From Haplodiscus bocki (Eukaryota): a stretch of 64,000 bases of DNA. This document shows, one piece after another, positions 1-64,000 of the stretch. The stretch lies in the NCBI GenBank assembly GCA_965655095.1, contig OZ296648.1, positions 66,216,001 through 66,280,000 on the forward strand, read 5' to 3'. The position numbers and the translations under genes are program-made. Numbering within the stretch: the stretch's first letter is position 1; every line of letters begins with the position of its first letter. The notes below the pieces were generated by a model. It worked only from the letters and a program-made list of their open reading frames with translations. It was not told the DNA's origin and did not search any database.

Positions 1-1
1 T

Positions 2-3000
2 GGAGCGAGCGTGTCATGTCTTAGTGAAAAACTTTTCAATCAAATCAATGAAAATCATCAAGTCAAAATACAGCCAAGTACAACAAGACTCAGCAGCGCA
101 AATCAGATGCCCATTCAAATTAAAGGCACAGTATCCGTACCAATCAAAATAGGTCCCAAAACGTACGAGCATACATTTTACGTCTTAATAGAAGCAGCAT
201 CAGATTGTTTACTGGGACTTGATTTTCTTGAAACAAATAAATGTGATGCACTATTTTCGGAAGGCAAATTGAAAATTGATAGAAATATATTGGTCCCTCT
301 TTACAGAAAACAGTTTTCGTTCGACGAAAAGCAAGTTTATAGAGTCGTGGCATTAGAGAAAGTCTCAATTCCACCACAACATGTTATGATTGTGCCCGGC
401 ACAATTCCTGGTTGGAAAGCGCCACCAGTAGCGAGAGTCGCTTTGTTTGAACCGCACGAGCGCTTCATAGATAATGAAACTCAAATAGCACAGGATGCTT
501 TGTTTAGTTTTGAAAAAGGAATAGTTCCTATCACAGTAGCAAACACAAATGATGAAGTCTTAACAATTTACAAAGATACAACATTGGGATCGTCCCAACT
601 GGTATCAGATCGTCTGATACAAGAAATAAATCAGAAGCAAATGAAAAATTACAATGAAGTGGATCCCAAGTACGACTTGGAGAATGTAAAGAAAGCAATT
701 AGCAAAGAAATAAACAATAACTGCAGGGCAGATTTTAGAAACTTAATAGATGACTATAGTGATATTTTTTCAATCAATCAATGGGACCTCGGAAAATGCG
801 ACGCAACTAGTCATAGAATAGATGTGAAGCCAGGCTCACAACCAATAAAATTACCGAATAGAAGAATGCCAGTGCATTACAAAGATGATTTAAAAGAGAA
901 AATAGATGCCTTCATGAACAAAGAGTTGATTACACCATGTCATAGTCCATATAGTGCACCAGCGATGCTAGTTCCAAAAAAGAATGGAAAACTACGATTA
1001 GTAATAGACTATAGAAAACTGAATGAACAAACAATCAAGTCTTGCTGGCCGATACCGTCAATAGAGGAAATTTTCGATACACTTCAAGGAAGTGCTTATT
1101 TCACAACAATAGATATGTCTTGGGGATTTTATCAGCTACCAATGGAACCCAAAAGCCAAAATTATACAGCGTTTAGTACTCCTTTCGGATCATTTAAATG
1201 GCTACGCATGCCAATGGGATTAACGGGAAGTCCGAACACATTTCAAAGTTTAATGGAACACGTCCTTGTTGGACTCACATGGAACATTACAGTACCTTAC
1301 TTAGATGATTGTATCATCTTTTCAAAAACTCCAGAGGAGCACATTAAAAGACTGCAACAAGTTTTCCAAAGATTTCGTGAGGCGAATCTAAAAATCAATC
1401 CGACAAAATGCGCCTTTTTCCAAACAAAAGTTCAGTTCTTAGGACATGTAATCAGCAAAAATGGATTGGAGGCCGATCCGGAAAAAGTTAAAGCAGTCCA
1501 AAATTTTCCAGTACCACAAAACCAAACAGATGTCAAGTCGTTTTTAGGACTTTGTTCATATTATAGACGGTATATCAAAAACTTTGCTATGATAGCACGA
1601 CCATTGCATAAAGCTAGTAAAATTAAGAGTTCTTTTACTTGGACAGAAGAAACGCAAGAAGCGTTTGAAAATTTAAAGAAACACTTGTCTTCTACACCAA
1701 TCTTAGCCTTTCCGGACGTAAAAGAACCATTCATTTTGTACACTGACGCAAGTCTAACAGCAATGGGAGCAGTATTAGCCCAAGTGCAAGACGGTAAAGA
1801 GCGAGCTATTTGCTACGCATCTAAGGCATTTTCAAAATCTCAAACAAACTATTCTGCGACAAAACGAGAACTTTTAGCAATTGTAACTTTTACTCGACAC
1901 TTTAAACATTATCTGCTCGGGAGGAAATTCAAAATTGTGACTGATCATCGTGCATTGCAGTGGTTGCATAACTTTAAAGATCCAGATGGATTAACAGCAC
2001 GATGGCTCGAAAAGTTAGCGGCATTTGATTATGAAGTGCAACACAGACCAGGCAAAAGTATTGGTCACGCCGACGGACTTTCACGAATCCCCATTGTAAA
2101 TCAAGTTACTAGTTCTCAAAGCAAAGAAAACATAGATAAACCAATAAAAGCAAAATTTTTTGAACTCATTCACAAAACCGGCAATCTTTTTGACTCAAAA
2201 GACTCACTAGCACATTGCATATCATCAGATTTTAAAATGTCCGCGGGAATTGCCCGAAGTTTCAAACGCAAGTTCCCGTACAATTTTCCTGAGAGTACGA
2301 ACTCTCCCCTTTTTGTCCAACAAGTAGACGAACGTTTCATCTACCACCTAGTTACAAAAAAACGCTATTTTCAAAAACCAACGTACGATAGTTTGCGACA
2401 ATCACTAGAAGCAATGACGAAGCACGCAAATAAACATAAAGTCACTGAAATTAGTATGCCAAAAGCCGGTTGTGGACTTGATCGATTAGAATGGTACAAA
2501 GTTGAACGTCTTATCAGAGAAATTTGTGCACAGTCGAACCTCACTATCACAGTCTATGATCAAAATAAAGATGAACAATCACAAAAACAGACAGAAACAC
2601 CAGTTCACTCTGCGTTAGGCCAAGCACAACGACAAGATGAGGCATTGTCTAAACTGATTGAATGGATCCAAAAAGGAAAAGCACCTACATCACAAGAATT
2701 ACAAGGACTTCCTAGGCTTGCATGGCAACTCAGCAATCAACTGAAAAGTTTACAACTCATCGATGGAATTTTGTGCAGGAAATTCGAAACCGCAGATAAC
2801 CAAGTGGTATTGCAACAAATAGTACCACCGTCAATGACACAAGAAATTCTATCAGCATGTCATTCATCACCAACAGCCGGACACTTAGGAGTTGCTAAAA
2901 CCTCAGAGAAAATAAAACAAAGATTCTACTGGCCAGGACTGCAGGAAGACACAAAATTGTTTGTCAGTCGGTGCCCGGAATGTCAAAAACGTTCGGGACC

Positions 3001-4531
3001 ACCCAAGAAATATCATCACGCTTAAGTAGAATGGCAAGCCAGTTATCCATTTCACCACATTGGAATTGACTTTATGGGACCTTTGCCAATGTCAAATGGA
3101 AATAAACACATCTTAGTAATTGGCGATCACTTCACAAAATGGTACGAAGCAATACCATTACCAGATCAAACAGCTGTAACGACTGCAAACGCTTTAGTTG
3201 ATCATTGGATCAGTCGCTTTGGTTGTCCGCACAGCCTTCATAGTGATCAAGGTCGAAACTTCGAATCAAAACTTTTTGAACAATTAATGCAACTTCTTGA
3301 AATGGACAAAACTCGAACAACTCCTTTTCATCCTCAGTCAAACGCAGTAATCGAAAGAATGAATAAAACTTTACAAAACATGTTAGCAAAATGTATTAAT
3401 GAAGAACAAAGCAACTGGTCACAACAACTGCCTTACGTAATGATGGCATATCGATCTTCGGTACATGAATCAACAGGATATACACCGCAGTTCCTAGTTT
3501 TTGGACAAGAGTTGAGTTTACCTTTAGATTGCATGTATCCTAACCCACAAGAAAATGCAACTACTGATATTCATGAGTTTGTGTACAATAAACAACAAGC
3601 ATTCCAACGAGCATTCGAGCTAGTCCGACGCAATTTAAACGAAAAACAAAAACGCCGAAATGCTATCTACAACAAAAAGGTTCACGGTCCGACATACAAA
3701 GAAGGACAAAAAGTTTTACTGTATCATCCAGTCATTGCTGTAGGAACAACTTCTAAGTTCGCAAGTCCTTGGAAAGGACCATACATCATCGAAAAATGTT
3801 TGAACGATGTCACATTCAGAATTAAAGAAGAAAACTCTGCAAAACAACAAATTGTACATTACGATAGATTGAAACCATTTTTCGAACCTGCGCCAACGTC
3901 CAATGTACCTACAAGAAATAAACCAAGAAGTTTTCAGTCAACTCAAAACAGAACAGACGCACGCAAACATATAGATGGAACACTTAACCACGATGATTGT
4001 CTTAGTTTTCTGCCTGCATCTTCTAGTATTTTCACACCAACACCTACCGTAGGACGAACAACTGCATCAACTACACCAAGTAGAATTACGCCACTTATTT
4101 CGCCCGTACCGACAAGACGTGAAGTAACGGGATCACCTCCTGTGTTCTCGCCATCACCAACACGAGAACCACCTAGTCCACACACCAGAAAGGACGTTGC
4201 GATACAACCACCGGTTACTCCTCAAACTGACATACAACCTCTTATACCTGAGAATGTCTTTCTCCACGAAAGTCAATTATCAGTTGACAACGTCACGGAA
4301 ATTGTGGACGCCGCAGCTAGAAGTCTTAGGAGAACACCTCCTGCAAACACGTCTAACATGCAACTACGACCTAACACGTCCTCACAAAGAAAAGCAGAAC
4401 CGCTTTTTACGGCATATCTTCCTGATATAGTTACAAGTTATAACTCGCCAGAGCGAAAACCACAAAAACAGTCAGGAACGAAATTTAGTAAGACTCCAGC
4501 AGGAAAACGCAAAACTCATCATCAAAAATAA
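2..4531 (+). CDS. pol: Gypsy Pol polyprotein (protease, RT, RNase H, TARG1-like macrodomain, integrase), 5'-truncated by the window edge, with one in-frame stop at 3023-3025
   Basis: Frame from nt 2 reads GASVSCL (end of the D-[ST]-G-A protease motif) and later LLGLDFL. RT motifs LVIDYRKLN, MPMGL and YLDD (1298-1309). RNase H motifs LYTDAS, KRELLAIV, VTDH, ADGLSR. IN zinc finger H-x6-H...CPEC, D-D-E core (IGIDFMGP / SDQG / IERMN) and GPY/F motif SPWKGPY. ORFs 11..3025 and 3074..4531 are in the same frame. Confidence 0.95.
2156..2560 (+). other. TARG1/OARD1 (Poa1p-like/DarG-related) macrodomain embedded in Pol
   Basis: GNLF...[25 protein letters not shown]...FIYHLVTKKR...KPTYDSLRQSLEAM...ISMPKAGCGLDRLEW...ITVY aligns by eye along its whole length with human OARD1 as recalled (GDLF...[25 protein letters not shown]...YIYYLITKKR...KPTYENLQKSLEAM...LSMPRIGCGLDRLQW...ITVY). 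Confidence 0.93.
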
Positions 4532-4694
4532 CGACGATCTCCTTTCAGGATCACAACGCTGCTATACATCTCAATCCTGCAACAGAAGCAGCACTCGACA
4601 AGTTTGTACCGGCGAAAACTTCATTCTTAATCGCAGGCGGATCAATCGTACTTTCTTTATTTTTGTTCATACTTAACTTTCCACTCTTTCACAG

Positions 4695-5031
4695 ACAGGC
4701 ACGTGCACTTTGCTGTGCCCCACGTCGTTTCTTCAAGAATAAATCTGGCCAATTTATTCATGTCACGAACGACATTGAACCAGACTCAGACTCTTCATTT
4801 TTAATTTTGACTCGTGAGGAATTCACTGCACTACGTGCTCTTGCTAAAGAAGCCTTACTGAAGACTGAAGCTAACGCACCGTTTGTTTACTCCGCCGAAG
4901 ATGAAAAAAAACTGTACCCGGACGTCACCGCACCAACCAGAACCATTCGTACAACACCTCCCTTGGTTCTGACCACCTTCACTCCAGCTCCGGTACCTCA
5001 CGTCGACACCACACAAACTACATCAGCCTAA
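4695..5031 (+). CDS. Putative spliced accessory ORF/exon downstream of pol, function unknown
   Basis: The 122-codon frame 4663-5031 has no ATG. It is preceded by a pyrimidine-rich tract, branch-like ACTTAAC and CAG acceptors (4692-4694, 4696-4698). Thr/Pro-rich C-terminus. Confidence 0.4.
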
Positions 5032-6042
5032 GTTTCACTCCAAGTAATGTATCATAGTGTCTATTGTACAAAGTTCACCACGTAACATAGGTAAGTATCC
5101 AAAAAGTAAACGCCTCTTCGGAGCCTCTGTGTGGCACTAGCGTGCCCCCCTCTAATCCGTCATTCCGTCCATTTCAGCCTGCATCAATGTTTCATTTGCC
5201 TCCAAGGCGATCACCTGGTCTCTCCCCGAGCCACACGCTGTCCATTTTGTTGCCAACCCTTGGCTTTTGTCCAAAACTTCCTTCAGCCCCATGTGCTCAA
5301 CTTGCTCCTTTGCCCCTGCCGTTGCTCATTGCCATAACCCCCAATTTATAACTGGCCCCACTTCTACATCTCTTTGCAAACCCTGCTCCCAAACGTCATA
5401 TTACTTCACACACATTTGCCCTTCATGTGCTCCACGGAAACCAATTTCCTTTCATGAATTACCCAGATTTACTTTGTTGCGACCCCCGCATTCTCTTGTT
5501 TGCCCAACCTCCGCCTCAATTTTCTAAATTTTTTACTTTTCAACGTAGATACCCCAACCATGAGAAAAACAATTGAGACGATGATACGTAATAAACTTCA
5601 AATTATAGTGACCGGCTCTTATAGCCCTTCAAAAATGTCTTGCTAACCTAATAGTTCTTATTAGTGCTTGGATCTTTTTAACTCAGTTCATCAGCGAACT
5701 CCATTTGTAAGCTCAGCAGCTTCCTATTTGTGAGACGGTTTCCGCGTCTCCCCTTGAATATTTTAGCCTACCTTCTGCATCAATGACAACTTGTGATGGG
5801 TGAACTCACAACGTTCTAGCGGGTCATGTGCTTCACCTCTTCGATGACAGCCAATACCGCATACTCAGGGTCACACTTTTCTCTGGCCCGGCGATCCTAA
5901 AAAGGACAAACCATTCTACAAGTCGCAGTTTTTTTTACGGACCCCTTCACAACTTTTCATGAGCGCTCCTCACATGGTCAATCAGTCAATCTTCTTGAAC
6001 CCGTCAGCGATGTCTCAGTTTAGTTTGTGGGACACAAACTTC

Positions 6043-6053
6043 AAGAAGGAAAG
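6043..6053 (+). promoter_or_regulatory. Polypurine tract (plus-strand primer) of the Gypsy element
   Basis: AAGAAGGAAAG lies 3 nt upstream of the LTR start TATGAC. Confidence 0.7.
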
Positions 6054-6056
6054 CAT

Positions 6057-7384
6057 TATGACAATCAGAAATTGTCAAAAGAAATAACATGAACGTTTTG
6101 ATAAACATGAACACTTTTAACTCGAACAATTTTGAACTACTTTTTCTATTCTAATTTTGGTGCTCACCTCTATTATTCTTAAATTAGATTGCACTTATCA
6201 TACTTCTGATCACGCCAAAATATCACGCCACCTTAGTCTAATAAAAGTGCAGAATTATTATTAAAATGACGATGATTTCTGGTGCTTTAACAATCTCTTG
6301 GAGATGGCTGCTACATCACAGCAACGTCCTGGAAACGTTTTGACAACCAACATTCCAGAACATTCCAAGGACGAACTCCAGAGACTTTTTACGCCATCGA
6401 TTGCACCAGATCGACAAAAATAGCCAAAAATCGTCAAAAGCACCAACAGGCGTGAAAATTCATCACGCCGATCGGGGTATAAAAGCCAGAGCTCCAAAAT
6501 CAACTTTTCAGTGCTCAACTCGGTAATCTGAAAATCAACCTACGACGTTAGACGTCTTGTGAATGAATCTTCAAAACAAATAGCCAATTTCTATCTTCAA
6601 ATTTTCTGACGAATTCGAATCCCGTCTATTCAAAGAACACCCCAGAAGGATCAATTGGCTGTCTAGAAGATTTTGATCGTCCACATAAGTTTCCAATCAT
6701 AATGTCGTGAGTTCTATTAGTTTAATCTTATAATTTCTTTTGTAAAATACAATTTTGTTAAACCGTACCTTAACGAAAAGAAATTCAATCAACTTCATAA
6801 TTTTATTTCTTTCACTTTTACCATAGCAAGCTCTAAACAGATCAAAATTTTTGTAACCCCAAAGTAGTTAAAACTACTTTTTCAACTCAATAGTAGTAGA
6901 GTAATCCCAGACTTACTACTAATAAAACCATTTACGTGACGAGAACCTGAAACACGCATTCGAAAGAAAATTAAAGAAAGATGAAATTTGTTCAGAGCTT
7001 GTTAAAATTTGAGAAGATAGAAAGTCAGAACCACCACCACCATTAATCGAGATTATAAAATTTAGAATTAAGAAACAACTCGTTTGCATAGAGTTGATAG
7101 TATTCCAAACCAAATTCACTCTATACCGTGCGGTGGGCTAAGTGACGGTAAGGTACCAGCGTAGCATATTGACCCGAACCAAGTAGAACCTGGAAGCTCT
7201 GCAGTACGGAAGATTTGCATGGTTGTGAACTGAACGTCTTACGGTTCTGCCAAACACCATAGAGTGGATTATTTAAGACGAATAGTTAAGAAAGAATAAA
7301 ATTCAGCCACCACCATTCAATACAATAAAAGCAAGCCACTCGAGCAGAAAAAGAATATGAAAACACCACACCACACACGTCACA
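6057..7384 (+). repeat. 3' LTR (~1.33 kb) of the macrodomain-bearing Gypsy element
   Basis: Starts TATGAC after the PPT and ends GTCACA (near-inverted termini). Internal TATA-like GGGTATAAAAG near 6475-6485 and AATAAA signals near 7295 and 7324. The partner 5' LTR is not in the window. Confidence 0.7.
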
Positions 7385-10300
7385 AGAACGACAGTTCAGC
7401 GACCAGGTTCAACAAGAGATCATTGGAAGCTTTTCATACGATGAACTGCTTGCAGAATTCAAGAATTATTTCAAAATGGACTATCTTGAACAGGGCAAAG
7501 GAACCCTAAAACAACTAAAAAAATGTGAGATAGACTTTAGTGGCCTAGTCAAAGACAGTCTATTTGTGAGCACAATGTCAGTTACGAATAAAGACACCAA
7601 TGGGCTGAAAATACGGAACGAAACAAAGTAAAACCCATAAAGAGAACAACCCACAGAGTACAGTGTGAATATTGCTAATTTTGCAAAATAATGACTAACT
7701 TAGACCAGAGAATGTCCAAAACTTAAACGACAACGAGAAGTTGACAGCAATGAGGATCGCCCCAACTGTCTTTTGCAACAGGAAAAAAACTTCACTTTGA
7801 AAAAACTGCGACGGCTCTAGTGCCAAAAACCAGCCCATATCAAAAGGACTCCGAAAAGAAAGTCGAGCAAAACAAACCAATAAAGACAAAATTAACAAAA
7901 ACAAACCCTTAGCTCCGAAAAACCCAAAACAAATCACCGACGCATCCAGTTTCACACAAAAATAAAAGCACACCAATACATTATCTGAGGTCAACTAACC
8001 TAATCATAACATCGAAATAAAACAATGAAAAACTGTGACATCAACTGACTGGCAGCAAACGATGGAAATTGCCAGTAAACACTTATATTAATTTTTACAC
8101 GCTGGTCAAGACGGTATCTTGATTCGTCGCTTGAACGAGCTTGAACGAGCTACATGAGTTGCTGAGCTTAAGCGATCTTTTCCAACGCTACAATATTGCT
8201 CTTTTCCAATCTACTAACATAGAAACAGATTTCTGTGTTGAAAACCTACAGGAACACAACGTTGAAGAACTACATTTATTCCAAGAACTCACACATGCAC
8301 TCACTGAAACTTGGAACGTCGACTGTAACTACCATTTCCAGATTTCTAAGCCAATCAGTTGGCGAACCGTTGTTACATGAAGCAACCCGGACCGTCAATG
8401 AAAAGAACCACTTCTTTCACTCATGGCAACAGTTTGAAAATGATCAAGCCACCCAAAGGCCCTATCTACCACTGTCAACTAACTTCGTTCGAGAAAACAA
8501 ACGCCCCATGTCTTACTTCCTAATTGACTTTTAAGTTTCGACCTCTGATGACTTAACTGGCACAGAAGCTTCAACAACTTTTATCTCCGAACAGGATCTC
8601 AAAAAGGTCAAACTTATCTGCAATCACTCCATAAAAAGAAAGGCACGTTTTCTACATTCAAGAACATATTAGCAAACGGACAACTAGAGAGTCCCATTGC
8701 AGCAGTGAATAAACAGCTTGAAGTCTCTGACTTGCGATTTCGAGGAAGATTCATGATAATCGAAACGTACAAGAACCATAAAATGGGAATTGCTTTATAC
8801 AACAATAGATCCCAACTCTTTATGCTCAGAAAAATATTCTAACTTTTGCTCACATTACAATGCAGCTGATGTCCCATAACAAGACCACACACTGTAACAA
8901 CACTCTTATTGAAGAAAACAATCTAAATAACTTACTTTGGACAAACTTTGGCAAAAACGGCAAAAAACGACTCATTTCAGCGACCACAATGCGACAGGCA
9001 TAATGCTCCTTCTGGAACTTACAATTAAAAAACAATCTTCAAGACATCAGAGAAGGTCAAGGTCAAAAAAATAGCCATAGCATTAGAGCTCCTCTGTTTC
9101 ACAGACTTACCCTAAACAGTTTGTAATGATGTACACAAAGCAAACTTCACCATAGTTTCGCCAAAAGAAACCAAGCACATGAAACGGATAAAACCGTCAA
9201 AGCTCGAATGCTTGCTTTATCAGAAACACAAAAACGCTGGAAAGTACATACTTTAACAGCTAAAAGTTAAATACAACAGAAACGAGACTGAAAAGTAGTG
9301 GTTCCCAGCACCAGAGAATCGGATAACTTGCAACATCCCACAACGAGCTCAAAATATTATAAGGAGCTCAAAATATTGCCAAAAAAACAAAACACCAATC
9401 CAGAAGCAGACCTGGTGTCAATACAAAAATTCTTGGCCAAAAATCACTGGACAGACTTGAATTTATTGCCATTTGACGACCCTAGTGAGACATACAGATA
9501 AAACATGCAAAATGCATGCATGCATGCATCCAAATAAGTTATAAAACATGGAAAATTCAGACATTTAGCATACATGTATTTTGAATGTTTACGCTGCAGC
9601 AGCGAAAGTTTGTTCAAGATGTCAAGGTAAAATAGAAAACGTAACAGCTCTCGCACCTCTAATCACTCAATCGCTACCGCTTCAGACTAGCTCATATTTG
9701 CTATTTACCTGACGCTCTGACCGTTAATCTATTATTTGCTTACAAGTGACTCGGCGTGGGTAATCATAAACTTAATCTGTGTTATTTAATTTGTAATGAG
9801 CGGCCAAATTGTAAGTTCATCTATCACTTGTAAAATTAATTAAGCTGCATCTAAAAACTTGCAAAACTTTATTTATTTTTCGTCTGCCAAATTTTGAAAG
9901 CAAACTACAAAACCCCGCCTAATTTTACGAAATTCTTTGAAGAAACTTGAAAGACATCACAGCAGCAGACAAAATTTAGGCATGGAAAATTTTATATGAA
10001 TCATCCAAAATCCTTCAAAAAGTGTTCGGTAACATATAAAATCTTATAAAACTTTGCTGTTTTTCAACCAGGGGAAGCTATCACTGAAGATAACCTCGTT
10101 AAATACAACGAACACTTCACTGGACCTCATTTTGATAGAAGAACAAACGATGACTTCCCAAGCAGACTAACTCTAAAGGACGAACAGTCAGCGAAATGCC
10201 GAAGATAAAAAACACCCACCCCACGACATTGAAAGAAACCTAGCAAAAATTGTTCTATCTGAGCAATTTTCTAACTGCAAAAATTACTACATTTACTTTT

Positions 10301-13080
10301 TCTCAAAAGTAGGTCCCATATATGCGTAACCGAAATACAACGGAAGATTTCGACATATGTAAACGTCCTTATTCTAACTCTTGCCACTACTAGAACTTTC
10401 TTTCTTCTTCTCAATCTCATTTGGGAAGACACAACAAACCAACGCACAGGCGTTATCTATAAATTTGAGCAAAAAGGCTGTTGCAATTTATTAATTGTCC
10501 AAATATCGCAAGCTACTTTGACTCACACTTGAAGACGTACGTTTTGGGCGATATATGATGAGTAGTACAATGACATTTTCACAACGTCTAATACTATCAC
10601 ACTTTTGCAAGAGACACAGCCGGATTTATAGCATCGGTCAGAGTATTTTCAATAGTTAAGCGCTCATCACCTAACTTCCGCAAAGACCACCGTTCAGTTA
10701 CAAACGACGCGTAACCTTTTTAATCTACTTTAGAAAAAACTCCAAGAGTTTTATTCAAAGTAGAACAATCAACAGCCATATCAAAAGAAGAAAACGCAGA
10801 ACTTTTTATATTCATAACGGGATTGATGTCCTCGAAAGAGTTCACAAGAACACTCTCAGGCAATATAATGTCGCTTAAAACAATGATCAACACAGAAGTA
10901 AAAGCGTTTTTGAAAAGCTTTGTTGGAAAACGGCAGACAACTCTAGAAAACGCAAGACCGTTGGGAAAGTAACATACCTGCATCGTCGGGCACACTATCT
11001 CTCAGAGCAGGTAACTTTGTAAGAAACGAACGGTATTCATTCAAAAAACTTCTTTTTCAAGCAGTCAAAATCCGTAAGAAACAGGAAGTCGGTTGGTCAA
11101 TGCCTTGATAACAGAATCCTAGAACAAAGCAGAATCAAATGCACACACAACTTTGACTTCATCGAAAGATTGAACATTCTAATCCTGCAGAAACTTCAAA
11201 ATCTGCCAAAGTTCCATGGCTGACTTCGGAGCAGCTTCTTGACGCTGTATGACCAAATACAAATTCCAACACTTCGCAGTTCCAAAAAAAATCATGTAAC
11301 TCAATGAATGATAATTGTGCTTAGGAGAAAACGGAGAATTGATTCCGCAGTTGAAAATGGTTCTCAATCACACCTAAACGAAGTTCCTTAAGAATATTAC
11401 TCAGCTCCAAAAAAAGCATATTAAACACTCATTTTTTTACACACTATATACAATTCAGCGGAACCTACTCAAAGTGATTAAACTTTCCTGAAAAAAAATT
11501 GCTGCCATTTTCACGAGAAGTCTTAGGGGATAGTCCTCCCCACACAATCAATTCTCCAATCGAAACGATGGTTTCCTCAGTCTGTCAGTTTTTCCACAAT
11601 TCAGCTCCAAATGTTCACAATACCGCCCATGTGCGCAAAAACATCATGGGGCTGGAATGATTGATGCTTCACAACCGACAACACAGACAAAAACACAATC
11701 AGCAAGCCAAATCTACATATCAGTGCATTCTCCAATACGCCAAAATGCAACTCTGACAGCATCACAGAAATAACCACCAAGCAAAAAGGGAACAGCGACC
11801 CATGGTCGGCAAACAACTAGTGCAAAGCTGATCAACAGCATTTACTGAACTCGTGTAGAAAAGAATATTCCACTTCACGAAAACTGTGTCAAGACTACCA
11901 TCTGGTGCACAATATAATCAAAGTGCCTAGATGAGCGCTCTGCAGATCAAAAATCGTGTCAAAACGATCCAGCCTGTCAACTAAAATTAAACGAGGTTAT
12001 GAAAAAAACTACTTTTGGAGTAAACATGAATCAGCAAAAAGAAAACGAAACAAAAAATGACTCATTGAACCAACTTTATACAATTTAGAACTTGCTTTCA
12101 TCCATAGCTGACTCAATCTCGTCAAAACTTCTCCAAAACGAATTCCATTGTCACTCGCACACTGAAACAGCCAAGAGAACTGACTGCAAGTGTTTTAAGA
12201 CAAACCTCAAAAATTTCTGTTGAACAACATTGATGGAACAGAAGAATCAGACAGCCTTAGATAGTCGTCTGCATCAGGAAATACGCATGAAAATAAACAC
12301 TAATCACAGGAATCTTTTTCTTGAAAACCGAAGGAAAAATAGCAAATTGTTCAAACATTGCGCCTAAAAAAAGTAACATCAGCAGAACTCGAAACAACAG
12401 AAATTCTCAAATTCTCATCATTCTTTTTCCGGTCAAAATTTTCCAAACAAATATCTCATCGGCGATAAAAATTTAGAAGCAACCAAATAATGTTGTACAC
12501 ATTTTCCACATAATGTTGCAGCAAATGACAGAACAAATGACTCATGAAAAACAGTAAACTACCGTTATCGAATCAAAAGTAGTGCCAATCTCAGGTCGGT
12601 TCACTTATTCTGATAACAATATCCACAAAGCAGTCGCAAGTGGAACATTACCACCGTGGTTAAAGAATCCATTCAAAATAGACAGCTAGAAATAGAGTTT
12701 CCCAAGGATGCCAGCAATTTTCAGCAGCACAAAGAGTCTCATATAAAAAGGCTTTTTTTGACGGAAGTGAAATACTGTCAGATGCCCTATAAGGACCTAC
12801 TCAATACTCAGCAGAAAGTGCTGTCTGTGATAAAGGATCAGCGGTCCCAACGTCATCATAAAAAATGGGTTACCCAAAGTCAGTTTCTAAAGTCGGTGTT
12901 CATTCGAATGTCCTTCGCTCCAATAGTGCTTGAGAATGTCATGCTAACCAAGGGACTGCAAAAACAACTTCATATTACAGATATGACAAGTCCAGTAGAA
13001 GTATCTTTTCACACGATTTTGGTCAAGTTAGACAAACTTCAAGTAATTGTACTTCCCAATTCATTCTGCATATAATCTGT
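7385..13080 (+). mobile_element. Heavily decayed A-rich coding-like sequence, probably an old retroelement into which the Gypsy inserted
   Basis: Short protein-like frames (e.g. DQVQQEIIGSFSYDELLAEFKNYFKMDYLE) broken by many stops, with A-rich strand bias like neighbouring retroelements. No diagnostic catalytic motif found. Confidence 0.3.
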
Positions 13081-13128
13081 GCGCGCCAAATTTGGTTGGT
13101 GAGTAGAGGTCCATTTCAGCTGTTTCCT

Positions 13129-13319
13129 TGTTACCGGTTCTGGGACGTGAGGTTCAGGACAGACCAATAATCATCACTATCATTACTATCGACGTTCTCC
13201 AAAACCTTCGGCCAAGGCAAGATCACTCTCTACTATACCTTATTCATATACACAAGCAACCAGCAGTCGATACACTGATAAGCTATACACATATCTCTAT
13301 CTACTAGCGCTTACTAACA
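13129..13319. repeat. Possible solo LTR (~190 bp)
   Basis: TGTTA...TAACA inverted termini and a size similar to the 207 bp LTRs at 18949/21859. No convincing TSD. Confidence 0.3.
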
Positions 13320-16300
13320 TTGTACTGTCAATCAACAATTTTTATAAACCTTATATCACCGGGAATTATTTTGTTCGGAAATAGCTTCTCCCAACAGTTG
13401 GGTTGTTTGACTATTCAGTTTGAAAAACTCTGGTAAAGTCAGCACAAAACCAAGAAAACAGGATTCATCGAAGTGTTAAAGACTTCAAATTAGACGATAA
13501 GGTCTGCACACCTGTTTCTCGGGGAGTTTCCCCAGCTGGAGTATTGCGGACACGACCGGGTTGAATCAAAGTACAGAACGGGCTCTTGAAAAAAAAATGA
13601 CAATATCGAGCTAGCTCCCGCAAATGAATAGAGAATTGTGGCTCTCCTTTGCCACCTACAGAGTCTATGTTGAGAATATCAGCACCCCACAGAGATCAAT
13701 TTGCATTTGAGTTTGACAAAATCTGCACCGCTTGATTGTCAGAACTGTCTCAACAGAAATGCCAAGTGTTCCAAATTTTATCATCTCTTCTTGACCAGCA
13801 GACAGCCCCATCAAAACAAGATTCATTTTTGCAGGTGACAATGGCAACAAAACACTCGACTATCTTTCAAAATTTTCCGTTGTGGAAAATTTTACGGAAA
13901 AAAATCATTTTCTCAATATGTAGACGTTTCTTCTTCAGTGATTTGCCACTTCGGATCGAACAAGTCCACCCACGTTTGTTTTTACCCCAATATGTTCTCC
14001 AGAACATATAGAATGCTGTTTCAACAACCCTGCCGATTATTGTTCGCCCAAAATCATCAGCCAAAAATGGAAAAAATGCAAATAAGGTCGGATTCTTACC
14101 CAATTTTCAATTTTTTTACGGAACTGCCGCTTGGTTATCTTCAATCGTGGTTTCGATTCTCGGATATCTACTTACGGTGAATTATTTGACAATATTGAAT
14201 TGAGTTTCGTGCAATGCATCGAGAACCTAAAGGAAACAATGTCCTTGCATTGGCAGCTTCTGATTTTCCTTTGTACTAGGACTGTTTTTTCAGCAAAATT
14301 ACTGGATGGATAACTTCGAATGTTGTGTCAACCAAAAAACATTTACTGGTAGAAAGTTTTTAAATTTTAATCTTCATCGGTTTCTTCTCTGCGCTCAAAA
14401 TCTGATAGGTCGAATGTGCTAAAATTGTATTTCGCAGGGATTGTCCTCCATATCCAAACTCATTTTTGTGCAAAACTATTGGTTGAATTTCTTCCATCGA
14501 GGCCTCAGTCCACAGATTCCTACAAAAATCAATTTTGCTCAGTGACATTGCTTTCGAAATGCTTCTCTGCATGGAAGAGTTGATTGATCAGAATTGCCAA
14601 AAATTGCAAGAAGTAATCTTTTTCTCAACATTCAAACTCATTTCCCCTCCTAAAATTTCGTTTTCTTCCAGCGTAGTTCCAAACACGAATTTTTTACGCT
14701 TAGGAGGTTTTTCAAGAAGAAAGTTTTTGCTTCAACTCCCTCTACATCTCTCTTTTTCATTGTTGAATGTTTTTTCAATCAATTGTTGCTTCACCCCTGT
14801 CGACGGAAAATACATTTACATTGGAGTCAAACATTAGACAATCAAGTTTGAATAGTTCGTAGTTTTACACATTAAAAAAGGAACAAAAGCAAAAGCCTTC
14901 GTAATAATCGGACAGTCTCTTTATTTAAAAATTTACCTCAAATGGCGGTGTGCCCAAATGGAAATAACCAGATAGCAGATTCGAAAAATCTGCCCTGACT
15001 TACTTAATTTTTAACATAATTTTGTATTTATGCCAAGTGCTGATCTATTAATTTAGATTGAATTATCTTCGAAACTTTTGTTTCTTGGTGACTCACAAAT
15101 TTGCAAAAATTTCTATTGAATGAACAAATTGGAAAGACGAAACTTTGGCTCTGAAGGAAAACAGAAAACATCAATAATGCTTTCAACTGATTCGAGAGAA
15201 TCAAAGTGACTGAGCTTTTATATTGAATGAAATCTGACGTCGACTCTGGATGGAAATAAGTTTTTGAACATAGAATTGAGGAACTGTCTTTTTAAATAAA
15301 TTTTTGCAGAATAGATGTTCAATAGGAAAATAATAGTCTTTCAAAAAATTAAACAAAGGTCCTGTAGCAATGTTTAATATTTCGCCCACAGCATTGTTCT
15401 ACTTTGTTTAGACTTGGTTGCTTTTTGTGGCAGTTGTTTTCATAATTTTATTTCTCTCCACGTTTTTCTCTGAGAAGTAAAACATTTATGAGAGTAACAT
15501 TTGAAGATTGAAATTTGTAAGAGACAATGTCAATCTTATTGGAGTTTTAACTAACTTTACGGTCATATGTAAATTAGCGAACTCTCCATAGAAATTGTTT
15601 GAGCGGGGATGAATTAAAAAATGATTGGTTGGTAGAGCTCTATCCAACAAGCATTTTTAAAATTCAAACATAAACCTCTCAAGTCTCAAGGTACCAAAAA
15701 TAACAAAGCAAGCCTTTCGTACTTTCTATTTGGTACTCTTTCATACGCAGTACGCGTAGCCTCAACAAACGTAGAGCTTCTAAAAGGCCAATCATCCACA
15801 AAGTGATCGATGGTCAGCTGATCAAATCTCTCCGTTCACAAGAAGACCAAAAGTCACACCTATACACCTGTAGTCGAGCTTGTATTTACTCGCGCTAACT
15901 ACAAAATAAGATGCCTCGATTCTGCAGTTATGAATCAAACTTCAAATAGTTCTTTTTAAAAGCAAGAAAATTGATACTTTACTTACTGTTGCTCTTAGTG
16001 TCTCCTCTTAAAACCCTAGGGTTTTGAAAACCCTTTTAAACCACCAACCATGACATTTTGGAGTTAAATAACCGCAAATTCGGCTAACCGTGTTTAGACT
16101 TACAAATATTTTAATGTTGAAAATCAGATAATTGAACTTCGGCCAGCTATCAGTTAACCACCAAAATGTTTGCTAGAATGTTCGTGGAGAATTGAGGCAC
16201 TACTTTTGTTGTCTTTGGTGTGAATTAAAATATTCAAAACACCGTGGCTTTCTCGACGCGTACTTTGTTTGAGCAATGTTGAGCAGCGCCATTTTTAACT

Positions 16301-18294
16301 GTTCACGCTTTGTTTAGGCCTGAGACTTCACAAGCATTTTCCAATTTGTGTTTTTAAGATTATGCAATGCCGGAGTATAATTTCTGAAAGTGAAACAAAA
16401 ACAAAAACAAATACAGTTTTAGCAAAATTTGGTGGATTGTGGAGAAAACAAAAAGCTACGAAGATCAAAACAATTTCTTTTGTTGGGAAAATTAATTTCT
16501 CAGTTTTTTGTCAAGGAAAGCGATGATTTTTCGAGCAAAATCGGAAAGTGTCACGTGTTTATAAGTTGGCAAAAATTCATTTGATTACAGAAAACTTTAA
16601 AAAGTCAAATCAATCAAATACTCTTCCAAATCATATCATTTCTTGTTTCTACAACTTTTTGCAAAATGATTTCCTCAAGAGAAGTTTACAATTTGAAGAC
16701 ATTCATTCCAGCTGCATTTAACTTTTTGATATTATAGTGTACGTAGTGATACATTTTGCAGTATTTTTCTCAAACACTTTCCTGAGAAACTTACCAAGGA
16801 CAGAAGTGGCCAGAGTATTAAAAGTCTTGATTTATAAATAGTACCTCAAAGTGTACCATTCACATTAGCCGGTGATCGAAATTTGGAGCGAAAGTCTCAA
16901 ATAATTACCTACGGGCAAAAATTAGTGGCCATAACTTTCAACCTACTTGGAAACCATCAAAATTTGGCATACCGTTTCTCAACAACTACAGAATTTTTTT
17001 TGATCCAGCATATTTTTTTGTAAAATGCATATGCGTAGATTTAAAGTTTTTATGAGTCAAGCAAGATTTTTAATGTGTGCACGTTTTAGTCGTTTATATA
17101 TGCATATACAAAAGATATGTTGAAGCAACAATTTCCACACTTTTTGAGAAACCATCTGCCAAATTTGACAACTGACAAGTAGATTTTCTTTGAAGTAAGT
17201 ATAATGTTTTCTATGTTTCTAAAACCCACCCTTCCCCCATTTTATGACACTCCCTTATATATTTTGAGCCTCTGCTGGCATCGTCGACCTGAGGTTTCCA
17301 AGCCTGTTTATTTATTAGACAATACATAAATTACACAACTAAATAAGTATATAAAAGTTATGAGTTAACTTTCCGTCGGACCAAAAGCCTTAGCAGTGGA
17401 AACTGAAAGCTCATATTTTTCAAATCAATTCTTGATGTTTAAGGCAACTTTAAATTATATTTTCATCTTTTCATAAAGATTAAGATAAAATTTAAAGCTT
17501 AAATTTATAATTTGAAATTTCAAAAAAGTTGAAACGTAATGATATTTTTGATGGAGTTAAATAACAATTATGTTAATGGAGTGTATTTTTAATTTAGAAC
17601 AGTTCCTTTATTGGAGGAACACTTTCCTATATAGATTTTGCTGAAATAAAAATGCATAGATAAGAAACCTTAATAGCAATGATGATAGCTTTCGAAAAAG
17701 CAAGTTTACTTCAAGTTTGCAGATCTGAATGATGAATGACGTCAAAGCAGTCAAGTTCGGCTGCCAGGCGCCAATTTATTCATAACATTCATCGTAGTCA
17801 ATTTTTTCCAGGCCTCAGATACATTTTATTTTTGAATAATTCAAACTTCGTTTCCTTTGATCGCAGACATTTCAATTGCCGAAACTCAAGTCGTAGACAA
17901 CTAAAAAAAACAGCGAAAAGTTTCCAGTTAAGGAAATGCATCTGTGAGTAGAGTTTTTGCGGTTCTTCAAATGAATCCAACTTTTGCAGTAAGAATGTTC
18001 TACAGCGAAACGGAAGTTTCTCATGTTTTTGACATACCTGGAGTAGCAATCGACATTGTGAAAACTCAACCTCTCGACAAAATCTTAGCCATTTAGTCTC
18101 TTTAAATCATTTTCAGCCCTTGCAAATGAAGTCTTAGACATTTTTTTTTCAACCTTGGCACGAACACTTGAAATACATGACATATTACAGTGTTTTTAGT
18201 ACACAAAAGTCAACCTGTAATCTTGAAAAGAAAAACAAGTTACCTATTTAACAAAGGCTCCGTGCCTGTTTTGGCTGGTATGTTGAAAGATGAC

Positions 18295-18610
18295 AAATAA
18301 GACGCCCGACAACCACCGGGATATTTTCCGCTTCCCAGTTTTACAAAAAAAAGTTTTTCAGAAAGCTTACTCTCTTATATGCCTTCTGCAGCATTTTTTA
18401 CACTTTCTCCCAAATAGTTTTTGCAAAAAACCCCAAACTTTTGTAAAAAAAACTTTTGAAAGAAATTTTGCCTTTCTATAAGCAATCTAGAACAAATTTG
18501 CCTATTTTTCTTCAAATTTAAAAATAAGGGAATTTTTTAAGGAAATACCAACATTTTTTTCCCAAAAAAGACCTAGTTTCGTGTGCTTTTATGAAATAAT
18601 TCCGCAAGCA
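18295..18610 (-). repeat. Copy of the dispersed family with the ...CCGGTGG..GGCCGTCTTGTT terminus
   Basis: AAATAAGACGCCCGACAACCACCGGGATATTTTCCGC matches the reverse complement of the 19743 terminus. The distal boundary is approximate. Confidence 0.5.
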
Positions 18611-18948
18611 AATTCCGAGAAGCTGCCGAGGAAAACTGAGCGGACCTTTCAGTATCCATTGATTAAGTTAGGGTATAGTGAAAATTTCCGATTTTTGCTA
18701 AGCAGCTACTCGTGAACTTGTTTGTCGAAAGATGGTCAAATTTACGTTTTTTTTAGTTGAGATCCATAGCTGCAGCAAAACGCCAGTGAAGTTTTCGATT
18801 TTTTCTTGTGTATCACAAGATTTTTGGCGAAAAATTCAATAATTGTTGAAAAAAATGCGCAAAAATTGAAGTATCGTAACTTCTCAAAACGTGGCCCAAC
18901 TTTGAAACGAAAAGCAGTAATACAAATGGGTCAAAAACTAAGTATATT

Positions 18949-19154
18949 TGTTGAACGGTGACCTCCGTATATTCGGTTAAGAAACCGTATTGAATCAGAA
19001 ACTATATTTAGAAACTTGTTTGTGTATATATTAGTAAACAATAAACTATTGTTATGTTCGGAATACCATAAATCATAATACCGAAAAAACCAAATGAAAA
19101 ACAATTAGATTATTAGAAGTCATTCTTTTTTCCCCACTAAGCTTGAGTAAAACA
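18949..19154 (+). repeat. 5' LTR
   Basis: Aligns with 21859-22066 with scattered substitutions; TG...CA ends; followed by a PBS-like sequence. Confidence 0.85.
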
Positions 19155-19261
19155 CGGCGCAGTCAGCTTATTTCCAGTAAGATTCTTTTTTAATTTTCAC
19201 CGCATATGGAATATGCAAGAAAAATTATACATTCAGTAGGGTCGTTTTTGTTTTTTTTTCA

Positions 19262-19743
19262 GACCGAAGTTGCCAACTCTTTTTATTCAAAAATATATGA
19301 AAGCAGTAGATTCTCAAACAGTAGGTTTGGGGTTCGAGTCACGATTTATGCCTAACATTTTTCGGTACCCGAAACTAGTGAAACACTAAAGGGTTCCCCT
19401 ACGAAACTTTTCGGCACTGTGAGACGAAAAATTTTTGACAGAAAATCGTGATACTCCCTCCCTCCACTCTTATCCATAAAATTTTTCGATACCAGAAATT
19501 TTCTGAAACACAGAAGGCTTCCTCGACAAATTTTTTCGGCACTGTGAGACAAAAATTTTTAAACGGATAGTCGTGGTAACCTTTTGCATAAAGTACAGAA
19601 ATCACTGGTGGAATTGATGTTTGTAAAAACTCTTCGAAAACTAATATCAAAAAAGTAGTTTTGTTTTAAACTGTTTGCAAAGTTGATCAAGATATTTGTA
19701 GTTCGGCCAAAAAAATATGCCGGTGCTAGTTGGCCGTCTTGTT
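19262..19743 (+). mobile_element. Non-autonomous dispersed element (tRNA-like head, internal ~120 bp tandem units, hairpin plus CTTGTT end) nested in the LTR element
   Basis: B-box-like GTTCGAGTC at 19332-19340. Two copies of the ...TTTTCGGCACTGTGAGAC.AAAATTTTT unit. The terminus ATATGCCGGTGCTAGTTGGCCGTCTTGTT is shared with copies at 18295, 23732 and 60638. Confidence 0.6.
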
Positions 19744-21858
19744 ACCAAATTCACCGAACAATCTTTACCGAACATACCGAATTTATCAACTTATCAAGAG
19801 AAAATGCCGAAAGACCGAAAAAAATACGGAAAATTTGAACGAGAATGGGATAGACGGAAAAAATCTACAACCAATTACAATATTTAGAACGATTCCAACA
19901 AAACAATGAAAGAAAATACGAGATAGATATTGGACTACTAATGAAAGAAGAACAAATGACCGGAAACGAAGGGAATACTAAAGAAGAAAAGATACAACAA
20001 GACTTCCTATAGGCACCGGGACCCGAAGCAACACACCAAATAACACGATCCGACTACCGAACCGAACCAGAAAATATTAAAATAGACAAATTAATCAAAT
20101 TATACAACAGATATTATTTACCAAAAAGAAACAAAGACAACTCACGCGGATATTCTTTTGGGCGAAAAAAAACAGATACGGAAACACCGGAAGATTACTG
20201 GTAGAAATTAATCGAATAAAAAAAGGAGGCAATTTTTCCTGACTTCATCACCGAACTACTCATATCAAAATTTATAACATCAATCACCGACACAAAACTA
20301 CGCGACATTTTTTTGAAAGAAAAAGATTTAGACGTACCGAAAGTAGTCGAACAAATAAAACAAAATACATAAGACCGAAAGAACAAAAAGAACACCATAG
20401 CGGAAGCACTATTATCAAATCAAGAAAAGGAAATCAAAGAAGAACCTACACATAAAATAACACACACAGGAAAATACGGAGCAAGACCGATAGAGAGACC
20501 GAAAAAGCAAAATTGTAGATATTCTAATGCACCAAACTGGAAACATAACCAAAAATGCCCAGCCCGAGAATCAATATGTCACAATTGTAAAATGAAGAGG
20601 CATTTTGCAAAACCCTGTAAATCTCAATACCGAAAACGACAAGAATATAAAAAATGCGGAACCGGAAGAGACCGAAGAAAACGATACCGACAAGTCGATG
20701 AAAACAAAAACCGAAACAAAGCATGTAACCGATCGAAGAAATATTATCACTATGACAGTAAAAAATGGAACAGAAAAAAATTTATCGAAGATATGGGATC
20801 TCCTAATACAATAACACCGCCGGACAAAGGAATAATCAAAGACAACAAAATATTACCAAAAACAAAAAAATATCAGGACGTCAACATCAACAAAGTTAAA
20901 TTTGCCGGAAAGATTACGGTAGAAGCCGAGAACCGAATTGAACAACATAGTCAAAAACAACAAAAACTAAATATCCTACCGAACATCATTGAACGTTTCA
21001 GTGCCACCGAAGCAGATACTGATCTATGTGGCCCGAATTTAAAAAGAGAGGTGACGCACCACCTAGTTATGGCCCGGAAAAAGAAAATACCATGCTGCAC
21101 GTCACACAAATCACCAAAAAGAACACCGGTAAAGCCGGTTAGTGGGAACTTGCAATATCCATATACTTTTTTTTGAGAAAAGGAATTCAAAAAATCACAG
21201 GATGGAAAAAATAAAGAACAACCGAGAATTGCTCTAGACAGTAGCGAACATGCGGTCCGTACTGTAGATATTAAAATTTTACACCCAAAACTAATATCAA
21301 AACCGGTTGAGTTTCAGAGATCACGGAAGAAGGACATGTCTCCGAATAAGCACAAACTGCGAAGACCCGTTGGAAAGTACGTCAGTGCGTCGGAAAGAAC
21401 ACGATTGATGGAGGAGGGAATCATTTCCGAATAAAAATCGAAGGTCCTGAAGGTTGAATCGGACGAGGAAGAAAGCGACTTCGAATGTTACGAGAAGTCC
21501 GACGGAAAGCCGGTACACGTCAACATCGACAAAGAACTAGCCGTCAACAAACCAACCCTCGCACTACTACCAAACAGATCGGAAGAAGACGAAATTAACA
21601 ATAACGGTGAACGGTGAGAAGGGGGATGGGGACGGTAATATTAGCTTACGCAGATCCAACCGAATCTTTAAACCACCGGAACGTTTGGGTAGTGTACCAT
21701 CTTTCTAAATTTAAAGTAACATTTAATTTTTTTACAGGACCCATTCGAAAAGAACGGCGCAGGCCGTCTTAATGACGATGGAAGAAATCGAATCTGATCA
21801 ACACCCGAACGAAGACGACGGAGATTACGAAAAAAAGTAGCAGATAGAAGGAGAGGAA

Positions 21859-22066
21859 TGTTATACGGTGACCTGCGTATATTCGGTTATATAACCGTAT
21901 TGAATCAGAAACTATACTTAGCAACTTGTTTGTGTATTTATTAGTAAACAATACACTGTTGTTCTGTTCGGAATACCATAAATCATTATACCAAAAAGCT
22001 CAACGAATTACATTTAGATTATTAGAAGTCATTCGTTTTTCCCCACTAAGCTTGAGTGGAACAACA
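21859..22066 (+). repeat. 3' LTR
   Basis: Preceded by the PPT; TGTT...AACA ends; homologous to 18949-19154. Confidence 0.85.
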
Positions 22067-23731
22067 TTTTTATGCCATTTTTTAATGTTAAAACTTTTTC
22101 TTGAAATTAGGACTTGAGGTTTGGTCCCCACCGGAAGTGGCATCAACTACTTTTGGTGCCCAATGTACGCTGCTGAATTCATTCACACAATTGATTGTCG
22201 ACAATTTAGGACCATTTTTCAAGGTTCGGAGATTAACATTTGTTTCTCTCTGTTTATTTTGATAGTTTCTCAAAACAATGATGTTACTGGTATGTATTTG
22301 AAATATTGCACAACGTACAGCAGTTAAAAAAAAGAAGAGAAGATGCATCTAATACAACCCTTTTGAGAAATGATGGAAAGTGGTACAATTGTCAGTTCAC
22401 TGAAAATTGGACCATTCAAAAGTTGAAAAGTTGATATAGTCTGACATGAGCTTCTTCGTATGAAGTTTAACTTCCATTTGCATGAAATTGGGAGTGAAAA
22501 GTGCAGTATTACGAATATTTTGCGCTCTATAATTAATTGGCAAATCTGAAACTTTTGAGCCAAAACTAACCGGAAGAATGTCTTTAAATCGGCCAATATC
22601 ACCACTTCCCAAAAAAGGAAACAATTCTGAGCTGAAGTACAGCGATGACCGAGTCTTTGAGGTGTGAACAATTTCACTGGGTGACATTATTGAAGTGTTG
22701 GCAGACTGTTTGACAACATGTCTGCTTAATTCATAACTGCTTGTGAAATTGCAATTTTGGGTTGTTACAAAATCAGAAACGCGATGAGATAATTCGATCG
22801 ATAGCGATTTTGAAATTTCTAAAAATGTGATTTCAAAATTTCTCAGCGAGATTTCTCGCGACTGAGTTGATAATGGAATGAAATAAATTTTGATGAGGAT
22901 AAATGTAAACAATAGGACAAATGAGTTCATTTTGTCTGATGGTAACTAAATATTAGAAAATTTTGAATTGATAAACTCACAAAATTCAGAAAGCAGCCGG
23001 TTTCGGTTCCGGGGACTTGAAATATGAAATTGGGCTGGGTCGGCTCAAGTTATGAGATTGATTCGGACTTCAAAAAAGAATTAAACCCATGCTTGGGGTA
23101 TTAAATATGACAGTAATCAATCCCATGTGTGCAAGAATCTCACGTTTCGACCCTTTAAGGCAACATAGCGCCCTGGCGTGACGAATTAATAGTATAACAA
23201 TTGTTATACTTTCTTTAAAGAAAGTGACTTAATTTCATTTTTCTCTTGACCAAGAAGTATTGATATCTCTACTCCACATTCTCGATTCTGATTGGCTGCA
23301 GCCAATGACCTGTTCCAGTAGTTGAATAATCTTTACGTCACACTTAAAAATTCGTTAAAGTATGATCGAGTTGCGTTTTGTTCCATGCTAAAACAAATGG
23401 CTGTTCCCTAATGAATTATTCTGGTGGAAAAATTGATTTTCAGCAAAAAGACCAGAGACAGCTTTTTATCTTCTCAGCTTCTGTGGCAGTAAGCACAGAC
23501 AACAAAGAAGAACAATTGAGATTCTTAGTTTAATGAACTGTACTTTTGCTCGGTCAAACATGCGTGGAAAGATATAAATATATATAGACCTCAAGGCGAC
23601 ACTTTATAAATACTTGAATGTATTCGGGGAGGGAAGGTTCTCAAACCATTCGAAGTACATCTAAAAGTGGTCTTTGATACTTTTTTGGTACCATAATTTT
23701 GTTAATGATGAGATTTTTCGACTCTAAACGC

Positions 23732-24090
23732 AAACAAAACGGCCGGCCACCACCGGCATATTTTCCGCCCTCCAACTTTGTTTAAAATGCCTTTTAGGAG
23801 TAATAAACGTTTTTTTAGAAAAACACCCTTTCTTCAGCAAACTTGCAACTTTTCAAATTTTAAAATCCTCCGACTTTCGATAAAAACCTGAATTTTGGAA
23901 AAAAAACCATTTTTATGACATAATTCCATGTTTGGCGAATTCTACCGAGAATTTGCAACCTTTGACCGATTTTGAAAAAAATCAAGTTTTTTCCTCAGAC
24001 AAAAACTTTGAGAAACCTTACTATTTCATTTGCAATCTACGGCAAATTCGCTATAATTTGGTTATAGAATATTTGAAATTCAGAAACTTT
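23732..24090 (-). repeat. Copy of the same dispersed family
   Basis: AAACAAAACGGCCGGCCACCACCGGCATATTTTCCGCC terminus; the body resembles 18295-18610. The distal boundary is approximate. Confidence 0.5.
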
Positions 24091-27000
24091 CCGAAATCTT
24101 GCAGTTAGCAAGTAAAAGTAGAAAAGGCACCTATTGAGAGAAAGACATTCCTCCATGTTATAAATATGGCGGAAAACAATGATCAATTTAAAGTAAGTTA
24201 GTGGTTGAATGCGACGACGCAATAGAACACAAGGCGCAGATACGGAATTGAGAGCGGTATCGCCTAATCTATCAAAATTCCCAAAACACAACTCTATAAC
24301 CGTTCAAAAGCAATTCTACCCTTCAGGATTCAAGTTAATCAAGTTATGGTTGCAATCCACTTAATAGTCTCTACGAAGAACAACTTTGAAAAAAGACGCC
24401 AGCCAAAAATGTTCGTATGAAAATTAAGGTTGAAGAAACTTAATTTTGGAAATCATCAAATTTATGAAATAGGATATTCCTGCTTCTTCGAAAAATCTCT
24501 ACAATGAGGCTTTTTGAATGGGCTCTTGATAGGCGGAATACGACTCACAATGGGCGAGAAAAACAATTTTGCAAAGAGAAGCAATTCAGACGTTTTCCAA
24601 TTAGAAATTACAAGTCCAGAAACTTCCCGTGGAAAGAAAAAAGTTTGTTACCCCAGTTTCTTTGCAGATTCCACACAACGAAGACTTTGGTATGCACCCG
24701 CTGGTCGCAATCCAATGAAAGCAACTTTTTCGACTTCAAAATTCTAAACACACCTCCAGACCCTTTGTGAGGTGGGAAATAAATGGGACGTTCATGTTAC
24801 TCCCTCGATTGCCCTTATTATGGCGTTTCGAATGAACATTGAATGACCACAACCCAAGCAGTAATTTGCGAGAAAAAAATTCGAAAAATAAGCAAGTAAT
24901 AAGTCTTCCATTCATGAATAGAAAGAAGTTCAAAATATTTTTATGTAGAGTAGGTAACGTGGGATGCGTGACATGCCCATTCCTTCACAGCTTCTCTATA
25001 CTGCAAGATTTTGGGTGATCAGTGGATAGCTGCAATCCATTTAGTAGTCTTCAAGCAAAACATTCAGAAAAAAAGACACAAGTAAAACATTTTGGAATCT
25101 CGATCGTATAAATTAAAACATTTCGCGAGAGTAGTAAAACACGGTACACATTGGTTCTCTCGCAAACTCTCCATGAAGTTTGAATGCGGGAACCGATGGT
25201 TAACAGCAAATTCTCCGTTTTCCGGGATTTCGAATGAGCACTAAATGGCAGCAACGCGCCTAGTGTAGTTTGAAACACACAGTTTTGTATACAAACTAAA
25301 TCGAAAAGATTTTGAATTCCAAACAAGAATGCCACATGTTTCGATGCAAAACTAGAAAAAGGACATTCCCTGAACTCCACAGAATGTGGATTTTGAAGAT
25401 GTTGACACATGCGCAAGCAAATGTTAGATCGCAGGCTTTTAGCACTTTTTTTGCCGATCCGTCAAAAACAGGAATTTTTTTCAAGATCCTAAAATTGCCC
25501 AGCTTTCCTTCATCCGTTTTCATTTTCTTGCAAAATTTTTCCATGCATTCTTGTTCAGTTGCAAATTTTTGTTCACGTAGCCTATTTTCCCATATGAAGG
25601 CTTATGTTACACAAAAAGCCAAATATCTGCATATGCCTTTCACACTTGTTAAACTCCAAAAAAGTTCTGAAAAAGTTTACAGAAATTAACACACGGACAT
25701 AAATTTTTGTTCAGTTAAATAGTCAGTTGATCACTGGTACTTGGATCGTTCAAAAATCAAATGTATTCAAGTTGTTCACTGGTATTCCGTTGGCGCAAGT
25801 GTTGCGAAGCTCAGCCTCGCCTCTGTGTTAAATGGCAGTGGATGTCTGCAACCAGAAGAACAAAAAAAGAGCCCAGAAAAATGGTTGAGACTTTGCCATT
25901 GTTTATAAAATAAAAAGTCAACAGTGTCAGAGTCAGACTTATCCAATTAGACACATTCGATAGTTCACTTTCGTCTGGTTTGATTATTTTTCATTAATTC
26001 AATCCCCATGTGTGCAAAGCGCAAAGCATGTTGAGCAAGCCAGCAATTTCAATTTCTCGCCAACGCTCTAATTAACCTATTGGCTGACAACTACAGTCAA
26101 TTCGAAGTTTGAATGCATAGGAAAAAAGTGAATAATGATGCTATTCCATAGAACTGCAAATGCAACACAGAGGCGAAGGTATGCTCTGCAGATTTGACAA
26201 ACAAAGTTCCTCTAACTTTCCGAAATTTCTAACGACCCGTCAAAACCGAAAACGAGCATGTAGAGGTTGATCCGAAATTTCCTCGAAACATTGAAGCTAA
26301 TTCAAACACCTTAAGCAGCTGAAACTTGCCAGACTGTGCCTGGACATTATTTAGACAGTGTTGGATGGGCGCAATCTCACATGCGTTTTCCAATTGTAAG
26401 TTCAGACGGAAAATATAAAAGTGCGGAAACGACTGCAATTGCAAAATTGCAGATATTCTAAACAAAAAGAATTTGGATGACCGAAGCAGAACGTAATCCC
26501 AATATTAGCTAGTTACAGAAGTTCATTTGACGAACATGTTTTAAAAACTTTGAGTTTGAGAACCAAAGTTGAAAACTACTTCACGATATTTTTGGAAAAA
26601 CATGATCCTAAGTGCTACCCAGAAGCTCCAATCAACTGGTCGCTGAATTGGTGCCTATAAGACCCAATCCAACCAGATTGGGTAACCAAAAAAACGACAC
26701 AAGAAAAACTACATCCAGTTGGAAGCACATTTTTAGATACTTGGCAAATAAGGCAAAACTTCACCATCCCAGTTACGCCTCCAAAATTTCAATTTTTGAC
26801 TAATCGCCAATTTTTATTTCAGAGCTAGATGGGCTCAATGGGACCACTTTTGAATGAGCAAAAAACGATTTCACGAATAAAGCCAATGAAATCATCCTTT
26901 TCACTTTGGAGAAAAGTAAAGGTTCTTCCCCACGAGAAGTTCAAAAGTTTACATGTTGGATGCTTCTCAAAGTTTCCACGCAGCGAATGTTTAAAAAAAA

Positions 27001-30000
27001 CTCCACGGACCCTATCCAATCAGTATTCATCAGTATAGTCAGTTTAAACGATCAACGCAAAAAATTCTCCGACTTTTTGAAGACAAACTACTGAATTTCG
27101 TAACGAAAGTTGAAAAAAGATCATCCATCCCAGCTGCTCATCAGAAATTCCGAGAATCAAGATAAATGAGTCAGCACTGCAGTGACCTAAACCGATTAAA
27201 ACTCCTTCAAAAAACAGTTAGTACAAACAACACGCAAAAGAACAATTTTGATTTCTGGACAACAAGTTGAGATGTGTCACAACTAATGCAACAGAACTTC
27301 AACAAAACATGCAGTTGAAGGTTTGAGTTCAACACTGCCAACTTTTTATATGATGTTGATAACATAAGCCTTGCCATGAGGTTCTTTTTGATTGTTTCCC
27401 CTGAAAAATTCACCGGTCATTTCAGTTTTCGAAAATGGGAAACAAAGTTCTGATTATGGAATTCTGCAAATTGAAGAAAAAACGTTTCTAATGAAGAAAA
27501 GGAGCTCTATTTTTCACAAACAGAAATGCGCAAAACAAGCATGAGCTTCAGAATTCAGAGTTTACCGGAATTTGAACGGTCAGCAAAAGAGTAGAAACTG
27601 TCCGGTCGACTGTAATAGACTTGCTTCGTTACAGTGTGTAAGTCTCACATTTAGGTAAAATTGAACTCAGCAAACACTTCCAAAACAGTCTGCTTCATAA
27701 AAAACAGTTTATATTACTGAGAGAACAACTGAATTCAGATTTGTAATGACAGTTTGTTGCAAGCGACACATGCACTTTACATTCCACCACCACTAAACAA
27801 AGCATCGTATTTTCTGTGACTTAATGTCATGCTGTTGCATTCCAATGCAGGAAAGTGAAATCAAAGCCTGCGCAAAAACAGCTTTCTAGACTGAATAAAA
27901 CTGTCAATGCGTTAGTAATTTTCTGTATCGAAGGTGTCAAAATGGCACAGAACATTGAATTTATGCAACGTCGGAACCAGTACAGGCGAAAACTTTTGCA
28001 AAGCAGAAATCTTTGATACTCCACTTGACCGCTGGTAGCCAAATTATTGCTCAACGGCCACAATCTAACTAATAAACACCAAAAACAAACTATCCACCAA
28101 ACCAAACAAAAAGCATCTATTTCCATTTCAAATTTCAGATATTAGACAGAAAAAGTCCAGCAGCAAATGTATCTGCTAATTCACAGGTTTTCCAAACAAT
28201 GAAAAGTCCAAGTAGCACTGAAGGGACGTAATGGAATCACAGGTAGTCAAGAGCATCACTTTCAACTGTGTGCGTTAAAGAGAAGACCCTTGATTTCTCG
28301 ATTCAAACGTTTGACATCTCTTCAGCAAAGTACAAAAAGATCAATACCTAAGCCATAAACCTCGACAGGGAGCATTTGATTGGGTTGAAACTATTGAAAG
28401 TATTTTTTCAGAATTTTATTGAAGAAAACACAATAGAGGCTTTATTAAGCTTTTCAGCAGAACCTCTAAGCAAAGAGCAGCTGAGTCAGCGCCAAGTGGT
28501 TTCATCCCACTAGTAATTGACAACAATATTTTCAATGATTTTTGCCAATAAATACATTATTGGATTCTCAAGTGCAAATAAAGATTTTTCGCGGATAAAT
28601 CATGAAAATGCAGTTCCTGTCGTGAAACGAATTCTCTGGAAGAACATATTCAGAAAATATTGAAGCGGTTGCAACCCAATCGATAGTCAACAACAAAGGA
28701 CATTGAAGCAAATGCGTCAGCCAGCTTTTTGTTGTTTCAATCGCTGCGAATTGACAGTTTTCATTGGCTGGAAGATATTTGGCCGCGAATTCTTGCTTTC
28801 ACTGTAGATATGTGCGAGTAAAATAATTATTAAAAAGCTGGCGACTTTCCCTACGTCTTGAATGTATTTCGGCCATATGCTTGTTATCTGCGGCAGAGTT
28901 AAATTTACTCAAGAAGGGTCCCGGGTCAAAATGCCTGCCTTTTCAAAAAAAGCTACTCGCGTTTTTTGTGTAACGCATGCAAAGTCATGTGCTGACTGCA
29001 TGTTAAAAAATTGTATAGGTTGAAGTTTTCTCTGAACGAAAATTGCATGTAGAACTACCTGACAATCCTTGACAAAATAAATAATGCACAGTTGTTCCTG
29101 AATGGCTTTAGAAGAAAGGATGCCAAAAACCGAACAATCAAAAAGATAAGAAAATTGGAAAAGAAAAGTGAGACTAAACTTTCGTGAACGAATATAGCTG
29201 AACGAATTTCAACAAGAAACTCGACTTTTATTCGACAAGCTAAAAATACAACTTCGTCTGCTGAAGCACTTCTCGAATACCAGTTGCAATTTGCATAAGG
29301 ACTTCGAACTTCGCAATATTGTTATAGTCTCTGCTGGCTGATAACTTAATCATCTATTTTAGCAAGGCTTCCAAGGAGCAGGTGCAACACAAGTTCCTTT
29401 TGAAAAAAAACTAGGCAGTGACAATGAGACATATTGAACTGGACAAACTGTCCAGAAATTTTCAAATCTGAGCTTCATCGTTTCAGGTAAGTCTTGCAAT
29501 TGGCATCATTGACTTATCTCAATGCAATAAATATCGAGCAGCTCCTCATCAATGACACTAAAAGCAAAGATGCGCAGGAAGAAACAAACGAACAAAATGA
29601 TGATGCGAAAAACGAAACATAAACAGAGATATTATTTTCCTTAAAAAACGAAGCAACCGGCAAACACTCTTACTGAAAAACACAAGTAATCTTTATGCTG
29701 ACCGCAAATGACCAAAGCCTGTTATTAGTTCAACAGCATAGGAATGTGATTTTAGTGAGTAATATGAGTAACATAACGGAGATTTCTTGACCAAAAACAA
29801 TTGTTTGTATCAATTACTGAGAAGAATTGAATGTCAGCACATTTTCTGCACAAGTTTGTTGTCTGAATGTCGCAGAACAGTCAGAAATGTCAAAAACACC
29901 AACATAGCTGAACAACCTTCAGCGAGAAATATAACTCTTGCTTAGAAAACTAAAAAAAATACAACTTTGAATATTGGAGTACTTTTTGAGTCCCGTATGA

Positions 30001-30167
30001 AAGATGCGTCAGAACATCAAACTGCTCAACTTCTCTGCTGGCCGACAATTTAGTCTCGTGCCACGTGGAAAACATGAAATTTCTAAAATGGAAGATTATT
30101 TCACCAAAATTTCAGTACCATTCCTTCTAGGGATTAATGCCGATCTGAACTAAGCAAAACATGGTCA

Positions 30168-30937
30168 CCCGGGTTGACTGCCACAGTCAAACATGACGAT
30201 CATGCTATGACATGGTATGATCATGGTGATTCATACTCGCCATGGTATGATCAAGATAATATCATGTAATGGTCATCATGAAATATAGCATGATCATGGT
30301 ATGGCCGTCATGGAAAACAGCATGACCATGCCATGGTGACCATGGCCATTATTATATCGTAATCCGGACGCTAATTATCCAACCAACTCTGTTAATTAGT
30401 GCCCAGGTGGTAGTCCGTTACTTTTTAACGCGGAATATGTTGAACAAACCCATCAGAAACTACCAGAACAACATTTACTAAAATGGATCTCTCTCAAATT
30501 TTTGAAATTACAAAAAATAATAAAAAACTGTACTATGTATAGTGTACTGAAACTGCTGTGTAATAAGAACTTGCTGTTTCGTTATTACCGAAGAAAACTC
30601 TAAGATTACCTAGAGTGTTCTTTGTTTAGTATTACTGACTCGCCGCTTTAGACGCGTTAATTCCTCTAAGGCCAGTCAAGTGTGCCTTATAATAGTATAT
30701 GACACCAACTATTCGAGAAACAATTGACAAACAAACCATTCATTGTTTTAAAAAAAACATGCAAAGCATGGTATGAATCATGGAAAGCATGGTAATCATA
30801 CCATGATCATGCCATGAATCATGACGGCCATGCTAAGAAACATGGCCGCCGTGCCGGTATCATGGCATGATCATGATTATGTTTCACCATGATTATGGCA
30901 AGATCATGCCACGGCAGGCATGTTTTTCCAACCCGGG
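30168..30937. mobile_element. MITE / non-autonomous DNA transposon (CACTA/EnSpm-like) with CATG-rich subterminal arrays
   Basis: TIRs CCCGGGTTG (30168) and CAACCCGGG (30929-30937), flanked by a CA dinucleotide on both sides. About 170-180 bp of CATG/CATGG/CATGAT repeats lie inside each end. No ORF. Confidence 0.8.
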
Positions 30938-32039
30938 CAAATTATCATGAAGCCATTGAGTGGATGGAGAAAAGTTATTGTTCTAACAATACTATCTCAC
31001 TTCCCTCATATTACTTAGATGGAGGTTTTCGCCTACATTTCTTGCAAAATAGAATCGTGTAAACCTCTTTGTTGTTTTTTTTAATCACAATTCTGCCTTT
31101 AATTGTTACTTTTACTGGCGATTTCAGCAAATATCAAGATGGAATGACCAAAGATTTATCTTAATTGCATGCGGCCTCAGGTAAAATACGATGAGCTACC
31201 TGCAGAATTACAGATAATCAATACTTGCGAAGGTTTTTTACCTGCATCCGCAGGCAGAATTAAATGCGGGGCCATTTAGGTGCAACCTGCGCTTTCTTTA
31301 CAGTGTAATGGTTGTTTGATGATGGCTTCCGTAAATGGAGTTCGCTTCCCGATGTCCGCCGCTCTAAAATCCGCCAACCATGCCAATTTGCATGGCTTGC
31401 GTGAGTAGCCGCTAAGTAATTAGATTTTTGGGGCTTTATTGCTGAAAATAATTAATCAAACTCTATAGTCATTTCTGGGTTAAATTCCCTCGATTATCCA
31501 CTGGAATATTTGCCGCGAGAATGTGGCGGAATATCAAGGGATTAGAACATTTTCCTATAATTTGTTGAATTTTCTTAAAAAGAAACGAAACCGTTCAAAA
31601 CATCACGTATTTCAAGCCTTGCAAGACGCTTTAGCCGTTACCATCTTGTTTTATTATTGAACCGTATAATGAAGAGTTTATTTCTCTTCGCATGATCTTG
31701 TCAGTGTTTTTGTTGGAGCAGAGTATTTACCGCTATGGCTTTCATTTTTTCCAACGATTAGAACGATGAACTATTTGAGTAACTTGAACAATGTTTCCTG
31801 TCCGTTTGTCCATCAGGCCTCTTTAATAGCACCAATTTGTTCAATGGAAAATTGATTCGACAGATTAAATACACTTTGAGATTTTCGAATAACACAAAAA
31901 CAAAAAAATCAACCATTTTTTGAAAGAAAACGGTTCAATTCTTCGACTAAAAATTCATTTCCTTTGCGAATAATATAATGATAAACTCGGCCCCCTCGTT
32001 ACATTACAAGGCTCCACAAGACAGAGCACTCCTATATCA

Positions 32040-32245
32040 CTAATTTATGGAAAGCAGAAGATTCACGTCATCTTGAAGCCTACGGCTCAAGTGCATCGGA
32101 TCATGAAAGGCTTGCCAAGATGCAATAATATGCTTACCAAGATCTTGGCAAGAAATTGGTATGATCTTATCGAAGCAATCAAGATCATGCACAATAATGG
32201 CAACACTGCCAGGCGTCTTGCCAAACCTACCAAGATTTTTCCACG
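32040..32245. repeat. Degenerate MITE subterminal array built on the palindrome CTTGCCAAGATCTTGGCAAG
   Basis: The motif recurs here and at ~63465-63640 in a KAT5 intron. Confidence 0.45.
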
Positions 32246-34219
32246 TGTAAAGCAAAGCCTATAATGAATTTTCCAGGTTGATGGACAAGCCGGTTAAGAT
32301 TTGTTCCAAAGAACTTCCTCAGTCGAAAGCTGACTTGTTTTCATGATTTTCTTTCTGGATAATCAGACCTGCATTCTCTTTTCGTTCACTGACTTTCAAC
32401 GCCAAAACGAATAAAATGAAGCTGAAAAACGAAGTGTAACGTCATTAGAGTGCATAATTTTGCACCAACAGTTTTCAAAAATCAATGAACAACAAATGGG
32501 TTCTTTCGTTTTTCCCTGAACTTCAATTGACTGCTCTACTTTGACACCTTCGGGTGAAAAGAGGATTCAAAGCTTCAAAAAGTCAAGAGATCTTCCAAAC
32601 ATGGGTTTTCCCGAAAAAATCATTTTCAGATTTCTTTTTTCAAACTGAGAAAAGGTAAAAATCATCTTCCCGAGTTGCTATTATTCATTTTAAGCATGGT
32701 AATCTACAATTTGTGGGAAAAATTGAGCATGATACCAAGATATGAAAATGTAAGGAAAAAAAATGTGATCGGTTGGAAACTGCTGTAACTTTTGCAAAGA
32801 CTCATACTGAGAAGGCAAGTCTGTATATCTTCTGAATTTTGCAGTCTTGTCTGGCTAGGACTTGGTCACTGACACTCGCAGAACTATCACGACCCATAGG
32901 TGCTTACAGCGGTTTTGGCAAGTGTAAGGGCGTTAGGATGTTTTATTAAAAAGCCACTTCCGGCAGTGGCGTTTTTGCCACTGTAGAGCCAACTTAGCGG
33001 CCTTTTACTGTTGCAGGACAACTGAGAAGCCCTCGTTCCACCCCTGTCCCTTGCCTGCAGAAAAGACACTCCAAGACTAAGAATGACGCTCAGATTTTTT
33101 TAAATGTTTAAAACAATCATCTGTTCTTACATTTATTGTACATGTAAATTGATCCGTATTATATACGGATCAACTTTGAGAACTGATACGGATGAAAACG
33201 GAAAAGTTACGGGAGAAACTAACATTCAGAAGAGCTTTTCATTAAAAAAAATGCTACGTTTGTAATAATTTTTTATTTGTTTTGATATACATCCAACTTC
33301 CAAGTTAATATAAAGTGATTGGCTGCAATAGGTGCTATTTTAGACAGTGCAGCTTAATGTTGGAGTCCACAGCAGCGTGGCTGTTAGGCAAAAAAAATGA
33401 CTCTATGAGTGAGTATTTGTCCCGTACGTTTTCCATCGTTAATAGTCAGGTGCGGTCATAACCATTCCGACCACTCAGCAGTGCCGGAAAACTCTACTGA
33501 ATAAGGAATGAATCTGTATTCAGCCCTACTTTGCGCTCAACTTGAATGATTTGACTGACGTTACTAGTAAATACGGAGGTTCTCCGAAAACTAGCAGTAG
33601 TTAATCGAAAGAACAAGGTGTAAACTAGTTTCTCGTCATTTTTCACCCTAGATACAGATACACTAATGGAAGATTATATGTACGAGTCATAATCGTTTTT
33701 TTTCACTTTTAGGACCAGTTCTGTATTCTTTCCATGCTTGCTTCTTCAATCATAAACTTTCCATTTTCTTGATTAAGGGATTATTTAATTTATGGAATTC
33801 ACCGTAATTCAATCCTAAACAAAAATTCGACGTGGGAATAGTTGGTTTGATGTCTATTTCTGACCGATGAAATCCGTCCATTTTCTGTCGAAAGACGGAA
33901 ACGACGCGTACTATGAGAAGCAAAATGGATGGGAAGGTGTTCAGTTTGCCCCAAAGTTAGCATTTTTACTTCGATTTTCAATCATGAAAGCACTTTTTTA
34001 AATTGTACGTTGACTTGGCATGTAAACAATTATGTTTCCGCCAAGGATAATTTTTGAACGGGAGAAACGAAAATACGATGACACACAATGAAATTACTAA
34101 CGTTACAGAACAGTAATGTTATTCCCAAAAACTAGACTATTAAAATTACCCGAATATTAAGGCAGAAAAATATTTAATGCAGTCTGGAAACAAGGGTGAT
34201 CAGTTTTTCTTTCTCAAAT

Positions 34220-36695
34220 ATGGCAACTCTGAGGACAAAACAATAAGTTAGCAGCCATCAACCTGGATAATCGTGCGGATCAACCGAGAAATTTTCAGGC
34301 TCCGAACAAGGACGCAAATTTTCCCAAAATTCACGAAGATTATAATGCTCAGGTGACAAGGGAAATTGAGGGTAGAGTGGCAGAAAAACTCTCTTAGCAC
34401 TCCAGAGGGACATAGAGGCGCATTTTGAGCTCACTTTCCAAACTAGAGGAATATCTTCTGAACCCACAAGCCCGGGTTGATTCCGGACCCGTTCCAGAGA
34501 GGTCGTGGAATATATATAGAGAGGACCATAGAACGATTGAAGATTGTCCTCAAAATGATCCTCATCGTGAACTGAGTTTCTCCCAGAGCCTGTCTTCACA
34601 AAAATTCAGCCCAAAAGAGATGTTTCACATTGTAACAGGAGTTCAAGAAGAAATTTAGTATTGCTCCCCTGGGACTTATTCAGAAAAACTAAAGAAGACG
34701 CGCTCCACAACTCAGCCATAAGTCTGCAGTGAAAACACCCCTGCGACAATTGCAGCAGACTGGATATTATTGGCCCTTCAACAGTTGGCGATCAATGGCA
34801 ATTGCGCCAATTTCAAGAGCAACATCAACCGAATTTCTGAGCTACCAAGGTCACTCAACAGAAATATGCCCACCTTGATGGGATATATGAACATTTTGAA
34901 TTGTTTGAAGATCTCACTGAAACAAGCCTGAAGATTCAAAACCACCTGACTGAAGAAAACGCCACCATTTATTTTCACTCTCTCATGAGCAGTGATGCGT
35001 TGCAGACATTCAAAAACAACTGCAGGCCACCTCGTGGCAATCTGGGAGAAATTCTGGTAATTTTCCGTAAAAAATATGCCAAAGCTCAATCAATGGCCAC
35101 AGTAAAGCGCACATTTCACAAAGGTGTCTCCGACCCATCAAAGTAAAAATCAACTCAGCCATAAGTCTGCAGTGAAAACACCCCTGCGACAATTGCAGCA
35201 GACTGGATATTATTGGCCCTTCAACAGTTGGCGATCAATGGCAATTGCGCCAATTTCAAGAGCAACATCAACCGAATTTCTGAGCTACCAAGGTCACTCA
35301 ACAGAAATATGCCCACCTTGATGGGATATATGAACATTTTGAATTGTTTGAAGATCTCACTGAAACAAGCCTGAAGATTCAAAACCACCTGACTGAAGAA
35401 AACGCCACCATTTATTTTCACTCTCTCATGAGCAGTGATGCGTTGCAGACATTCAAAAACAACTGCAGGCCACCTCGTGGCAATCTGGGAGAAATTCTGG
35501 TAATTTTCCGTAAAAAATATGCCAAAGCTCAATCAATGGCCACAGTAAAGCGCACATTTCACAAAGGTGTCTCCGACCCATCAAAGTAAAAGTTAGTGGA
35601 CTTTGTTGACGAACTCCAAAGACGCAAAAACTGCATTAGGAGTAATTGCTCAAACCAGAAACGAACAAGTCAGCTTTGCCAAAAAACCATAACACCTGAA
35701 GAAACTGACAAACCAGGTTTGCTTGGAGAGCGGCACATGTGAACAAATTGCAATACATTTGGAATGATATTGAAAAGTGAAGTGTTTGGAAAACCATGAT
35801 GAACTGAAGTAAACACACTGCGCCAGTATGTCACTGTAAAAAAACAAGAAATTACAAAAATCAAATCCGTCAGCTGAAAAAAAGGTAAAGAACAAGCTGA
35901 GTACGCAAGAAATAGTTCCGGAAACAGTAACAGTGCACCCAAAAACTCCAACTACAAGAAACAAAAAAAACAAAGACTACAAGGAAAAGGCAGAAAACCA
36001 AAAACTGTCTACCATTCCTGTGAGACATATGGCGAAAAGAACCACTCCTCAGAGAGATGATGTTCTGGAGCCAACGTAACAAACATTCCTAATCTCCGGA
36101 ACAAAACACGGGCACGACAAAACGAAGTTCAACAAAGTAACACCCAAAGCAATACAAACGAAGGTTTCCAGGCTGCAGCCCAACCTTTAAAGTTGAGATG
36201 TTACGTCTTTACTCCGGAACCACGACTAACGCACCGATAACCACCAGAACAATACCTCCACCAGTCTCAAAAGTTGTCTGACAGCAACCTCCGGTGACAT
36301 GAGTGGTAACAACCGACTTAGATACTAAAAACAAGGACCCCACTATTGAGCCTACCCAAAGTACCCACACGCCCGAGTCAGAGCTGGGAACTGATGTGAA
36401 ATCACAAACGTCACCAATAAAACGAACAACATCGCAAAAATGAAGATCCAATACGGAACCGGTCCCAGTAAGTGACACGAGGAATTGGCCCTTACCGTGC
36501 CTTAAAAACTCCGAAAACATTCATTCCGAAACTCAGTCAAAAAAAAGAGCGAATTGATAGCTAATTGTAATGGGAATGACGATAATTCTCCTCTCAGAAT
36601 AACAAGACCAAAGAAAAGCGTTTGAGAGCTGAAAACACGAAAGAGCTTTCCAATCCGCCGTCCTCCAATGGAGTTCTCAAACGGAAAAAAAGTTT
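34220..36695 (+). mobile_element. Decayed Gypsy-type gag remnant (truncated near the protease)
   Basis: Starts ATGGCAACTCTG. Capsid-like fragments (FEDLTETSLKI...YFHSLMSSDALQTFKN...LGEILVIFRKKY) and a degenerate Cys-knuckle near 36020-36070. Many stops and frameshifts. Confidence 0.6.
34708..35591 (+). repeat. Tandem duplication: 34708-35148 and 35151-35591 (441 bp each, AT spacer)
   Basis: Nucleotide runs match, and identical ORF translations occur at an offset of 443 (34901/35344 and 34778/35221). Confidence 0.95.
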
Positions 36696-36699
36696 TGGC

Positions 36700-37555
36700 G
36701 AGGATGATTGAGTAGTTATTAATTTGATGACAATTTTTGGATTTGTTGTGACCGGTGTGATGATGGGTCATGTTGTATTGGGATTCATTCTGTGAGAAAC
36801 TGTAGGACTCGATTTGTTTCGTTGGTTTGTCCTGTCACCATATGATAATATTGTGGTGGCTGTTTAATATGTGTCCCTCTCACGGGAAATTCACTTGCTT
36901 CGTCAATAATTTGCTCTTGGAACTCATCTTTCACATTTGATATTTTGTTTGTAATAAGTCTGTCGAATATCTTTTGAAAAACGTGAGTGATCGCCACTAG
37001 TTTGCCATTTTCCAAACTTACACTGATGCTGACAGCGTTCAGTCTAGTTAACGTCTTCGATGGTTTGACTGTTGTTTCAATCCGTGGTTTTATATTGTCC
37101 GCTGGCGCTAACATAGCGCTCTAGATCCTATCCTTAACTCTTTCGATGAAGTTCCAACCCTATCAGTGGGATTCCTGTACAACATTTGAATATCCACTGT
37201 CTCCTTGTTGGTTGCCACTACAATTTTAGTATTAATAACAGTAAATTCGCTGCAACAGTTTTTCTTCCGCTGTTCAGTGCGCCGCCAGTTAAATTAACGT
37301 GGTCGAAGTCATCTAATTGGATAGGAAGACTGCAGTTTTGCAGTTTCTTTTTTGGATTGAAACCATGTTTTTTTTTCAACAAATGACTTTCGGTGAGAAT
37401 GATTTTGGCCAGTTCAAACAGCAACACTTAACAAACAAAATGTGGCTGAACAATTCAAGCGACACATCAAAGATTTTCAATCTGTTAAGATTGTTTCCAA
37501 GCAAAAGGTTTCAACGAATGCCTTTGATCGCCGCGTTTCCCTACATAGGTTGTCA
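36700..37555 (-). mobile_element. Truncated 5' leader and gag start of a Gypsy family related to 49628-50496
   Basis: Diverged direct repeat of 49628-50496; gag-like ATG (MVSI...) at 37366. Confidence 0.7.
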
Positions 37556-40299
37556 GGTCGGTAATTGTAAGTGAGACTTCAATTTACCGGGGTGGGTCTT
37601 CTCGGTGTGTTGGCAAAAGGTGGTAGCTGCTGACACACTGAGATGCGGTGGGGACGCCAATCCACTACAAACTTGACGTCTTGCCTCGGGCCGCCTGTTA
37701 GGGTGATGAAATCTCCCTCATAATTGTCAGTTGCTATGGAGGTGCTGGAGGTGAATGAGCAACGTGCCAGTTCATGTATTGGTCGGGTGAAGAACAGCAT
37801 AAGAAGTTATCAATTACATCGCTGAAAACGTAGATTGGCTCACTTGCCATTGGTTTTATATCTTCATCTCAAATGACTCGACATCTCATTTCGGCCATTG
37901 CTTTTCCTTTGGCTCAATATAACGGCGTTATGAGCAAAGAAATTTATGAAAAATTGTGAGTGTTCAGTTCGGAAAACAGAAGTGGGAGATGGGTGAAAAT
38001 CCGAAGGTTTTTTTGAGCAAAAGACCAAGCATTTATGTTTCCTGTTGGAACGAAAGTTCTTCCCGGGGTGGGATGGTTAGAATGAAGAGAATAGCAGTTC
38101 ATTCCAAGCGTTTTGTCAGTGAACTTCTTTTTTATATTCACACTTGAATTTTATATCATCATCATTATCTGTTGTTGACTAGTTCAGAGGTTCTAAAGCT
38201 CTACTTCGCTTTGACGTGTGTTCTTTCACCTGTAATCGACCGAAAGACCAATCAGAATGAACCATGATCAATATAGAGAAAATGATGAAAGTTGAGTCAT
38301 TTTTGTTAACTCAAAACATGTGAAAGTTAATGTAGGTGAAATGATTTGCAACTCTGAATGATGTTCACCTGTGTTGTAAAAACATATACCGTGTTTTCTC
38401 AGTAGGAAGATGTCAGTAAGAGCTTAGATGTGACAAAAAGCATACTTTGCAATAACGATGTCCTGTTGGTAGTGAGTTGTAGCTTTCAGTGGATTTCCTT
38501 ATTAATTTTTCAGTTGTTAGATTATACCGTGTGTCTTGGTCAATATTGTGGTTACAGACTCGATTCGACCCAAAATTTGAAGGTGAGGGTCAGTCGCTTG
38601 TTCTTTCACTGTTGAAAACTTAATGAGGGTTGCGTTTTTCTTTTGTGTTAGATATGCCGAATCAAGAACTTCTTGATGGTTGAAAGCAACGTTATCGCTT
38701 GGCTGGAACACCTTTTTTGTTTTCTCATAAACGCGGTAAAAGACTGCAAATACGTGTTTCTTGTTCAAGGCGTCCCATTTCAGAAATGGCACAAGTTGCT
38801 AACATGTTGCCATGTAAGTTTAATAGCTGCCATTGCTTTCATATTCGTTCCAACGGAAGGAGCGCTGGCAAAGTCGAAAGTATTGGGAGCTCCCCAGACC
38901 ATCCGCGATTTAGCGAAATCGAGATAGTTTTGGTCGAAGGGACGGCCAAATACCACCAAAAGCATGACTTTAATGACAGTTGTGTTTTTGAAAGATTCCA
39001 CTGCGAATGTTTCGAAGGCAACAGTATTTGTTGGTGTAACTGCTGTTGGACTAAAATGTCTTCTGTCAATTACCAACAATTGAAACAAAGCTTCCGAAAA
39101 ACTTCGACAAAACAAACTTGATGCTTTTAGGTAAGGTGGAAGAGTGGAGAAGTTTGTGGAAGCAGATCCATTTGGAGTGCTTGATGAGTCAGATGATGGG
39201 TACGCCGAAAGCCGCGTCTGTATGGAGGAAGTGACAAGAAATGTAAAACCAATCGAGTTGAATCATGTGGATAGTTCTTTCCGTTCCGAAAAAGATCAAA
39301 GAAATAGTCTTGTTTCGGTTCAGCGGAAGTCAAGCGAAAAAGACGTGAGTCCGGTGGGCCTCTGTCAAAGACCGCTTTGTTTCCAATCGGAGCGGGAGGT
39401 GACGGAATTGTATCTAACTGGCGTGTGTCACGTACAGGACATCCGTCTTCTGTTACGTCCCAGGTCCGGGTCACTGATTATGGCACTTCAGATTTCAAAC
39501 CGATTGCTCGAAGATGGGTTATTGAGCCAACTGTGACTGGTGTTACTGGTCTACTGGTGTCTTTTGCGATGGATTGGTAGAAGTATCGTCCTTTCCTGAC
39601 GTTGTGGCGTAGCCAGCACTAAGATCCGTCGAGACAAAGTATCATCCCAGTGACTCTCTAAGGACTATGTTGAAAGATTGTTTATTGAAAATCATCTCAC
39701 TGATCTTGGTCCAAATTAATCAAGTTTTTTGGTTGACTTCTGATCACTTGATCTAGCTCACGAAGGTAGCTGGTATGGAATGTGTCATTCATCGTTACCT
39801 CAGCAATAGTGGAAGATTTGTTACTTGAGACTAGTGCAAAGACTGGAAGATTTGGTGAGGGTGATGAGGTAAATGGACTGTCACTTTGGTTTAGTAAGGT
39901 TGGTTCTATCAATGCTGAGGACGTTGCTTCCCATTCGTTTCATCTACTGCCGGCTTTTACTAAGTGAGTGGCCAGCAAACTGTTGCTTGAGTCCGCTACC
40001 TAGCAACCATGCTCCAGAAGTCAAACTTACGAGTCGTTGATTTTTTCTCAAGCCCAATCCATTGACATCATTGATTCGCTCAGTTGTCAAATAGTAGATG
40101 AGTTTGAAATTCTTCATGTTGTCGAGGGGCTTTCGGCCAATTTCTATTCTGCGCTGTGGTGTTGGCGGAGAAGGTTGTGTTTTCACACTGGAGATATTAG
40201 ATGTAGCTCCTTTTCACTAGTTCACCACTTGAGCGGAAAACCCATAGAAGAAACTTCACTGTTTTTCTTTCGTAATTGGTGAGAAAATAATTTCGATCG

Positions 40300-41400
40300 T
40301 GTCACGGAGTTCATATTTACTAAAACGGCACCGTCTTCGAGAGATAATCGGAAGTTTCGTGCTCGTCAGCATACAAAAAATGTTTGAGGTTCAGATAGGT
40401 GGACGTTGTTTAGGTAAAATTAGGGATCAGAGAAAAAATGATCTTGCATTTCGATGTTCTTGTTTTATATGACAGGTAAATTTTTTTCCAAAATTATTGA
40501 GTAAAATCCATCAATTTTCTGTCCGACGGTCCTAGATTTTGGATGCGAATTACGTTAAGTGTTTCCGCCCTGTTTAAAACATGGTAAAACAGTCTCCCGC
40601 TCATTTTGAACGTTTCTTTGGATCCATTTTTTCAATTGTGTTCACAATTGTTCATCTCTCTCACCATATTGTACCACGTCTGCTGGAATTTGCCACTGAA
40701 ACAAGGACGTTTCTCAAAGCGTTCAAGTTTTGAGCCTTTTTGAAAAATTGAATAGGTTTACCGGAAAAGACCAGGAACTTTTCAAAGTCGTAAGAGGTGG
40801 CAATGTTTCTGTAGAATGCAAATTAAATGGTGTTTTTTGCTGAGAAGGTTTTCCTCTTCCTAGTTTTGAGATTTTAGGGCCAAATTGTGAAAATTTTGAA
40901 AAGTTTCAACGAAGAAACAATGGGAAAAACTGATGGAGATGTAGTTCTTTTACGAGAAGGACTTTTATCGTCTTTTTGGAAGCCTTTTTTAGGAGGTAGG
41001 CGGCCGTGTTGAGGTTAATTTTGTCAAAAAGAGTGGGGCAGCTGTGGAGATTAGAAGACTCTTGATGCAAGTTAGTTAGTTGACGGGCATTAAGCGAGTA
41101 CTGCTGATTTCAATCGGACTGCTTTCTGCATCTCCGCTAGTTGTTTAATTTTGTAATGGCAGGGCCATAAGGGGCAACAGTACCACGTTTAGTCTTTTGG
41201 TTCAGTCAGTTGGATAGGAAGTAAAGTGTGGAGATTAGGAAGAAGTTTCGACGCCTTTTCAATACCAAAACTATAGGTGACGTAGGTTGGGAGTCAGGTT
41301 GGAGCGACATGGAATTCAATGCTATTTATCTTATTGTTGTGTTTTGATTTTGGGAAAACCCCGTGTTCTTTTTGTGCAGCTAGCGAAGGATGTGTCATCA
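40300..41400 (-). repeat. Candidate 3' LTR of the minus-strand element
   Basis: On the minus strand it follows a degenerate purine tract (AGGAGCGATAAA), begins TG and ends GTGACA at 40300, and is non-coding. No partner LTR is visible. Confidence 0.35.
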
Positions 41401-41424
41401 TTTATCGCTCCTAAAGGGGCGTAT

Positions 41425-43300
41425 TCAAAAACGAAATTTTGTGTTGATTAAAAACCTCGAAACGGTATCATTGGCTTGGGAAAACGGAAGCATTTTATGA
41501 GAATGACGCTTGCTTAATATGAAAACGCTGTCCTTCGGGCTCAAAGTTATGTGGTTTGGACAGCGCAGCTGTTGAGTGCGACATCCAGAGTTGCAACGAT
41601 TATCTGTTGTGGAGTTGGGGACCAAGGTAGTTTCCATTAAGTTGATTAAACAATTCAAAAAAGCTGTGGTTGCAAAGTTGAAAAGTGGGCGTGAAATACC
41701 TTTTTTAAAACTGATTTCAACGCAGACTGAACAATTGTTACACAATCCCAGTTTCAGCGTGATGGGAAAGATTGGCATGGTTTCCCAGTTCGTACCCTGG
41801 TTTTTTCGCCTAATAGGTTTAAAAGATGAACGCATGGCTGAGTCTATGCAGTACTTCAGAAGTGTTAGAATGAGTGATGGAGGTTTGAGAATTCCGTTAA
41901 CCAAAATCTTGTCGCGTTTTGTTTCATAGGACGTGTTGTTTGTTGCCGGATACGGAAGGTGGGATCATGGATTTTTCCTGAGAATTTCCTGCAGTGCAAG
42001 AGGTGATATCGCACAAGCCGGAAATCTCTGATCAATTATTGAGACTGGGCAGCCGCATGAGTTCCAGGCTGTTGAAGGACGAATGTGTGTAGTTTGCTGT
42101 GTTACGAGTTTTACTGATGGAATGAAAGTTTTTCCATTCTGACTAGGGTCATAGTTTTACTGGAATTAACAGAGATGTTTTCTGTGAAGCACTAAAACCC
42201 TTCTAATGCGATTGTTCAGGATTCTGGCGAGGCTTTCAGATCAAATTAGCCCAAGTGAAACCAGATAGCCCTAATTTCTGACCAGATGCTAGAACTCCTG
42301 CATCGACTGTTGAGAAAAATGGCGCAGCGTGGTGTTGTTCTGAGTGATAAATCTGACTGAGAGGCTTTACGTTCATTTGGTTTCGCTGTATAAGAGTTGT
42401 TGAAAATCTCTTGTTTTCACGCAATAGACCGGGTTCTTTACCAGGGCGCTGAAAATAAAAAGATCCAGAATTGACAGCGGAAATAAGACGAAGACAAATG
42501 TGGTGCCCTGAAATTTGATGAAGGGACATGCAAAACTTTTGAATAACAGCGTAAGCAGTACAACCGATACGCTGCAGAAGAACTGTTCGGGCATCCAAAA
42601 TTAAGTCTGATTTGGCTTTTACCCAGCTTGTTGTGCTTATAATGTAAAATTCACTTTGTTGAAAACACAAGCTGTTGACTGTTATCAGCGCTTGTTCCAA
42701 AACTTTAGTTCGTCAGGTTGGTTGGCTCGTGATACGCGGAATGTCCCTATGGAATTTTACGTGGAATTGTGACTGAGGCCAGACATATTCAATTGGATGA
42801 CTTAGTAACTACGCTTGCTTTTAGAGAAACGGTTTCAACCTTGTTTGCATATCCTGACTTGGAAGAGAGTGCACGTGTCGTGCATCCGACCGTTGATGTC
42901 TGTGCATAAGTCACGTGATCTTCACACTGCCCAACGTTGAGCTTATAACGGGGCGGATCAATACAACTATTGAGGACTTTTTATGTAACATTGAATTACT
43001 AAAGGGAAATTTGCTTGGAAACTCTTTTGAAAGAAACTTGTCTCAGGACGCTCAATCAATTGCCAATGCTGTATTTTTGGAAACTTTGTTGATTTTTTGT
43101 GAAAAAGGGCTATAATCCCACAGCAATTTTTAGAAAACTGTTTTTTTCCACATTCATGGCATGGTGTAGAGTGAAGTGGCGAAATCATGCGACATTACGA
43201 GGACTGCAGTTGACAAAAAGTTGCCCTGTCCAGTGAATCAAAACGTCTTTTTTTCGCGGGAAAAGCTGCCCGACTGACGCCTTCATCCAGCACAAAGTCC
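41425..43300 (-). pseudogene. Env-like third ORF remnant
   Basis: Located between IN and the putative PPT. Fragments of 154 aa and 159 aa are Cys-containing and include a hydrophobic Gly/Ala segment AAPFFSTVDAGVLASG..LGLSG after a possibly decayed basic cleavage site. Confidence 0.4.
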
Positions 43301-46300
43301 TCGTCCAGACCTTGGGAAAACTGAACATGCTTTTTCTGTTACTTTAATAACCGATATGTTGAAATCGGCTCGCTAATCTTCCGGTGCTGATTCCTCTTGA
43401 GCTTTTTTGTTTTATCAGCTACATTGAATTTGCCCAATGTGATGCTGTCATCTGTGTTGAGCTGTTGTATTCAATGGTAGAAATATATTTTTTGGGCAAC
43501 TATAGTACCTGTATGTATCTGAGCAGGTACGATTAGGATTAGGGCGTTGCTCTATTTTTTACTCCACTGGGTTAGATGGGATCTTTTGCTGGGATACTTT
43601 GTTTCGTGGGGTCAATACCTTCATACCTTCAGTCGTTAAAGATGGTCTCTCTGTAAGGATGGTCAACCTTGCTTGGGTTCATAACTGGGTATTTTGTCAA
43701 TGTTTGACCAGCTTGTCGGGTTAGATTCATCACAATTACTTGACTCAAAAAGGGTCTTAGTGTCTAGGAACTAATGGGTTGAATTATGGTTTGGCGAGTT
43801 CGTTCTAAGTGGGTCGAAAAATGGTAGGTTTCCTCGTTTTGACCGTTGCGAAGTTCATGAATCTGTTGAGGGATTTGAAAGACGGCATCCGGACTCTGTG
43901 CATGGCTTTGGTAAAAGCCACGTTCAATGAGATCACTGCATGCGTAAGGAACATCATACAATGGTCCTCTGACTTCTGCTTTCATGCGAGGGTGTGCATA
44001 TCATCCTGCGGTATGATGATCATATCATCGATTTGCCATTGAGCCTCCTGAGAGGCATCTTCAGGAGCGTTCTTCAGGATTGTGTTTACTGAAATGCATG
44101 AGAAATTGAGTTTTGTCAAAATTGAACTCGCGCACATTGTTTTTCTCTGTCTCGTGTACCTTTTTAACCATTTATGCGCCGATCCAACCCTGAAAGGTTT
44201 CTTGATCCTCAGTATTTTGCTTTTAGCTGAAGTTAGAGACAGTGACTATTTCTTTCATGCTAGGACTTTGGTTCTTCTGTTGCAGTGTTTTTCTGTATTT
44301 GTCGTGAAAGTGCATGCCTTGCTTCTTGGTGGTATCACAGAGAAGTTTCATTCTGCACAGCAGCTCGTCTGAAATTTTCGAAGTTGGTGTTTTGTTTGGA
44401 TTGATTCTCAGTCTAAGTTTGTGGTCTCTTAGGTTACGTGGGACTCTTCTAGGGATTAGTCGCCTTGATTCGCAGTCCATACTGGAGTGATACATGTGTG
44501 ATGTTTCAAAAAAGCAGTCGGTCAAAAGTTGTGCTATTGTTTGGGTACCCGCCAGTATCCATTTCCAAAGAGGTCCTAATTGTGGCATGGGCCTGCTCCA
44601 AAAGTCCGATTGTTTGGGCATGATTGGTTGTGGCATGCTTCAAGTTGATACTTACTATGTGTTCCACTTCTTGACTCTTTTGGAAATTGAAAACGGATCC
44701 ATTGTCTGTTGTAATAATTGAAGGCAAGTCTGCGTATTGTCTCAGGATATCTTTGATTACTTTTGCTGTGTTGATGCTGTGGGGTCAGAAGCTTGGTACA
44801 CAAGTTTTTCTCGCAAAAAAACGTCTTATATTGTTGTAATTTTCAGGTAGCTTCCCCTTGGTGGGGGTCTTGGTAGTAGATCAATTTGCACGAGCTCCAT
44901 GCAAGCGTCCATTTGGGATTTGGGAGAAGAGTCAGTGCTGGAATAATCTGACTGTTGTTTTTGTGTTTGTGTAGAAAGCATGTTTCACAATCAGGGACCC
45001 AGCTTCCCGAAGGTTCCAATTGCCGGAAAGTAGTTCTCCTTTTAGAAAACCTTGCATTGTTTTTTCAATGCCCGGGTGCCTGTCTCGTGACCCATATAGT
45101 GACTGTAACAATATTTTGAGTAGTTGTCCCGGAAACAGGACTTGTAACTGACTTTTTTTGCCGACGCCATTGAAGTAATATCGGCAGAAGAAGTCGTCCT
45201 TGGAGATGATACGTTTCTTGTTTCCTGAATGATGCATTTAGCTTCAATGATTACTTGTTAGTTTTTGCTCGTCAATTAGTAAACCAAACATCTCGCGTTT
45301 AAAAGGGAGTAGGGTGAAAACTGCGTCTTGTCCAAAAAACATTCGGGTTATGTTGTTCCGTAGTGCAGTAAGATTGATTGTTGTAAGTTTTTTGCAAGTC
45401 ATTTGAGAGATAGTATAACACTTTAATAACTGCTAAATCAAACGAGATAGTGCGTCGTAATTATTCCATGCGTTTTAAAGTTGTTTTTTAGTAGTTTGAT
45501 GTGGGTGTATGGTATCACAAAACACCTGTTCCTAATGCGGTAAGCCTCTAGTTTCAATATTTGCTTCCATCGATTTTGCGGCATTTTGCTCTGGTAGTTT
45601 AATGACTGTTCTTTCACTTGGGGTTTTTCATAGACGTTATTAAAACTTGCTGAACAGATCACTTGCAGTGGGATATGTGCTATAGTAGATATGAATTTTC
45701 AAAAAAAATGCTGGCATCCTATAACCATAGAAGATTCGTTTTGTTGGGAAGACTGGGGCAACTGATTCGCCATCGGTCCTGATAAGCACTGGTTTGTTCG
45801 TTCTCCAAAAAAAAATTTGTCTAACAACCTTAGAAGCCAACCGAAGGGCTAGCAAATGTTTTGCAAATACTGACATTTTTGCTTGGGTTGGTGTGAACGT
45901 CTTGGAATCAATTTTTTTCGGGGAATGGGCCTTGCATGCTGACGTGTTTTTTTGATTGGGTCGTCCTCAGTCAGTACTGCTTTTACAGCAGCCTAAAAAA
46001 ATGCGTCAGTCATGAGGACTAATTGTTTACTATGTAAAGATTGTCGTAGTGCTAGGTGGCAGGATTGCTATAAAATCTCCTTGGTTTTCCTGAATTCTTT
46101 TGTTTTCTCAAGGTTAATCGTGACTTTGATTTTGGTGTCTATGGTTTAAAGGAGTTGGCAGAATGGGGTTAAATAATCGGCCAATCCAAATTCATTGTTT
46201 CCGTACTAGTTCGAGAATATAATATATCATTGAAGTGCTTTTGAAAACGTGGAAGTTTGACCTTACCAAGAATTTGGCCGATTTTTTTTTGTTTTAAGGT

Positions 46301-49300
46301 GCGACTCGTTTTGCGGCTGTTGTCCGTCCGAGGAGGTCTACTTAAGCCATGCTGAGTTTAAGATCCGTTTTCCGACGCCATTGGAAAGCAGCGCGTAAAT
46401 TTTTTTAATTTTTTGACCAATTGAAGAAGGGTGTCAACGGCTATGCTAATATCATCAACGTATTGTGCAGATTGGTTTGGCTTTGATGACTGAGTCTAAA
46501 CATTTGCGACTGAAGCTCGAGACTGCAAACAAAGGTCGACAAAGTCCTAATGCCAATCTTCGGTATGCGAATATTTTGCTTGCGGAATTAAAAGCTATCA
46601 TTTCAATTGATTTCTGGACAACCACTTGGAGGCAGTGGTACGCTTAGGGACAATAAAACTTGCAAAACAAGATTTCACCTGCCATGTGTTGCGCTGCGTC
46701 AGTTAAAGGTTTGACTGGATTTTTAATAAAAATGCAGTCGTCAGCAAAGTGGATATTGATTTTCTCCAGGCCAACCAAAAAGCGCAGTTTTCAATGGGTT
46801 TGTAGTTGTGCAAAAATTGGACCTGAATTTTTGCAAAAAGATGATTTTGTAGCGATGGTGTTTTTGCCGTGTAGGGCGTTTTCAATGAGAACGTCATCCT
46901 TGAAAATGATTGCTGCTATGAAAGTTTGACTGTAAACGAGTCTCTGATCTAGTGGTGGTAGCTTGTCCATTAGACCTGTGCCAATTCAATTGTCAAAACA
47001 GTTTCTTTTGAAAATGTGGAGGAATTCGAGAAGTAGTGCTTCGACAATATGTTTGATTTTGAGATCTAGTTAGATATTCTGTCCGCTCGAAAAAAATTGT
47101 GTTCCTGATTCTGGGTTGTATTGCGGATCAAGTTTTTCTCGTTTTCCCACTTCATGTAGCTGATTCCGGATACGCGTCGCTGTGGTTGTGTGTTCCCGTT
47201 CCTTGGGATTTTTTAGCGTTGGGATACTATCAGTCTCGTTGACTTCGTCTGTCTTGCGTGTTTTCAGAAATTTTTTTATATGATGAATTGCATCATCTTG
47301 TTGGTCTTTAGATGTCGTATCCAAATAAGGTTGACAGGTGAAATATGTTTAGTTGGTTCAAGGGTCACCATATATATTTGGTGAGAAATTTGATATATAT
47401 GTGGTTTTTTTACATAGGTTTATTTGTCTGTGTTCTTAGGAGTGCTGGAAAAATCATTTTTCAAATGAGGTGACGGTTGTAGTATGCCGTTAGCTTCGTT
47501 TACTCTTTAGACTTTTCACTTGAGTAAATTCTAGTTCCGTTGTCAGTATGAAGTGTAAATTCCAATCGGTCTAGCATCAAGTCGATCACATTAGGGTAAG
47601 TCCGATCTTCATTTTTAGGTTTCATAGAGATGGCAAAACATGGGATTCCGTGACGCAAATCTATTCTTTCATTGGCGCTTCGCAGGAACAGAATACGAAC
47701 TAACGGATTTTTTGGATTAGTCTTCCCTGAGACGTTTTCTCTGAAGTTGGTATCATCGATTTCGAAGTTCACATTCTATTCTTGCAATAGTGTAGACAAA
47801 CTATGTGTTCATCAGCAGCACGAATTTCAAGAAAACAACGACCTGTCCTTCAATATTGCAAGTGGAGCTAGTAAAGAAATTTATCACAAATCGGCAAAGC
47901 CAATTAGGGTTTGACAAGGCGCCTGTATCTATGAAGCCATCAATATTCAAATCACCGATGTCCACGGCAAAGTAGAACATCCAGCGTTTGTTTTTCAGTT
48001 GCAGGTTCTTTGACAGAAGGGGAAACTTTTTGAGTCCATCTGGAGTTTTCGAGGGCTCCGGCAAAAGGTGAGCATCAAGGACTGTAATTTGATTTTGTTT
48101 TTTTTTTTGGACGCGGAGGCATGTTTGGCCACGGCTATGTATCAAATAAAGGTTGATTTACAGTCCACGAAATCGTTTTTGCGTAGCGAAGTGCATCTGA
48201 CACATTTGAGACAGTGATTGCATTTTTTTTCGATTTTGTGATCGAAACTATCGTGGTTTCTTTTAAATTCCAGTTTCTGTTGTTCGTGTAAAATGTCATC
48301 CCAAGGGAAATCACATCTGTGTCGATTGTCTGCGAAGTATTCGTCTTTTGCAACAACCTCTGAAAGAAGACTAAATAGGAAGTTCCATTAGTATATATAG
48401 TCGTTTTTGTACAATCGGAATGTTTTTTTTTGGATCGAATGAGTGGTTTTCTCACCGTTGAACGAAACGTTTTCCCATTTGTTGCATCAAGACAAATGGT
48501 GATATTCAGTTGTTTTACTTTTGTTGGTTGGGGATCACAATTACGTGTGGGTCAGGTCAGACGTATTGTCTTGCTGATGTGTAATTTGCCCACCAGAACT
48601 GTGGATATTTCAGTTTCAAATGTTTTTATTGTTGGATATAGGTGATCTTTAGGTCAAACCGCTTTTTTCTTGCCCTTCTGGTGCGTAACTGTTGGTGGGT
48701 CTTGCTGCTTAAACTTTTCAAGTCTTCAGGTGGCATTGGGACCGCTCCAGCAGTTTTTCGACGATGGTTGGTTTGTTGACAGTTTGGAAAACGGGCGAAA
48801 GTCTCCAGTGCTGACGACTTGTCGTTTTCGTTCGAAGGGTCATTTTTCTGTTCTTGCTTCTGTTTCACCCTCTTGGGGAATTTTTTATTGAAGTGAGCTC
48901 TTAGTTTTCTACAATAAAGACAGACAGTTTTTGTATTGGTCTTATTTCGTGGGTTGTCATGTTAGGGCGCTGCTGTCATTTTGGGTAAAGGTAATCGCCA
49001 TGGTTCTCCAAGCCGTTATTCTCTAGTTATTTTGCAAGGTGCGTTGGGATTTTGTCATTTGTGCTACTCTTACAAAAGGCGAAACTGATTCTTCCTCTAA
49101 AACGAGTGGGTAGTTCTGCATAGAACAAATTGTCTCTCAAGGGTGTTATCACCAAACGCACCTTCTGCACCTTCATTAATTTCTGCTGAGAAACTGGGTG
49201 TGGATTTTGAATTGGGGTTGAACGTGAGCTTGTGCGTCTTACGTTTGGCTGTAGTTTTTGTTCCTTGTTTAAACGTCCTTTCTTTGTGAGACACCTAACA

Positions 49301-52300
49301 CGTCTTCGAGGGTTTTTCTGTTCGGTGCCCTGGTCTTTAGGAAAAGTTGAAGCGCTTCTTTTCTCGAGTGAGCGAGAAGCTGGCTAATTTTAATTGCTTC
49401 CGTCATTTCTGGTTGAATTGTGAGTTTGTCTAGATCATGTTTTCGGAGAATCTGAACTTCTTGTTTTTTCAGTCGCTTTGTAGAGTGTTTTTGGAGGCTG
49501 GCTTTATAGTTGTTGCTGCATGGGCTCGTTTATTGGGAGCATTGTACGCGAAATATTCATCCAAACAAATAACCTTGTTGTTTGCCTCTGATTTCAATGT
49601 CGTGGTTCTCGTTCGGTTGGTGTCCGATGGATGACTAGTGATATTTGTGTTGGCAGATTTTGGATTTGGTGTGTCCCGTGAGATGATGGGTCATGTTGTG
49701 TAAGGATTCATGCTGTTAGAAACTCTAGGACTTGATTCGTTCCGATAGTTTGTACAGCCGCCATGTGATAAGTGTGATTCCGTTCAATATGTGTTCCTCT
49801 CACTGGAAAATCACTTGCCTCGTCAAGAGTTTACCGTTGAGACCCGTCATTCACATTTGATTCTTTCTTTGTAGTAAGTCTCTCGGATATGCTTTGAAAA
49901 AAGCAGTGCTCGCCAGTTGTTTCCTACGTTTCGAAGCTGCAGTGATGCTGGCAGCGACCAATCTAGATGACGCCTTCAATGACTTGACTGTTTTTCTGTT
50001 CCCAGGCCTTTTTGTATTGCTCGCTGGCACCGAAATAGCGTTCTAAATCTAATCCTTAACTGTTTGGAAAAAGATGCAACTCTATTTGTGGGATTCCCTT
50101 ACAACGTTTGAACCACCACTGTCTTCTTGTTGGTTGCCACTACAATTCCAATTTTAATAATAGTTAATTTGGAGTCAGTTAGGAGGTTGTTCACTGCAAC
50201 AGTTTATTTTCCACTATTCAGTGCGTCGCCAATAAAATTAAGTATGTCAATGTCATCTATTTGATTGAGAAGACAGCTGTTTTGCGGTCCCTTCTTTCGG
50301 ATTGAAACCATGTTCTTTTAACAAACGAATTTCAGTGAAGATGATTTTGGCCAGTTGAAACAACAATATTGAACAAACATATTTTAGATGAACAATTCAA
50401 GCGACAAAAGGAAGAATTTCAATCTGTTAATATTTTTCTGTGGAGCTGATTTTGGTGAACGTTTTTGATCGTCGCGTTTCCTCACAGAGTTTGTCAAGTT
50501 TGATCGCTAATCAGGTTGTTGGGCCGACGTCATTTCTGCAGAGCTAACTGTAACCTTAATTCAGAACAAAAATCAAAAGAATAAAATCACGTCACTCTAA
50601 CGTAGCCCCAAAAACAGGACCAGTTTTGAACATCAAAGAAGGAGATACTGACCATGTGAAGACTTAGTTTTGAGAATGTAAAACTTCGCGTTTTTGGGCA
50701 GGTGAAGTGCCAGCGGAGCGAAGCCTATTGAGACGATTGAAGAGAAATTAGAAACCTTGCGGTTTTTTATCTCGTGTCCAAAGTTACTGACATCACTCAG
50801 CGTTACTTAAAATTGAAGCTTTACATCTCAGGACGCATTGATCGGATCGTTCTAGTTTTTCAAAACCTGCACGGCAAGATCAAAACTGATCATTTCCCAA
50901 AAGTTTGGTGTACGAAACTTTTTCGCCAAGTTTTCTACAAAACGAAACAAAAAAAAGCCACAACTTTTCAGGGCAAATCGTTAGATTTGATTAGCATCAG
51001 TATCTTATGCATCTGATGGGTGCCTATACTAGTGGAATTGGTACAAAACAACTGTTTTTTGACGCCCTAAATTGTTTCACTTTTTTCAGCGGTGTTTGGG
51101 CCGAAAATTAGAGAAAACTACTAAAAAAAAGACCGGTTTTCCCCTCATTCGTTCACTGTGTGAACGAAATTTGGCTCCCGATTATTTGTTAACTACTGGG
51201 CAGAAAGACCTGTTTTTTTTTTGAAATAAGTGTTATTCAAGGCAGTCAAGGTTGACCATAAGTAAAAAAACTTTGCAGCGCCGAACTTTTACTTTTTTCG
51301 CCACAACAAAATAGCCGATAGTAATTGAAAAACGTTGATTTTCAGAAGACATGTGGTACTTTCGCCTTTTTGAAAGCTCATTTTGTCTGCGTTGTCTAAC
51401 AACGCTATCTAGCTGACAAAGAACCAGGAATTGGTTCCTTTGAAAAATTGTTGCAACATCTGACAGAAAGTAATGCGCAAGAATCAGAAAGTTCAAATTT
51501 TATTCCAATTGCATCAGGTTTGAGGCCTCCAAGTGTCTTGCTCCGTTTTATCTTGTCCAATTTCAAGGAGAAGGCAGCGCTTCAGTGAATGTTACACTTT
51601 TGAAAGTTTTGCAAAGTACAATCGGCAATTGGACAAAAAAACCAGAAAAACAATTTTTGTTCTCAAAATCGGGAAATTTTTTCGTAAGAAACGAAGCTTT
51701 TTCGAAACGGAAAGACTCTGCTAACAAACACCAATATAGCATGGACCAGGATGAACCTTTGCGTGACAATATCGGTTTTATCCTACCCACTGATTTTCTT
51801 GTTTAAAGAGAAAAATCCGAAAAATTTTCCAAAAGTTTATGTTCTCCCTTAATTTTGATCCATTTGGTAAATTTTACGCTTTGTTCGCTGATGGTGGTCA
51901 GCACGGTGCGATACCATGTTTTTGGCATTAGGCTTGTAACTGCTGGGCTTCAAAAACTTTTTGAGTGGCTATGGAAGATCTTTAGCAACGTATCCTGTTG
52001 AAGAAATTACCAATCAGTTTTCTCGATGCATGTGCATCTATGATCCGCGTTGAGAGCCTAAAATTCGACAAACTGCCTAAGAGTCGAACTGCTGCTACAA
52101 AGCATCGTTTTCATCGGAGGGGTGGTTTTTGAACTTCGCGAGCGTTTGGCAAATGATTTTGCGCCAACGATTTTGAACTATTTACAACTTATAGCAAGCT
52201 GACATCAAACAGACAAACAAACGACACTTCGCAGGTTTATCAATCAAGTCCTTCAATTTCATTTAGACGAGAACATCCGATTCCATTAAGAACAAAAACT

Positions 52301-52402
52301 AACCAATTTACCGTTGTGAAGACAGATAAATTATTATCTTCTACCGAAAAGCTACATCTCCCACAAGTTTCGGCTGAAATTTTTTCTAAATAGCTTCCAG
52401 GC

Positions 52403-52970
52403 CAGTGTTAGTGTTTTAAACACTTTTAACGGAATTAAACAAAAAAACATGTTTTAATTGAAAGAAAACAGGTTTTTTGTTTTTTATGTTTTTCATTTCC
52501 TATGTCAAAACAAGATGGATTTGACCAATGTTTAATTACAAAATTACTGGTTTAGTTGCTGGTGCAAAAATGCCAGTTTTCCAGCTTTTGCAACTCCAAG
52601 ACGTGTGCGGAGACAGCCGTAGGTTAAACCCAATCTTGAGAAGTGGCGCTCTAATCCAGACGAAAAAGCCACCGCCGAACACAGAGAAACTGCCACTTTA
52701 ATAAGTGACTCGCCGAAGCCCAAGCGTTTTCCGGTATTTCACCATGATATAGGGTCCACCTTAAAGTACGATCCCTCAAACAACGATACAGAAAATGGTG
52801 GTTCTTTGGCGAGAAATTTAACAGTCTCTGGTATTAAATCATCACTTAGGCTTTCAATATAGGCATTGGTTTCAGCTGTTTCAAGTGGAGATAAAGATTT
52901 TCCACAAAATCGATAGTCAATGAGATATGCGGCTAGCTGAACACCTGAAGATGCCATTTTCGTCGCCATT
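52403..52970 (-). pseudogene. hAT transposase C-terminal remnant (dimerization domain) with terminal repeat
   Basis: ORF 52739..52993 continues past a TGA (likely TGG) in frame: DPISW*NTGKRLGFGESLIKVAVSLCSAVAFSSGLERHFSRLGLTYGCLRTRLGVAKAGKLAFL, stop at 52544. This matches the hAT WW...S.ER.FS...R..L pattern. CAGTGTT terminus at 52403. Confidence 0.75.
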
Positions 52971-53105
52971 TTAATGAAACAATGGACATTCATTAACTAA
53001 GGGAACACAAATAGCACACAGCTGTTGACCGAGGGTTTGATTCACATAGCAATTATTCGCACGAGAAGCGTATTTCAAGGCTGGCAAGGCAATGGTTTCT
53101 CTATA

Positions 53106-53205
53106 CACTGTTGTTTAAAAAAACACGTGTTTCTTTAAATTGTTTTAAACATGTTTTTTTTTATCGATGTGTTTAAAACGTCTTGTTTTAAACATGCCAA
53201 CCCAG
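53106..53205. mobile_element. Short hAT-type MITE
   Basis: CACTGTTG...CAACCCAG degenerate TIRs with internal TTTAAAC/TGTTT repeats like those next to the hAT terminus at 52403. Confidence 0.5.
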
Positions 53206-53989
53206 TTCCAGGCCAAAATCATTCGTTCGATATGTGCTAAAATATAACACTGTTCAAGAACTAAAGCAAGATAGAGATCAATCGAACCATTACGTGTTGT
53301 GATATACGTCTCTGAAACCAAGATACGCGGATGATACGTCGCGTTTATTGCTTTTTGAAAAAAATGTAATTGAAAAGTCTTTGATGAACTATGACGCGTC
53401 ACAAAGCTTTGAATCAAGTTCTCCCGTTTAATTTGGGCAAAATTTGACAACATTGAGAAACGAAAGGATGATATACTTTTGGGCAGATTGCTAAACTCTA
53501 CTGCTAAGTCTCTTTCTAACAATTTCCAATGAAGAACATTCCAATTGCCAGTCAGACTCCATTTGAGCGCAGTTTCACTCACGCAGTAATACTGAAGCAA
53601 AAGTCAGATCAACTGAACACCTGCTCAAAAATCATAATGTAGCTTCGGAAGACTACATACCAGAGTAAATGTTGTACGTTTTCCAAGTCAAAACTTTTGC
53701 AAAATTGAGATGTAGTGAACGCTTAGCTGTTAAAAAACAAGTTAACTGGAGACTTGAAAACAACTTACCCCGAGGAAAATTTTTAGTTTCATACAATTCA
53801 GTAGATATCCATACGCCCTCGAATCAACCCAAACTCTCTAAAACTCAATCGAATTGTTTTGTTCCAATTAGACATCCATAGTGCTTTTTAGTTTCCGTCG
53901 TAATATGTTACGAAAGGAAACTTTTTCCCTCAGTAGCTTGATTTTTTCCCGGAATCTGCCAATTCGGAGTGAATATGTTCACCTTTTTT

Positions 53990-54260
53990 AAAAGTTTTTT
54001 TCCAAATGTTACTATGGTTTCGTAGAATCCAATTTTGAAAAAACCAACGAAAAATTTTCATTGAAATTCCGTTTTACAAAATATTTTTCTGGACACGTAA
54101 AATGCAATTTTGGCAACCATGCTGAGAATTCTTCACCCAAAGTCCGAAAAAAATTATTACCTAAAAAATTTTAACATTTAATTTTTTCCTCCGAAAATGT
54201 TTCTCTGGACAAAGCAGCTTTGACAACCATGCCAAAAATTTCTCTCTTGCAGTCCGATTT
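53990..54260 (+). repeat. Degenerate ~110 bp tandem-unit repeat (CTGGACACGTAAAATGCAATTTTGGCAACCATGC...GTCCGA)
   Basis: 2-3 diverged units; a related unit occurs at ~13990-14060. Confidence 0.5.
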
Positions 54261-57136
54261 TGTGGTTGTGGTCCGATAAAATTTCGAAAGTTTGCTCTGC
54301 GATAGAATCTTGAAAACCGAGCTGATTTTGGCCAATTCCTCCAAATTTGCAAAAAATATAAGGTCGTTTGTCTCCGCATGTAGGACTCCAAACTGCCTCA
54401 ATTTCGAACATGCTTGTCAAAAAAACTCCGTTTTACAACACGTTGAAGGATCAATGGTCCGATAATTGTTCGAGAACTTTGTTAACGACAGAAGCTTGAA
54501 AACCAAGCTAAACTTGACTGTTTCGACAAAAATTGTCATTTTTTTGGGTCGATTATAATTAACTCTAGCGCTCGAATTTGCTTCAATTTTAAATAAGCTG
54601 AACGAGGACAGCAATTTTTATCGCAGAGTAACTTCCAGTTATGGTCCGATAGCTCTGCGATATTTCATCTGCGAAAGAAAACTGAAAAATAAGACAATTT
54701 AGTCTACTTGCAATTGAAGTTTGTCAGACTATGAGTTATTTGTTTAATCAAATAGGGTTCCAAATTACATAACTTCCGCAAAAATTTCCAAAGGAGACTC
54801 TCTGTGCTCACACACTGTTTTTTGGTTGCGGTCTTACAACATTGTTTTGTTGCGAAACGAAATTTGAAAGCGAGCTAATTTCAACTACTCTGACTTTATT
54901 TGTCAAATTTCAACTCGTTTGTTTCAACATGTAGGGCTGTATATTTCATCAATTTCAGAGAACTTTATAGAACGGCTCTTTTTTCAGCACATATTAGGAT
55001 TCGGTTGCGGTCGAATAATTTTTAGATCTATTTTCTGGCCACGAAGTTTGGAAATCGCGCTTATTTGAGCATTTCGAATTTTTTGGGACACTCGGATCAT
55101 TTTTTGGTACCTAATTTTCGGATCTATTTTGAGCTCGAACAACTCCAACGAAAAAACTCAAATCTAAAAGTTTTCAGTTTTCGTTCTATGACGGAGTTTT
55201 TGAAGAGGTTTTTTTTTCTAGGAAAAATCTTCAAATTCGAGATATTCAAAACACTTTGTCATATTTTTTCGTCCATTGCACGGAAAACAAAACCATGAAA
55301 AAAAATTTCTCCACAATATCGTCAGAAAATGTCACAAAAAATTATTCTTGTACAATTTGGTTGCTTACAAACAAAATTTTGTGGCCTTTCATACGAAAGA
55401 ATCATGAAAAACCAGCCAATTTTGTTCTTCCGAAAAAAATTTGAAATTAAACCGTTTAATTTTGCACCCAGACATTCAATTTATTTGGAGCTTCAATGAT
55501 TGCCTCCCATTTATGAAATAGTAGCTTTGCTTCTGTGTCAATGTTTCTCGATAGGTTTTTATTTCAGAAATTTTTGGAAATCGTTTTTTTTTTGAAGTCT
55601 TTACTGGAGGAAAATCTTCTTTTTTCAAACTGATCTCTAATGAAAGAAGTTAAATGATCTCTTTCGGTTTGGCGCCCATTATCGATAGATTTTTAGCCAG
55701 AAAAACTTGAAAATTCAACAAATTTCTACAACTTGATTTTTTTGTCAAATTTGGTACCACGTCTTGAAAGATGGGTGACACAGCACAGATTATCCATTGG
55801 CATAACAAAGACGCTCCTGTTTTTCAGCAATCAACTTCTGGTTTAGGTTAGACGTTTTTTGTTTGATTTTTCGGCGACAGATTGTAATAATCCAGCCATT
55901 TTTGATATTTTGAACTTTCTGTCAATTTTCACTGCGTTGGAGCAGTTTAATCTGGAAATTACCAATTTCCTCCAATACTGTAAGCAGGAATTGCCAACTT
56001 TTCACCTTTTGTTTTTTAGGTCGGAAAACGTTTCAATATTACTGAAACAAAACAAACTTAAAGACCGAAATTTAACGGTCATTTGAATGTTTTGTGAATC
56101 TTTGGTCCTGTATCCTGCAATCGAGGACTGAAAGTGAGGTTGATTTAGCATTGAATAAAAAAGACACACCAGCATGTCACAAACAACTTTTTTTGTAGTC
56201 AGAATTTTTTGTTGCGTTTTCTTCGAAAAACAGTGAAATCGATCTTCTGAATACTTTTCAAAAGCTTGGATCTATCAAATTTTTCAAGAACTTTTCCGCG
56301 ATTTATCACTGATTGCACGAGTGTAGTCGTTTTATCATAGATCATTTGCGATAGAAAAGACAAGGGCTTGAATTCTTCCGACAAAATTTCAATCGAAAAC
56401 CACTTGTTTTACGTTCGGTCGTTCATTTTTGTACCCATTTGACGGCAAATGTCGCAATGCTACTGCTTTTTTTTTCAAGAAAAAACCAAGTTCAGGAGAC
56501 ATAACGTTTTCAAATCGGCAAACTTCTGCACGAAAACAATTTTTTCCGAAAATTTCTCATGAAAAACTTCGCGATCGGTACAAGTCAATATATGCTGTAA
56601 TTAATTGCTGTAATGCTGATGGAAAATTGAGATAGATTGCAGTCTCAGATGTCAAGACATGAGTTTTTGATAGCTTTTCCAGAATAAAAGCAGCAAATGT
56701 TCCGGCGTTTTCGAAATGAGAATGCAGTTTGAAGTTTTGATATTGAGTGACACTGTCGGTCGCATTTTTACGTTCCCCATTGAGACAGTTTTCACTTTCG
56801 TTGAGGCAAAAGGGATGTTGTGAAAGAAGCATGACAAGAATAAAGTGGAGAACCTCCAATTTGTCTTTAGTGGGAATATTTTCGCAAAACCATTTTCGCA
56901 AAAAATTATCTACGAAGTCTCTGCAGTTTGAGGCAAAACTGTGCTTCGCAACACTTGCACCACCGTACTTGTGAACAAATTGACTAAATTAAACTCAATT
57001 TTGAAGCAGCTACGATGCTAAGAATACTGTTGATAACAAGTGATCAAGAATTAACTTCATCCGCATTTATATACAAATGCCATCATTTGTCATTCACTTG
57101 ATATTTCAAATTAAATTACCGATTCTCAAGTGATAA

Positions 57137-57190
57137 TGGCAGTCAGTAGAGCATCCGACTTCAGCGTGAAAGGTACCATGTTCGAGACAA
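57137..57190 (+). repeat. tRNA-derived (SINE-like) remnant, not a functional tRNA
   Basis: A-box-like TGGCAGTCAGTAGAGC and B-box GTTCGAGAC (57180-57188) at tRNA spacing. No intact acceptor stem. Confidence 0.4.
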
Positions 57191-59175
57191 GCATAATTCC
57201 TCCTCACTTTGGTCAAAATCAAGGAACTTGTGCGAGTTGACAATGGATCGAATATTCAGAAGCCTGCTGTGATATGATACTTGCTTCTACAATTGTAACA
57301 AGTCTAGAGGATCAATCGGATCAAGAACAAAATGTGGTAAAATGCTGATTGTTTTCGACTATTGCTCAACATTAAGTAGTGAGAAAAGTGACCTGCTTAT
57401 TTGCTTGCTAGTTAAGAAAGCGGGAAACCAACGTGGCAGTCATGAACGACGTCATACCTTCGTTGTCAGAATAAGTAAGGACTTGTCAAGACAACGGAGA
57501 AAATGGAAACAACTATCTATTTGAATAATTCGTTCTTTACTCAAGTATATTCGCAAACAAATAAGACCTCGATAGACTATCGTTGTCTGAGATAAATTTA
57601 ACACACAAATATTTCTCAACTTCTTGCGGGTTCCCGTATGGTCTATATATGCACACTTTGATCGCTGTGTTTGGCAGTCATAATGACCAACTTTTTGAAT
57701 TTACATAAAGCCCATGTGATGAAACAGGCTGACTAAGCCCTACAAAATCCATTTTGAAGCTCGATATCTTGAAAACTGGAGAAACAGATCTATTAGTCCT
57801 ACGACTTGTGAACCATACTTTTCGTCTGGAAATCCTACCGTCAATACTTCCGTAGTTACGAAAGACTTTTTTGGTGTTTGTTCAACTTTTCTGGGTAGAA
57901 ACAACATTTTCGGTCAAAGTTATCAATCGAAGCTTTTAGATCTTTTGATGCCTTTGGTATGCTTCGATTTCAAAAAAGAATTCTGAGAAATTTAGCAGTT
58001 TGAATGCTGAAAATTGAATTTTCATCCCAAAACATGTAACTTAATTTTTTTTGCTCAAAAAAAATTAGATTACGACGCTTTTGAATTAAATATTTCTGAA
58101 ATCGAAGCATACCAGAGCCTTTCTCGAAAAAAACTTTTATAATGCACTAATAAATGGAAACCCCAAATTTGCCAAAAAGTTTCAGCAAGCCGAGAGAGTC
58201 CCAAAACGGTGGCACCCGTAAAATATTTTTTAGCCGTTTTTTTCACAACATTTTACAGAGAGGCGGAGCTGTACTTTGCAAAATTTGCGCCAACGAAAGA
58301 TAAAAAATTCAAGAAATAAAGATGATTTTTAAAGGTACTATGAAAACTACTGATTAAAGAATTGAACAGAAATTTAACTAACTGTTAATTCTCATGAACC
58401 TATACACAAGTGTAACAAGTACAACAGCTATAGCAGTTGATTCGCCCGAAATTTAATTAAAACAAGTGTGCAGGCAGGAAAATAGGCCATGTGATCAAAT
58501 TTTTGCAATTGAGCTCGAGCGCATGGACAAATTTGATCAAAAAAAACGAAAGCGCATGAACAAAATCTACGCAACATTAGAATGTTGAAACAAATGCAAG
58601 TTGTGAACGGATCGAAAAAAATGAAAACAAGCCTGTGATTTAACACTTGCAAGAGTAAAAATCACTTCCTTCCGGTCTGCATTGAACTGCCGACAAGACA
58701 AAAAACGATGTCTTAATAATCGAGTAAAGCATCTTTGTGGCGTGTGAAGTCATTATTTTCGTCACCTGGATTTTATTTTTTTATACAACAGACATATTAG
58801 AAAATTTTACTAAACATTTCCTCCAAGCAAGGTGGTTCTTGCAAAACTTGGGACTATTTTCTGTGAAAAATGGCATAAACAAGTGAGTATCTTGTTTTTC
58901 AAGTGTCCGAAAATTTTGAGTAAGAATTTTGGGATTTCCGTCTCGAGTCTGTATCGAAGTATTAAAGAACCGTTCATTTTGGACCACAATGATACGTAGA
59001 GGTGATTTTGCTAAATCTAAAAGATCCTATTTGGATCTTTTACTAGTGAAATAAGTCACAAACAAGCGGCTTTTTAGTGAAGTAAATCGCCGATTAAATA
59101 ATTATTTAACTAGCTCAACATTGAAAATTTTAGCAAATAATTTTTTGTAGTTTCCTGAGCGTTTTATTTCTTTTT

Positions 59176-64000
<4,825 letters not shown>

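Follow-up and report, generated by a model that had tools for sequence, protein, structure and literature searches.

Does the Pol polyprotein of an LTR retrotransposon in the genome of Haplodiscus bocki carry a domain of the kind that strips ADP-ribose from proteins and DNA, and if so, is this an accident of one copy or a retained part of the element? We examined this in a 64,000-nucleotide stretch of the genome (hereafter the window; contig OZ296648.1, 66,216,001 to 66,280,000), where a reading made from the sequence alone had placed a TARG1/OARD1-type macrodomain between RNase H and integrase and proposed that it serves in counter-defence. That observation held. We show that a young, very abundant Ty3/Gypsy family has built a TARG1/OARD1-class macrodomain into Pol and keeps it under strong selection, which suggests that ADP-ribosylation matters for, and may restrict, retrotransposition. 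The proposed interpretation is partly supported, as hydrolase activity, its substrate and any counter-defence role are inferred.

Structure of the element

The features identified, all on the forward strand and in window coordinates, are as follows.

1..3025 (+), first part of the Pol frame: end of protease, RT, RNase H, macrodomain and integrase zinc finger
971..1453 (+), reverse transcriptase (RVT_1; Pfam PF00078, E 4e-35, ORF aa 321-481)
1640..2026 (+), RNase H (Pfam PF17917/PF17919, E about 1e-35, ORF aa 544-672)
2093..2599 (+), inserted module: polar linker, macrodomain, polar linker
2156..2560 (+), TARG1/OARD1-type macrodomain, 135 aa
2222..2224 (+), Ser equivalent to TARG1 Ser35
2357..2359 (+), Lys equivalent to catalytic Lys84 of TARG1
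2480..2482 (+), Asp equivalent to catalytic Asp125 of TARG1
2822..2995 (+), integrase H2C2 zinc-binding domain (Pfam PF17921, E 5e-21, ORF aa 938-995)
3023..3025 (+), in-frame TAA that interrupts Pol in this copy, just before the integrase catalytic core
3074..4531 (+), rest of Pol in the same frame: integrase core, SH3-like C-terminal domain (Pfam rve and Integrase_p58_C) and Pro/Ser/Thr-rich tail
6043..6053 (+), polypurine-tract-like run just upstream of the 3' LTR
6057..7384 (+), 3' LTR
7385..7388 (+), target-site duplication AGAA

The macrodomain is in frame with a 1004-aa ORF at 11-3025, and the frame opens about 210 nt upstream of the window, giving an open frame of 1078 aa at this place. 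Integrase continues in the same frame from 3026, after the TAA, and uninterrupted copies read through here with a 1580-aa frame. In an uninterrupted copy, Pfam domains follow the order expected of Ty3/Gypsy (Metaviridae) elements, with protease at 8-104, RT at 347-507, RNase H at 570-698 and integrase at 964-1315, and a separate Gag carries Retrotrans_gag and two zf-CCHC domains. The two 1328-bp LTRs are 100% identical, with the 5' LTR lying upstream of the window at G000:C1:66212807-66214134 (genome and contig of the window), and the same AGAA precedes the 5' LTR. A TGG-starting PBS-like site lies 4 nt after the 5' LTR. The identical LTRs and target-site duplication point to recent activity. 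No second macrodomain was found between Pol and the 3' LTR of this element.

BLASTP alignment of the Pol of an uninterrupted copy with P0364, the Pol of a macro-less sister lineage, shows that the insertion is clean: a 169-aa module stands where P0364 has 12 aa between LSRIP and the integrase N-terminus.

Identity of the domain

The motifs AHCIS, MSAGIA, LVTKK, KPTY and GCGLDRLEW described in the sequence-only reading are all present. A phmmer search against PDB sequences returned human OARD1/TARG1 (4j5q, 4j5r, 2l8r, 2eee, 2lgr) at E 4.6e-33 to 6e-33 over the whole domain (query 20-146 to chain 12-144), at about 46-50% identity, and Pfam Macro scored 28.7 bits against a cut-off of 22. Identity to annotated vertebrate OARD1 is 48-52%. 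The Lys falls on the first K of human TKKR (Lys84) and the Asp on the D of GCGLDRL (Asp125), with human residue numbers counted from the sequence. Additionally, an AF2 model of the domain (pLDDT 93.8) gave TARG1 structures as the top eight Foldseek hits (TM 0.83-0.87, with 0.87 to 4J5S), followed by DarG macrodomains at TM 0.82, while alphavirus and coronavirus macrodomains reached only 11-15% identity and ranked lower. In an alignment of 15 transposon and cellular sequences, the equivalents of H, S35, D37, K84, G123 and D125 were invariant in all transposon lineages and cellular OARD1s (S26, K71 and D112 in alignment columns), even at 31% overall identity.

Spread and selection

The genome holds at least 150 scored copies of this family, all significant matches, out of about 6,000 first-look candidates, and many have uninterrupted frames of 1560-1580 aa. 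Several sister families, with frames of 1590-1628 aa, also carry the domain. Every Pol with at least 66% RT-RNase H identity has the macrodomain and none at 55% or below does, and the macro-bearing clade in this genome is monophyletic by RT (SH-aLRT 100). Between families the macrodomain is only 43-59% identical, which is similar to protease and the N- and C-terminal parts of integrase and well below RT/RNase H, so that constraint at this scale is moderate rather than extreme. At C1:172.45 Mb we found only a decayed and uninformative relic of a macrodomain, with 30% identity over 80 aa at E 9e-6, about 1.8 kb downstream of an integrase zinc-finger relic and with no ORF of 120 aa or more.

In 604 divergent pairs of copies, dN/dS was 0.061 for the macrodomain, compared with 0.016 for RT, 0.026 for RNase H, 0.023 for the integrase core and 0.16-0.28 for the flanking linkers. 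In 16 disjoint pairs, macrodomain dN/dS was 0.02-0.11, each with p < 1e-11, and 53 of 56 sampled copies keep the full motif string. Thus, the sequence-based outcomes that had been named beforehand as grounds for rejection (no macrodomain hit, a domain confined to this copy, or neutral evolution with lost catalytic residues) did not occur.

Origin of the domain

The sequence-only reading inferred capture of a host-like eraser, but capture from this host is not shown. The host's own OARD1-like gene (a 321-aa ORF) is only about 43% identical, no closer than vertebrate OARD1, and is not the nearest relative. A macrodomain tree (167 rows, 148 columns) was largely unresolved and did not identify a source, and an Atlas search with the RNase H-macro-integrase segment gave nothing usable.

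In other organisms, Gypsy Pols carry the same domain class after integrase (P0126/P0127) or between protease and RT (P0128, whose cluster includes an aphid protein). A single clade of all macro-bearing elements is disfavoured (AU p 0.029). These observations imply repeated independent capture.

Interpretation

We consider it somewhat more likely than not that the domain is a working ADP-ribosylhydrolase that travels with RT/RNase H and integrase in the particle and pre-integration complex. There it would remove ADP-ribose that host ADP-ribosyltransferases attach to replication intermediates or proteins of the element, with thymidine-linked or end-linked ADP-ribose on cDNA, and Asp/Glu-linked ADP-ribose on Gag/Pol or nearby chromatin, as candidate targets. 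Removing these marks would keep reverse transcription and integration going. The literature makes this biochemically plausible, as TARG1 reverses thymidine-linked DNA ADP-ribosylation (PMC8501950) and PARP1-made DNA-ADPr at telomeres (PMC11102865), and NADAR, the eraser of guanine-ADPr (PMC11543638), has likewise been found in Gypsy Pol and Tx1 LINE ORF1 (PMC12477816). Our analysis establishes the domain's identity, predicted fold, intact catalytic residues and exact insertion point, its spread across a large multi-family clade, strong purifying selection, and repeated independent acquisition in other Gypsy lineages. ADP-ribose binding and hydrolysis, the substrate, expression and Pol processing, and a benefit through escape from a host ADP-ribosylation restriction are inferences. 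The public sequencing runs containing the sequence were four DNA or unknown-type runs from one study, none of them RNA. The host encodes many PARP catalytic domains, including intron-less ZNFX1-helicase-PARP fusions, although none has been linked to the element as a writer. A profile search for DarT (PF14487) found no match in this genome, but the family matched in none of the control genomes either, and NADAR is absent from the genome.

An alternative, which we regard as unlikely but possible, is that the macrodomain mainly reads mono- or poly-ADP-ribose and tethers integrase to ADP-ribosylated chromatin, for example at DNA breaks or particular chromatin states, with catalysis secondary or absent. 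This would be analogous to the chromodomain at the integrase C-terminus of chromoviruses. Its position directly next to integrase here, and at the integrase C-terminus in P0126/P0127, is consistent with such a role, and macrodomains including TARG1 bind PAR and are recruited to damage sites. The conserved Lys, Asp and Ser also line the ADP-ribose pocket, and their conservation therefore fits a pure binder as well as an enzyme. However, the aphid-type element has the domain far from integrase, and pure readers such as macroH2A typically lose the residues that are invariant here in every lineage.

A role as an O-acyl-ADP-ribose deacylase, the first activity described for OARD1, or on ADP-ribose-1''-phosphate, appears improbable. 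In this view the domain would deplete a sirtuin by-product that supports heterochromatin, or process a by-product of tRNA or primer metabolism. The Ser35 and Asp125 equivalents are conserved, these residues have reportedly been implicated in OAADPr deacylation by C6orf130, and the PDB entries name the protein O-acetyl-ADP-ribose deacetylase 1. Yet a diffusible small-molecule activity would not need to be built into Pol and co-packaged, there is no evidence linking OAADPr to transposon silencing in animals, and the parallel capture of NADAR by other retrotransposons (PMC12477816, PMC11543638) points to macromolecular substrates. A neutral passenger from a single transduction event, favoured only by the lack of a demonstrated function, is effectively refuted by the low dN/dS, by retention in every family of a clade diverged to about 50% macrodomain identity, and by independent acquisition at three different Pol positions; an artefact is rejected on the same selection and distribution data.

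More speculatively, and doubtful on present evidence, nucleic-acid ADP-ribosylation may be a eukaryotic restriction mechanism against retroelements, a counterpart of bacterial DarT-type defence, written by host PARPs such as the ZNFX1-helicase-PARP fusions expanded in this genome. Retrotransposons would have repeatedly answered by capturing the two known classes of DNA-ADP-ribose erasers, the TARG1/DarG-type macrodomain here and NADAR in Ectocarpus Gypsy and oyster Tx1 elements, and the domain would clean cDNA or its ends inside the pre-integration complex.

Accessory enzymatic domains fixed in LTR-retrotransposon Pol are rare, and each has revealed a host-element interface, as with dUTPase, the chromodomain, the extra RNase H, an m6A demethylase and NADAR. 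Here a TARG1-class eraser, so named by sequence and predicted fold, has been captured independently at three Pol positions in different animals and is carried by what are probably thousands of copies in this genome. This comparative evidence, which we regard as strong, suggests that ADP-ribosylation acts on some step of retrotransposition. The family also provides a natural, highly selected test system, with a ready series of diverged alleles for asking which ADP-ribosylated substrate matters (protein, DNA base or DNA end) and which host transferase writes it, and links the bacterial DarT/DarG and viral Mac1 conflicts to transposon biology in animals.

Relation to known systems

Full-text literature searches for macro or OARD1 domains in Gypsy, LTR and other retroelements found no description of this architecture. 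However, two background statements of the sequence-only reading were too narrow. It held that Gypsy Pol carries at most a dUTPase or chromodomain in addition to its canonical domains, yet NADAR occurs in Ectocarpus (PMC12477816) and an m6A demethylase domain in orchids (PMC9289625). It also assigned RNA-virus macrodomains to the MacroD class, yet an insect virus polyprotein, P0226 (Diabrotica undecimpunctata virus 1), carries an OARD1-type macrodomain at its N-terminus.

Human TARG1/OARD1 (C6orf130; PDB 4J5S/4J5R/2L8R) is a stand-alone cellular protein, whereas the domain here is embedded in Pol with an activity predicted by homology. The bacterial DarG antitoxin macrodomain (PDB 5M31, 5M3I) belongs to the same subclass by fold (TM 0.82, 23% identity) and reverses DNA thymidine ADP-ribosylation in a conflict system (PMC5179494), but the context here is eukaryotic and transposon-borne and the sequence is much closer to animal OARD1. 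Macro-domain ORFs of cellular origin in teleost epsilon-like endogenous retroviruses (Basta et al. 2009, as summarised in PMC4977317), which are among the nearest precedents and likewise place a macro domain in a retro-element of the retrovirus/Metaviridae supergroup, are reported as additional open reading frames in vertebrate retroviruses, not as an in-Pol domain of Gypsy elements. The NADAR domains of Ectocarpus Gypsy Pol and of ORF1 in oyster Tx1 LINEs (PMC12477816) likewise represent an ADP-ribose-processing hydrolase domain fixed in a retrotransposon protein and conserved across a lineage, but differ in fold, known substrate (guanine-ADPr), position (the N-terminus of Pol) and host kingdom. 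The Mac1/X-domains of coronaviruses, alphaviruses and hepatitis E virus, polyprotein-embedded domains that remove host-made ADP-ribose, provide the conceptual model for counter-defence, but belong to the MacroD-like subclass and occur in RNA viruses, not retroelements. Chromoviruses likewise have an accessory chromatin or modification-recognition domain fused to Gypsy integrase, but carry a chromodomain of different fold and ligand at the integrase C-terminus, the position that the macrodomain occupies in P0126/P0127, whereas in the window family it lies upstream of integrase.

A domain of the TARG1 class within Pol

Translation of the segment proposed by the sequence-only reading gives the predicted 135 residues, in frame within the open reading frame (ORF) at 11-3025, and we find that the observation of a macrodomain between RNase H and integrase holds in every particular. 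Pfam identifies RVT_1 (ORF aa 321-481), RNase H (544-672), Macro (773-834 as the best stretch, and 28.7 bits when the domain is scored alone) and integrase H2C2 (938-995). A phmmer search against all PDB chain sequences returned human OARD1/TARG1 (4j5q, 4j5r, 2l8r, 2eee and 2lgr) at E about 5e-33 across the full domain, with DarG and other bacterial macrodomains next at E about 1e-6. An AlphaFold2 model of the segment has a mean pLDDT of 93.8, and its eight best Foldseek matches in the PDB are all TARG1 structures (TM 0.83-0.87, 44-47% identity), followed by DarG macrodomains at TM 0.82. The features of the domain and its module, with the three residues placed by the phmmer alignment, are as follows.

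2156-2560 (+), the 135-aa macrodomain
2222-2224, Ser matching Ser35 of human TARG1
2357-2359, Lys coinciding with the first K of human 'TKKR', Lys84
2480-2482, Asp coinciding with the D of 'GCGLDRL', Asp125
2093-2599, the whole extra module: polar linker, 135-aa macrodomain, polar linker

The window starts inside the element, a retrovirus-like element of an animal genome. The DNA upstream contains a 1328-bp LTR (G000:C1:66212807-66214134, on contig C1 of this genome, G000) that is 100% identical to window 6057-7384. The same four bases, AGAA, flank the two LTRs as a target-site duplication, a TGG-initiated PBS-like site follows the 5' LTR, and a purine run precedes the 3' LTR. A 430-aa Gag with Retrotrans_gag and two CCHC knuckles lies upstream of the window, and Pol opens in the -1 frame, overlapping the end of gag. 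An uninterrupted copy (locus L032) gives the order protease (PR), RT, RNase H, macrodomain, integrase (IN; H2C2, core, SH3-like) and Pro/Ser/Thr-rich tail in one frame of about 1580 aa. The remaining 1.5 kb or so between the end of Pol and the 3' LTR (window 4532-6056) contains only short ORFs (4663-5031, 122 aa; 5267-5527, 86 aa), without macrodomain similarity or an evident function. A sister-family element (L034:10840-14679, the type of public protein P0124) has three further called ORFs of 784, 123 and 344 aa between pol and the 3' end; none has a Pfam hit, and they could be env-like or other cargo.

The window copy carries a single in-frame TAA at 3023-3025, just before the integrase catalytic core, after which Pol continues in the same frame. 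Thus, the copy is very young, because its LTRs are identical, but it is not coding-intact. At least one other locus (C12:70801548) shows the same open-frame length of 1078 aa, and the interrupted form may therefore have been copied in trans by intact relatives.

Comparison with the nearest macro-less lineage (P0364, about 55% identical in RT-RNase H) defines the insertion point. Homology runs to the RNase H end ('...ADGLSRIP') and resumes at the integrase N-terminus, 12 aa later in the macro-less protein and 169 aa later here. This is a clean domain insertion, not a rearrangement or a mis-assembly.

Distribution within the genome

A six-frame search of the 1.50-Gb assembly with the 157-aa segment gave at least 150 scored matches, all at E < 1e-89, from 6,184 first-look candidates. 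Most have no stop in the macrodomain, and dozens lie within open frames of 1560-1580 aa. Searching with the macrodomain of P0124 showed that this protein comes from the same genome (100% match), and revealed further families with 1590-, 1619- and 1628-aa frames, whose macrodomains are 60-70% identical to each other and about 50% identical to the window family. More families (1598, 1602-1604 and about 1650 aa) were found in an additional search, and another lies on contig C182. A decayed element (L069:7166-7405 (-) and 9197-9439 (-), at G000:C1:172.446 Mb) has only a weak macro-like relic (30% over 80 aa) about 1.8 kb downstream of an integrase zinc-finger relic, and no ORF of 120 aa or more.

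In a search with the RT-RNase H region, every Pol with at least 66% identity contains the macrodomain, and none at 55% or below does. On an RT-RNase H tree the macro-bearing Pols of this genome form one clade (SH-aLRT 100, stem length 0.47), sister to a macro-less group; three seemingly macro-less rows inside the clade are truncated protein predictions that end before or within the macrodomain. The domain was therefore acquired once at the base of a clade, which has since diversified into many families and amplified to what are probably thousands of copies.

Selection on the domain

We compared pairwise 39 natural copies of the window family with uninterrupted frames over 3.5 kb, without building a consensus or ancestral sequence.

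Table. dN/dS by segment of Pol in 604 pairs with pS > 0.15
Macrodomain: 0.061
RT: 0.016
RNase H: 0.026
IN core: 0.023
IN N-terminal region: 0.082
Region after the IN core: 0.063
Linker upstream of macrodomain: 0.275
Linker downstream of macrodomain: 0.161

In 16 disjoint pairs the macrodomain value is 0.02-0.11, each with a Fisher p below 1e-11 for a deficit of non-synonymous changes. The pairs share history and the copies were conditioned on open frames, but neither can produce values this low. Additionally, 53 of 56 sampled copies, including interrupted ones and two other families, retain the full H-C-x-S-x-D ... T-K ... G-x-G-x-D motif string. Between families the macrodomain is 43-59% identical, which is comparable to protease (44-57%) and the integrase N- and C-terminal regions, and lower than RT, RNase H and IN core at 70-87%. 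Across all transposable-element lineages and cellular OARD1s aligned, the His, Ser35, Asp37, Lys84, Gly123, Asp125 and Trp positions are invariant.

Other organisms and the origin of the domain

Public protein sets contain further Gypsy Pols with the same macrodomain class in a different architecture. P0126 and P0127, from two contigs of another assembly, carry it C-terminal to integrase, at residues 1281-1428 of 1559 and 1679-1819 of 1949. The P0126 type is not present in the window's genome, where the best match is 45%. P0128 carries the domain between protease and RT (152-283 of 1475), and its 11-member cluster, drawn from JGI, Logan, ENA and NCBI, includes an aphid protein from Uroleucon formosanum. 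P0253, a partial protein labelled as a Brevinema MAG and probably contamination from a eukaryote, has the order RT, RNase H, macrodomain. These lineages fall outside the window clade on the RT-RNase H tree, and forcing all macro-bearing elements into one clade costs 77 log-likelihood units (AU p 0.029, for a group defined post hoc). Three different insertion positions, together with the tree, imply at least three independent acquisitions and probably four.

The closest named cellular relatives are vertebrate OARD1 at 48-52% identity. The best candidate for the host's own OARD1-like gene (L036:1483-2448 (-), in the region of G000:C2:12306358-12306771) is a single-exon 321-aa ORF that is about 43% identical. 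Its C-terminal macrodomain keeps the Lys and Asp and is identical to that of public protein P0158, whereas its N-terminal 175 aa have no Pfam match. The macrodomain tree groups the families of this genome together and places P0126/P0127 next to sea-urchin OARD1-like proteins, but is otherwise unresolved and does not identify a donor. Capture of the domain from this host is not supported.

Relation to known elements

Full-text searches found no paper describing a macro or OARD1 domain in Gypsy or other LTR retrotransposons, although most subscription journals and Repbase lay outside the text searched and prior cataloguing cannot be excluded. The nearest precedents are macrodomain ORFs reported in teleost epsilon-like endogenous retroviruses (Basta et al. 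2009, cited in PMC4977317), NADAR in Gypsy and Tx1 elements (PMC12477816), and other accessory domains in Gypsy Pol (for example, PMC9289625). Accessory domains in Gypsy Pol are already known, and the window element is a Gypsy Pol with an apparently new accessory enzymatic domain, which has unusually strong comparative support and a clear experimental route.

Possible roles in retrotransposition

Our data show a conserved TARG1-class domain, equipped with the catalytic residues, that must benefit the element. ADP-ribose binding and hydrolysis, the substrate and a role against host ADP-ribosylation are inferred from sequence, predicted fold and analogy, and the sequence-only interpretation of a counter-defence eraser is thus supported only in part. 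TARG1 removes ADP-ribose from acidic residues. It also removes it from thymidine in ssDNA (PMC8501950) and from PARP1-made DNA-ADPr at telomeres (PMC11102865), and DarG does the same in a bacterial conflict system (PMC5179494). A retroelement exposes single-stranded and blunt-ended cDNA in the cytoplasm and nucleus, and these are plausible targets of DNA-sensing ADP-ribosyltransferases. In this view, a hydrolase co-packaged with RT/RNase H and integrase would be well placed to clear such marks before integration. The independent capture of NADAR by Gypsy and Tx1 elements (PMC12477816) is a telling parallel, because NADAR is the eraser of guanine-linked DNA-ADPr (PMC11543638, PMC11125620).

We consider a hydrolase that reverses host ADP-ribosylation of replication intermediates or proteins somewhat more likely than not. 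The main rival, which we regard as possible but unlikely, is a reader of ADP-ribose or PAR that targets integration like a chromodomain; adjacency to integrase in two of the three architectures favours it, whereas the invariant catalytic residues and the architecture with the domain between protease and RT disfavour it. A role on OAADPr or another metabolite is possible but poorly motivated, and we consider it improbable. A neutral passenger is excluded in practice.

The host encodes at least 20 PARP catalytic-domain loci, several of which lie in intron-less frames of 1640-2240 aa. The two inspected (L063:201-6224 (+), equivalent to G000:C12:72978700-72984723, and L064:4564-9486 (-) on G000:C5) are fusions of a ZNFX1-domain/SF1-helicase to one or two PARP catalytic domains. 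They are candidate nucleic-acid-sensing ADP-ribosyltransferases and candidate writers, with no evidence yet.

The polyprotein of an insect RNA virus (P0226, 3401 aa; MAG: Diabrotica undecimpunctata virus 1) carries an OARD1/TARG1-type macrodomain at its N-terminus (residues 40-165), 47% identical to the window domain. This macrodomain class is therefore also used by RNA viruses, not only the MacroD class. Additionally, cellular OARD1-type macrodomains are fused to DNA-end-processing enzymes, namely an ATP-dependent DNA ligase in the copepod Tigriopus (P0125/P0251), polynucleotide kinase-phosphatase (PNKP; P0254) and a NADAR-helicase (P0259), which fits a role on DNA-linked ADP-ribose.
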